DNA of 47,614 nt from a virus (Duplodnaviria > Caudoviricetes): the IMG/VR virus record IMGVR_UViG_3300049183_000012, positions 1 through 47,614 of that record. One strand, 5' to 3'. The position numbers and the translations under genes are program-made. How positions within the stretch are numbered: the first letter of the stretch is position 1; every line of letters begins with the position of its first letter. A model generated the notes under the pieces. It searched no databases. It was not told the origin of the DNA and saw only the letters and a program-made list of their open reading frames with translations. Of this stretch, positions 1 through 47,614 are shown in pieces.

Positions 1-127
1 GGGGGTTCAGTGTGGGGACGCTCATGCCAGTTCGCACCCCAGGGTCGACATGATGGAATCGGCCCACGCCTTCGCGAGGGGGTAAGGCACCGCATCGGCG
101 AGGCCGTGCTGCAGCGTCACGCATGGG
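1..127 (+). repeat. 127-bp direct repeat identical to 47488-47614 (circular assembly overlap)
   Basis: GGGGGTTCAGTGTGGGG...GTCACGCATGGG is present at both ends; 127 is a typical assembler k-mer length. Confidence 0.95.
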
Positions 128-696
128 AACGGCAGCAGCGCAGCGTCGGGGTAGCCCTGCAGCTTCGCGCCGCGTTTGGGCCCATAGATGCGGCCGGCGA
201 CCACCGGGTAAGCCATCAGGCTGTCGACACTGCCCGGGAACGGCGCCGCAGGCTTCTTCACATTGGTCGAGTGGGTGAACCACCGGCTGCGTGACTGGTG
301 CGGCTGGTAGTAGTTCATCGCGTTGCACCTCGTCGCCACACACACACGGTCGAGGTCGATAGGGACGACGTTCTCGAAGTTGAACCACTCGAAGGTGATC
401 GCGTCGAGCAGGCGGTCGACCAGGGGCGTCAGGTCCGGAAACTTCGGCGCCCGCATAGCGCGCAGCTTGCTGTGCGACTGGCAGCTCGGCCCGCCGATGA
501 CACCGTCGAAGTGCTGGCCGCGGACCAGTTCGATCAGGTCCGCGAGGTCGTGCGTCAGGGGTTCACCGCCGCAAAGCTCGCGGTACATGGCGCGCTTGTC
601 CGGGTCGATCTCGCACCCTGCGATCACGTTGAACCCGGCGTCCATGTAGGCCCTGTCGAGCAACCCCATGCCGGTGCAGATGGAAAGGACGTTCAA
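22..696 (-). CDS. DNA cytosine-5 methyltransferase
   Basis: C5-MTase motifs: I-like SICTGMG, II CEID, IV GGPSCQ, VI FENV, VIII QSRSRWF. Probable TTG start at 696; the stop overlaps the primase ATG. Confidence 0.85.
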   Translation of the reverse strand: MNVLSICTGMGLLDRAYMDAGFNVIAGCEIDPDKRAMYRELCGGEPLTHDLADLIELVRGQHFDGVIGGPSCQSHSKLRAMRAPKFPDLTPLVDRLLDAITFEWFNFENVVPIDLDRVCVATRCNAMNYYQPHQSRSRWFTHSTNVKKPAAPFPGSVDSLMAYPVVAGRIYGPKRGAKLQGYPDAALLPFPCVTLQHGLADAVPYPLAKAWADSIMSTLGCELA

Positions 697-700
697 GGCC

Positions 701-790
701 GGCGCTTTCTGTAAGAAAGCCCCAAGGTGGAGACCGGGCGAAAGCGCCAACCTCCCCCGTGTGTACGGGCCCCGGTCCCCACCTTGGGGC
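701..790 (-). ncRNA. Candidate structured 5' leader of the methyltransferase gene
   Basis: 719-738 pairs with 771-790 (20 bp, with one G-U on the minus strand) and encloses two small hairpins; alternative pairings cover the RBS region. Confidence 0.5.
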
Positions 791-831
791 ACACAAATTC
801 AGAAGTTGGCGCGTGCGATGCTACGCCGTTT

Positions 832-845
832 TGAGCAACTGCTGA
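832..845. promoter_or_regulatory. Repressor operator-like palindrome TGAGCAACTGCTGA
   Basis: Matches the recurring consensus TTAGCAnnTGCTAA; lies just upstream of a minus-strand TAGCAT -10-like hexamer. Confidence 0.65.
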
Positions 846-891
846 AAGCTTTTTCAGCAGGATTTACCACTACCCGGTAAGGCGTGCTTGT

Positions 892-916
892 AAAAAAGCC
901 GCCTCGGCGGGCGGCT
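892..916 (-). terminator. Rho-independent terminator
   Basis: Minus strand AGCCGCC-CGCCGA-GGCGGCT followed by a T run, right after the stop at 916. Confidence 0.75.
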
Positions 917-1209
917 CAGGCGATGCGGATGTCGCGCGGTAGGCTACTGAGCCACGTCGCGGCCCAGCGCCGGCCACCTGGCCGCACCTCGACCTGAGTG
1001 ACGCGGCCCTCGCACCAGTCGACGCCCAGCGGGGTCAGCGACCAGCAGGCCGTGCCGTTGTTCTTGCCGGGACTGTGCACGAGCCCGTAGGCGACGGCCG
1101 CGCTCAGGGCCTTGTGGGCGTAGACGCCACCGATGCGCAGCTCGACCTGCTGCGAGGTGGCTGGCCCGTGGTCGTACAGGGCGCGGACAGCGAGACGCCA
1201 GGCGCTCAT
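916..1209 (-). CDS. Hypothetical protein (possible winged helix)
   Basis: ATG at 1209 overlaps the upstream stop (ATGA); short helical/beta ORF ending at a terminator. Confidence 0.6.
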   Translation of the reverse strand: MSAWRLAVRALYDHGPATSQQVELRIGGVYAHKALSAAVAYGLVHSPGKNNGTACWSLTPLGVDWCEGRVTQVEVRPGGRRWAATWLSSLPRDIRIA

Positions 1210-2006
1210 ACTAGGTCGAAGTCCCGCAGTTCCTGCCACTGGTTTGACGACTCGACGAGCTCGCACTGCGCAGAGCACGAAATGTCGGGTTCCTCGTCGT
1301 AGCGCCCCGTGTTCGGGTCGAGCTCGTGCAGGTAGAACCGCCGGCCGATCAGCGGGCCGCTGCGATGGCGCAGCAGGCGGGCGCCTGGGCCGATCGACTT
1401 CTCGATCTCGGCCATTTCCTCGAAATCGGCCGGGAAGTCGCGCCGAATCTTGTTCCAGTAGCCGGCCCCGCCCTTCACGCAGCCGATGCAGTTGGCGTTG
1501 TGGTAGCCCATGCGGTACATGAGCGGCAGCACGAGGCCTGCACGCTCGACCATGGCGAGCACGTCGGCCTTGCCGAGCCCTGCGTCGATCAGCGGCGCGA
1601 CGGCGCGCTTGTGGTTGTTGGCGTCAATCCAGTCATCGAACCGGCCTTGCTCGTCGGCGGTGTAGCCCAGCACCAGCGTGTCGCCGGGCTGCTCGTAGGT
1701 GGCGAGCACTTCGCGCTTCAGGTGCTTTGAGCACGGGGCGCCCTGTCGGCCCTTCAGGTAGCGACGCTTGCGGAACAGCGCCCGCGTGGACGCGCCGAAC
1801 TTCTCGTCGCGCAGCACGGTGATCGGGCGACCGAACCATGCTTCGCAGTCGGCCAAGAACCGGCGGTTGTCCGGGTGTTCCTCGACGATGAAGGCGTTGA
1901 CGATGTGTACTTCATAGGCGAGCCCGTACTCGGCAATTGCCAGCTTTGTCGCGACGGCAGAGGCGGCGCCGCACGAGAACTGACAGATGAGGCGGGGGCC
2001 GCTCAC
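1206..2006 (-). CDS. PAPS-reductase-like (PP-loop/adenine nucleotide alpha hydrolase) phage protein
   Basis: N-terminal FSCGAASAVA PP-loop-like motif, EHPDNRRFL, and Cys motifs PCS, NCIGCVKG, CSAQC. Confidence 0.7.
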   Translation of the reverse strand: MSGPRLICQFSCGAASAVATKLAIAEYGLAYEVHIVNAFIVEEHPDNRRFLADCEAWFGRPITVLRDEKFGASTRALFRKRRYLKGRQGAPCSKHLKREVLATYEQPGDTLVLGYTADEQGRFDDWIDANNHKRAVAPLIDAGLGKADVLAMVERAGLVLPLMYRMGYHNANCIGCVKGGAGYWNKIRRDFPADFEEMAEIEKSIGPGARLLRHRSGPLIGRRFYLHELDPNTGRYDEEPDISCSAQCELVESSNQWQELRDFDLV

Positions 2007-2311
2007 TCGCCCTCCTTCACAGTGTCGAACTCAGACGCCACGGCCGCCATGCCGAGGCACTTGCGGGCGAACTCGCAGTTTGCGCAGGCCTCGACCATGT
2101 CGGTGCGCAAAAGCCGCGGCAGGCGGCCCTTGCTGCGCTTGGTGATGGGGCCGGCCGCCTGTTCGATCTCGATGGCGCGGGCGGCGCTCGGCTTGCGGTG
2201 ACGGCACGCGTACTGCTCGAGCACGTTCACGCTGGTGCCCACGCCGTCGGCGAGCTCGATCTGTTCGGCTGCGGTGGCCGCGCGCAGCCAGCGCTTCAGG
2301 GTGTCATTCAT
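2003..2311 (-). CDS. Cro-like HTH regulator
   Basis: HTH-like LADGVGTSVNVLEQYACRHRKPSAARAIEIE; divergent from the cI-like gene; GGAGG RBS. Confidence 0.75.
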   Translation of the reverse strand: MNDTLKRWLRAATAAEQIELADGVGTSVNVLEQYACRHRKPSAARAIEIEQAAGPITKRSKGRLPRLLRTDMVEACANCEFARKCLGMAAVASEFDTVKEGE

Positions 2312-2328
2312 GCGACACCTCCCACGTC

Positions 2329-2394
2329 TTAGGGGGCTGGCACAGCGATTGCCTTAGCAATTGCTGGGATAATGTTTTCGAGGCTTTCATTCAT
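2329..2394 (-). CDS. Small leader ORF (MNESLENIIPAIAKAIAVPAP)
   Basis: Strong GAGAAGGAG RBS; first ORF after the leftward promoter; not in the supplied ORF track. Confidence 0.4.
   Translation of the reverse strand: MNESLENIIPAIAKAIAVPAP
2354..2367. promoter_or_regulatory. Operator-like palindrome TTAGCAATTGCTGG
   Basis: Consensus match in the cro/cI intergenic region. Confidence 0.65.
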
Positions 2395-2411
2395 GCAACT
2401 CCTTCTCCCCG

Positions 2412-2439
2412 ATATTAGCACTTGCTTAAAGTCGCGCAA
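2412..2439 (-). promoter_or_regulatory. Leftward lytic promoter (TTGCGC-N16-TAATAT) with operator TTAGCACTTGCTTA (2415-2428)
   Basis: Sigma70-like hexamers; the operator overlaps the spacer and -10. Confidence 0.65.
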
Positions 2440-2491
2440 GGTAGATAAAAACCCTTGCGCACGCCTTTCACCCCATGCTACCTATCGAACC

Positions 2492-2923
2492 ATGGCTAAA
2501 AAAGACGTTCTAGACATCCGCCGCGAGCGGCTGCGCGAGCTCATGCGAGTGCGCGGCGGGCCTGGCGCCTTGGCGAAGAAGCTGGGCTACTCGTCGGGGA
2601 GCTACCTGAGCCAGGTGGCCGGCCCGACACCCACCCGCGAGATCAGCGAGCGCGTGGCCCGGGCCATGGAGAAACTGCTGACGCTGCCCGACGGCTACCT
2701 CGACCGCGAGGACGATGCCCCGACCAGTGTGCCGGCGGTCGACGTGCAGGCGCCGCTCGTCGCCGACATCGTGCGCGTTGTCTTAGACGTGATCGACGAT
2801 AGCAAGCAGCGGCCCTCGGGCGAGAAGATCGCCCAGGTGGTTGCACTGGCCTACGAGCAGGCGGCCGTGACAGGGCATGTCGATCGCGAATACGTCAGGC
2901 GGCTTCTGAAACTGGTAATCTGA
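2492..2923 (+). CDS. CI-like repressor (N-terminal XRE HTH, no obvious S24 peptidase domain)
   Basis: IRRERLRELM...GALAKKLGYSSGSYLSQV...ISERVARAMEKLLTLPDGYLD is a typical phage repressor N-terminus; divergent from the cro-like gene. Confidence 0.8.
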   Translation: MAKKDVLDIRRERLRELMRVRGGPGALAKKLGYSSGSYLSQVAGPTPTREISERVARAMEKLLTLPDGYLDREDDAPTSVPAVDVQAPLVADIVRVVLDVIDDSKQRPSGEKIAQVVALAYEQAAVTGHVDREYVRRLLKLVI

Positions 2924-2938
2924 AAAGGCAACACTCAG

Positions 2939-3115
2939 ATGACGAGCGAACTGCTCACGCAGCGGATTCAGTACCTGATCGAAGAGGGCAAGGTCTTGGA
3001 AGACCCGCTCGAGGAGCTGCGCCGCGACGTGCGGCGAGCCCTGCGCATCGCCGTGACGGCCATGGTCGTCTGCACCGCAGTCGGGACCCTCACCGCAGTG
3101 TGCGTGCTGCGCTGA
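2939..3115 (+). CDS. Small protein with C-terminal transmembrane helix
   Basis: 58 aa (MTSELLTQRIQYLIEEG...IAVTAMVVCTAVGTLTAVCVLR) between the repressor and a terminator; not in the ORF track. Confidence 0.55.
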   Translation: MTSELLTQRIQYLIEEGKVLEDPLEELRRDVRRALRIAVTAMVVCTAVGTLTAVCVLR

Positions 3116-3139
3116 CGTAGACCAGTTCGCCCCGCGACG

Positions 3140-3161
3140 AGCCGCCTTCGGGCGGCTTTTT
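3140..3161 (+). terminator. Rho-independent terminator closing the repressor operon
   Basis: AGCCGCC-TTCG-GGCGGCT followed by TTTT. Confidence 0.85.
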
Positions 3162-3175
3162 GTTGGGCGCGGGTT

Positions 3176-3257
3176 TTCGCTAGTGCTAAATGTCCTTGCG
3201 CAACTTTTAGCAGACGTCTATAGTCCAGTCCCAGAGCAACCAATTAGCAGTTGCTAT
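3176..3257 (+). promoter_or_regulatory. Rightward early promoter TTGCGC-N17-TATAGT (3196-3224) flanked by operator-like sites (3176-3189, 3244-3257)
   Basis: Canonical spacing; TTAGCAGTTGCTAT and TTCGCTAGTGCTAA match the operator consensus. Confidence 0.7.
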
Positions 3258-3267
3258 AAGGACGGAC

Positions 3268-3504
3268 ATGCTCCGCGATCAACTTGAACTGCCGGTCATC
3301 GAGCCGATCGCCCTGCCGGGGCGCTTCGCCGACTGCCAGTTCGGCGACTTCGACGACACGCCCAGCAAGATCGTCGGCGACTACTTCCTGAAGAAGTACC
3401 GCGACCGCGCCGCCCAGGTGGGCGTGCAGACCGTGGCCCGACAGCTTCGGAAACAGGGGTGCCCTGTCGAGATCGCGGCCGTGATCCTGGCGGTGCGGTC
3501 ATGA
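3268..3504 (+). CDS. Hypothetical early protein
   Basis: AAGGA RBS; first gene of the operon; coupled to the next ORF. Confidence 0.7.
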   Translation: MLRDQLELPVIEPIALPGRFADCQFGDFDDTPSKIVGDYFLKKYRDRAAQVGVQTVARQLRKQGCPVEIAAVILAVRS

Positions 3505-3803
3505 GCGCGCAGCAAGTTGATCTTTCAGGCGCCGAGCTCGACACGCTGATCGCGCTTGTCGAGCGCGGCCCGCTATGGGACGGGGACGTTCCGAGCAAGA
3601 GCGGCCGCGACGGGTTGATCTCCCGGGGACTGGCCGTGAAGGTCGTGGTCAACGGCACCGACGGCTGGCAGGCCGCTACTTACAACGGACGCGACGCCTA
3701 TAAGGCGCATTTCCCCGGGCCCGACGGAGTGGCCGACACGATCCACGAGGCGCGCGTTAACCGGATGACGCGGCGCGCCATCAACAGCGCGAGCGCTAAA
3801 TGA
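3501..3803 (+). CDS. Hypothetical phage protein
   Basis: ATGA overlaps at both ends; GPLWDGDVPSKSGRD motif. Confidence 0.7.
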   Translation: MSAQQVDLSGAELDTLIALVERGPLWDGDVPSKSGRDGLISRGLAVKVVVNGTDGWQAATYNGRDAYKAHFPGPDGVADTIHEARVNRMTRRAINSASAK

Positions 3804-4060
3804 TCCGCGCCCTCATCGCCCTGAACGCAGGCCTGATCCTCGGCGCCCTCTTCGATTGGGCCCCGATCCGCGCGATCCGTCGCGCCTACTGCCGGCTCAA
3901 GCTGCACTACGTGCTGCTCGAGATCGTCGACATCTGCGACGACATCACCGACGCGATGCACGACCGCGACCACCTGCTCGCGGAAGGCCTCACCGATTTC
4001 TACACCCAGTTGTGCAACGAGCGCGACGAGCTTCGAGTGAAGCTGCGCTACCTATCCTGA
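3800..4060 (+). CDS. Hypothetical protein
   Basis: Coupled ORF with a hydrophobic N-terminus. Confidence 0.6.
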   Translation: MIRALIALNAGLILGALFDWAPIRAIRRAYCRLKLHYVLLEIVDICDDITDAMHDRDHLLAEGLTDFYTQLCNERDELRVKLRYLS

Positions 4061-4071
4061 AAGGAAACCCT

Positions 4072-4605
4072 GTGAACGAGACCGCATCCAGCTACACCCC
4101 CGAAGAAAACTACAGCGCGACGCTGCTGGTCGACGGGGGCTACGTCCACATCAACGCGAAGACCTTGGCCGCGTTGGTCAAGACGGTCGCCCAGCTTCGC
4201 CCGACCGAGGGCATCGGCAAGACCACGCCGGCCGAGTCGGTGAAAGCCGAACCCGCGAAGCCCAAGGCCGAGCCGAAGAAGGAAGCCGCCGCGCAGGTGG
4301 AAAAGCAACCTGCCGCTGGTGCGGCGGGGGTTGGTTCTACTCCGACGCCGGCTTCGGCCCCTGCGGCTGTCGCCTCTTCGCAAGCCTCGGCGTCGACTGA
4401 CGAAGCCCCTCGCCCCACCTACGACGACGTGAAGAAGGCGGTTCTCGCGATGGCGAAGATCAGCGGCGACAAGGCGCTCGCGACGCTCAAGTCGTTCACC
4501 GGCCAGAACGGCGAGCCGTGCGACCACGGCACGAAGCTCAAGCTCGAGGACTACCCCGCGTTCCTGGCGAAGGCGCAGCTCGTGCTCGACGAGGTGAAGG
4601 CGTGA
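4072..4605 (+). CDS. Conserved protein preceding DUF2800 in APSE-like replication cassettes
   Basis: AAGGA RBS and GTG start; Ala/Pro linker and C-terminal TYDDVKKAV...KLEDYPAFL helical domain; syntenic position. Confidence 0.65.
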   Translation: MNETASSYTPEENYSATLLVDGGYVHINAKTLAALVKTVAQLRPTEGIGKTTPAESVKAEPAKPKAEPKKEAAAQVEKQPAAGAAGVGSTPTPASAPAAVASSQASASTDEAPRPTYDDVKKAVLAMAKISGDKALATLKSFTGQNGEPCDHGTKLKLEDYPAFLAKAQLVLDEVKA

Positions 4606-5087
4606 GTTTGAAGGACATCCCCGGATTCGAGGGCCGCTACATGGTCAGCGACGAGGGGTTCATCCTCAACCTGCGCACGGGCACGCCGCTCGAGCCGCGA
4701 TGCGACCGCGACGGATACCGGCAGGTCAACCTGTGGAACCCGGAGACGAAGCGCTACACCACCGTCAAGGTGCACCGCGTCGTGGCCCTGGCATTCATCG
4801 GGGAACCGCCAGCGGGTAAGCCGCGGGTCGACCACCGTCGCGGGCTCGCTGCCGGCGACGCCGTGGGCAACCTACGGTGGGCGTCGGCGAGCGAGAACAC
4901 GTTGAACCGCCACGCCCCCGCGCGAGGTGCGTCAGGTGAACTCGGCGTCTGCCTGCGCAAGCATCGCGGCAACCCGTGGCAGGCGTACACCGCCGCTGGC
5001 GGTCGATTCAAAACGATCGGCCACTTCGCAACCAAAGCCGAGGCGGTCACCGCCCGGCGTAACTACATGGAGCAGCACCATGGCTGA
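4602..5087 (+). CDS. NUMOD4/HNH homing endonuclease with AP2-like C-terminus
   Basis: KDIPGFEGRYMVSDEG (NUMOD4), VHRVVALAF, VDH...NLRWAS..EN. Confidence 0.85.
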   Translation: MSLKDIPGFEGRYMVSDEGFILNLRTGTPLEPRCDRDGYRQVNLWNPETKRYTTVKVHRVVALAFIGEPPAGKPRVDHRRGLAAGDAVGNLRWASASENTLNRHAPARGASGELGVCLRKHRGNPWQAYTAAGGRFKTIGHFATKAEAVTARRNYMEQHHG

Positions 5088-6393
5088 ACACGCCAGGCTC
5101 TGTAGCCCCTCGGGGGCTGAAGGATGGTGGGGGTGCGCAGGCCGCATCGTCATGGAAGCCGGGCACGCCGATCAGGACACCGACTACAGCAGCGACGGCA
5201 CGGCGCGGCACGAGGTGTGCGCGACCTGCCTCACCTCGCCGCAGCACCCTGAGCAGTTTGTCGGTCACGGCATCCCCGTGGGTGACAAGACCGTCACCTA
5301 CAAACCCGAATGGGTCGAAGAGGATCAGGACTACGTCGACATCGTGCGCAGCCTGGCCGAGGGCGGCGAACTGTTCGTCGAGCGCCGCGTCAACTTCGAG
5401 GCCTACACCGGCGTGAAGGGTGACAGCTTCGGCACGGCCGACGCGATCGTGCTGAACAAGTTGCCCGACGGCCGCGGGTTCGGCTTCGTGAAGTACGAAC
5501 TGATCGTCGTGGACCGCAAGACCGGCTACGTCGAGGTCGAGGTCGAGCACAACAAGCAGTTGATGCTCTACGCGCTGGGCGCCCTGGCCGAATTCGGCAT
5601 GGCCTACGACATCGCCCGCGTGCGGCTCGTGATCCACCAGCGCCGCGCCCGCGAGTGGGACTGCTCGATCGACGAGCTGCTGCAGTTCGGCCAGCAGGCC
5701 CGCGAGAAGGCGCAGCTCGTCGTCGATGCCGTGGCCGAGCACGGGGTGATCCCGGTCGAGAACTGGCAGCGCATCTACCTGAACCCCGAGCCGAGCGAGG
5801 ACGCCTGCCGGTACTGTCGTGCCATGGCTTCGTGCCCGGCCATGCAGGCGAAGGTGCAGTCGCTCGTTGGCGCCGAGTTCTCAGTCATTGCGCACGAAGC
5901 CGAGAAGGGCATGCCGCTGTCGACTCTGCCGGAAGACCCGGCCGAACTCGGCGTTGTCATGGCCTCGGTCGGTCTGCTGGAAGACTTCTGCAAGGCCGTG
6001 CGTGCGGAGACCGAGCGTCGCCTGCTCGCGGGCAAGGAAGTACCCGGCTTCAAGCTCGTGCTCGGCAAGCAGGGCGCGCGGAAGTGGGCCGACGAGAAGG
6101 CGGCCGAGGACATGCTGCGCAAGCAGTTCCGACTGCCGATCGAGCAGGCCTACGACCTGTCGGTCATCAGTCCGACCACGGCCGAGAAACTGACCAAGGG
6201 TGAGAAGCCCGTGATCGGCCCTCGCCAGTGGAAGACCGCGCAGGCGCTGATCACGCGCAGCGAGCCGAAGCCCTCTGTCGCCCCGATCACCGACAAACGC
6301 GACGCCTACGTGCCGCCCAACGCGGCCGACGACTTCGCACCGATCCCCGAATCTCAACCCCAAGAGGCCGAAGCCGGTCTCGCACTTTGCTGA
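5080..6393 (+). CDS. DUF2800 PD-(D/E)XK (Cas4-like) exonuclease
   Basis: HARLCSPS, GTARH, VERRV, GTADAI, VDRKTG, QLMLYALG, CRYCRA..C. Confidence 0.85.
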   Translation: MAEHARLCSPSGAEGWWGCAGRIVMEAGHADQDTDYSSDGTARHEVCATCLTSPQHPEQFVGHGIPVGDKTVTYKPEWVEEDQDYVDIVRSLAEGGELFVERRVNFEAYTGVKGDSFGTADAIVLNKLPDGRGFGFVKYELIVVDRKTGYVEVEVEHNKQLMLYALGALAEFGMAYDIARVRLVIHQRRAREWDCSIDELLQFGQQAREKAQLVVDAVAEHGVIPVENWQRIYLNPEPSEDACRYCRAMASCPAMQAKVQSLVGAEFSVIAHEAEKGMPLSTLPEDPAELGVVMASVGLLEDFCKAVRAETERRLLAGKEVPGFKLVLGKQGARKWADEKAAEDMLRKQFRLPIEQAYDLSVISPTTAEKLTKGEKPVIGPRQWKTAQALITRSEPKPSVAPITDKRDAYVPPNAADDFAPIPESQPQEAEAGLALC

Positions 6394-6405
6394 AAGACCA
6401 TCACC

Positions 6406-6957
6406 ATGAAACTCACTTCAGTTCGTCTCAGTTTTCCTGACCTCTTCCAAGCCACGCAAGTGAACGGCCAGGGCGAGCCCGCCTTCCGCGCTCAGTTCCT
6501 CGTCGAGGCCGGCAGCGCCCAGCACAAGGAGATCGAAGCCGAGATCGAGAAGGTCGCCGCGGCCAAGTGGCCGAAGGACTACAAGAAGATCCTCGCCGCG
6601 AACGAAGGCATCCCGCAGAAGCACTGCTTCATCGACGGGAAGAAGCGGGCCTATGACGGCTACGAAGGCATGTTCGCCCTGTCGGCCACCCGTCAGGAAA
6701 AGAAGGGCCCGCCGCTGCGCTACGACCAGAAGAAGGTGCTTCTCGACAAGGACAACGGCACGATCTACGCCGGCTGCTACGTGAACGCGAGCGTGTCCTT
6801 CTGGTGCCAAGACAACCAGCACGGCAAGGCCGTGCGCTGCGAACTGCTGGGCGTGCAGTTCGCTCGTGACGGCGACTCGTTCGGTGGCGGCAGCAAGCCA
6901 AACCCCGACGACTTCGACGACATCGCCGAAGGCGCCGCAGCCGCGGACCTGGCTTGA
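6406..6957 (+). CDS. DUF2815 single-stranded DNA-binding protein
   Basis: VRLSFPDLF, IYAGCYVNA, LLGVQFARDGDSFGG and an acidic tail. Confidence 0.88.
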   Translation: MKLTSVRLSFPDLFQATQVNGQGEPAFRAQFLVEAGSAQHKEIEAEIEKVAAAKWPKDYKKILAANEGIPQKHCFIDGKKRAYDGYEGMFALSATRQEKKGPPLRYDQKKVLLDKDNGTIYAGCYVNASVSFWCQDNQHGKAVRCELLGVQFARDGDSFGGGSKPNPDDFDDIAEGAAAADLA

Positions 6958-7610
6958 CCCTCATGCGCACACGCATCGAGAAAGAACGCGGAGGCTGGCT
7001 GCTCCGCGTTTGGAACAAGCGGCACGACGAGGTGGCCTACGCCTCGTTGTCGCTGCAGGGGCTGTGCGCCGAGATCAGTTTCCCGACCGAGTGGCACGAG
7101 AGTGCCCGCGGTTGGGTACGACTCGGGTTCGGGCTGTTCCGTGTTGCCTTCTCGTTCCCGTGGACGCGGCTCGCCCCTGACTACCATCAGTGCAGCGGCC
7201 CGATCTACGGGTTCGTCTTCTTCGAGGACGGGCTGCACTTGCATTGGGGGCAGCAGCAAGGTACGCGCGGCGACCCTTTCGCGATCGTCCGCATGCCGTG
7301 GGCGTGGCGGTTCGTCAAAGGCTCGCACAAGAAATTGAGCGAGCCCGAGACCTACCCCTACATCTACGTCTTGCGTTCAGGCGAAGTGCAGCACCGCACG
7401 GCCACCATTCAGGCGGAAACGCGGGCATGGTGGCGCCCGTGGCTTCCGTTCCGGCGCGTCTACCGCGGCATCGACATCACGTTCAGCGACGAGGTCGGCG
7501 AACGTAGCGGCTCGTGGAAAGGCGGTTGCATCGGCTGCAGTTACGACATGCGGCCAGGCGAGTCGCCTGCTGCAGCGCTGCGCCGCATGGAAGCCGAGCG
7601 CAAATTCTGA
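6954..7610 (+). CDS. Hypothetical Trp-rich phage protein
   Basis: Coupled ORF; FSDEVGERSGSWKGGCIGC motif. Confidence 0.7.
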   Translation: MTLMRTRIEKERGGWLLRVWNKRHDEVAYASLSLQGLCAEISFPTEWHESARGWVRLGFGLFRVAFSFPWTRLAPDYHQCSGPIYGFVFFEDGLHLHWGQQQGTRGDPFAIVRMPWAWRFVKGSHKKLSEPETYPYIYVLRSGEVQHRTATIQAETRAWWRPWLPFRRVYRGIDITFSDEVGERSGSWKGGCIGCSYDMRPGESPAAALRRMEAERKF

Positions 7611-7634
7611 ATACAGCGGGAACGTCCGAATCCT

Positions 7635-7777
7635 AGCCTCGACTAAGCCCCGAGGTAACAAGCCCCAGGAGACCCGCACGGCGTGCCCGGTGATGCTTTG
7701 GCGCTGTGCATCCGGTTCAAGCGGTGGACGTTGGCAACCACATGGCCGCGATCCTGGGGAACAGGCTCTTTTTCTTT
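7635..7777 (+). ncRNA. Candidate multi-stem RNA upstream of the DNA polymerase
   Basis: CCCCAGGA (7663-7670) pairs with TCCTGGGG (7752-7759) and encloses three hairpins; a U-rich tract follows. Confidence 0.4.
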
Positions 7778-7784
7778 GGAACCT

Positions 7785-9620
7785 ATGAATTGGACTGAGC
7801 AACCAGCACGCGGCACCGTGGTGTTCGACACCGAGGTCTACAAGGACTACTTCCTCGTCGCCTTCAAGAACATCGCCACCGGCACGACGCGGCATTTCGA
7901 GTGCTACGAGGGTCATCCGCTGTCGCAGCAGGTGATCCACATTCTCAAGGCCTGGCGGCTGGTCAGCTTCAATGGCCGGCGCTTCGACATGCCGATTCTG
8001 ATGCTGGCCTGCGCCGGCCACCCGCCGCAGGTCATGAAGGACGCGGCCGAGGCGATCATCGTCGAGAAGCTGAACCATTGGGACGACGAGTTCAAGCGCC
8101 GGTTCCCCGACGCCGACTACTACACCAAGGACTACGACCACATCGACCTGTTCGACGTGCCCGCTGGCCGCATGAGCCTGAAACTGTACGGCGGCCGGCT
8201 GCACTCGAAGCGCATGCAAGACCTGCCGATCGAGCCGGATCAAAGCATCAGTCCCGAGCAGCGTGCGCTGCTGGTCAGCTACTGCACGAACGACCTCGAC
8301 ACGACGATCGACCTCTACCGCTACCTCAAGCCGCAGATCGAGCTGCGCGAGCGCATGAGCAACGAATACAACTTCGACCTGCGCTCGAAGTCTGACGCCC
8401 AGGTGGCCGAGGCGGTGATCAAGGGTAAGGTGCGTATCGCGCTGGGCGGGTCGCAAATCGAGGTGCCGAAGATCGAGCGCGGTACGCTGTTCAAGTACCA
8501 GCGCCCGCACTTCGTGTGCTTCGACACGCCGGTGCTGAAGGAAACGCTCGCCGCCGTCGAGTCGGCCGAGTTCTACGTGCAGGAGACCGGCTACCTGGCC
8601 GAGCCGCCCGAGCTCAATCGCGACATCGTGATCGGCTCGTCGAAGTACCGCATGGGCATCGGCGGCCTGCACTCCATGGAGAAGAAGCAGATTCACGTGG
8701 CCGACGGCTGCACGCTGATCGACCGCGACGTGGCGAGCTACTACCCGGCCATCATCCTGCAGCTCGGCCTGTATCCGAAGCAGATGGGCTCGACGTTCCT
8801 GCAGGTCTACCGCGACATCGTGAAGCGCCGGCTTGAGGCCAAGGCCCGCGGCGACAAGACCACCGCCGACAGCCTGAAGATCACGATCAACGGGTCGTTC
8901 GGCAAGTTCGGCAGCAAGTGGTCGACGCTCTACTCGCCCGACCTGCTGCTGCAGGTGACGGTGACCGGCCAGCTTTGCCTGCTGATGCTGATCGAAATGC
9001 TCGAGCTCGAAGGCATCAGCGTCGTCAGCGCGAACACCGACGGCATCGTGATCAAGTGCCCGAACGGGCGTGAACGCGACATGGACGCCGTCGTGCGGGC
9101 CTGGGAACTGTGCACCGGCTTCGAGACCGAGGGCACGCCCTACAAGGCGCTCTACTCGCGCGACGTGAACAGCTATATCGCCGTGAAGCCTGACGGCGAG
9201 GCGAAGCGCAAGGGCGCGTTCGCAGAGGCCAAGATGGTGGGCAGTTCGTGGCCCGCGCCCGAGAACGATGTTTGCGTCGAGGCCGCGGTCGAACTGCTGA
9301 CCAAGGGCACGCCGGTCGAGGACACGATCGCCCAGTGCAACGACGTGCGCAAGTTCGTCAGCGTGCGGCGCGTGGCCGGCGGCGCCGTGAAGGGCGATCA
9401 GTACCTCGGCAAGGCGATCCGCTGGTACTACGCCGAAGGCGAGACCGGCGCCATTCACTATAAGACGAACGGCAACAAGGTCGCCAAGAGCGACGGGGCG
9501 CGGCCACTGATGGACCTGGGCGACGGCTCGGTGCCCGCTGACCTTGACCGCGGCTGGTATGTGCGCGAGGCATATTCGATCCTCGCCGACGTTGGCTACA
9601 AAGTGAAAGAACTGGCATGA
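7785..9620 (+). CDS. Family B DNA polymerase with 3'-5' exonuclease domain
   Basis: Exo motifs FDTE, FNGRRFD, YCTNDL; polymerase motifs DVASYYP, KITINGSFG, NTDG. Confidence 0.9.
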   Translation: MNWTEQPARGTVVFDTEVYKDYFLVAFKNIATGTTRHFECYEGHPLSQQVIHILKAWRLVSFNGRRFDMPILMLACAGHPPQVMKDAAEAIIVEKLNHWDDEFKRRFPDADYYTKDYDHIDLFDVPAGRMSLKLYGGRLHSKRMQDLPIEPDQSISPEQRALLVSYCTNDLDTTIDLYRYLKPQIELRERMSNEYNFDLRSKSDAQVAEAVIKGKVRIALGGSQIEVPKIERGTLFKYQRPHFVCFDTPVLKETLAAVESAEFYVQETGYLAEPPELNRDIVIGSSKYRMGIGGLHSMEKKQIHVADGCTLIDRDVASYYPAIILQLGLYPKQMGSTFLQVYRDIVKRRLEAKARGDKTTADSLKITINGSFGKFGSKWSTLYSPDLLLQVTVTGQLCLLMLIEMLELEGISVVSANTDGIVIKCPNGRERDMDAVVRAWELCTGFETEGTPYKALYSRDVNSYIAVKPDGEAKRKGAFAEAKMVGSSWPAPENDVCVEAAVELLTKGTPVEDTIAQCNDVRKFVSVRRVAGGAVKGDQYLGKAIRWYYAEGETGAIHYKTNGNKVAKSDGARPLMDLGDGSVPADLDRGWYVREAYSILADVGYKVKELA

Positions 9621-9823
9621 AGGACTTCTACGAGCGCTACTACCCGCCGATGACCGGCGACGATGACGAAGACCCTGAACCACGCGCGCCAAAGTGCAAC
9701 CGCTGCGGCTCGACGCAAGTGCGCTGGCGCCAGCAGGGCGGCAAGTGGGTGCTGTTCAGCCTGAAACCGGGAATTGAGCACGTCTGCCCCGTGGTCGACG
9801 AGTTCGACGTGCTGCCCGATTAG
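9617..9823 (+). CDS. Small zinc-ribbon-like protein
   Basis: CNRCGS...HVCP; coupled to the polymerase stop. Confidence 0.65.
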   Translation: MKDFYERYYPPMTGDDDEDPEPRAPKCNRCGSTQVRWRQQGGKWVLFSLKPGIEHVCPVVDEFDVLPD

Positions 9824-9832
9824 GGTTTTTCC

Positions 9833-9862
9833 TTGAGCAAGACTTTTAGCAGGTGCTAATAT
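9833..9862 (+). promoter_or_regulatory. Promoter TTGAGC-N18-TAATAT with perfect operator TTAGCAGGTGCTAA (9846-9859)
   Basis: Sequence resembles the promoters at 2412-2439 and 3196-3224. Confidence 0.7.
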
Positions 9863-9976
9863 CTGCTCATCGCATCAACAACCCAAGACCATGCGCCACA
9901 CCTACAGCACCCTCGCCATTGCACGCCGCCACCCGCGGCTGTTCAGCAAGCTCGTCGCGGCCTGCCGGAGCACGAC

Positions 9977-10456
9977 GTGCTGACGCTTGAAAGACTGAAG
10001 GCGCTGATGGCCTACGACCCCGAGACAGGCCTGTTCACGCGGCTCGACTTGCGCGGAGGTGCTACCGCGCAGCCATCGACGCTCGACGACATGGGATACG
10101 TCCGCGTCTGCATCGACTACAAGCGGTTCCGCCTGCACCGCTTGGCCGTGTTCTACATGACCGGCGCGATGCCAACCGGCCATGTCGACCACATCAACGG
10201 GGTCCGACACGACAACCGCTGGTCGAACCTGCGCGTCGTCTCGCACCGCACGAACATCGAGAACCGTAAAGGCCCGAACGCAAACAGCAAGACGGGACTG
10301 CTCGGCGTGCACTTCAGCCGCAGCGACAACAAGTTCAAAGCGCAGATAACCGTCAACTACAAGTTCGTCTCCCTCGGGCGCTTCGACACCGCAGAGGAAG
10401 CGAGCAAGGCCTACATGGCGGCGCGGCGTCGCCTCCACCAAGGAAACACCCTATGA
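9977..10456 (+). CDS. HNH endonuclease with AP2 domain
   Basis: YDPETGLF, HRLA, VDHINGVRHDNRWSNLR, LGRFDTAEEA. Confidence 0.9.
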   Translation: MLTLERLKALMAYDPETGLFTRLDLRGGATAQPSTLDDMGYVRVCIDYKRFRLHRLAVFYMTGAMPTGHVDHINGVRHDNRWSNLRVVSHRTNIENRKGPNANSKTGLLGVHFSRSDNKFKAQITVNYKFVSLGRFDTAEEASKAYMAARRRLHQGNTL

Positions 10457-10609
10457 ACCTCGACTTTTGGATCACGAGCGAAGGCGTGCATATCGTGCTG
10501 ATCGACAACTACACCGTGCGCCATGTCGGCGTGCTTTGGATCACAGCGTGATCGTGCTCGCCGTCCTGCACGTCATCGCCCTCGTGGCCGTCCTTTGGAT
10601 CGAACGCAA

Positions 10610-10942
10610 ATGACACCCTACAACACCGGCAAAGTGAAGATCGGCGCGACCTACACCCCGCGCCCCCGCCCCGAGTATTCGCACGGCTTCAGCGGCCCGC
10701 ACAAGCGGCCGTTCTTCGACAAGGTCGACACGCCTGTGATGAAGGCCTGCCTGCTGGCGGCCATCGCGTTCGTCGTGATCGTGCTGACGGGGTGCGGCGG
10801 GGCCCCGCGCGTAACGGTCCTCTGCGGGCTCGACGGCAACGCGTACAGCGCCCGCTTCACGACCGACGCGGTCGCGCAGCTCAGGCGCATGCCCGAAGGC
10901 GACCCGCTCTGCGCGAAGCTCAAGGCGGCGCCGACGACATGA
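10610..10942 (+). CDS. Hypothetical membrane or lipoprotein-like protein
   Basis: MTPYNTGKVKIG start; hydrophobic stretch ending in an internal LTGC. Confidence 0.6.
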   Translation: MTPYNTGKVKIGATYTPRPRPEYSHGFSGPHKRPFFDKVDTPVMKACLLAAIAFVVIVLTGCGGAPRVTVLCGLDGNAYSARFTTDAVAQLRRMPEGDPLCAKLKAAPTT

Positions 10943-11391
10943 CCCCCTTCGACGACTTCTTCAAGGCGAACTATCGCCGCATGGTCGGCTACTGCACGGG
11001 GCTCGGCCACCGCGAGGCCGATGTCGAGGAAGAAGTCGCCGACGTGATCCTGACCCACTACGACGAATACATGCAACGCATCGAAGGCCCCAACCCGCAG
11101 GCCACGGCCCGCGCGTGGATGAACCGGCGCGTGCTGCTGAACCTGAAGACCCGCTACCGGCTGCACGCGAACAGCAAGACCGAGCCGATCGACGACGAGC
11201 ACGAGGTGCTGACGTTCGACGACCCGGCCGAAATCCTGAGCGTCAAGCAGCGCCTGCCCGAGGTGCACCCGCTGCTGATCAACTACGAGCCCTATGGTGG
11301 CACGGCCAGCGCGAAGGGCGAGAACACCAGCGCCGACAAGACCCGGTTCTGTCGCGAGCGCAAGAAGTTCCTGAACGCGCTGAACGTATGA
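10939..11391 (+). CDS. ECF sigma-factor-like protein (sigma70 region 2)
   Basis: FDDFFKANYRRMVGYC..LG..EADVEEEVADVIL...ARAWMNRRVLLNLKTRYR follows the ECF region 2.1-2.4 pattern; region 4 is degenerate. Confidence 0.55.
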   Translation: MTPFDDFFKANYRRMVGYCTGLGHREADVEEEVADVILTHYDEYMQRIEGPNPQATARAWMNRRVLLNLKTRYRLHANSKTEPIDDEHEVLTFDDPAEILSVKQRLPEVHPLLINYEPYGGTASAKGENTSADKTRFCRERKKFLNALNV

Positions 11392-11720
11392 AATACCGCG
11401 ACCTTCAGGAGCGCCTGCTCGCGAACAGCGTGCCAGAGCACACCGGCCACACGATCAACGGCGAGCCGTCCGAGTGCTGGATATGGATCGCCCGGCAAAA
11501 TGGTCGCGGCTACGGCGTGCTGAACCTGCGGCTGAACGGCAGGCACGTCACGAAGAAAGCGCACCACGTGGCCACCCAGGTCTTCGCAGGCGTCACGCTC
11601 GATCAGGAACGCGACACCTGGGAGCACCACTGCAAGCAGCCGCTGTGCATCCACCCCAACCACGGCGAGCCGATGTCGAACGCGAAGAACGCGGGCGGTC
11701 GGAGAAACGGAAGACGATGA
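11388..11720 (+). CDS. HNH / zinc-binding-loop endonuclease
   Basis: ECWIW...GYG...AHH...HHCKQPLCIHPNH. Confidence 0.8.
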   Translation: MKYRDLQERLLANSVPEHTGHTINGEPSECWIWIARQNGRGYGVLNLRLNGRHVTKKAHHVATQVFAGVTLDQERDTWEHHCKQPLCIHPNHGEPMSNAKNAGGRRNGRR

Positions 11721-12058
11721 GTGCGCTAGGACCTGCCTTTGATCGCTTCGCCAGGCTGGCGAAGCCCGCGCGCGAGCGCGACATTGAGGCGTACCTGAAA
11801 AAGCGGGTCAAAGAACTCGGCGGCGAGATCAGGAAGACCAAATGGGTCGGGCGCGTCGGTGCGCCTGATCGGCGCGTAATGCTGCCCGACCGGGCGCCGG
11901 TGTGGGTGGAATTGAAAAACCCCGAGACGATCGCGACGTTCCCCGCCAACGGGCACGAGCGGCAGCAGTTGCGCGAGATCAATCGCATGCGCCGCCTGGG
12001 CGAACTGGTCGAGGTCATTGGCACGATCGAAGGCGTCGAGGAGTTGCTTCGTGGCTGA
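11717..12058 (+). CDS. VRR-NUC nuclease
   Basis: ERDIEAYL, GAPDR, WVELK, downstream Q. Confidence 0.85.
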   Translation: MSALGPAFDRFARLAKPARERDIEAYLKKRVKELGGEIRKTKWVGRVGAPDRRVMLPDRAPVWVELKNPETIATFPANGHERQQLREINRMRRLGELVEVIGTIEGVEELLRG

Positions 12059-12581
12059 AGAGTGGCGCCCGGTCGTGGGGTTCGAGGGCTACTACGAGGT
12101 GTCGAACCTCGGGCGTGTTCGCTCGGTGACACGCGTGTCGCGCAACGGCAATGGGCCGTGCACGAAGCGCGGATGTCTTATGAAGCAGAGCCGGAACAGC
12201 GCCGGCTACCTCGCCGTACAACTGAGCCGCGACGGCGTGCGTGTGTCGAAGACGGTGTCAAGTTTGATCGGCGCCGCGTTCCTCGGTGCTGCTGAAGAGG
12301 TCGACCACCGCAACCGGCAGCGCGATGACAACCGACTAGAGAACCTGCGCCCGGCGACCACTCGACAGAACGCAGCGAACACCGGCCCGCGTCGACGCAA
12401 CAAGAGTGGCTACAAAGGGGTGTCGCCGTTTAAGACCCGGGACTGTTGGCGCGCCGTGATCTTCGTCGACGGCAAGCAGAAGCACCTCGGCTATTTCGAC
12501 GACCCGATCGACGCCGCGCGGTGCTATGACGCGGCGGCTAAGGCGCTGCACGGCGAGTTCGCGTGGTTGAACAATGCGTGA
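12051..12581 (+). CDS. NUMOD4-HNH-AP2 homing endonuclease
   Basis: EEWRPVVGFEGYYEVSNLGRVRS, VDHRNRQRDDNRLENLR, SGYKGV, HLGYF..AA..YD. Confidence 0.9.
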   Translation: MAEEWRPVVGFEGYYEVSNLGRVRSVTRVSRNGNGPCTKRGCLMKQSRNSAGYLAVQLSRDGVRVSKTVSSLIGAAFLGAAEEVDHRNRQRDDNRLENLRPATTRQNAANTGPRRRNKSGYKGVSPFKTRDCWRAVIFVDGKQKHLGYFDDPIDAARCYDAAAKALHGEFAWLNNA

Positions 12582-13959
12582 CCTGACGCTCAGGCCCTAC
12601 CAGCCGCTAATGCGCGACCACGTCATCGACACGCCGCGCGGCGCGCTGTTCGTCCCCATGGGCATGGGCAAATCGTCGGCCACGCTGTCGGCCATCGCCG
12701 CGATCCTGCTGGCCGAGCGGATCAAGGTGCTGATCGTGGCACCCGTGCGCGTGGCCCGCGACACCTGGCCCGACGAGCTGCGGCGCTGGAAACAGTTCGC
12801 ACACCTGCGGTTCTCGGTCGTCGTCGGCAGCGCCGAGGAACGGGCCCGAGCCCTGGCCGTCGACGCCGACATCTACACCGTGAACTTCGAGGTGCTGCCC
12901 TGGCTCGTCGAACGCCTGGGCGACAAGTGGCCGTTCAGCATGGTCGTCGTCGACGAGTCGTCGAAGCTGAAGGGGTTCCGGCTGCGGCAAGGTACGCAGC
13001 GGGCCCGCGCGTTGGCGAAGGTGGCACACAAGCATGTGCAGCGGCTGGTGCTGCTCACCGGCACGCCCAGCCCGAACGGGATCATGGACCTGTGGGGCCA
13101 GATGTATTTCATCGACGCCGGCCAGCGGCTGGGCCGCACGTTCAGCGGCTTCACCGGCCGGTGGTTCTACAACGTCGCGAAGGGCGACAGCGGGTTCACG
13201 CAGCTCGTGCCGCACGCCCACGCTCAAGGCGAGATACAGGAGCGCATCCGCGACGTGTGCCTGAGCCTGAACGCGAAAGACTGGTTCGACATCGCCGACC
13301 CGGTGCGCAACGTGATCAGGGTCAAGATGCCGGCCGACGCGATGGCGCGCTACCGCGAGCTCGAGAAGGACCTCTACACCCAACTGAACGGCCACGAGGT
13401 CGAGGCGGTGAGCGCGGCGGCCAAGTCGGTCAAGTGCCTGCAGATGGCGAGCGGCGCGGTCTACACCGACGAGACCTGCAGCGCGTTCACCGAGGTGCAC
13501 GACGCGAAGCTGCAGGCCCTCGAGTCGGTGATCGAGGAAGCGGCCGGCATGCCGGTGCTGGTGGCCTACCACTTCAAGAGCGACCTCGCGCGGATCGCGA
13601 AGGCGTTCCCGCAGGCCGCGAACCTGGCGACCGATCAGGGCATGGCCCGGTTCAAGGCCGGCGACGCGCCGCTCGGGCTCGCCCACCCGGCCAGCTTGGG
13701 GCACGGCGTGGACGGCCTGCAGCGGGTGACGAACATCGTGTGCTTCTTCTCGCAGTGGTGGAACAGCGAAGAGCACGACCAGTTCGTCGAGCGCGTGGGC
13801 CCGGTGCGCCAGGCTCAGGCAGGGCTCGATCGCCCCGTGTTCGTGCACTACCTCACGGCCGAGGGCACGGTAGACGAACTGGTCGTCGCTCGGCGAGACT
13901 CCAAGCGCAGCGTGCAGGACGCGCTGCTCGACTACTTGAAAGCGAAAGGAATCAAATGA
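12574..13959 (+). CDS. SNF2-family helicase
   Basis: LRPYQ, MGMGKS, VVDESS, LTGTP, GHGVDGLQ. Confidence 0.9.
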   Translation: MRDLTLRPYQPLMRDHVIDTPRGALFVPMGMGKSSATLSAIAAILLAERIKVLIVAPVRVARDTWPDELRRWKQFAHLRFSVVVGSAEERARALAVDADIYTVNFEVLPWLVERLGDKWPFSMVVVDESSKLKGFRLRQGTQRARALAKVAHKHVQRLVLLTGTPSPNGIMDLWGQMYFIDAGQRLGRTFSGFTGRWFYNVAKGDSGFTQLVPHAHAQGEIQERIRDVCLSLNAKDWFDIADPVRNVIRVKMPADAMARYRELEKDLYTQLNGHEVEAVSAAAKSVKCLQMASGAVYTDETCSAFTEVHDAKLQALESVIEEAAGMPVLVAYHFKSDLARIAKAFPQAANLATDQGMARFKAGDAPLGLAHPASLGHGVDGLQRVTNIVCFFSQWWNSEEHDQFVERVGPVRQAQAGLDRPVFVHYLTAEGTVDELVVARRDSKRSVQDALLDYLKAKGIK

Positions 13960-14399
13960 ACAAGCCGTTCTACTGCGGGCCGCACGACCGATCGTTCGCG
14001 ATCGGCGGCCACTGCCCCGACTGCGCTGCTGCTCGCGGGGTCAGGGCTGCACGCGCCGCGGCCGACGACGCCCTGAGCGAAGCCGGGCTCGGCGTGCCGA
14101 TCGACGTTGGTCCCGTGGTCAACCGCATGGAGCAGCACAACGCCGAGGCGCGCGAAGCCCTCGCGAATTTCCGCGCTGCGGCCAGTTCCCTCGACACCCA
14201 GGTCGCAGGCGACCACTACAAGAAGCTGAAGATTCAGCCGATCGAGTACATCCACGCGAACGGCATCCCCTTCGCCGAGGGCAGCGTGATCAAGTACGTG
14301 ACCCGCTGGCGCGAGAAGGGTGGCATCAAGGACTTGGAGAAGGCTCGCCACTTCCTCGACCTGCTGATCGAGCTCGAACAGAAGAAAGCGTCGCCATGA
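13956..14399 (+). CDS. DUF3310 protein (T7 gp1.7-like nucleotide kinase domain)
   Basis: QVAGDHY..IQPIEYI..F.EG.VIKYVTRWREKGGIKDLEKA. Confidence 0.85.
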   Translation: MNKPFYCGPHDRSFAIGGHCPDCAAARGVRAARAAADDALSEAGLGVPIDVGPVVNRMEQHNAEAREALANFRAAASSLDTQVAGDHYKKLKIQPIEYIHANGIPFAEGSVIKYVTRWREKGGIKDLEKARHFLDLLIELEQKKASP

Positions 14400-14587
14400 A
14401 CGAAGACCTGATCGCCGAACTGTGGGCCCGCGCGCTCGTCGAGGGTGAAGGGGTCCGCGGCGTCGGCCAGCGCATGGCGCAGCTCGTGGCTGAAGAGTGC
14501 GTGCGGGTGATTGAAGAGAACCCGAAGCACGGCGGGTTCATGCTGGCCGACGCCATCCGTGAAAAGTTCGGCTTGTCCGAAATTTGA
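14396..14587 (+). CDS. Hypothetical protein
   Basis: Coupled ORF; AQLVAEEC...ADAIREKFG. Confidence 0.65.
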   Translation: MNEDLIAELWARALVEGEGVRGVGQRMAQLVAEECVRVIEENPKHGGFMLADAIREKFGLSEI

Positions 14588-14601
14588 GCAACTGCTAAAT
14601 T
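14573..14601 (+). promoter_or_regulatory. xis/int promoter TTGTCC-N17-TAAATT with operator TGAGCAACTGCTAA (14585-14598)
   Basis: Exact 17-nt spacer; the ATG lies 7 nt after the -10 (leaderless geometry). Confidence 0.65.
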
Positions 14602-14608
14602 GCACAAC

Positions 14609-14902
14609 ATGGTCGCCACACAACTCACGCTCACGCAGCTCGCCGTCGCCCTGGGCATCAGCGAGCGGCAGGCCGCCCGGCTCGCGCGTGACGGACTGCC
14701 CAGCACGCCGGTCGGGCAGCGTGGTAAAAGGTACGACTTGGCCGAGTGCAAGGCCTGGCTCCGCGGAACGTACCAATGTCGATCAAGAGAACCAAAGCCG
14801 GCGGCTACGAAATCAATGTCTGCGTCAACTATCAGCGCGTTCACCGCCGCCTGCCGCCAGGTACAAGTGCGAGTGAAGCCAAGCGAGTCGACGCAGAGCT
14901 GA
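14609..14902 (+). CDS. Excisionase-like HTH protein
   Basis: LTLTQLAVALGISERQAARL..GLP...RYDLAECKAWL (MerR/Xis-like); immediately upstream of and overlapping int. Confidence 0.7.
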   Translation: MVATQLTLTQLAVALGISERQAARLARDGLPSTPVGQRGKRYDLAECKAWLRGTYQCRSREPKPAATKSMSASTISAFTAACRQVQVRVKPSESTQS

Positions 14903-15735
14903 AGGCCGCGCTCGGCAAGCGCGCCGGCCCGGTGATCCCGGGCGACCCCGGCATGACCGAAGTGATGGCCCTCTACATGGGCCACCTTGAGACGCTTCGC
15001 AGCCCCGACACCGCCCGCTACCACGCCCTGCGCATCGGCCAGTGGGTCGGCCGCTACAAGGCGTCAGAGGCCCGCGCCTGCGCGGCGCATATCGTCAAGG
15101 ACATGACCGGCGCCTACAAGCCGGCCACGATCAATCGCAGCCTTGGCGCCCTGAAGAAAGCGCTGCGCCTCGCGTGGGAGAGCGGCGCCACGCCGGTCAA
15201 CTACAGCGAGCACGTCAAGCGCTTGCCCGAGAATAATCAGCGCACGGTCTACCTGTCGCTCGAGCAGGTGCGCCACCTGGCCGACCACGCGAGCGAGAAC
15301 GTCCGCGCCGCCATCTGGATCGCGTTGCTGACCGGGTGCCGGCGCGGCGAGGTCTGTAAGGTGAGGGCGGGGGACATCGGCACCGATACGATCAAGCTGC
15401 AGGCTGGCAACACGAAGACCCTGCGCTACCGCGAGGTACCGATAACGCCGGCCCTGCGCCCATGGCTCAAGTACCTGCCACTGCCGATCAACTACGAGGG
15501 CGTGAAATCGGGCTTCCGACGGGCCCGCGAGGCGGCCGGCATGGAGAACGTCAACTTCCACGACCTGCGCCACTCGTGCGCGACCATCCTGCTCGGGCTC
15601 GACGTGCCGCTGCACGTCGTGCGTGACATCCTCGGCCACACCTCGGTGAAAACAACGGAGCGCTACACCCACGTGCAGGTCGCCCCGCAGCGCGCCGCGC
15701 TCGAAAAGCTGGGCGATGCAGTCAGCGCGGCGTGA
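14776..15735 (+). CDS. int: Tyrosine integrase
   Basis: TGCRRGE, KT, FHDLRH, LGH, TERY catalytic residues. Confidence 0.95.
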   Translation: MSIKRTKAGGYEINVCVNYQRVHRRLPPGTSASEAKRVDAELKAALGKRAGPVIPGDPGMTEVMALYMGHLETLRSPDTARYHALRIGQWVGRYKASEARACAAHIVKDMTGAYKPATINRSLGALKKALRLAWESGATPVNYSEHVKRLPENNQRTVYLSLEQVRHLADHASENVRAAIWIALLTGCRRGEVCKVRAGDIGTDTIKLQAGNTKTLRYREVPITPALRPWLKYLPLPINYEGVKSGFRRAREAAGMENVNFHDLRHSCATILLGLDVPLHVVRDILGHTSVKTTERYTHVQVAPQRAALEKLGDAVSAA

Positions 15736-16171
15736 GCTTCTTCCACGCAGGCACTCGCGGCGGTGCGATCAACGCCTCGCCTCGAACACCCTTGTTGTAG
15801 CGCTTGTAGAGGGTCGTGAACCCGATGCCGGTGCGCTTCGACCACGCCAAGATGCACAGCGTCTCGCCATTGATCTCGACCGGGCGCACATCCGTTCTGT
15901 TCTCCGCCTGCTGAAGCATCGTCGCCCAGCGGCAATTAGCCGGCTCGTAGTGCCCATTCGGGTCAATACGGTCAAGCGTGAGACCTTCGCGGTAGCCGTT
16001 CGCCTCGGCCCAAGCCTTGAACGCCGGGAAAGAACTCCATTCGTCGCACACCCGCACACCCTTACCTGCGTACCAACGTGCGTTGGTCCCGCGCGGATTG
16101 TTGCATCGCCAGCGCATACCGCGCCAAGTGGTGTAGAGCCGGGTCTTTGTCTCGCCGTGTCGTTCGTGCAT
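15722..16171 (-). CDS. HNH-family endonuclease
   Basis: RLY..W..MR.RC...Y.GKGVRVCDEW..F..F...LTLDRIDPNGHYEPANCRWAT. Confidence 0.8.
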   Translation of the reverse strand: MHERHGETKTRLYTTWRGMRWRCNNPRGTNARWYAGKGVRVCDEWSSFPAFKAWAEANGYREGLTLDRIDPNGHYEPANCRWATMLQQAENRTDVRPVEINGETLCILAWSKRTGIGFTTLYKRYNKGVRGEALIAPPRVPAWKKLTPR

Positions 16172-16179
16172 GCGCGAAC

Positions 16180-16368
16180 TTTACATCGGTTTCACCACTT
16201 GCGGCAATGGTGAAAAAGATGGTCCGACGCCGCCCGCCCATGTCCGCCAAGTCGTTGATTCGCAAGGCCTTTCCGGGCTGACAGGAGCCGCCGAACTGCC
16301 TTCACACGGCAGGCGCAATGCCTTAAGAATCAACAACTTAGACCGCGCTGGTGTAACGGCTGGTGCAA
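16180..16368. other. attP: core CTGCC-TTCACAC-GGCAG (16296-16312), two IHF sites, arm-type repeats
   Basis: IHF consensus WATCAANNNNTTR at 16248-16260 (-) and 16328-16340 (+); TGGTG(A/T/C)AA repeats at 16190-16197 (-), 16208-16215, 16349-16356 and 16361-16368; 7-nt overlap between inverted repeats. Confidence 0.75.
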
Positions 16369-16373
16369 AAGTT

Positions 16374-16448
16374 GGGCGGTTAACTCAGCGGTAGAGTGCC
16401 ACCTTCACACGGTGGAAGTCGCAGGTTCGACCCCTGCACCGCCCACCA
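16374..16448 (+). tRNA. tRNA-Val (anticodon CAC)
   Basis: Cloverleaf GGGCGGT/ACCGCCC, D arm ACTC/GAGT, anticodon arm CCACC-TTCACAC-GGTGG, T arm GCAGG-TTCGACC-CCTGC, encoded ACCA. Confidence 0.96.
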
Positions 16449-16503
16449 CCCCCGGGGCTGCGGCTATCATCGCGCCGCCAACCAACTACCCCCGGGGGGA
16501 TTC

Positions 16504-16818
16504 ATGCAGCTCGAAGACGAGAAGTTCGCTTGCCTGTTGCGGCGAGCACTGGCCGCGCCTGGCGGCGACGCGTGGCGTCAACTGTTCGCCCAGCAGCAAG
16601 GCGGAACAGCCGACGTTGCGTCGGCCATGTCCTTGATCAATGACGTGCTGCAGAAGGTCGCAGAAGGCGACCGCCCCGAGGAATACGAGCCCGCGATCCG
16701 GGCCACGCTGGTCGGCCTGCAGAAGAACGTGGCGGCCGAGTGCGCCAAGATCGCCGACGACGTTGACGATCTATCTGGCGTCGGCTACAGCATCAGCCTT
16801 CGGTTCGGGCTTCGCTGA
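16504..16818 (+). CDS. Hypothetical protein next to att
   Basis: GGGGGA RBS; helical ORF convergent with the lysis genes. Confidence 0.65.
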   Translation: MQLEDEKFACLLRRALAAPGGDAWRQLFAQQQGGTADVASAMSLINDVLQKVAEGDRPEEYEPAIRATLVGLQKNVAAECAKIADDVDDLSGVGYSISLRFGLR

Positions 16819-16999
16819 TCATCGCGTCGAGCGACGCGATGTTCATGGTCAGGCGGGCTCGCGCTTCGGCCACGGCCTCAGCACTGACCTCGGTCTTGCC
16901 GTCGACCATCGCTTGCTGTACCAGCGGGGCCAGCGTGCTGATCAGCACGCTCGCGTCGTTGATGGTGCTGACGACATCCAGCAGTGAAACCTTGCTCAT
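16793..16999 (-). CDS. Hypothetical small protein (end of lysis cassette)
   Basis: Coupled to the upstream lipoprotein; AAGGAAG RBS. Confidence 0.7.
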   Translation of the reverse strand: MSKVSLLDVVSTINDASVLISTLAPLVQQAMVDGKTEVSAEAVAEARARLTMNIASLDAMISEARTEG

Positions 17000-17331
17000 T
17001 TCGATTCTTCCTTCTTCCGCAGTTCAGCCTCGAACTGCAACAACATCGGCTGCAGGCCCTGCATCACCCCGACATAGTCGCTGCACGGGGGCTTGCAGAC
17101 GGCCAGCAATGCTGCAGCCTGGTCGATCTTCACCAGCGCCTTCTTCGCGTTCACGCTGGCGCGGGCCGCCTGCTCGGGTGTGATGCGGCCGCGGGCGAGC
17201 GATGACTTCGTGAGATCGACGTAGGCGTTCGTCGTGTCGTAGGCCGCCTTGAGTTGGCCATTGCCTGGGGGTGCCACGCTTGCACACGCCGTCACCAGCG
17301 CGGCAGCAACGATAGCGAGAAACTTCTTCAT
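16996..17331 (-). CDS. Lipoprotein
   Basis: MKKFLAIVAAALVTAC signal peptide with lipobox. Confidence 0.75.
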   Translation of the reverse strand: MKKFLAIVAAALVTACASVAPPGNGQLKAAYDTTNAYVDLTKSSLARGRITPEQAARASVNAKKALVKIDQAAALLAVCKPPCSDYVGVMQGLQPMLLQFEAELRKKEESK

Positions 17332-17717
17332 GCGGATTTTTCCTTCGTGAAATAGAACACCCAACCGCCGAGCCTGACGCCCAGCCACATCAGCGCGCGT
17401 CGCCATGCCGGCTCTTCGTGGCGCATGGCCGCGTAGAACACCGCGTCGGCGAACTCGCGCGGGCGCTCGCCGGTGCTGTAGAGGTAGTCGTGAACGACTG
17501 CCGATTTCCGAGCCTTGCCGCCGAAGAGCATGAACATGCCGGGGAACCGCGGCACGCTTGCGAGGTCGGTGATGAAGCCCTCGGGCACGGTGAACAGTTC
17601 GCTCGCGCCGCTGGCCGCGTAGACGGTGAACGAGAACGGCAAGTGCAGCCGCCACTCGCCGCCGTCGACCGGCTCGAGCAGGCACGGGGAATTGAAGTGC
17701 ACGGTGTCGACGTTCAT
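17328..17717 (-). CDS. DUF1353 protein
   Basis: VPEGFITDLASVPR, AVVHDYLY, ADAVF, GVRLGG. Confidence 0.85.
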   Translation of the reverse strand: MNVDTVHFNSPCLLEPVDGGEWRLHLPFSFTVYAASGASELFTVPEGFITDLASVPRFPGMFMLFGGKARKSAVVHDYLYSTGERPREFADAVFYAAMRHEEPAWRRALMWLGVRLGGWVFYFTKEKSA

Positions 17718-17719
17718 GC

Positions 17720-18187
17720 TTAGGCCACCTTCAGGTTCTCGGCGATGCGCTGCGTCCAACCACGCCCGAAGGTCGGCCAGGTGGGCAGGTCGTTCAGGTA
17801 GTCGAGCCGGTAGCCGTTGAAGCGGGCGAGCAGCCGCGCCGTCGGCATGCTCTGCACGGCCTGCAGCGTGTGCGGGCCGAGGCCTCCGTCAGGCAGTTCG
17901 CCCACGGCGCGCTGCAGCAGGCGCACGGCGGTCGTGTAGCCGCTGTTCACCGCCGTGTCGAAGAGGTCGAACTTCAGCGCATCGGGCACGATGTCGCAGC
18001 CTGCCGGGCCCCAATAGTCGCGACGGTAGAGGTACTTCGCACGTTCGAGCGTCAGGTTCGGGATGTCTTCGAGCGGGTACCGCCGCTTGCTGATCCCGTA
18101 CTTGGTCGCGCCGCCCGGGTCTTTCGGGTGGTTGACGTAGCCGCCCTCATGGCCGATTAAGCGCTCGAATGCGGTGTCGTAGTCCAT
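17720..18187 (-). CDS. Endolysin, glycoside hydrolase family 108 with peptidoglycan-binding C-terminus
   Basis: HEGGYVNHPKDPGGATKYGI, FDTAVNSG, FGRGW..R. Confidence 0.93.
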   Translation of the reverse strand: MDYDTAFERLIGHEGGYVNHPKDPGGATKYGISKRRYPLEDIPNLTLERAKYLYRRDYWGPAGCDIVPDALKFDLFDTAVNSGYTTAVRLLQRAVGELPDGGLGPHTLQAVQSMPTARLLARFNGYRLDYLNDLPTWPTFGRGWTQRIAENLKVA

Positions 18188-19788
18188 CACTTCACCTGAT
18201 AGGCGCCGCTGATGTAGTAGGCGCGGTTTGCCGTGTCCGTCGTGTGGAACGACAGCACGAGCGTGTTGTTCGCGACCGAGCCCTCGATCGCGCCGGTGTC
18301 CACCGTGGTCGCCACGCCCGTGACACCGATGGCGTTGAACACGCCCGCGGCGTCGGTCAGCGACGTGAAGTCGGACGCGATCGGCAGCGTGAGCTCGAGC
18401 GCGCAGAAGCCGGCCGCCGTCGGGTCGATGGTGATGCGACCGGCGAAGAAGACCTCGTCGCCGATGCGCGCGTAGTGCATCGACCCGGGCGTCGCGGCGG
18501 CCACGTTGGTGCCGAGCGTGGCGGTCGGCGTCCAGCGGCCCGACAGCAGCGTCTCACGTTCCTCAGTGATCACGGCCTGGTAGCCCATCACCCACAGTCG
18601 ATTCTTGTGCGCACCGCCACCGGCCGACACGATGCACATGACGAGGCACGGTGGCGCGGTGGTGTTCGGTTTGTAGAGCGCGAGGCCTTCGGGCTCGTAG
18701 AACGTGCCGTCGGCCGTGGCCTCGGTGATGCCCACGCTGACCGAATTGTTCGACTGCTCGAGGCGGCCGTCGAGGCTGTAGCGGTCGATCCGCTTGCCGG
18801 TCAGCGCCGAGTTGCCCGACACGATGTAGATGCTCGCGCCGTCGCAGGCGATGCCTTGCAGCGGGCGGAACGTGGCGGCCGTGTCGTCGCTGATGATCGC
18901 GCGGCTGACGTTGAACTCATACAGCCTGTAGTCGCCTGCACCGCCGGCCACGAGCGCCGGCAGGTCGAACACGCGAATCCAGAAGTCACGCGAGCTCTTG
19001 CGACCCAGCGCCACGAGGAACCGGCCGCAGTAGCTGACGGTCGGCATCGTGTTGTTCGTCGTGTAGGCGAACTCGGCACCGAAGAGCGTGAACGTCTGGA
19101 TGTTCGACAGCGCGACGCCGTTGCCGGCGTAGCCGAAGCGAACGACCTGACGGCCGCCGAGCGGGTAGTTCGTCGCGTCGTAGCGCACCGACCCCCACAG
19201 CTTGACCGTGCCGTCGGCTAGGTACTCGAGCCCGATCCCCTGGTGGCCGAGCTGCGCGTTCGCAGCCGACACGCCCGTCGCTGCTCGCGCGGCCGTGCCG
19301 CCGGCCATCGAGTATTCGCTGATGTAGCTGAACTCGGGTGCGCCGTTCACGTGCAGCGTGTAAATCTTCGAGGTCTTCTCGTCGAACGCGAAGCCCTGCA
19401 GGCCGAGCACCTGTGTCAGCAGGTAGTTCCGGTTCGCCAGGCCCGACGCGCAGTCGCGCAGGATGTTGATCGACGAGGTGCGCGGCTCCTTCTTCGCGGC
19501 GCCCGCATACCAGTCGAACGGGTCGGCCACGCCGCTGATCGTCGTGGACGAGGCGATCAAGAAACGCCCGTTCTGGTAGTTGTTCTTGACCGGGTACGCG
19601 CTGACCTTGAACGTCTTACCGCTCAGGTCGATGCGCTTGCCGGTGGCGACAGCCTCGAAGGCTGCGAACGCAGCGGTATCGTCGGCCGTGCCGTTGCCGA
19701 TCGCGCCGTAGGCAGCGTCGCAAGGGTGCGCAGCGTCCAGCGTGGCGCCGCTGGTCGAGATCATCGAAGGTGGTACGCGGGTCGTCAT
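18187..19788 (-). CDS. Tail spike / receptor-binding protein with beta-propeller domain
   Basis: YGAIGNGTADDTAAF tailspike neck motif; repeated blades LQGFAFD, HQGIGLE, LQGIACD, EPEGLAL. Confidence 0.7.
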   Translation of the reverse strand: MTTRVPPSMISTSGATLDAAHPCDAAYGAIGNGTADDTAAFAAFEAVATGKRIDLSGKTFKVSAYPVKNNYQNGRFLIASSTTISGVADPFDWYAGAAKKEPRTSSINILRDCASGLANRNYLLTQVLGLQGFAFDEKTSKIYTLHVNGAPEFSYISEYSMAGGTAARAATGVSAANAQLGHQGIGLEYLADGTVKLWGSVRYDATNYPLGGRQVVRFGYAGNGVALSNIQTFTLFGAEFAYTTNNTMPTVSYCGRFLVALGRKSSRDFWIRVFDLPALVAGGAGDYRLYEFNVSRAIISDDTAATFRPLQGIACDGASIYIVSGNSALTGKRIDRYSLDGRLEQSNNSVSVGITEATADGTFYEPEGLALYKPNTTAPPCLVMCIVSAGGGAHKNRLWVMGYQAVITEERETLLSGRWTPTATLGTNVAAATPGSMHYARIGDEVFFAGRITIDPTAAGFCALELTLPIASDFTSLTDAAGVFNAIGVTGVATTVDTGAIEGSVANNTLVLSFHTTDTANRAYYISGAYQVK

Positions 19789-20054
19789 GGTGTGCGGTTC
19801 ATCAGGTGCTCGACCAGCCAGGCGAGTGCGCCGCCGAACGTGGCCGACGCGCCGCCCAGGGCCATGAGGGTCCGCCAGCCGCCGCGTGCTTCGGTGAGCT
19901 GGTCGCGCATGCCGTTCACGGTGCGCGTCAGTTCGGTGACGGCGTCCTTGATTTCCCCGATCTCGCGGCCCATGCCCTCGACGGTTTTCTCAAGGGCGAC
20001 GATATCGATGCGCGCTTGCACAAGGGCCTCGGATTGTTGGAACGAGTCGGGCAT
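19785..20054 (-). CDS. Holin-like protein (coiled coil plus one C-terminal TM helix)
   Basis: Heptad coiled coil followed by GGWRTLMALGGASATFGGALAWLV. Confidence 0.55.
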   Translation of the reverse strand: MPDSFQQSEALVQARIDIVALEKTVEGMGREIGEIKDAVTELTRTVNGMRDQLTEARGGWRTLMALGGASATFGGALAWLVEHLMNRTP

Positions 20055-20056
20055 GA

Positions 20057-22066
20057 TCAGTTCGGCACGTCGGCCGGCGTGCGTGATTTTTCAATCCAGT
20101 TCGTGCCGTCGCACACGAAGCTGATCGACCGGCTGAACCCGTTGGCCGGGTTCGTCCAAGCGGACATTTTGTAGGCCGTGCTCCAAGTGGCTGCACCCAG
20201 CGCCCCGCCACTTGTGTTGCGAACCGTGATCGTTATCTCGGCCCCGTCCTCGCCGGTGCCCGGCTGCGTGATCGCGTAGGCGATGCCGCTACTCGCTGTG
20301 ATTGTGAAGAAGTTGCCGAGGGTGGTGTCGATCGTGATGCTGGCGCCCCACGTCGGAGCGCTGCGACGCAAGCGCAATGAGCCGGGCACCCACACGCGGC
20401 GGTTCGCGATCGTGACTTGGAGGGCATCGCCGGGCGGGGTATTCAGGCCCCACACCGTGCCGTCGTTATAGGCGTAAGCGTCGGCCGCGCCGGAACCAGC
20501 AGGCTCGCGCCACACAGTTCGCGTGCGCGTGCCGCCGGTCTCCTGCCACATAGCGAGGTAGAGAGACGGGCTACCTGATACCGGCTCGAAATGGTGATGG
20601 GCGGCAGGCACGTTGCGCCCGCCGCCGTAGCTGATGTTGCCCGTCTTGCGTTCAATGTTGAACGACACGTAGGCGCCGAGCGTGTCCCCGTCGATCGCGA
20701 ACTTCTGCAGCGCCAGGTTCGACATTTCCTCGTCGGTGTACCCGGCGCCGGTCAGGGTGCCCTGAATCCACTCCCAGGAAATCTGCCCGTCTACACCGTA
20801 GGCGAAGCCGCAGCGGCGGTTATCGTTTGCAGTCCGAGAAGGGTGCCCGACGGCAGCGATATTCGCGATGTTTCGCGCGATGAAGTGCGGCGACCACGCG
20901 GACATGATCTCGAACACGTTGCCGTCGTGCTGGCCGGGACTGGTCGTCTGCGGCGTCCACATGAAGCGGCGCTCTTGCATGCCGTCGTAGGCCGTCGGAA
21001 ACCCTGCGTAGGAGTTGCCCGGGCTGTAGTCGATCACGAGGATCGGAGTGGTCGCGCCGGTAAAATTGGGATGCGTGGCGAGGTCGTCGACCTCGTAGCC
21101 GTAATTGATGCTCGGCGGCACCACGATGATCGTATATCGGCCGCTCGCACTGGCCGCCGTGATGGCAGCTTGCAGCGCGGTCTTGTTCTGCGCGTTCGTA
21201 TTGGCGCGAGCTGCGCCGTGCTCCATCACCGAGCGGAAATAGATTTGCCCGCCGATGGTGCCGCCCGGGTCTTGGTCGTCCGACGAGAACGACACCTGAT
21301 CAGCGTCCGACTCCCCCTGCGGCAGTGCCTGGCCCCAGCGCACAAACACGTTGTCGGTGCCGGTGGGCGGCGCGCTCGTGAACGTGAGCGTCGTACCGCT
21401 GAGGGTGAAATCGATGCCCGGGACTTGTGTGACGCCGCTGATCGCGATGTCGAGGTTGTTGATGTTGCCGGGATCGCTCGACAGAACAAATGCCGTCTGC
21501 GCACCCGTACCGCTGAAGGTCTGCGACTGCCATGCGGCGAAGGCGACCACGGTGGCGAAGTCAGCGATGTCGCGGTTCACGAGGCCCGTGCCGCTGTCGT
21601 TCCACCCGATGATCTTCTGCGCGACTGGCGCCGGCAACGTCACGTCCACGTCGTCGGGTGTCGAGACTGCCACGCGCAGCGCGCGGTTCACCTTCTCGTT
21701 CACCTGCTTCACGAGCATGGTGTTCCGATCGAGCGCCGTCTCGATCACCTCGGGGTAGAAGCCCCCGCCGTTGGTGATGTCGGTCTCTTGCGTGAACTCG
21801 AGGTTGCTGGCGACGGTCAGCGTCTCGCCGGTGGGCGGCGCGACGGCCAGCGTCACGGTGCCACCTGCGTCGGCGTTCTGGTCCGCGTTCAGGCTGACGG
21901 TGTAGTCGCTGTCGAGAACGAGGGTTGTTTCGAGGCCGTCTTCGTCGGTTTGCACGACGAGCAGGTCTTCCTCGGCGAAGGCCTTGAACTCAAAGGGGAA
22001 CGCGGTCTGCGAGCCGTTGCCGTTGAACGGGCCGGCGCGCGGGTCGTCGGTCGAGGAAATGGTCAT
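20057..22066 (-). CDS. Tail fibre protein
   Basis: Podoviral N-terminal anchor GPFNGNGSQTAFPFEFK...GGFYPEVIETALDR; variable Gly/Thr-rich body. Confidence 0.85.
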   Translation of the reverse strand: MTISSTDDPRAGPFNGNGSQTAFPFEFKAFAEEDLLVVQTDEDGLETTLVLDSDYTVSLNADQNADAGGTVTLAVAPPTGETLTVASNLEFTQETDITNGGGFYPEVIETALDRNTMLVKQVNEKVNRALRVAVSTPDDVDVTLPAPVAQKIIGWNDSGTGLVNRDIADFATVVAFAAWQSQTFSGTGAQTAFVLSSDPGNINNLDIAISGVTQVPGIDFTLSGTTLTFTSAPPTGTDNVFVRWGQALPQGESDADQVSFSSDDQDPGGTIGGQIYFRSVMEHGAARANTNAQNKTALQAAITAASASGRYTIIVVPPSINYGYEVDDLATHPNFTGATTPILVIDYSPGNSYAGFPTAYDGMQERRFMWTPQTTSPGQHDGNVFEIMSAWSPHFIARNIANIAAVGHPSRTANDNRRCGFAYGVDGQISWEWIQGTLTGAGYTDEEMSNLALQKFAIDGDTLGAYVSFNIERKTGNISYGGGRNVPAAHHHFEPVSGSPSLYLAMWQETGGTRTRTVWREPAGSGAADAYAYNDGTVWGLNTPPGDALQVTIANRRVWVPGSLRLRRSAPTWGASITIDTTLGNFFTITASSGIAYAITQPGTGEDGAEITITVRNTSGGALGAATWSTAYKMSAWTNPANGFSRSISFVCDGTNWIEKSRTPADVPN

Positions 22067-22091
22067 TCGGCAGCGCCTCTATGCTGCCGGG

Positions 22092-22127
22092 ATTTTGAGC
22101 GTCTGCTACGCCGCTATGTGCACGCTG
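22092..22127 (-). promoter_or_regulatory. Late promoter motif GTGCACAT-N18-CAAAAT
   Basis: One of four copies upstream of late genes. Confidence 0.65.
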
Positions 22128-22138
22128 CTGAAAGGCGA

Positions 22139-25100
22139 TTAGCGCTTGCTGTCCGGGCTCGCCCGGCCCGTCACCGCGCCGCGAGCTGCGTCCACCGGCC
22201 CCGTGGGCTGTACGTCACCCTCGGCCACGTCGACCATGTAGGACGCGGGCCGGGCGGCGATGTTGGCCGGGATGCCGGTGAACAGGCTGATCAGGCTTGC
22301 CACGTCCTTCACGGCCTTGGACTTGTCGCCGTCCTCGAACATCGCCTTGTAGAGCGACACTGGCGACTTGAATGCTGCCTCGATCATGCTGATGGCCGGG
22401 CTCGTGGCGAGCCGGTCGTCATAGGGCTTGTCGTTCATCGCGTTGACCACGGCGCTCGCCGCCTGGCCGAAGATCGGCACCATGGCCGCCGCGCCGCGCA
22501 GCGTCGCCATGCCGAACACCGCCTGCAGCCAGTCGTCGAGGTATTCGCCGTCCTTGTCCTCGTCTTCCGGGCCGCCGCGGAAGGCCTGCACGATCAGTTC
22601 GCTCGTCCATGCCGGGATCAGGAACGCCATCAGCGTGACGTAGAGGCCACGGCCTGCACCCTTGCGCAACCCCATGTCGCGGGCGATGGTCTGGAACTCG
22701 GTGCCCAGCAGGTTCGCCTGCATGTTGAAGTAGCCGGCGAACTGGCTGAACATGCGGCTGAAGCTGCTGCCCGCTTCCCAATTGCTGATGTCCTCGGGCA
22801 GCGTCGAACCCTGCGTCTGCCGCACGGTCGCGTCGGCGAAGCGCGTGGCTTCCTTCTCGCTCTGCCCCTGCTCGAGCGCCTGATTGCGGGCCGCCGTCCA
22901 GATGATCGGCGACATGACGTTGTCGACCGCCGACTGCATGAAATAGGCGTGGCGCATCGTCCACTGCTGGGTGCGCTCGTAGAGGCCCGGGTCGATCAGG
23001 ATGTCCTTGATCTGGTCGTTCATCGCCGCAACCTCGTTGCGCATGCGCCCTTCCATGTAGGGCGACGCTTCGGCCACGTCGTTCGCCATCTGGCGCGGGT
23101 TCGTGACGTAGTGCGCCATCGCGCCGAGCATGTACTTCGGCTTCACCTTGACGGCGGCGATCGAGAACCCGGTGATCTGCTGCGCGGCGTTCACGACGTT
23201 GCCGAACATGGCGGCCATGCCGGCGCGGTTGCGCAGGGTCGACCACAGGCGCCACGATTGCCAGTGCCCCGGGCTCGGCGTGGTCACGACCTGGCGCGCG
23301 GCGCGGTTCAGCCACGGGCTGATGATCGCGTCGAAGGCTGCAGGGTCGATGCGGTTCACGCCGTAGGCGACGCCCTTGCTCGTGAGCACGCGCCGCACGT
23401 CGCGAATCGGTCGTTCCATGTGGCTGAACAGCAGCACGCGGTCGAGGTGTTGGGCGAGCGTGCCGAGGTCGAGGGTCAGGGGCCGGTTGTATTCGACGCG
23501 CGATTTCGTGAAGCCCTTGGCCGTGGCCGGGAAGGCGAACGCCATCGAAGCATTCTCGTCTTCCATCAGGGCGCGGGTCTTGGCGTCGCTCACGACGCGC
23601 GGGTCGGCCTGCGCCGGTACATAGCCGCCGCGGTACTCACCGAAGGGCGTGGCGACTGGCTCGGCGGTGATCTCGGCGAAGTATTTGCCGAACACGTCGC
23701 GGTGCGTCTTCTGCGCGAGCGGCTTGGTCTCTTCGAGCAAATCCCACACGCCCTGCACGAAGTCGAAATGCGCCTTCGTCAGCACGCCCTCGTCGACCAT
23801 GCGATGCACGAACGCATCCCACCGGCTCGTGTCGAGCGAACCGTCGGGCAACTCGGTCGCCCACTTGCGGCCGAGCAGCAGCTTTTTCTTGTTCGACGAG
23901 TTGCCGGTGTGCAGCAGCGCGTGCAGGATTTCGTTCAACGCGACGCCGCCCGTGTCCTTGCCGAAGCTGTAGCCGAGCTCGGGCGCCTCGACGATGCGCT
24001 TGCGCAGCGTGGGCGCGATCGTGTCGAGCAGCGCGCGGTACTTCTTCAGCAGCGCCGCCTTGTCGGTGCGATAGGCGTCCGCGGCTTCCTTGACGGGTTG
24101 CCAGATGAACGAGCGGAACCCGCCGGTCGGCTTGCCGTCCATCGCCTCGACCCAGGCCTCGGTGCGGCGGGCGCTGGCGAGGTAGGTCTTCAGCTTGGCG
24201 ACCTTTTCTTCGGCCGGCGTGACGGCGCTGCCCTCGCCCGGGATGCGGTCGGGGATGCCGATCTCGTCGAGCCGGGCCTTGAGTTGGTCCTGCACCTCTT
24301 CGCGGTCGAGCAGGTCGCCGTCGATCTCCATCTGACGGCTGCGCTTGGCGAGGTGCCACAGGCTCGCGACCTCGTCGTTCAGCGCACGCAGCTCGTCGAG
24401 CGTGAGCTCGGCCAGCGGCTTCGCGTTGGCGAGCGCGGCGTCGACCGAGCCCTGCAGCACCTGACTCATTTCCGGGTCGTAGGCCGCCACCTTCTTCAGG
24501 TACTCGGCCGCAGCCTCGCCCTTGCGGCCGACACCATAGGCGGCCAGGATCGCGCGGGCTGCGTTCACGACATCCATGTCGCGCGACTTCAGCCGGTCGT
24601 CGGGTGTGTTCGCCACGCGGGCAAAGAACTCGCGGATGCGCTCGATCTCGCCCACGGCGTCGTGCGCGTAGCGTGCGGCGTAGTGGTTCAGCAGTTGGTT
24701 GCGCTTGGCCGTGGCCGCCTCTTCCACCTTGCCGATCAACTTCTCGGCCAGCTTCGCGGCGCGCGTCTCGGCGGCCGTGAAGACGTGCGGCTTGATGTCG
24801 GTGATCTTTTTCTTACCGAGCACCGCGGTCGCGAACTGCTTGGCCGCGGCGACCAGCACACGCGCCGGGCCGAGAGCCTTGTCGAGCGCGGCTAGTTCGG
24901 TCGCGATGAACTTGCCGCGGGCCTCGTTGTGGATCGCCTGCTCGGCGGCGCGCTCGATCGCTTCGGGGCTCGACAGTTCGCCGTGCTCTTCGAGCATGCG
25001 CTGATCGGTCAACCCTTCGATCACGTCCTTGCGCGAGCCGGCCGCTGCGATGGCTTTTTCCATCTGCTCGATCGAGTCGAAGCCGAAGGCGTCGACCACG

Positions 25101-28100
25101 GCCAGCGGGTCGGTTTTCTTCTTCAGTTCGGCCGCGGCGCGGAACTCGCGGCGCGCGTCCACTTCTGCCGTGACCTGGGCCTCGACAGTTTTGCGGGCGG
25201 CTTTCGCTTCCTTCTGCAGCGCCTTCAGTGCACGGCTCTTTGCGTTCGACAGCCACCGCATGTCGCGGATGCTTCGCGCTTGCAGTCGGTCGATCGCTTC
25301 AGCGGTGGCCTCGCGGCCGAGCTCGTGGTAGCTGGCCGGGTCGACGCCGGCCTCTTCGAGGGTCTTCTCATCCTTGAACAGCGGCGCGTAGGCGCGGGCT
25401 GTTTCGGCTTCCTTGATCGCTTCCTCGCTCGCGAGCATGCGGTCGTAGACGCGCCGGATGTCGTCGTTCAGTTCGACGTTCAGCGCTTTGATGCTGCGGT
25501 AGATGCGGCGCATCCACTCGCTGAAGCGTTGGAACGTGCGGGCGAGCGCGGTACTCGGGGCCTTACCCTCGAACAGCCAGGCCTCGTAGCCGCGGGCGAA
25601 CTTCTCGTGAAACTCGCGCTGCTGGTCGAGCGTCATGCTGCGCCAGGTGTCGAGCGGGGTGGCCTTCGGCGTGACGGGTTCGGTCGGGGCAGGTTCGCTG
25701 CCGTCTTGGGACAGGATGCTCGGGTCGTTCGCATCGAACGTGCCGTCGTTGCCGGTAACCGACTTGATCTGCTCGGGATGGAAGGCAGCGATTTCCACGA
25801 TGCGCCCGTCGCCGGTCATGCCGAACACGCCGTCGAAGCCGTCGCCTTCCCACGCCCGCATTTGATCGACGGTGAACTCTTGCGATTCAATGCTGTCGAC
25901 GAATATCTTTGGATTTTGGATCGACAAATACGCCGGGATAACAAACGGGGAACCGCTGTCAATTTCACCGTCTGCGCGGGCGTGTTCGCTCGCCTCGGCT
26001 GCGCTCGGCGTGAAGTAAATGCCACCGATGCCACCACCGCGATCCGGTCGAAAGTCGGGGTTCTTACGGGCACTGCCGTGGTACACGACCAGCGGCTTGC
26101 CGTTCTCGTCCACGGCCTTGCTGTCGCCGAACCATTTCTTGAACGCCTCGGTCTGCGCCTGCTCGGCCGGGCCTTGCTGCAGTTCACCCGTCTTCGACCC
26201 TTCAGCCGCGACAGTCTCGCCACCCTTGATCCCGAACCACTCGAGCACCTTGTTCATGTCCTCGACCACGGTGGCCGGCGCGTCGGGCTGCGCGGTCATG
26301 TCGGCCAGCACTTCAAGGTAGAAGTGCCCGAGCTCGTGGTGGAAGGTCGACAGGTCGGCCTTCGCGAGCAGCGCGATCGTGTTGGTGCTCGGGGTGAACG
26401 TGCCTTTCGGGTCGCTGTCTTGATTCAGCGATTCGGTGCGCGGCTTGTTGATCACGCCCTTCGCGAGCAGCGACGCGACCATCTTGTCGCCCTGCTCGGT
26501 TTGCTTGCGGCCGGGCGCGATGTCGAAGCCCGCCTCGCGCGCTGCACGGTACATGCCTTCGGCGATGCCGGCGCCGCGGAAGATGCCCGCGACCATGGTG
26601 TTCTCGGCGGCGAGCGTGCCATCAGGCAGCACGCCGAAGTCGATGCGGCCGCGCCGCCCGCCCTCGAACATGGCCGACACGTTCACGCTCGGCGTGTCCT
26701 TGTTCAGGCCCAGCATTTCGCGGTTGATCTCGATCCCGAACTCGCGGCCCTGCTTGTCCTTGAACGCGCCCTTGTAGACCTGCTCGCCCTGGTCGAGCTT
26801 CTGCTGCGTGCCGGCCACGCCGGTCACGTTCAGCGGGTAGCGCTTCGCGAACTCGGCGACGCTCACACCCAGCCGCGCGGCCTGCGTCTCGTAGAGCGCA
26901 GCCACGCTGTCGGCATAGGCCTCGTTCACGCTGGGCGAGAACCGGCCGGCGAGCGACAACTGCTCGAACACCTGATCGCGCACGACCTTGCTTTCGGCGA
27001 CGGCTTCCTGCTGCGCCATCACCTTTTCGGTCTCGGCCTTGAGGTCGACCTTCGCCAGCAGCTTCGCGTCTTCCTGGCTCAGGGCGTCAGGCGACAGGCG
27101 GGCGTGCTTCACGAGCTGGGCTTCGAGCCCGCTGCCGGCGACGAGCGCGGTGAACTCGCCGATCGGCACGATGGCGTCGCCGCCGGCGGCCGCTGCCTCG
27201 GCGAGCTGCGCCTTCGTGCTGGGCAGCGCGGCCTCGATCTGCTCGGGCTTCATGCCCGATTGCGCGAGCGTTTCGACCAGTTTGCCGGCGTCGATGTAGA
27301 CCGCGCCCGGCACGCCGTGCTGATCGGCCGCGGCCTGCACCATGGACGCAAACGCCGTCGGGTCGCGCTCGCGCAGCTTGTCCTTGCCGGCCAGGTCGAG
27401 CAGACCCTGCAGTGCGTTCGCGTCCTGCTCGGTCTGCAGTTGCTTGCGCTCGGCGCGGTCGGCGACCTTCTGCACGGCCGCGCTTGCGCCCCCCATGGTG
27501 CCCGCCTGCACGAGCGTGGCGAGCAGGGTCTGATAGGCGGCGCCCGGACGCTCCCGCAGGTACTCGCCCCAGGTCTTGTCAGGGTTCGCGACGGCGGTGT
27601 CGATGGCGTCCTGCAGGATCGTCGCGACCTGTTCGCTCGGCACTTCGCGCAGCAGCATGCCGGCGAGGAACTGCTTCGCGCCGGCCTTGCCGAACTTGTC
27701 GACGACGAACCCCATCGGGATTTTCTCGGTCAGTACCTCGACGGCGCCCTCGCCGACACCGCCGACCAGCGCCTCGCCAGCGCTCGCGCCGCGCGAACGG
27801 TATTTGCCGTAGGCCTCGGATTCGGTCTGCAGGCCCATGGCCGTCAGGCCGATCGTGGGGTTGCGCGAAATGATCGACAGGGCGAGCGGCGGCAACGCGC
27901 TGATCGTGGACGACACGCCGCCGTAGATGCCCTTGGCAGTGTCGCTCTTGAACTCGGGTGTGGACATGCCCACGTCGGAGCCCGCCTGCTGGTAGCGGCG
28001 AGCCAGTTCGGCGCGGCGCACCGGGTCGGGTGTGAAACCCAGCTTTTCGGCCAGGTCGCTGATCTGCATCGACATGCCGATGTCGGCCTGCTTGGTGCGC

Positions 28101-28570
28101 CCCTTGACGCTTTCCCACACGCCGCTCAGGTACGAGCCGAGCGTCGGATCGGGCCCGCGAGCTGCGCGGATTTCGCCGGTCACGCGGATGTGCTTCTCGA
28201 TCTCGCCCAGGCTTTCGACGCTGTCGTGCGCCACCTGAGCGAACGGGAGGTCGCGCATCTTCGCGGCCAGGGCCGGCGACAGCCCCATGATCCGGTTCGC
28301 GCGCTCGGCGGCGTCGTCCTGCTTGACCTGCGGCAGGTTGCGCAGCACCACGTCGGGCGGCAGGCCGCGCGAGGCGGCGAGCTTGTTGGCCTGCGCGGCC
28401 TCGTCGGGGTTCACCTGCACGGCGGTGCGCAGCGACGCCTGCCGGCGCGCCTTGTCCATGCTGATCACGCCGCTCACGGCATCGTCGATCGGGTCGGCGG
28501 CCACGGCATCGACGCGCGCCTTGTCGGCGGTCTTGAGCGTCTGCTCGATCGCGCTGTCGAGCTCGTCCAT
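22139..28570 (-). CDS. Large internal virion (ejection) protein, polyvalent: GNAT-like, zincin HExxH and ADP-ribosyltransferase-like domains
   Basis: About 2143 aa; last and largest ejection gene; FRGAGIAEGMY, FHHELGH, and VVYHGS...GIYFT...YLSIQNP...GFDGV motifs. Confidence 0.8.
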   Translation of the reverse strand: MDELDSAIEQTLKTADKARVDAVAADPIDDAVSGVISMDKARRQASLRTAVQVNPDEAAQANKLAASRGLPPDVVLRNLPQVKQDDAAERANRIMGLSPALAAKMRDLPFAQVAHDSVESLGEIEKHIRVTGEIRAARGPDPTLGSYLSGVWESVKGRTKQADIGMSMQISDLAEKLGFTPDPVRRAELARRYQQAGSDVGMSTPEFKSDTAKGIYGGVSSTISALPPLALSIISRNPTIGLTAMGLQTESEAYGKYRSRGASAGEALVGGVGEGAVEVLTEKIPMGFVVDKFGKAGAKQFLAGMLLREVPSEQVATILQDAIDTAVANPDKTWGEYLRERPGAAYQTLLATLVQAGTMGGASAAVQKVADRAERKQLQTEQDANALQGLLDLAGKDKLRERDPTAFASMVQAAADQHGVPGAVYIDAGKLVETLAQSGMKPEQIEAALPSTKAQLAEAAAAGGDAIVPIGEFTALVAGSGLEAQLVKHARLSPDALSQEDAKLLAKVDLKAETEKVMAQQEAVAESKVVRDQVFEQLSLAGRFSPSVNEAYADSVAALYETQAARLGVSVAEFAKRYPLNVTGVAGTQQKLDQGEQVYKGAFKDKQGREFGIEINREMLGLNKDTPSVNVSAMFEGGRRGRIDFGVLPDGTLAAENTMVAGIFRGAGIAEGMYRAAREAGFDIAPGRKQTEQGDKMVASLLAKGVINKPRTESLNQDSDPKGTFTPSTNTIALLAKADLSTFHHELGHFYLEVLADMTAQPDAPATVVEDMNKVLEWFGIKGGETVAAEGSKTGELQQGPAEQAQTEAFKKWFGDSKAVDENGKPLVVYHGSARKNPDFRPDRGGGIGGIYFTPSAAEASEHARADGEIDSGSPFVIPAYLSIQNPKIFVDSIESQEFTVDQMRAWEGDGFDGVFGMTGDGRIVEIAAFHPEQIKSVTGNDGTFDANDPSILSQDGSEPAPTEPVTPKATPLDTWRSMTLDQQREFHEKFARGYEAWLFEGKAPSTALARTFQRFSEWMRRIYRSIKALNVELNDDIRRVYDRMLASEEAIKEAETARAYAPLFKDEKTLEEAGVDPASYHELGREATAEAIDRLQARSIRDMRWLSNAKSRALKALQKEAKAARKTVEAQVTAEVDARREFRAAAELKKKTDPLAVVDAFGFDSIEQMEKAIAAAGSRKDVIEGLTDQRMLEEHGELSSPEAIERAAEQAIHNEARGKFIATELAALDKALGPARVLVAAAKQFATAVLGKKKITDIKPHVFTAAETRAAKLAEKLIGKVEEAATAKRNQLLNHYAARYAHDAVGEIERIREFFARVANTPDDRLKSRDMDVVNAARAILAAYGVGRKGEAAAEYLKKVAAYDPEMSQVLQGSVDAALANAKPLAELTLDELRALNDEVASLWHLAKRSRQMEIDGDLLDREEVQDQLKARLDEIGIPDRIPGEGSAVTPAEEKVAKLKTYLASARRTEAWVEAMDGKPTGGFRSFIWQPVKEAADAYRTDKAALLKKYRALLDTIAPTLRKRIVEAPELGYSFGKDTGGVALNEILHALLHTGNSSNKKKLLLGRKWATELPDGSLDTSRWDAFVHRMVDEGVLTKAHFDFVQGVWDLLEETKPLAQKTHRDVFGKYFAEITAEPVATPFGEYRGGYVPAQADPRVVSDAKTRALMEDENASMAFAFPATAKGFTKSRVEYNRPLTLDLGTLAQHLDRVLLFSHMERPIRDVRRVLTSKGVAYGVNRIDPAAFDAIISPWLNRAARQVVTTPSPGHWQSWRLWSTLRNRAGMAAMFGNVVNAAQQITGFSIAAVKVKPKYMLGAMAHYVTNPRQMANDVAEASPYMEGRMRNEVAAMNDQIKDILIDPGLYERTQQWTMRHAYFMQSAVDNVMSPIIWTAARNQALEQGQSEKEATRFADATVRQTQGSTLPEDISNWEAGSSFSRMFSQFAGYFNMQANLLGTEFQTIARDMGLRKGAGRGLYVTLMAFLIPAWTSELIVQAFRGGPEDEDKDGEYLDDWLQAVFGMATLRGAAAMVPIFGQAASAVVNAMNDKPYDDRLATSPAISMIEAAFKSPVSLYKAMFEDGDKSKAVKDVASLISLFTGIPANIAARPASYMVDVAEGDVQPTGPVDAARGAVTGRASPDSKR

Positions 28571-30231
28571 CACAGGCCTTTCCAGCGGCGGAATGCTTCG
28601 TTGATCTGTTCGTCGGTGGGCTTGGCGACGCCGGCTTTCTTGAAGCGCTCGACCAGCACCTTGCGGTCCTCGCTCGTCGGCTCGGCCTTCGCGCGTTCCT
28701 CGGGCGTCATCTGGTACACGCGCTTCGTCGTGTCCCACACCATGCCGGGGCTCGACACGGCCTTCATGATCTGGCGGTCGATCACCTTCTGCCGCTCGTC
28801 GTAGGTGAGCGGCGTCTTGTTGTCACGGCCTGCCTGCTCGGCGGTCAGCGCGTCGTAGATTGCCTTGCGGGCCGCGGCCTGCTCTGGCGTGTTCGCGCGC
28901 AGCGCCAGGCCGTCGAGCGCCACGTCGACCTGCTGCGAGACGCTGACGATTTCCTTGTGCGGCTTCTCGTCGCCGCTGCGCAGCTTGCGTTGCAGGTTGC
29001 CGAACTCCTGCAGGTCGCCGCCTGAAATTTTGTCGGCCACGCGGCCGAGGTCGAACGCGACGAACGCCTTGGGGTCGTCGGTTGCCATGCGGTTCAGCTT
29101 GTTCCACGTCGTGAAATCGGTCTTGATCGGCTTGCCTTCGGCCGCCGCACGGCGGGCCTTTTCTTCGGCCTCGCGCTTCTCGATGATCGCGGCCTTGTGG
29201 CCGTCGTCCATCTGGTTCCACACGGCATTCGGCACACGCTGGCCCTGCACGGTGTGCAGCAGCGCGGTCTCGTAGGCGGTCTGCGAGATCGCCTGCTTGC
29301 CGGCCTTGTCGGTGGTGTAGCGGCTGGTGTATTCGGCCTTGACGGCTTTCTCTTTCTCGCCGGTGTAGGTAGCCTCGATGTGCTTCATCGCCGCCGGCAG
29401 GTCGTCGCCGAACTTGGTTCGCAGTTCGTCCACGGCGGTCTGTGCTTCGGTCAGCACGCTGCTGCGTTCGAGCGTCTTCTCGATCACGGCGCGGGACGTG
29501 CCGTCGATCTCTTTCTTGTGGGTGTAGTAGTAGGCCTTCGCGCGGTCGAGGTCGTCGGGGTTGCTGCTGTCGGCCAGGCGCGTGACCACGCCCTTGTGCA
29601 TCATCGTCAGCGCTTCGGCGAGCTTGCGCTCGCGCACCTCGGGCGTGTCGCCGGCGAGGTTGCTGGTGATGTTGACGGCCTCGGTGATCTCTTTGCGCGA
29701 GTTCGCGACGCGCTCGTCGGTCGGGTCGGCGGTGGCCGTCTGGATGGCCGTGCCAATGCGTGCGGTCGACGACTCCTTCAGCGACTCGTTCGACTGGTGC
29801 TGCTCGTGACGCGCCAGCGTGCTCGAGCTCGCGATGCGCAATTGCGTCGCGCTGCGCTTGAACGCGAAGGCCTGCCGCTCGGTCAGCCCTTCGCCGTATT
29901 TCTTCTCGGCCTCGCCCCACCACTGCGCCGCGCGCTCGCCGGCGCCCTTGGCGTTCGCACCGTACTTGCCGAGCTCGTCGCGCTCGAACTTCAGGTAGTC
30001 CTCTTTGAGCCCGGTCTCGGCCCGGAAGACGCTGTCGAGGTCGTCGCGGTTCTGCTCTTTCCGGCGCATGTCGAGGTAGGCGTCGGCGACCTGCGCCACC
30101 TGGCCGATCTGGCGGGCCTGCACCGCGGCTGCACCGCCGAGCCCGGCGGGCGTCGACTGGTAGGCCGAACGCGAGTCAACCCCCTGCGGGGCGACGCTCG
30201 GTCCTTCGACGGTGGGCAGGCGCATCGCCAT
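28570..30231 (-). CDS. Internal virion (ejection) protein
   Basis: Helical, Ala/Glu/Lys-rich; syntenic between the small and large ejection genes. Confidence 0.75.
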   Translation of the reverse strand: MAMRLPTVEGPSVAPQGVDSRSAYQSTPAGLGGAAAVQARQIGQVAQVADAYLDMRRKEQNRDDLDSVFRAETGLKEDYLKFERDELGKYGANAKGAGERAAQWWGEAEKKYGEGLTERQAFAFKRSATQLRIASSSTLARHEQHQSNESLKESSTARIGTAIQTATADPTDERVANSRKEITEAVNITSNLAGDTPEVRERKLAEALTMMHKGVVTRLADSSNPDDLDRAKAYYYTHKKEIDGTSRAVIEKTLERSSVLTEAQTAVDELRTKFGDDLPAAMKHIEATYTGEKEKAVKAEYTSRYTTDKAGKQAISQTAYETALLHTVQGQRVPNAVWNQMDDGHKAAIIEKREAEEKARRAAAEGKPIKTDFTTWNKLNRMATDDPKAFVAFDLGRVADKISGGDLQEFGNLQRKLRSGDEKPHKEIVSVSQQVDVALDGLALRANTPEQAAARKAIYDALTAEQAGRDNKTPLTYDERQKVIDRQIMKAVSSPGMVWDTTKRVYQMTPEERAKAEPTSEDRKVLVERFKKAGVAKPTDEQINEAFRRWKGL

Positions 30232-30232
30232 G

Positions 30233-30769
30233 TCAGCCGTACCACCGAGACGAGACGCTGCCGCTGTCGGTCAGCATCGTGTCGCGCGGGCGCCCGCCCT
30301 GCCGCGACTGATAGCCGAAGTAGGCGCTCGTGCCGGCCAGTGCGCCCGACACGTAGGGGTTCTCGGCGTCGGCTGTGGCGCCCAGGTAAGCGGCGTCACC
30401 GGCGAAGTTGTTGGCCCGCACCTGATACCCGTAGGCCTCGCGCGCCGCGTTGGCACGTGTCGTGCGCTGGTCGTAGTCGCCGAAGAAGTCGGTGTCGGTC
30501 AGGATCGCGTTGGCCGAGCCCTCGCTCACGTCGAGCCCGCGCGCCGCGAGGCTCGCCGTCTGCGTGCCCTGCAGCGCCGCGTACTTGCGGCGCACTGCCG
30601 CGGCGGCCACGTCGCCGCGCTCTTTCGCGTCGGCGGCCTGCCACTCGGCGACCTTCTGGTTGTTGGCCGCGACCTGGGATTGGTATTCCGCCTGCTGCTT
30701 GTTCGCCTGCGATTGCTGGTACGCACCAACAGCGGCAATCGCAATCGGGATGATCGCCATCCAGCACAT
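30233..30769 (-). CDS. Small internal virion protein (T7 gp14-like position)
   Basis: MC start, hydrophobic N-terminus, Q/A-rich helix, AARGLDVSEGS. Confidence 0.75.
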   Translation of the reverse strand: MCWMAIIPIAIAAVGAYQQSQANKQQAEYQSQVAANNQKVAEWQAADAKERGDVAAAAVRRKYAALQGTQTASLAARGLDVSEGSANAILTDTDFFGDYDQRTTRANAAREAYGYQVRANNFAGDAAYLGATADAENPYVSGALAGTSAYFGYQSRQGGRPRDTMLTDSGSVSSRWYG

Positions 30770-30771
30770 GA

Positions 30772-31239
30772 TCAGGCGCTCAGAAAGAAGGGGTGAAACG
30801 GCAAACCTGCAGCGCCGGTCGGTGCCGCAGGCAGGATCGTGAAGCCCATGCGCTTCAGATACGCGATCGACTTGACGTTGCGCGCGTCCACCACGTTCAC
30901 GAGCTGCGGACAGAGGGCCAGCATCCGCGAAATGTAGGGCCGGCTGGCCCGGATAAATGCACCCGGGTGCCGGTCCACCAGCCCGGTGCCGATCATCCAC
31001 GGCACGCCCTGGTCGCCCAGCAGCGAGATCGGCGCCATGCCGAACAGGCACATGAGGCCTTTGCCCGGCACCTCGGCCGCCCATGCGGCGACCGAGCGCT
31101 GCAGGCTGGTCTCGAGCATCTGCCGGGCGTGGCCCGGCCCGAACAGGGCGTCGCACTCGGCAAGGTCTGCCGGGCGGATGCCGGCGAGCAGTTCGTCGAG
31201 GTCGTCGAGACGCGCCTCGCGGATGTCGAGCTTAGCCAC
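30772..31239 (-). CDS. GNAT-fold protein (T7 gp13 / DUF2833-like)
   Basis: IRPADLAEC, PWMIGT, LVNVVDARN..SIAYLKRMGF. Confidence 0.8.
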   Translation of the reverse strand: MAKLDIREARLDDLDELLAGIRPADLAECDALFGPGHARQMLETSLQRSVAAWAAEVPGKGLMCLFGMAPISLLGDQGVPWMIGTGLVDRHPGAFIRASRPYISRMLALCPQLVNVVDARNVKSIAYLKRMGFTILPAAPTGAAGLPFHPFFLSA

Positions 31240-33541
31240 CGCTCACCACGTCGAGCACCAGCGCGACCACTGTCACCGGCAGCGGGTCGGTCTGCTCGAT
31301 CTCGATCGCGCCGTCGTCATCCCATTGCGGCGCGATGTTCACGTGTTTCCAGCCGTTCATCATCGCGGGCGGCGAGCCGTAGGGCTCGGTCGTGCGCTGG
31401 CGGATCGGCACGAGGTTGCCATCGGCCGGGCCGATCGAGACCTGGCTGCTGTCGACGAGACGCACATGCGCCTTGCTCACGTTCTTGATCAGCCCCTGGC
31501 CGAAGCCGTCGGCCTGCCACGACAGCGGCAGCGTCTTCAGGTTCGACGTGATCGGCAGGCCGACGTGAATCTTGCTGCATGCCGCCGGCAGCGGGTCGGG
31601 CAGCGCACCGTCGTCGCCCACCACCTGCTGCGGGCACACCGCACCGTCGGCCAGGATGCTCACGGTCTTGCCGATCAGGTGCCACAGACCGCTGACCGTC
31701 GTGGTCGGCGTGCCGTCGTAGGTCAGGCCCGAGTCGACGAAGAAGGCGTCTTCGAGGTCGCCGAACTGGCGGGTGTGCAGCCGCTCGACATAGACCACGT
31801 CGCGGCCGTCGATCTCGCGGCGGATGGCGGCGTAGAGCACGTCCTCGCCGCCCTCGGTCACACAGCACACCGACTCGAACGCGCCGTCGGTGTCGTGCTG
31901 GTGCCAGGCCCGCACCATCTGGCCCGGCACGTAGGTCATGCCCAGCAGTTGCCCGTCGCTGCGCACCGCCCACAGGGTCGGGCACTTGGCCGTGCGGCTG
32001 TAGGCAAGGTCGACGATGTCGTAGCCGTCGAAGAGGTGCGGCGCGAGGATGCTGACATCGTTGGTCTTGTAGAGCGCGCCATTGATGCCGTCGCCCGCGA
32101 AGACGAACTCGCGGATATGACCGCCCTGTCCTTGGACATAGAGCACGCTGTTCTCGGCCACGGCCGGCTGCACGTTGTTGGCGCCGACGTAGCTCTGCGG
32201 CTTGGGCGTCACGCTCGACGGCGTCAACGCCTCGCTGCCCGACGCGTAGATGCGGAACTCGCCGCCGGCGGTGATGGCGATCAGGTCGCCCAACGGCACG
32301 AGGTGGCGCACCCGGTTCTGCTGGCTGGCCGCGATGCGGAAGATGATGGCGTCGTTGTCGCGAACCGGCACCGACTGCGTCATGTTCGACTCGGTCGCGC
32401 TGCGCGTCATCCAGATGTGCTGCGGCCGGTTGTCGGTGGCGGCGAAGCAGCGGCGCTGCTCCATGTAGGTCACGGTGCTCGGGTAGTCGCCCGGCGCCGC
32501 GAACGGATCGTTCGCCTCGGGCGGCGTCTGCGACATGTCGGGGATGATGTTGTCGTCCTCGAACATCGTGCCGTCGCTCTGCCCGATGTAGCCGTAGAGG
32601 CCGCCGTTCGCGAGCTTGTAGACGTTGTAGCGGATCGCGCCCGCCACGGCCGCCGGCGTGACCTCGTTCTTGTTGCCGCTGACGGTGAGGTCGTTGCTCA
32701 GGGTCAGCGTCGGCGATGCGAGCGATTCTTCGAAGTTGTCGCCGCTGATCGCCGTGGTCACGTAAACGTGGTCGATCGGCGTGCCGGCACCGCCGCTCGT
32801 GTCGGCTGCGCCGGTCGGGATCGCGGGCGTCGCCATGCCCGGTTCGAAGTCGATCACGTCGAGCGACCAGTTCGTCGCGCCCAGGCGGCGCAGCTCGCGC
32901 GGCTCGAAGTTCGGGTGCGTGATCGTCAACACGTCGGCCGACTGCGTGTAGTGCAGGTCGCGCAGCACGCTGGCGCCGTAGGGCGTGGTCACTTCGTAGA
33001 CCCGCGCGAACGTCGTGTTGTACAACGGCATCGGGATGCTCGTCGTGTCGATCGCGTTGCCGGCCAGGTCGGTCAGCGTGAACGTGTTGGCGGTCACGTT
33101 CTGCACGATCAGAAAGCGACCGTACAGCGCCCACGTGTCGCTGACAGCGGTGCTGAACACCGTGTCGCCGTTCGACCAGCCGTGCGCGTTGATCGTGAAG
33201 ACGCCCGGGTTCGCCTGCGTTAGGGTGGTGAGCACCTGCGCCGTTTCGAGCAGCGTGGCGCCGGCGGTGTGGAACCGCACCTTGAGTTCGGTGAATTCGA
33301 GCACCATCGTCTGGTCGACGCTGTAGCTGAACGGGATCAGCCGCACGGTGTCGTTGCGGCGTGCTTCGAGCACGTAGCTGAAGCCCGACCGGTTGGCCGC
33401 CGGCCCGTGCGGCAGCACGATGAAATTCAGCGCGCGGGCAAGGCCCGTCTGCATCTTGTCGAGGTCGATGCGGCCGTAGAGCTCGGGGGTGATCTCACCC
33501 CCGGCAAACGACCGCATCAGCGGCTTGTGCATGCCGGCCAT
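31232..33541 (-). CDS. Tail tubular protein B / nozzle
   Basis: SFAGGEITPELYGRIDL, RLIPF, QSADVL, YPS, AWHQH, FVDSG. Confidence 0.9.
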   Translation of the reverse strand: MAGMHKPLMRSFAGGEITPELYGRIDLDKMQTGLARALNFIVLPHGPAANRSGFSYVLEARRNDTVRLIPFSYSVDQTMVLEFTELKVRFHTAGATLLETAQVLTTLTQANPGVFTINAHGWSNGDTVFSTAVSDTWALYGRFLIVQNVTANTFTLTDLAGNAIDTTSIPMPLYNTTFARVYEVTTPYGASVLRDLHYTQSADVLTITHPNFEPRELRRLGATNWSLDVIDFEPGMATPAIPTGAADTSGGAGTPIDHVYVTTAISGDNFEESLASPTLTLSNDLTVSGNKNEVTPAAVAGAIRYNVYKLANGGLYGYIGQSDGTMFEDDNIIPDMSQTPPEANDPFAAPGDYPSTVTYMEQRRCFAATDNRPQHIWMTRSATESNMTQSVPVRDNDAIIFRIAASQQNRVRHLVPLGDLIAITAGGEFRIYASGSEALTPSSVTPKPQSYVGANNVQPAVAENSVLYVQGQGGHIREFVFAGDGINGALYKTNDVSILAPHLFDGYDIVDLAYSRTAKCPTLWAVRSDGQLLGMTYVPGQMVRAWHQHDTDGAFESVCCVTEGGEDVLYAAIRREIDGRDVVYVERLHTRQFGDLEDAFFVDSGLTYDGTPTTTVSGLWHLIGKTVSILADGAVCPQQVVGDDGALPDPLPAACSKIHVGLPITSNLKTLPLSWQADGFGQGLIKNVSKAHVRLVDSSQVSIGPADGNLVPIRQRTTEPYGSPPAMMNGWKHVNIAPQWDDDGAIEIEQTDPLPVTVVALVLDVVSGG

Positions 33542-33542
33542 G

Positions 33543-34133
33543 TCAGCGCGTCCCCGCCGCGGTCGACGTGTGCGTCGCGCGCTTGCGTTCGCTGTTGGCG
33601 TCGGCGACCTTGGCCTCGCCGAGTTTGCGGTCGGCACGGTCGGACATCAGCGCCTGCGTGCGGCCGGTCGGGTCTTTGGTGATCGGACCGACGACGTAGG
33701 CCGCCAGCTTCATCGACAGGGCCGTCGTGAAGAGGCCCGAGAACTTCGTCGTGTCGGTCAGCCGGTAGGTGTAGATGAGCGTCGCGTCGACCTCGTCGGT
33801 GTAGATGAAGCTGCCCTCGCGCTGATAGTCGGCGCCGTCGTTCTGGTCGTCGCTGTACCCATCGGGCAGCAGGCGGCGCGGCATGGCGAGATCAGAAGGC
33901 ACCGCGTACTTGTAGGCGAAGTCGTCGCGGTCGTTCGTCACCTCGGCCAGCGTGGCGCGCTTGCGGGCGAACGTCCAGTCGTGGCACTCGAGCAGTTCGG
34001 CCAGGGCGATCGGGTAGAACCGCGCGCAGGCGTCGGCTTCGACGCTGCCGTCCGACGGGTCGATCGACGAAATGTTCGCGTCCTGGCCGAAGTGGCTCAG
34101 GGCCAGGTTGCAGATGTCAACTTTCGAGGCCAT
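33543..34133 (-). CDS. Tail tubular protein A / adaptor
   Basis: MASKVDICNLAL, HDWTFARKR, YAVPSD. Confidence 0.88.
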   Translation of the reverse strand: MASKVDICNLALSHFGQDANISSIDPSDGSVEADACARFYPIALAELLECHDWTFARKRATLAEVTNDRDDFAYKYAVPSDLAMPRRLLPDGYSDDQNDGADYQREGSFIYTDEVDATLIYTYRLTDTTKFSGLFTTALSMKLAAYVVGPITKDPTGRTQALMSDRADRKLGEAKVADANSERKRATHTSTAAGTR

Positions 34134-34142
34134 GGTCGTCTT

Positions 34143-35780
34143 TCAACGAAGTTCGATGGGGGCGCGGAACGTGAGGCACGGCGTGCCGCCGTACTCATGG
34201 GCGCCGATGTCGGGGGTGCTGTCGCGCTGGCACCAGAGCTTGTCGCGGAAGGCTTTGTCGGTGTTGCGGCCCGCGCTGCGCAGCGGTGATGACGAAGACA
34301 GTTCGATCACCGTGTTGCTACTGCTCGGCGTCGACGCGAGCAACGGGTCGGCGTTGCCGCCGTTGGTGTCGAAGCCTGCGGCCTGAGCTGCGCCGAGCGT
34401 GGCGTAGGTGGCCGACCACTGCCCGCTGCCCTGCTCGTAGCACCAGTTGTAATCCCACAGCGTGAAGGTCGCGCCGGCGTGAGCCCAGCAGTTCGCGCTC
34501 GACCCGCTGGCGATCTGCGCCAGGTTGTTGAAGACGCTGTGCCCGCTGCCGGCGTTGACGCTCACCGCCTGGCCGCTCGTGCCCGTGGCGTAATAGCTCG
34601 AGTTGTTGCGGACGATGGTGTCGCCGGCTGGGCAGACGGCGAGGTCTTGCGCGCTGCCCGGGTTCGCGATGTTGATGCCGGTGTGGCTGGTCGTAGTGGC
34701 GAAGGCGAAAGTCTCGTTGTTCTCGACGATCGCGCCGGGTGTGATGCGCAACAGGATCGCGCTGCTGCCGCTGTCGATGATCTTGTTCCCCCGCACGACG
34801 AGCCCGCGCACGCACTCTTCGTTCGAGCCATAGCCGTCCTGAATCGACAGGCCGATGCACTGGTTGTTGCCCCCCGGGGTCTCGACCGTGTTCTCTTCCA
34901 CCGTCAGGCCCGTCACCATGCCGCGGAACGTCATGTTCCCCGAGCCGCACACGCCACTCGTCAGGCTGTTGTTGCGGTAGACGTTCTGCCGGAAGGTGAT
35001 GCGCGATTGCGGCTCGGTGCCGCCCACGTAGCTGCCATGCTGCAGCGTGAAGGCGCCGCACCCCGCACTGGCCGGGTTGTTGTTCTCGAATAGCACACGC
35101 TCGACGAGGAAGTCGGTGGCGCTGCCGATGATCCCGTTCTGGCAGTTGCTGTCGATCGACAGGCCGTTCGGCGTCGTGCCGCGGAACGTCAGGTTGCGGA
35201 TGTTCGAACCGGTGTGTACTTCGACGCCGTTGGCCCAGTTGTCGACGCGCACGTCCTCGATCAGCGTCCACCGGGTGCTGCCGTAGAACACCAGGCCCGT
35301 GCCGCTCGGGCTCCCGCTCTTGGTGATGCGCACGCCGCGCAGTACATAGCCGCCATGGTCGGGTGCCGGGCAGGTGCCCGTGCAGAAGCCGCCGAACAGC
35401 ATCCCTGAGCCCGTGCCGCTGCTGTATTGCAGGATCGGGCGGCCGGTCGCGCCGTTGCTACAGTCGTAGTTCTCGACCGTGATGCGCGCCGTGCGCGTGG
35501 CGTTCGTGTTCTGCAGCAGCCAGCCGGTCGCGTTGCCGTCGACCCAGGCCGAGCCGTTGCACAGCCGCACGATGCTGCCGCCGGCCAGTGCGTTGATCGC
35601 GTCGTTGCTCGGCAGCGAGAGCTTGGGCGCGCTCGGGCTCGTGCCGGGGTTCGCGTCCGAGCCCGTGAGTGTCGAACAGTTCGCGTGCGCACCGGTGTCG
35701 CAACGGTTGTAGTAGACCGTCGTCTGCGCGTGCGCGCCCAGCGAGCACAGCAACAGGACGAGCGAAAGCAGGAGCCTCAT
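34143..35780 (-). CDS. Secreted right-handed parallel beta-helix (pectin-lyase-fold) protein
   Basis: Sec signal MRLLLSLVLLLCSLGAHA|Q, GSDANPGTS..P motif, xRNN/xENN beta-helix repeats, C-terminal PDIGAHE. Confidence 0.75.
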   Translation of the reverse strand: MRLLLSLVLLLCSLGAHAQTTVYYNRCDTGAHANCSTLTGSDANPGTSPSAPKLSLPSNDAINALAGGSIVRLCNGSAWVDGNATGWLLQNTNATRTARITVENYDCSNGATGRPILQYSSGTGSGMLFGGFCTGTCPAPDHGGYVLRGVRITKSGSPSGTGLVFYGSTRWTLIEDVRVDNWANGVEVHTGSNIRNLTFRGTTPNGLSIDSNCQNGIIGSATDFLVERVLFENNNPASAGCGAFTLQHGSYVGGTEPQSRITFRQNVYRNNSLTSGVCGSGNMTFRGMVTGLTVEENTVETPGGNNQCIGLSIQDGYGSNEECVRGLVVRGNKIIDSGSSAILLRITPGAIVENNETFAFATTTSHTGINIANPGSAQDLAVCPAGDTIVRNNSSYYATGTSGQAVSVNAGSGHSVFNNLAQIASGSSANCWAHAGATFTLWDYNWCYEQGSGQWSATYATLGAAQAAGFDTNGGNADPLLASTPSSSNTVIELSSSSPLRSAGRNTDKAFRDKLWCQRDSTPDIGAHEYGGTPCLTFRAPIELR

Positions 35781-36127
35781 GACGCTGTCACCTCAATCTC
35801 TTGACCGAGATCGCCGACCGTGCTGCCGTCGTAGCCGGCCGGCTTGCAGAAGTAGTTGTCGGCGGCCACGTTGTTCACCGTCACCGACGTGAGGCCGGTG
35901 CCGGCCGAGACCTTGCGGTAAGGCCAGTCAGCGGGATCGACGCTGCCGTTCGTCGCGGTGTCGTAGTACAGAACGATGCCGTCCGTGTCGTCGACCGCGG
36001 CGAAGTTCACGGTGAAGCTGGCCGAGCCCGATGGCCCCGGCACGTCTTCAAGCGGCGGGGCCGGTGGAGGCGCGGCCACGGCGATCGTGGCACCGCCGCT
36101 GCGCTGACCGAACGCCCCGAACCTCAT
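35777..36127 (-). CDS. Fibronectin type III-like small protein
   Basis: FTVNF..V...GIVLYY...TSVTVNNV...YF pattern; coupled at both ends. Confidence 0.55.
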   Translation of the reverse strand: MRFGAFGQRSGGATIAVAAPPPAPPLEDVPGPSGSASFTVNFAAVDDTDGIVLYYDTATNGSVDPADWPYRKVSAGTGLTSVTVNNVAADNYFCKPAGYDGSTVGDLGQEIEVTAS

Positions 36128-36882
36128 GCAGGCACCAGACGGAACGCGTAGGCGTCCCAAAACAGGTCGCTGGACGTGGTCTGGTTGCAGCGAATCTGCA
36201 TGTTGCAGGAGGTGCCTGACGCGACCTGCATCACCCACACGCCGCCGTCCCACGTGCGCGACTCGCCCGCGCTGGGTTGCGTCAGGATCACGTTGTCGGT
36301 GATGCCGGTGTTGTCGAAGGCGATGCCGTCGTTGCTGCCGTAGCCCGTCGCAAAATGGGCAAGGATGATGTCGCCGGAACTGATGCCGGTGACGTTGACG
36401 CTGGCAAGCCCAGTCGTGTCCGTGAAGTTGCCGGAATTGACCGCCACGCTGTCGTAGGGCGCGGTCTGGTGGACGTTCTCGAAGGCCACGCCTTGGACGA
36501 TCGTACCCAGGGAGTCGGTCGAGAAGGTGGCGTAGATTTCCGAGGTGCCGCTCGGCCCGGGCACTGCGATGTAGCGACCGGCCCGGCAACTGTCAGAGTA
36601 GAACTGACGGTCCGAGCTGGTCATCGGCGAACCCATCGACGTGCCGCCCGAGCCGCCGTAACGACAGCCTGGCGAGCCCAGCACCGGCGAAGGTGAACTC
36701 GGCTGGCGGCCGACGATCGACCCGATGATGCAGGGGTTCGTGCCGCCAGCGGTGAAGCTCGCGGTGGTCCCGTTGTTCGTGCTGTAAGCCGTCGCTAGGG
36801 ACGCGGCACCGCGCAGCGTCGGGGCGCTGCCGCCGCCCCCACCACCGACGGTGCCGTATCGCACGAGCGGCAGGATCAGCAT
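36124..36882 (-). CDS. Hypothetical Gly/Ser/Thr-rich beta protein (possible virion decoration)
   Basis: Coupled ORF in the structural operon; poly-Gly linker. Confidence 0.65.
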   Translation of the reverse strand: MLILPLVRYGTVGGGGGGSAPTLRGAASLATAYSTNNGTTASFTAGGTNPCIIGSIVGRQPSSPSPVLGSPGCRYGGSGGTSMGSPMTSSDRQFYSDSCRAGRYIAVPGPSGTSEIYATFSTDSLGTIVQGVAFENVHQTAPYDSVAVNSGNFTDTTGLASVNVTGISSGDIILAHFATGYGSNDGIAFDNTGITDNVILTQPSAGESRTWDGGVWVMQVASGTSCNMQIRCNQTTSSDLFWDAYAFRLVPA

Positions 36883-37760
36883 CAGAACACCGTCATTTCG
36901 ATGTTGCCGGTGAGCTTCAGGCAGGTGCTGTTGCTCGAGGCCGTGACGACGATGTCATCGCCCACCGCCACCGTGTTCGTGGCGCTGTGGGCCTGCGACT
37001 GCTCGGTGCTGCTCACGCTGTTGGCAGTGCCGCCCAAGGCGGTCGTGTTGATCTTCGCGGTCAGCGTGCAGGTGCCGCTCGCGCTCTTGGTGGTCACGTT
37101 CGTGATGCGGCCCGCCCAGATGCTTTTCAGCACGATCGTGTAGTCGCCGTCGGCCACGGTCTCGATCGCGAACGGGATCATCACCTTGGTGCCGGGCACG
37201 CCCTGCAGCAGGTTGACCGAGCCCTTGCGACGCCAGGTCAGCACGGCGTAGCCGTTGGCCGGCATGATGAACGTGGTGATGTCCTCGTTCGTGTTGACGT
37301 TGCGCGAGCTCGGGATTGTCACCGTCACGGCCGCGCTGTGGCCGGTGATCTCGATGCCGAACTCCTGGCCGTCGCTTGGCGTGTCGCTGAACGTGAACGT
37401 CGTGTCGGCGCTCAGGGTCTTGGTGTTGCGCGCCTTGGTGATGTCGATGGCGTTGGCACCCATCGCCGCCCCGGTGAACAGGTCGGTGCCCCCGTGCGTC
37501 TCCAACCCGGTGAAGCTGGGCGCGGCAGACGGCGCCTTCGCGGCCAGGGCGGTCGTCGTGCTGCTGGCGTCCGCCTTTGCCGCGAGCGCGGTGTTCAGGT
37601 CGGATTGGTCCGACAGCGTGCCGGTGATCGAGCCCCACGCGCCGCCTCCGCCGCCCGAGAACACCTCGTCTTTGTCGGTGAGTGGGTTGCGGTAGCCGAC
37701 GATCGCGCCGGCGGCGCTGATGATCCACCGCACACCATTGATGATCGTTCCGTTTGCCAT
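36882..37760 (-). CDS. Head-fibre or decoration-like protein
   Basis: AWGSITGTLSDQSDL..ALAAKA fibre motif followed by beta-sandwich-like segments. Confidence 0.65.
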   Translation of the reverse strand: MANGTIINGVRWIISAAGAIVGYRNPLTDKDEVFSGGGGGAWGSITGTLSDQSDLNTALAAKADASSTTTALAAKAPSAAPSFTGLETHGGTDLFTGAAMGANAIDITKARNTKTLSADTTFTFSDTPSDGQEFGIEITGHSAAVTVTIPSSRNVNTNEDITTFIMPANGYAVLTWRRKGSVNLLQGVPGTKVMIPFAIETVADGDYTIVLKSIWAGRITNVTTKSASGTCTLTAKINTTALGGTANSVSSTEQSQAHSATNTVAVGDDIVVTASSNSTCLKLTGNIEMTVF

Positions 37761-37776
37761 GCTCGCGGCTTTCTAG

Positions 37777-37800
37777 AAAAAGGGCCGCGCAAGGCGGCCC
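37777..37800 (-). terminator. Rho-independent terminator after the capsid/cement genes
   Basis: Minus strand GGGCCGC-CTTGC-GCGGCCC followed by TTTTT. Confidence 0.75.
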
Positions 37801-37823
37801 GTTCAGGTCATCGTGGTCAGCGG

Positions 37824-38156
37824 TCAGGCCAGGCTGTCACCTGCCCCGGCCAGTTCGGCACCCTTGCGCTGCACGGCGTTCTTGACGGCCACCGGGCGGG
37901 TGTCGGCGGCCTTCACCTTCGCCGCCTTCTCGGCGAGAACCTTTTGGGCCTCGTCCTTCAGGCGTGCCCACTTGGGCAGGCGTCGCAACCCGTCTTCGGC
38001 CAGCTTGTGGGCGGGCGTATCCGGGTGCGGCGTGCGGTCGAACGTGAACGTCGTGCCGGGCTCGACCGTGACAGGCCCGAGACTGCCGCGCGGCATGAAG
38101 CCGCGCTCGACCGCCACGAGCTGCACGATGTTGGATTTCTTGGCCTGCTCGCTCAT
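37824..38156 (-). CDS. Hypothetical structural-region protein
   Basis: LVAVERGF...PGTTF...W pattern; follows the cement gene. Confidence 0.7.
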   Translation of the reverse strand: MSEQAKKSNIVQLVAVERGFMPRGSLGPVTVEPGTTFTFDRTPHPDTPAHKLAEDGLRRLPKWARLKDEAQKVLAEKAAKVKAADTRPVAVKNAVQRKGAELAGAGDSLA

Positions 38157-38158
38157 GA

Positions 38159-38653
38159 TCAGGCCACGTTGTCAGCGTAGGCACGATAGAGCGCCGGGTC
38201 GCTGGTCAGGAACGCGTTGATCTTGCCCGCGGTCGTGGTCGTGGTGCCCGTGGTCGCGAGGATGCCGAGGTATTTCTCGTAGCTGCCGCTGGGCAGCTTG
38301 ATGCACGCGATCAGGCCGCCGACGTTGAACTTGCTGTCGTTGGCAGCAGAGTCGTCGGTCACGAGGGCCGGCGTCTGGTAGTGCACCGTGCAGTTCGCCA
38401 CCACGCCGCCGCCCAGTGTCGCGAGCGCGTCGGATACGAGGGAGAACTGCAGGGTGCCGGCCGCGCCGGCGGTGATCACTTCCTCGCTGCCGGTCTGCAG
38501 CACGAGATACAGGTCGGAGCCTTCGAGGTCGACCGTGGTGTTCGGCGAAACCGAAGCCGGGTCGAGGTCGATCACGTCGCCGATCAGGGCGGTGCCCGCG
38601 GCTGCGGCCACCGACACGTCGTCGGCAAATTCGAGTCGTTCGTCCATCAACAT
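38159..38653 (-). CDS. Capsid cement protein (Bbp16-like)
   Basis: MLMDERLEF..., DVIDL, TAGKINAFL; directly after the capsid gene; AAAGGA RBS. Confidence 0.8.
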   Translation of the reverse strand: MLMDERLEFADDVSVAAAAGTALIGDVIDLDPASVSPNTTVDLEGSDLYLVLQTGSEEVITAGAAGTLQFSLVSDALATLGGGVVANCTVHYQTPALVTDDSAANDSKFNVGGLIACIKLPSGSYEKYLGILATTGTTTTTAGKINAFLTSDPALYRAYADNVA

Positions 38654-38685
38654 GATGTCTTTTCCTTTCGTTCGGGTCAGCCGGC

Positions 38686-39684
38686 TTAGATGCCCGACTC
38701 GGTGCTCAGAATCTGGTCGACACGGCGGATCGGCACGCCGCGGAACTTCGTGACGACCTTGCCCTGCGCGTCCTCGATCGTCTTGAACGAGAGCAGCGGG
38801 TCGCGGTTCATCTGCAGGTCGAACGCGTCGAGCGCGTCGCGGTTCATGTAGATGGCCGGGCGGCACATGTTCAGGTTCGGGATGCGGCGCATCGCCTTCG
38901 CCAGCAGGTCGCGCAGCACGGGGCCGGTAGCGCCCGATGCGACGATGTCTTCGAGGTCGAAGTTCACGCGCACGATGTAGCGCCAGTCGCGCACCACCAT
39001 GCCGGCATCCCAGCGGTAGTGCGTGCGGTAGGCTTCCATCCGGCCGCCGGCGCCGTCCACGTTCTCGATCGTGACCTGGCCCTTGTCTTCGATCTGGATG
39101 CCGGCCTGCGAGCCCTTCGGGTAGATCATGTGGCAGGTGTTCGGGCCCCAGCCCACGACCCACAGGGACGTGTTGTCGGTGCCGTCGGGTGTGGCCGCGC
39201 TGGTCAGGATGTTCTCGCCGTTGACGGCGGCCTGATCGTTGAAGCGCGGCGCCAGGCCGGTGAAGCCTTCGGGCTCGGTCGCCTCGTTGCCGTAGATCAT
39301 GTAGCGGGCCAGCTTCTGGCCGAAGCCTTCCACGATCGCGGCCTCTTCGGACAGGCGCCACGCGGCGCTGTTGCCGTTCAGGTCGGCCAAGGCCTTGTCG
39401 ACCTCGGCGTAGTTTTCCAGCATGCCGAGGCCTTCGCGCACCTTCACGCTGGTGCTCTTGGTCGGCTGCACGCCGCCATAGAGCTTGCGGAAGGTCGGCT
39501 CGGGGATACCGGTGCGGATGCTGGTGACGTGACCGGTGAGCTCGTTCGACTCGAGCCACACGGCATCGTCGAGGATTTCATTGGTCTGCGACAGCATTTC
39601 GATGACCGGCGCGACCTTGTTATTCGCGTCGAGGCGCGACTTCAGGTCAAGCAGGGTCGGGTGAGTTGCGGCGAGGGTTGCCAT
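38686..39684 (-). CDS. Major capsid protein (BPP-1 Bbp17-like)
   Basis: IEMLSQTNEILDD, YAEVDKALA, FTGLAPRF, IYPKGSQAG, VRDWRY, FRGVPIRRVD. Confidence 0.93.
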   Translation of the reverse strand: MATLAATHPTLLDLKSRLDANNKVAPVIEMLSQTNEILDDAVWLESNELTGHVTSIRTGIPEPTFRKLYGGVQPTKSTSVKVREGLGMLENYAEVDKALADLNGNSAAWRLSEEAAIVEGFGQKLARYMIYGNEATEPEGFTGLAPRFNDQAAVNGENILTSAATPDGTDNTSLWVVGWGPNTCHMIYPKGSQAGIQIEDKGQVTIENVDGAGGRMEAYRTHYRWDAGMVVRDWRYIVRVNFDLEDIVASGATGPVLRDLLAKAMRRIPNLNMCRPAIYMNRDALDAFDLQMNRDPLLSFKTIEDAQGKVVTKFRGVPIRRVDQILSTESGI

Positions 39685-39702
39685 TTTTCAGGGCCTTTCA
39701 GG

Positions 39703-40416
39703 TCACGGGTTCATCTTCGACTTGTCGTAGAAACGAGTCGCGGTGCTTTCAGTGGTGGTCGTCTTGCCGCCGGGCACGAACGAGTCTTCACTGATCGCCT
39801 TGCCGGCGCGGTAGAACGCGCGCAGAACTTCGGGGTGGTTGCCCAGCCCGGTCTTGCGCAGCACGTCGCGCAGCTCAGGGGTGCCGAAGGCGTCGATCGC
39901 TTTCTTCGCGGTCGCGAGGTTCGCGGCGAATTGCTCGCCGCCGAATTCCTTGTCTGCCTTGGCCGAGGCCGCCCAGGTGGCGTGATCCGCGAGCCCGACC
40001 TGATCCAGCACGGCCGCCTGCGTTTCCGCGACGGTCTTCTCGATCAGCTTGGGCGCGAAGTCCATGACCTTCTGCGCTGCCTCTTGCGAGAGGTTCAACT
40101 CTTTCAGCACCGGGGTGAACTCGCCGAGCAGTTGCTCGTCGAGTGCATAGCCCTCGGGCATCTTGAAAGCCTCGTAGGCCTCGGGTGCGCCGGCCGGCTT
40201 GTCGCCTTCCTTCGTGCCCTCTTCCGTCTTGGCTTCGGTGGTTGCACCGGCCTCGCCCTCGACCTTCGCGGTGGTCGACCCTTCGGTCGTCGTTGCGGCG
40301 GTCGTCTGCGCGCCGTTCACGTTCGTCGTGTCGGCGGTCGTCTGGTCACCCGTGGTCGCGGCAGTGGTGTCTTGTGCGCCGGCAGTGAGCAGAGTGTCGG
40401 GGGATACGGTATCCAT
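39703..40416 (-). CDS. Capsid scaffolding/assembly protein
   Basis: Low-complexity N-terminus, APEAYE.F, DKEFGG, TGLGNHPE, ISED; precedes the capsid gene. Confidence 0.8.
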   Translation of the reverse strand: MDTVSPDTLLTAGAQDTTAATTGDQTTADTTNVNGAQTTAATTTEGSTTAKVEGEAGATTEAKTEEGTKEGDKPAGAPEAYEAFKMPEGYALDEQLLGEFTPVLKELNLSQEAAQKVMDFAPKLIEKTVAETQAAVLDQVGLADHATWAASAKADKEFGGEQFAANLATAKKAIDAFGTPELRDVLRKTGLGNHPEVLRAFYRAGKAISEDSFVPGGKTTTTESTATRFYDKSKMNP

Positions 40417-40424
40417 GGCCGCGG

Positions 40425-40460
40425 ATGATGCGGTCACTTCTCCGCGCTATGTGCACGCTG
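40425..40460 (-). promoter_or_regulatory. Late promoter motif GTGCACAT-N18-CATCAT
   Basis: Second copy; the ATG lies 8 nt after the -10. Confidence 0.65.
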
Positions 40461-40766
40461 TGGTGTCGGCTGCATTTCGCGCAGCATCACGACGTAGTTC
40501 TCGAAGGCGAACTCGGTGATCTGGCCCTTGAGCTGCAGGCCGATGTTGCGCTCGCCTTCCTTGAACATGCCGGTGCTGTTGCCGGTGAACGTGCTGTGAT
40601 CGACGTGGCACAGGGTCAGCCACCGGCGCATCAGGCGACGGCCGCGCGGGTCGGCCATCAGCCACTGCGTATCGGCGGCCAACTGCTCGGCCTCGAACTG
40701 CTGACGCTTGGCCTGCTGCTCTTTCGCCGCGGCGCGCTGCGCCGGGTCGAGCGGGTCGTAGCTCAC
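40434..40766 (-). CDS. Bbp19-like protein
   Basis: WLMADPRGRR, F.EGERNIGL. Confidence 0.8.
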   Translation of the reverse strand: MSYDPLDPAQRAAAKEQQAKRQQFEAEQLAADTQWLMADPRGRRLMRRWLTLCHVDHSTFTGNSTGMFKEGERNIGLQLKGQITEFAFENYVVMLREMQPTPQRAHSAEK

Positions 40767-40831
40767 GACAGCACCGCGCAGCTCGCGATGGCGAGCGTGA
40801 GCAGGAACGCGATCAGGAAGGCGAGTCGCAT
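40763..40831 (-). CDS. 22-aa hydrophobic peptide (MRLAFLIAFLLTLAIASCAVLS)
   Basis: Start overlaps the portal stop (TGATG) and its stop overlaps the next GTG start (GTGA). Confidence 0.45.
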   Translation of the reverse strand: MRLAFLIAFLLTLAIASCAVLS

Positions 40832-42549
40832 CACATCCCCGGGATCGAGTAACCGCTGAACGACGAGGCCGCCGCGCTCAAGCCCTCGGGGTCGGTCTCG
40901 CTCATGTCCTTGGCCGCGCCGGCCAGGTCTTTCGCGGCCGGCGCCATCGCGGCCAGCGCGGCGGCCTGTTCTTTCGCCGCGCGTTCCTTGCGGATGATCG
41001 CGATCTTGTCGTCGGCCACCACGAGCGACGGGTCGATGCCCAGCGCGTCGGCATACACGTCGGCGAGCTGGTCCTCGTCGAGCTTGTCGAGAATCCCGGG
41101 TTTGATGCCCGAGACCGAGGCGATCGTGCCGACGTAGCGGTCGATGGCCGTGACGCCCACCGCGCGCTGCGCTTGCGCGAGCGTGCTGATGAACTCGATG
41201 TCGAGGTCGGCGCCGTGCAGTTCCTGCGGCGGCTCGAGCGGCATGCCCGGTGCGAACAAGCCGGCCCGCAGCATCTTCGCGAAGGTGATCTCGACGTAGG
41301 GCTGCAGCATTTCGGTGTGCAGCGATTCGAGCACCGGGCCCAACATGAGCAGCTTTTCCTCGTGGCGCTCGGCGATCTCGCGGGCCGTCACGTTGCTGCG
41401 CGTGTCGTTCGCCAGCATCTTGAACAAGTCGACGAAGAACGCCTTGTTGATGCGGTCGCGCACGTCTTGGATGTCGGCGAGCAGGTGGTCGAGCCGCAGG
41501 TTCACCTCGAACGCGCTGCGCACGCCGCCGGTGGGGTTGGCCGAATCCACGTACATGACCCCGCCCGGCAAGCGGTCGAGGTCTTGGTTCTTGTAGGCGA
41601 CGGGCACCTGCAGCGGCGGCTCGACTTGGTAGTCGATGGCCGTGGACTTCTTCAACTGCTCCTGCTGCAGTTGCTTGATCGAGCCGAGCGCGATGGCCGC
41701 CGGCCAGCGGCTGGCGTAGGTGTCCTCGCCGTCGGTCAGCCAGCGCGGGCAAATGGCCGGGAATTCCTTGAAGCCCGACTCGCGCAGGTACTTTGCTTCG
41801 CTGTCTCGGCCGAGCTCGAGGTAGCACGACTTGAACGGCATGTTCCGCGCGTCGCGCTTGCCGTAGTCACGGTCGCGCCGCGGCTCGATCCCGTGCAGCA
41901 CCGGCACAGCGTTGTCGTAGTTGAACCGGTCCCACTGGTTGCGCACGGACTGCGAGCAGTTGTTGTAGCCGAACTCCTGCACGAGCTGCGCGACGGTCTT
42001 CTCCATCGTGCGGTAGAGCGTGTCGGTCTGGCCCAGGTGGTTCAGGCCGATCGCGTAGCTGCCGAAGGCCAACGGGTAGTTGTGCAGCACGTTGTCGAAG
42101 TTGTCGACCACGATGTTCGCGGCCACGCCGAACGCACCCACCTGGCCGTAGCAGGTGCGAAACGCCCGGTAGGTGTTCGACTTCGCGAAGATTTGCAGCA
42201 TCTTCAGCGTGACCTTCGACAGCCATGCCTTGACCGGCGCGTATTCCATCAGGTCGCGATCCGGCGTCGCGAGCTTCACCCACGGGCGTGCCGGGCTGGT
42301 GAGGCCGGCCATGAGGCCCGCTTCGAGCACGCCGTGAGCGAGCGTGCCGGTCTCGTCGATGATCGAGTTGTAGCTGTCGGCGCCGCCCTTGTTGCGGTCG
42401 GTCTCGCTGAAGCGCACGGCACGCGGCAGCAGGAAATCGGCGATGTCCTGAGCGTGCGAGTCGTAGCTGCTGCGGTCCTTCCACAGCGAGTTTTTGCGCA
42501 TCAGCATGCGCTGCTGCGGGGTCTTCGGATCGACGTGGTTCTGCTGCAT
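40831..42549 (-). CDS. Portal (head-to-tail connector, Bbp21-like)
   Basis: AGLMAGLTSPARPW, LRESGF, FFVDLF, TAREIAERHEEKLLMLGPVLE. Confidence 0.93.
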   Translation of the reverse strand: MQQNHVDPKTPQQRMLMRKNSLWKDRSSYDSHAQDIADFLLPRAVRFSETDRNKGGADSYNSIIDETGTLAHGVLEAGLMAGLTSPARPWVKLATPDRDLMEYAPVKAWLSKVTLKMLQIFAKSNTYRAFRTCYGQVGAFGVAANIVVDNFDNVLHNYPLAFGSYAIGLNHLGQTDTLYRTMEKTVAQLVQEFGYNNCSQSVRNQWDRFNYDNAVPVLHGIEPRRDRDYGKRDARNMPFKSCYLELGRDSEAKYLRESGFKEFPAICPRWLTDGEDTYASRWPAAIALGSIKQLQQEQLKKSTAIDYQVEPPLQVPVAYKNQDLDRLPGGVMYVDSANPTGGVRSAFEVNLRLDHLLADIQDVRDRINKAFFVDLFKMLANDTRSNVTAREIAERHEEKLLMLGPVLESLHTEMLQPYVEITFAKMLRAGLFAPGMPLEPPQELHGADLDIEFISTLAQAQRAVGVTAIDRYVGTIASVSGIKPGILDKLDEDQLADVYADALGIDPSLVVADDKIAIIRKERAAKEQAAALAAMAPAAKDLAGAAKDMSETDPEGLSAAASSFSGYSIPGM

Positions 42550-42551
42550 GG

Positions 42552-42890
42552 TCAGCCCAGCAGCGTCGAAGCGCCGAGGTTCAGTTGCGCTTGTGTCACG
42601 CCGCTCGGGCCGGTAAGCATCGTCTCGCTGTAGGCGGGGCCGCCGGTGTTGTTGCGGCGCTTCAGCGGCTGCGTGTTCGGGGCCTTGGCGCCTTGCGGCC
42701 GAACGGGCGTGGCCGGCGGGGGTGGCGGCTCGGCCGCGTGCACGCCGATCTGCTTGTGGCGTTCCTCGGCCTTGTTGTTCGTGCGCATGTAGTGCGGATC
42801 GACCGACTCGCCCACGGTCGGCACCCACTTGCTCTTCGAGCCGGGGGGCTTGGCGCCAGGTAGCTTGTCAATGTTCTCGCCGACGCACAT
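42552..42890 (-). CDS. Small virion-associated protein upstream of the portal
   Basis: MC start, Pro-rich, C-terminal TMLTG..G....LG..TLLG typical of this position. Confidence 0.7.
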   Translation of the reverse strand: MCVGENIDKLPGAKPPGSKSKWVPTVGESVDPHYMRTNNKAEERHKQIGVHAAEPPPPPATPVRPQGAKAPNTQPLKRRNNTGGPAYSETMLTGPSGVTQAQLNLGASTLLG

Positions 42891-42899
42891 AGGATGGGG

Positions 42900-44468
42900 T
42901 TACCGTAGACGGTTTTTCGCGAACGGATCGTAGGGTTTGCGGCTCGCGCTATGTGCACGCTGGCCTGGCGTGCCCTCGGGCTGGGTGACCAGTTCCATCG
43001 CCGGATGCGCGAAGGTCAGGCAGAAGCCGTCGCCGTGGTCGGGGCTCGCGAGCCCGCGCTCTTTCATGTGCTCTTTGCGTTCGAGCACGATCTGCGACGC
43101 GTCGGTGTAGCCGTACTCGCGGCCGGTCAGGTCGCTCGCCAGCACTTCGGCGAACTCGCTGTCGGGTTCGGGCAGGAAGCCTGTGGGTAGCCATGCTTTC
43201 GCGCGGTCCCACATCTCGGCGGCCTTGTCCTTGTACTTGCGCGGGTCGTCAGGCTTGCCGCCGAAGTTCACCTCGATCACCTCGTGCCCGAGCTGGCGCA
43301 GCCGGTCGATCACCCCGCCGCCGATGCCGCCGCCGTCCACGAAGGTGATGACGCGCAGGCCCAAGGCTTTCAGTTCGTTGATGTGCTCGCCGACACGCGC
43401 GGCGAGCTGCATCGTGTCGAGCCCGTTGTAGGACTTCGGCGGGTAGGTGCGGGCGTCGCGCTGCATGCGCGTGTATATCGTCGAGTCGTCACCGCCGAAG
43501 CGCGACACGTCCACGCCGACCAGCGCGACGCGGGTGTACGGGCTGTAGGCGTGCATGTCGCGGTTCATCGCGTCGTCGACGAGATCGCGGCCGATGAACT
43601 GCATGCTGCTGGCCCGCGGGAAGACGCCCCGCACACGAACGCGCACGAAGTCGCTGTCTTCGCCGTAGTCGCTGACCCACTTCGCAATCAGTTCCTTGTT
43701 GGTGATCTTGACCTTGCGGCTGTCGATCTGCCAGGTCTTCCACCGGTGGCGCTGCTTGCCGAAGCACTCGGCGAACGCGCCGGTGTTGCGGGTCGGGTTG
43801 CCGAACACGAAGTGCATCGGCTCGCCGTCGGTCTTGCCGCCCTCGGCCACTTCCCAAATCTTCGACGGGATGGCCGACGCTTCGTCGAACAGATACCACG
43901 GGGTCGATGACGCCGCGTGCAGGCCGGCGAACGACTCGCTGTTCTCTTCGCGCGATGTCTGCGCATCGACGCGCCACGTGTCGGGGTGGTCGTTGTGCAC
44001 CATCCGCATGGCGCCCTTGCCCGTCGTGATGGTGAACCAATGCGCGTTGACCGAGCGCTTGACCCATGCCGACACGCCGGCCCAGGTCTTCGATGCCAAC
44101 TGCTCGGCGGTGTTGGCCGTGATCACGCCCTTGCTGTGCGGGCGCGTGGACATGATGAAGTGGGTCAGCCACGCGGCCATGGCCGACTTGCCGATCCCGT
44201 GGCCCGATGACACCGCGGCCTGAATGGGCGCCACCGCGTGCACGCCGTCGAACCCGCGGGCCTTGATCTCGCCGCCCAGCCAGTCGAGGAATTCGCAGGC
44301 CCAGCGGTCAGGGCCGAACCGACAGCCAAAGCGCTCACGGTAGGGTGACTCGAGCTCGACGATCTGGATGCTCGGGTCGGTGTCCCAGGGATAGCTGTAC
44401 ATGACGAACCCGAGCGGGTCGTCGAAGAAGCCGCCGATGTCGGTGGCGAGTTGCAGTTCGGCGTTCAT
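42900..44468 (-). CDS. terL: Terminase large subunit
   Basis: SGHGIGKS (Walker A), FDEAS (Walker B), GNPTR, GVDVSRFGGD, SPDHGD. Confidence 0.95.
   Translation of the reverse strand: MNAELQLATDIGGFFDDPLGFVMYSYPWDTDPSIQIVELESPYRERFGCRFGPDRWACEFLDWLGGEIKARGFDGVHAVAPIQAAVSSGHGIGKSAMAAWLTHFIMSTRPHSKGVITANTAEQLASKTWAGVSAWVKRSVNAHWFTITTGKGAMRMVHNDHPDTWRVDAQTSREENSESFAGLHAASSTPWYLFDEASAIPSKIWEVAEGGKTDGEPMHFVFGNPTRNTGAFAECFGKQRHRWKTWQIDSRKVKITNKELIAKWVSDYGEDSDFVRVRVRGVFPRASSMQFIGRDLVDDAMNRDMHAYSPYTRVALVGVDVSRFGGDDSTIYTRMQRDARTYPPKSYNGLDTMQLAARVGEHINELKALGLRVITFVDGGGIGGGVIDRLRQLGHEVIEVNFGGKPDDPRKYKDKAAEMWDRAKAWLPTGFLPEPDSEFAEVLASDLTGREYGYTDASQIVLERKEHMKERGLASPDHGDGFCLTFAHPAMELVTQPEGTPGQRAHSASRKPYDPFAKNRLR
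42927..42962 (-). promoter_or_regulatory. Late promoter motif GTGCACAT-N18-TACGAT
   Basis: Third copy, embedded in the terL 3' end. Confidence 0.65.
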
Positions 44469-44944
44469 CAGCAGAGGTCGCTGCCGGGCTCGTCGTCGCT
44501 CACAGCCGCACGCCGGCGGCCCGCGAGCACCGCGCCAGCTAGGTCGACGGCACCGCTGTGCTCGAGCTTCTGTGCGAGGTGGAAGGTCTGCGGGTCGTAG
44601 CGCTCGAGCAGGAACATCAGCAGCTTGTCGCTGCCGTTCACAGCGCGGCGCTCGGCTTCCTTCTTCAGCTTGTCGAGGGTCACGGCCAGCGCGTCGCGCA
44701 GCCGCTGGTCGAACGTCGGGTCTTCCTGGCGCCAGCGAAACAGCGTCACGCGGTTCACACCGATCGCTGCGGCCACCTCGCTCGGCCCCATGCCCGCGGC
44801 CATCATTTCGACCGCCGCAGCCTTGCGCAACTCTTTGCGCTGGCTGGGCATTGGCTGGGCGTCCTCGAATAGGCGGTTCTCGCGCGCTTCCTCGCGCTCA
44901 ATGGCGGTCAGGGCGTCCGATTCGGGCAGGTCGGGGGTATCCAT
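44468..44944 (-). CDS. terS: Terminase small subunit
   Basis: HTH VAAAIGVNRVTLFRWR, EAERRA, SDKLLMFLL; immediately upstream of terL. Confidence 0.85.
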   Translation of the reverse strand: MDTPDLPESDALTAIEREEARENRLFEDAQPMPSQRKELRKAAAVEMMAAGMGPSEVAAAIGVNRVTLFRWRQEDPTFDQRLRDALAVTLDKLKKEAERRAVNGSDKLLMFLLERYDPQTFHLAQKLEHSGAVDLAGAVLAGRRRAAVSDDEPGSDLC

Positions 44945-44954
44945 GGCCCGGCCG

Positions 44955-44986
44955 AATCTACCGGCCGGTCAGCGGGTCATGTGCAC
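44955..44986 (-). promoter_or_regulatory. Late promoter motif GTGCACAT-N18-TAGATT
   Basis: Fourth copy, at the head of the late operon. Confidence 0.65.
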
Positions 44987-45282
44987 TCGATTCGCTTCCA
45001 CTCGACGGCCACGCGTGTCCGTACCTTGCCGTCGTAGATGGCTTTGATCAGCGACTTGCTGACCTCGAACTTGTCGGCGATCCACGCGTAGGACAGTTGC
45101 CGCTCGTTCAGCACGCGGTGGATGTGACCGCGGCTCAGGCCCTGCTTTGCGTACTCGTCGACCAGCATGTCGCGGCACGCGAGCAAGTCCTGTACGAGCT
45201 CGACATCGTGATCGGTCAGCTTGGCTCGGCCATGGCCTTCACCCATGCGCTTGCCGTTTTCGTTGATTGCCACGAGCTTCAT
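44977..45282 (-). CDS. HTH DNA-binding protein (candidate late activator)
   Basis: GEGHGRAKLTD..V and C-terminal LSYAWIADKFEVSKSLIKAI HTH. Confidence 0.7.
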   Translation of the reverse strand: MKLVAINENGKRMGEGHGRAKLTDHDVELVQDLLACRDMLVDEYAKQGLSRGHIHRVLNERQLSYAWIADKFEVSKSLIKAIYDGKVRTRVAVEWKRIECT

Positions 45283-45298
45283 GCGGCACCCCCGAACG

Positions 45299-45494
45299 TG
45301 CAACAAATTGCGGATTGAGAGTCGACCAGTGCCTTTAGATCGAACGCGCTTTTTTCCGCGCATTCAGTGCAACGAACCCCCGTGCAACTGCAACATTGCA
45401 ACACCCCATAGGGTGGTGTTGCGTATGTTGCAGTTCGCTCGGACCACGCAACAGCAACAACAGTGCAACGTTGCACCCATGTTGCAGTGTTGCA
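45299..45494. repeat. TGCAAC/GTTGCA iteron cluster (putative replication origin)
   Basis: At least 10 copies in both orientations in a lower-GC gap downstream of the primase-helicase. Confidence 0.75.
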
Positions 45495-45523
45495 AGCAGA
45501 AATTTGCAGGTTCATAAGCCACC

Positions 45524-47512
45524 TCACACGATCGAAAGGCTGTCGTCTTCAAGGAAGTACGGAGCCGAATCGCCTTCGCACAACTCCATCAGCGCCCGCC
45601 GCACGCGCTGTTTGCGGGTATCACGCTTGCCGTCCTCGGGCTCAGGCAAGCGTTTCGCGGCCTCTTCAATCACGAACTTCAGTTCGATGCCCGAGGTCTG
45701 CGACTCGGCGACCTCGCTCATCACGGCGATCACAGCGCGGCTCACCGGCCCCGCCCGCTTCAGCGCCTCGCCCACCTGACCGGCGGCCGGCAGTTCGGCC
45801 TCGACGACCACGCAGCTCGTTTCGATCTCGCCCTCGTCATCCAGTCCCACAGGCACGATCTTCAAATCGAAGCCCCAGCCGACGCCGTCCTCGCCGTCCT
45901 TCTGCTTCGACGTGCGAATCGCCCGACCGCCGACACCCCTGGTCACTTCTATCTCGGCGTCGGCCGCAGCCTTGAGACCCGACCAGCCACGTGCACCCTT
46001 GCTGGTGTCCTTGCCCGCGTGGTGGACGAGCACCACCACGGCGCCGGTGGCGCGGTGGATGCCCTTGCAGTTCTTCAGCGCCTTGCCCACGTCCTCGCCG
46101 GCGTTCTCGTTGGCGCCGGGCATGGTCTGCGCGAAGGTGTCGACGATGACCACGTCAGCGCCACCCCACGCGACGATCGACTTGCACACGTCGACGGCGT
46201 CGCCGTGCTCCATCAGGTTCGGGGCGGCCGGGATGATGCCCAGCGGCACGCCGGCGTGCGTGGCCTTGTGCTCGATCTCGTAGGCCTTGAGGCGCTTGCT
46301 GAAGCCGCCGCCGCCTTCGGCCACCACGTAGGCCACGCGGCCCTGCTGCACGCGCTTGCCGCGCCACGGCAGGCCCCGGGCGATGGCCTCGGCCAGGTCG
46401 AGCGCGACGAACGACTTGCCGGCCGTCGACTCGCCGAACAACACCACGAGCTCGGCCTGCGGCAGCACGTCGCGCACGATCCACGTCGGCAGTGGCCGGC
46501 TCGCGTACTCGGTCGCGTCGATGACCTTGAACCGATCCGCTTTCGCCTGCTGTGCGGCGATCGTCTCGGGGGTGTCCTCGATCACGTCGAAGTCGTCGGC
46601 CGCCTCGAGCGCCGCGATGTCGATACGGGCGCCGTTGGCGTTCGCCATACGCACCAGCACGTGGGCGGTGGTGGGCCGCTGGCCGCCACGACCGAACGAG
46701 TCCCAGCGGCCGCGCAGCGCGTCGGTGCCCGGGTAAGTGCTGCCGGGTGCTGACCACTGGTCCCACAGGTCGAACCCGTCGCCGCTGGTCTCGTGGTGCA
46801 AGGCCATGCCGACCGACAACCAGTCGGCGTGCGGCATGGACGGGTCGAGCACGTCGAGCGCTTCCTGCAGTTGGGCCTGCGTGAGCCCGAGCGGGGGCGT
46901 GTCGCTCGTGTATTCAGCAGGCTCTGACGCCTCGCGCTGGAAACGCCGGGCGCAGTAGGCAAGCAGTTCACCAGATGCCTCGGCGACGGTGTCCTGCGAG
47001 TCGGTGAGCTTGGTCACGTCGAGCAGCGAGCCCGTCACCGTGACGAAGCCCTTGCTCGCGAACGTCTCGATGCCGAAGGGCTTGCCGTGGGCGTCCTTGC
47101 GGTTGCCCAACTGGCCGAGCACGAAGGCACGCACGCCGCGGCCCGAGGGTGAGAGCTCGGCGTAGGTGCCGGCGACCAGGCGTTCGACCTCGGGGTGCAC
47201 GCGGCCAGCGGTCACGCAGTTGTCGAAGTCGAGGGCGGTGACGCCCCACTCGGGCATAGGCGCGAAGCCGACGCCCCAGCCGCGGGCCATGGCGACCTTG
47301 ACGGCGTCGGCGTAGGTCACGAGGCGGGCACGGTCTTCTGTGGCGCCCTGGCGGCCGCGCCGCTTGCTGCCGTCGGCATAGACGGGCACCTTGCGCTGCT
47401 TCACTTCGCCGGGGATTTGTTCGAAGCGCCAGCAGAGCCAGCCGGGCAGATGACTGATGGCATCGGGCACGCCCATGCGAGAGATCAGGGGGTTCAGTGT
47501 GGGGACGCTCAT
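45524..47512 (-). CDS. Primase-helicase (AEP-like N-terminus, PriCT-2, RepA/AAA_25 helicase)
   Basis: LDFD and ELSPSGRG (primase), WLSVGMAL...WDQWS (PriCT-2), GESTAGKS, VIVDT, HHAGKD, RGWS. Confidence 0.9.
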   Translation of the reverse strand: MSVPTLNPLISRMGVPDAISHLPGWLCWRFEQIPGEVKQRKVPVYADGSKRRGRQGATEDRARLVTYADAVKVAMARGWGVGFAPMPEWGVTALDFDNCVTAGRVHPEVERLVAGTYAELSPSGRGVRAFVLGQLGNRKDAHGKPFGIETFASKGFVTVTGSLLDVTKLTDSQDTVAEASGELLAYCARRFQREASEPAEYTSDTPPLGLTQAQLQEALDVLDPSMPHADWLSVGMALHHETSGDGFDLWDQWSAPGSTYPGTDALRGRWDSFGRGGQRPTTAHVLVRMANANGARIDIAALEAADDFDVIEDTPETIAAQQAKADRFKVIDATEYASRPLPTWIVRDVLPQAELVVLFGESTAGKSFVALDLAEAIARGLPWRGKRVQQGRVAYVVAEGGGGFSKRLKAYEIEHKATHAGVPLGIIPAAPNLMEHGDAVDVCKSIVAWGGADVVIVDTFAQTMPGANENAGEDVGKALKNCKGIHRATGAVVVLVHHAGKDTSKGARGWSGLKAAADAEIEVTRGVGGRAIRTSKQKDGEDGVGWGFDLKIVPVGLDDEGEIETSCVVVEAELPAAGQVGEALKRAGPVSRAVIAVMSEVAESQTSGIELKFVIEEAAKRLPEPEDGKRDTRKQRVRRALMELCEGDSAPYFLEDDSLSIV

Positions 47513-47614
47513 GCCAGTTCGCACCCCAGGGTCGACATGATGGAATCGGCCCACGCCTTCGCGAGGGGGTAAGGCACCGCATCGGCGAGGCCGTGCTGCA
47601 GCGTCACGCATGGG
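47488..47614 (+). repeat. Second copy of the 127-bp end overlap
   Basis: Identical to 1-127. Confidence 0.95.

Follow-up and report, generated by a model that had tools for sequence, protein, structure and literature searches.

The general strategy of destroying a host tRNA gene and replacing it has already been published for actinophages, pelagiphages and Rhizobium phages. Guerrero-Bustamante and Hatfull (2024; PMC10865867) defined tRNA-dependent lysogeny of actinobacteriophages, and the available part of their text covers Fionnbharth (K4), Cluster L, Cain, Mollymur and Gaia. As described there, these phages share with the 47,614-nt stretch of DNA analysed here (the window) a tyrosine integrase, an attB in a tRNA gene and a phage tRNA of the same anticodon. 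Their cores are short (8–17 bp) and nothing is reconstructed, as in the window, and closely related phages have switched between the canonical and the replacement type, as has happened in the integrase family of the window. Unlike these actinophages, our phage has a betaproteobacterial host and tRNA-Val(CAC) as its target. The position of the tRNA also differs. According to the same account, the Fionnbharth tRNA has a promoter of its own and overlaps with gene 37, whereas the tRNA of the window abuts the arm sites and would come to lie behind the host 5' half. The Gaia tRNA is described as downstream of int.

For the Rhizobium phage vTRX32-1 group (PMC8631192), a 12-bp core inside tRNA-Leu has been described, together with a phage tRNA-Leu that lacks the motif. 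The authors propose that the phage tRNA replaces the host gene and prevents "super-integration". These are T7-like phages of Alphaproteobacteria with a Leu target, and the text, as far as available, states neither a position behind the host promoter nor switching between canonical and replacement sites. The pelagiphages HTVC025P, HTVC011P and HTVC019P are described as disrupting and substituting a host tRNA, with the phage tRNA near attP (bioRxiv 10.1101/410191). The phage tRNA of HTVC011P is placed at attR, upstream of the core, whereas ours would sit at attL; the tRNA-Cys of HTVC019P is far from attP, unlike the tRNA of the window. Lo5R7ANS-like prophages of Sinorhizobium meliloti (PMC11476347) have a core in the centre of the tRNA and inactivate tRNA-Leu(UAG), which is substituted by a foreign-looking allele. 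Target and integrase are different from ours, and the available text does not discuss position or promoter. Canonical anticodon-centred "A" site islands (Islander, PMC4383910) cross over in the anticodon loop, as do 49 of the best 80 loci of our integrase family, but the attP of the window lacks the 3' half that such islands are described to carry.

Mostly non-subscription texts, taken without figures or supplements, yielded no paper on a replacement that abuts the arm sites behind the host promoter. A literature search thin on subscription papers gave none on a Burkholderiales Val case, and no paper on repeated switching within one integrase family was found in the mostly non-subscription literature.

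Our results suggest that the attP of the window cuts a host tRNA-Val(CAC) gene without repairing it, and that the complete tRNA past the arm sites then stands behind the host 5' half, where it is likely transcribed from the host promoter. We give this reading as a whole a probability of roughly 0.72. Read from its sequence, the layout is a variant of tRNA-dependent lysogeny with four of its defining features: an integrase, an attB in a host tRNA gene (seen in relatives, and here indicated by the identity of the core), a short core with nothing rebuilt, and a phage tRNA of the same isotype and anticodon.

The integrase would cut the host gene at the anticodon loop, presumably with the 7-nt loop itself as the crossover, and the gene would not be rebuilt. 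The replacement would come to lie roughly 70 nt downstream of the host 5' half, and the promoter of the host tRNA would likely drive its transcription; its precursor would be a read-through RNA trimmed by RNase P. Its different stem would keep it from being a target of this integrase, and its presence would spare the lysogen the loss of its GUG decoder. Val(UAC) can read GUG by wobble, and E. coli is not known to have a Val(CAC). Hence, losing Val(CAC) may be costly rather than lethal.

The attachment site and its surroundings

The window represents a complete virus record and has direct terminal repeats. It encodes a terminase, a head-tail adaptor, a DNA polymerase and an endolysin, and a repressor-like ORF with a weak match is found at 2372–2920. 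The features around the attachment site are collected in Table 1. The catalytic residues of the integrase (R189, K214, H262, R265, H288 and Y297) are invariant in 45 aligned sequences. The small HTH-like ORF is a weak candidate for an excisionase; it matches phrog_66 (excisionase/regulator) with an E value of 7.8e-6 and phrog_57 slightly better (1.7e-6). Several HNH-like ORFs occur in the window (9977–10456, 12018–12581 and 15722–16171). The last of them sits between int and attP, and the orientation of att relative to int is there the minority one. A PAPS reductase-like ORF lies at 1209–2006 on the minus strand (phrog_424, E 5e-50).

Table 1. Features at and around the putative attachment site of the window
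Feature	Position	Strand	Remarks
Small HTH-like ORF	14600..14902	+	overlaps int start
Tyrosine integrase (int)	14776..15735	+	319 aa from ATG at 14776; PF00589 E 6e-24
HNH endonuclease, passenger between int and attP	15722..16171	-	phrog_3377 E 9.8e-51
Left arm-type repeats TGGTGAAA	16190..16215	.	copies at 16197 (-) and 16208 (+); putative arm function
Left IHF-consensus site	16248..16260	-	exact consensus match
attP core, Val(CAC) anticodon arm CTGCC-TTCACAC-GGCAG	16296..16312	+	without tRNA 3' half
Right IHF-consensus site	16328..16340	+	exact consensus match
Right arm-type direct repeat pair TGGTGTAA / TGGTGCAA	16349..16369	+	putative arm function
Complete replacement tRNA-Val(CAC)	16374..16448	+	CCA-encoded; anticodon stem CCACC/GGTGG
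104-aa ORF directly 3' of tRNA	16504..16818	+	no assigned function

The preliminary description of this DNA had noticed a lone Val(CAC) anticodon arm between inverted IHF sites and arm repeats, with no 3' half behind it, and a full tRNA-Val(CAC) with the same loop and another stem about 60 nt downstream. Both observations hold. The arm is the only match to its sequence in the window at up to three mismatches, and neither a T arm nor an acceptor 3' half was found after it. The common core is 17–18 nt long, and its loop TTCACAC (16301–16307) is the likely 7-bp crossover overlap. The sequence WATCAANNNNTTR, which we take to be the IHF consensus, occurs exactly twice in 47.6 kb (0.15 expected; none of 100 shuffles reached two), and both copies lie in a 23-nt inverted repeat around the core. 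The motif TGGTGHAA has five matches in the genome, of which four surround the core, at 16197 (minus strand), 16208, 16349 and 16361. It belongs to the same motif family as the arms of related phages, whose left-arm repeats are direct while those of the window are of mixed orientation.

The tRNA-Val(CAC), the only tRNA gene of the genome, begins 61 nt after the core, directly after the second right arm repeat and in the orientation of the core. It scores 66.9 bits in Rfam, its cloverleaf is the minimum free energy fold, and it has the isotype and anticodon of the target tRNA.

One could also argue that this complete tRNA is itself an ordinary attP, crossing over in its own loop or T arm and restoring the host gene, or that it is a translation aid, and that the upstream arm is a relic. 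The CCACC allele does serve as a target elsewhere, since a canonical island of another element sits inside a CCACC Val(CAC) gene in one genome (G153), and a translation aid would fit the codon usage, with GTG making up 164 of the 299 Val codons in six phage ORFs. Against this, the short core, not the tRNA, stands at the centre of the IHF and arm sites, and the lysogens of the family described below cross over at the short core, with the tRNA staying whole inside the prophage. We therefore consider this alternative very improbable.

Junctions and att types among relatives

The integrase family comprises 1628 proteins at E<=1e-30 among 8000 scored. Taxon names were attached to only two of 120 listed relatives, both betaproteobacterial. 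A comparison of the integrase with a phage collection gave no close cultured relative: 352 of 352 records fell below 60% identity, and the matches listed were 24–29% identical to the integrase of the window. To judge by its att sites, the family targets betaproteobacterial tRNA-Val(CAC). Among the best 80 of 295 related viral loci, 49 have a canonical attP with a Val(CAC) 3' half and 17 are of the replacement type, in which a whole Val(CAC) accompanies a short core. The att of the other 14 could not be read: 13 of these loci stop within 73 nt of int, and L086 shows no core. Not one of the 66 readable loci has a short core without a replacement. Contiguous 3' halves of the kind seen in the canonical relatives L002 and L003 are absent from the window. 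In canonical members such as L029 and L031, the loop can be where the match to the host starts, and this sets the 5' limit of the crossover; its 3' limit comes from the G001 lysogen, in which the phage and host sequences part four bases past the loop. The int matches of L044, L050, L068, L082, L085 and L097 span about 1290–1390 nt instead of about 950, which suggests insertions inside int.

By the terms of the preliminary description, its reading would fall if no host tRNA-Val carried the CTGCC/GGCAG stem. The stem is common: of 401 genomes sampled within the order to which G005 belongs, 174 have it in a Val(CAC) gene, a count that includes the unpublished genome G033. It is also found in 233 of the 246 gene copies of tandem genome loci among the loci listed.

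We scanned for a core followed by a tRNA in the same orientation with a gap of 65–95 nt, so that other layouts lay outside the reach of the scans. There were 22 viral loci (21 of attP type and one attL), at least 120 genome loci and at least 120 metagenome loci. The 143 genome matches listed consist of 131 host tandem genes, two cut tandem genes, seven attL-like loci and three with neither half; the 148 metagenome matches listed, which include some duplicates, contain 114 host tandem genes, 10 attL-like loci and 20 with neither half.

Five attL-like genomes among the matches listed (G001–G005) carry a family integrase, 46–60% identical to that of the window. Their attL reads host 5' half, core, arms and intact replacement, and at attR an orphan host 3' half follows arm repeats. 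A 3'-half pattern matches exactly twice in each of them, at the replacement and at the orphan half. The two junctions lie on one contig and strand 37.7 kb apart in G001 (a Thiobacillus MAG), 43.9 kb in G002 (Rhodoferax MAG), 35.8 kb in G004 and 48.4 kb in G005 (Azonexus MAG). The unpublished G003 has attL and attR on two contigs, and no conclusion rests on it alone. In a further provirus (G009), attL stands beside the host gltX. The host halves from attL and attR pair at seven of seven acceptor-stem positions in all six pairs (G001–G005 and G006). Rfam finds a tRNA at seven of seven attL loci (64–67 bits) and at none of six attR loci; unlike Rfam, ARAGORN called a tRNA at two attR chimeras.

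For the gene content of these prophages, 57 of 89 listed long ORFs were scanned. In G001, G004 and G005, the region between the junctions contains major head and terminase genes; G002 has a polymerase and an integrase and, among the ORFs scanned, no head gene. The G004 prophage also carries a reverse transcriptase (L386:14063-15430; phrog_1423, E 2.5e-113). In G008 the host gene is intact and the site is present in attP form. The target pattern is single-copy in G001–G006, of which five are MAGs that can miss tRNA genes, and many hosts have tandem copies.

The preliminary description had inferred that integration breaks the host tRNA and that the phage supplies a whole substitute, and had suggested looking for lysogens with a split gene rather than an ordinary duplication. 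The junctions of the relatives show just this split gene and intact replacement, and they bear out that the matching orientation puts the substitute directly behind the host 5' half. For the window phage itself, no attL or attR was found among the contigs aligned to the region, so that the claim stands on its relatives. The best-matching of these contigs may be the source of the window itself. We nevertheless regard split-and-replace integration of the window phage as very likely.

Several candidates were rejected. Apparent joints at 16313–16418 in the aligned contigs are ordinary host tRNAs. L197 and L275 (Bdellovibrionales MAG) carry an intact gene preceded by partial Val(CAC)-like 5' units at intervals of about 110 nt, with no family integrase match, and are not family lysogens; the repeated units are possibly scars of serial insertions. 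L182 (Burkholderia sp. L27) has a host 5' half, a 66-nt spacer and a divergent Val(CAC). We found no arms, family integrase or attR there and do not count it as a family lysogen, and it is possibly a fixed relic of a replacement event.

The replacement layout recurs across the family. Clustering at 95% inside each type left 36 canonical and 30 replacement integrases for a quick tree, from which 13 unclassified clusters and loci aligned over fewer than 250 residues (e.g., L070 and L074) were omitted. The att type requires 17 changes on this tree, 10 of them imposed by branches whose support is 95 or higher; shuffled labels average 22. The share of 30 in 66 is not a frequency, because pattern scans enriched the replacement type. 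Both types coexist among integrases that are 70–77% identical, and the nearest integrases to ours (L026–L028, 71–77% identical) are canonical.

The geometry is similar throughout. In all 30 members the replacement has the sense of the host gene and lies beyond the arms, 69–90 nt from the loop start; the scans imposed a gap of 65–95 nt, yet all 17 cases selected by their integrase fit it as well. Of 30 members, 12 have an exact right IHF match at a distance of 26–27 nt from the loop start, and right arm repeats lie at 47–49 and/or 60–61 nt in 27 of 30. Helical phasing behind the spacings of about 100 and 110 nt was considered and is unsupported, the extra length being mostly between arm and tRNA.

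Other elements also split and replace Val(CAC). They occur in G006 (Caballeronia; L395, 17.8 kb, with an integrase 24% identical over part of the protein), in G244 (L416:4136-16230, 12 kb, with different arm repeats) and in G287 (L418/L424, 12.7 kb, with a spacing of 193 nt). None of the three has the family arm repeats, and at attL each carries a replacement with the CCACC stem. A second orphan 3' half lies close to the contig end in G244 (L425).

Transcription of the replacement

No strong hairpin followed by a T run was found between core and tRNA in six attL loci and the window. With no strong terminator in the spacer, the simplest assumption is that transcription from the host promoter reads through. 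A strict scan of up to 80 nt upstream of six host 5' halves found a full promoter in none and a strong -10 in two. When the six attL precursors were folded, the replacement's own acceptor stem had a probability above 0.5 in three, and the host 5' end paired with the 3' end of the replacement in two.

The replacement could also have a promoter of its own inside attP, with the loop as -35 and AAGAAT as -10, and its proximity to the core would then reflect genome packing. A promoter-like site does exist at 16301–16330, where the loop TTCACA is followed 18 nt on by AAGAAT (9 of 12 matches, 0.2 expected), and the site in G002 is better still. Across the family, -10-like hexamers peak 16–18 nt after the loop, where 7 of 30 members have one. 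However, the other 23 lack it, only one of six attL loci has it, and it shares bases with the AAT of the positionally fixed IHF site. An own promoter has been demonstrated for the Fionnbharth tRNA (PMC10865867, available part). All in all, we find an internal promoter unlikely. If split-and-replace integration is accepted, transcription from the host promoter seems the probable outcome.

Int and the tRNA point in the same direction in the window, as in three of 30 replacement members. Hence, int would lie at attR, and the 104-aa ORF would lie behind the tRNA at attL. This ORF has no Pfam or PHROG match, and its Atlas matches, all below 0.8, are uninformative. A G-rich stretch precedes it just after the tRNA, and no plus-strand terminator was found before it. 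It may be co-transcribed with the tRNA from the host tRNA promoter in the lysogen.

The replacement stem and what the arrangement means

The preliminary description called the replacement recoded, with a stem changed so that it is no longer a core site. The stem does differ from that of the target, but de novo recoding has to be rejected. CCACC is a natural host allele that 42 of 401 genomes match (only G287 of these also matches the CTGCC pattern), 19 of 20 fetched CCACC loci look like ordinary host genes, and the tRNA of the window differs by 1 nt from a Val(CAC) gene that stands in tandem on metagenome contig L354. With the stem natural in hosts, "borrowed" fits better than "recoded": the replacement is an allele that occurs naturally in other lineages of the order. 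Tandem pairs with the target stem followed by a phage-type stem occur on L131, L134, L160, L166, L207, L209, L224, L331, L354 and L356; the second genes are possibly donors, backups or relics.

It is plausible that the different stem protects the replacement from the integrase of the window. The scan pattern left the stem free, and still none of 30 replacements has CTGCC/GGCAG or CTGCA/TGCAG; there are 10 stem variants, and five of the 30 change the first loop base. Strict stem recognition is contradicted by G001, where the host stem TCGCC/GGCGG was used as target, and some replacements (L093) are about as near to the target stem as that one. The stem could instead avoid deletion or mispairing between near-identical 5' halves at attL, or simply be the donor's allele, without any immunity. 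That the host 5' half pairs with the replacement in two of six predicted precursors would fit this explanation, as would the natural occurrence of the alleles. It does not easily account for the absence of the commonest allele from all 30 replacements (174 versus 42 of 401 genomes), nor for the five that alter the overlap itself while D and T arms are often host-like. We consider it doubtful, if somewhat less so than an internal promoter, and keep protection as our tentative reading of the stem.

A wider idea, which we hold tentatively and at slightly less than even odds, is that replacement is gated by integration. The spare tRNA would be promoterless until a host promoter is trapped, with at least 10 switches in the family, integrase-proof alleles and other elements acting alike. 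Should the promoter trap be real, expression of the tRNA, and perhaps of the ORF that follows it, would be a consequence of integration. Island finders that search for a tRNA together with a fragment of it would likely mistake the replacement for the restored gene, placing attL about 100 bp off.

The part of PMC10865867 available leaves open how half-gene attP and whole-gene replacement interconvert. With both att types among integrases 70–77% identical and ten alleles at hand, this interconversion and the stem bases that define a core become testable. With the junctions mapped here, tRNA-dependent lysogeny extends to a large family of betaproteobacterial integrases, which would explain the lone tRNA of these phages. 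If the wider idea of integration-gated replacement is true, decayed prophages could leave behind a swapped, integrase-resistant allele, which could be part of the roughly 10% of genomes with a CCACC gene.
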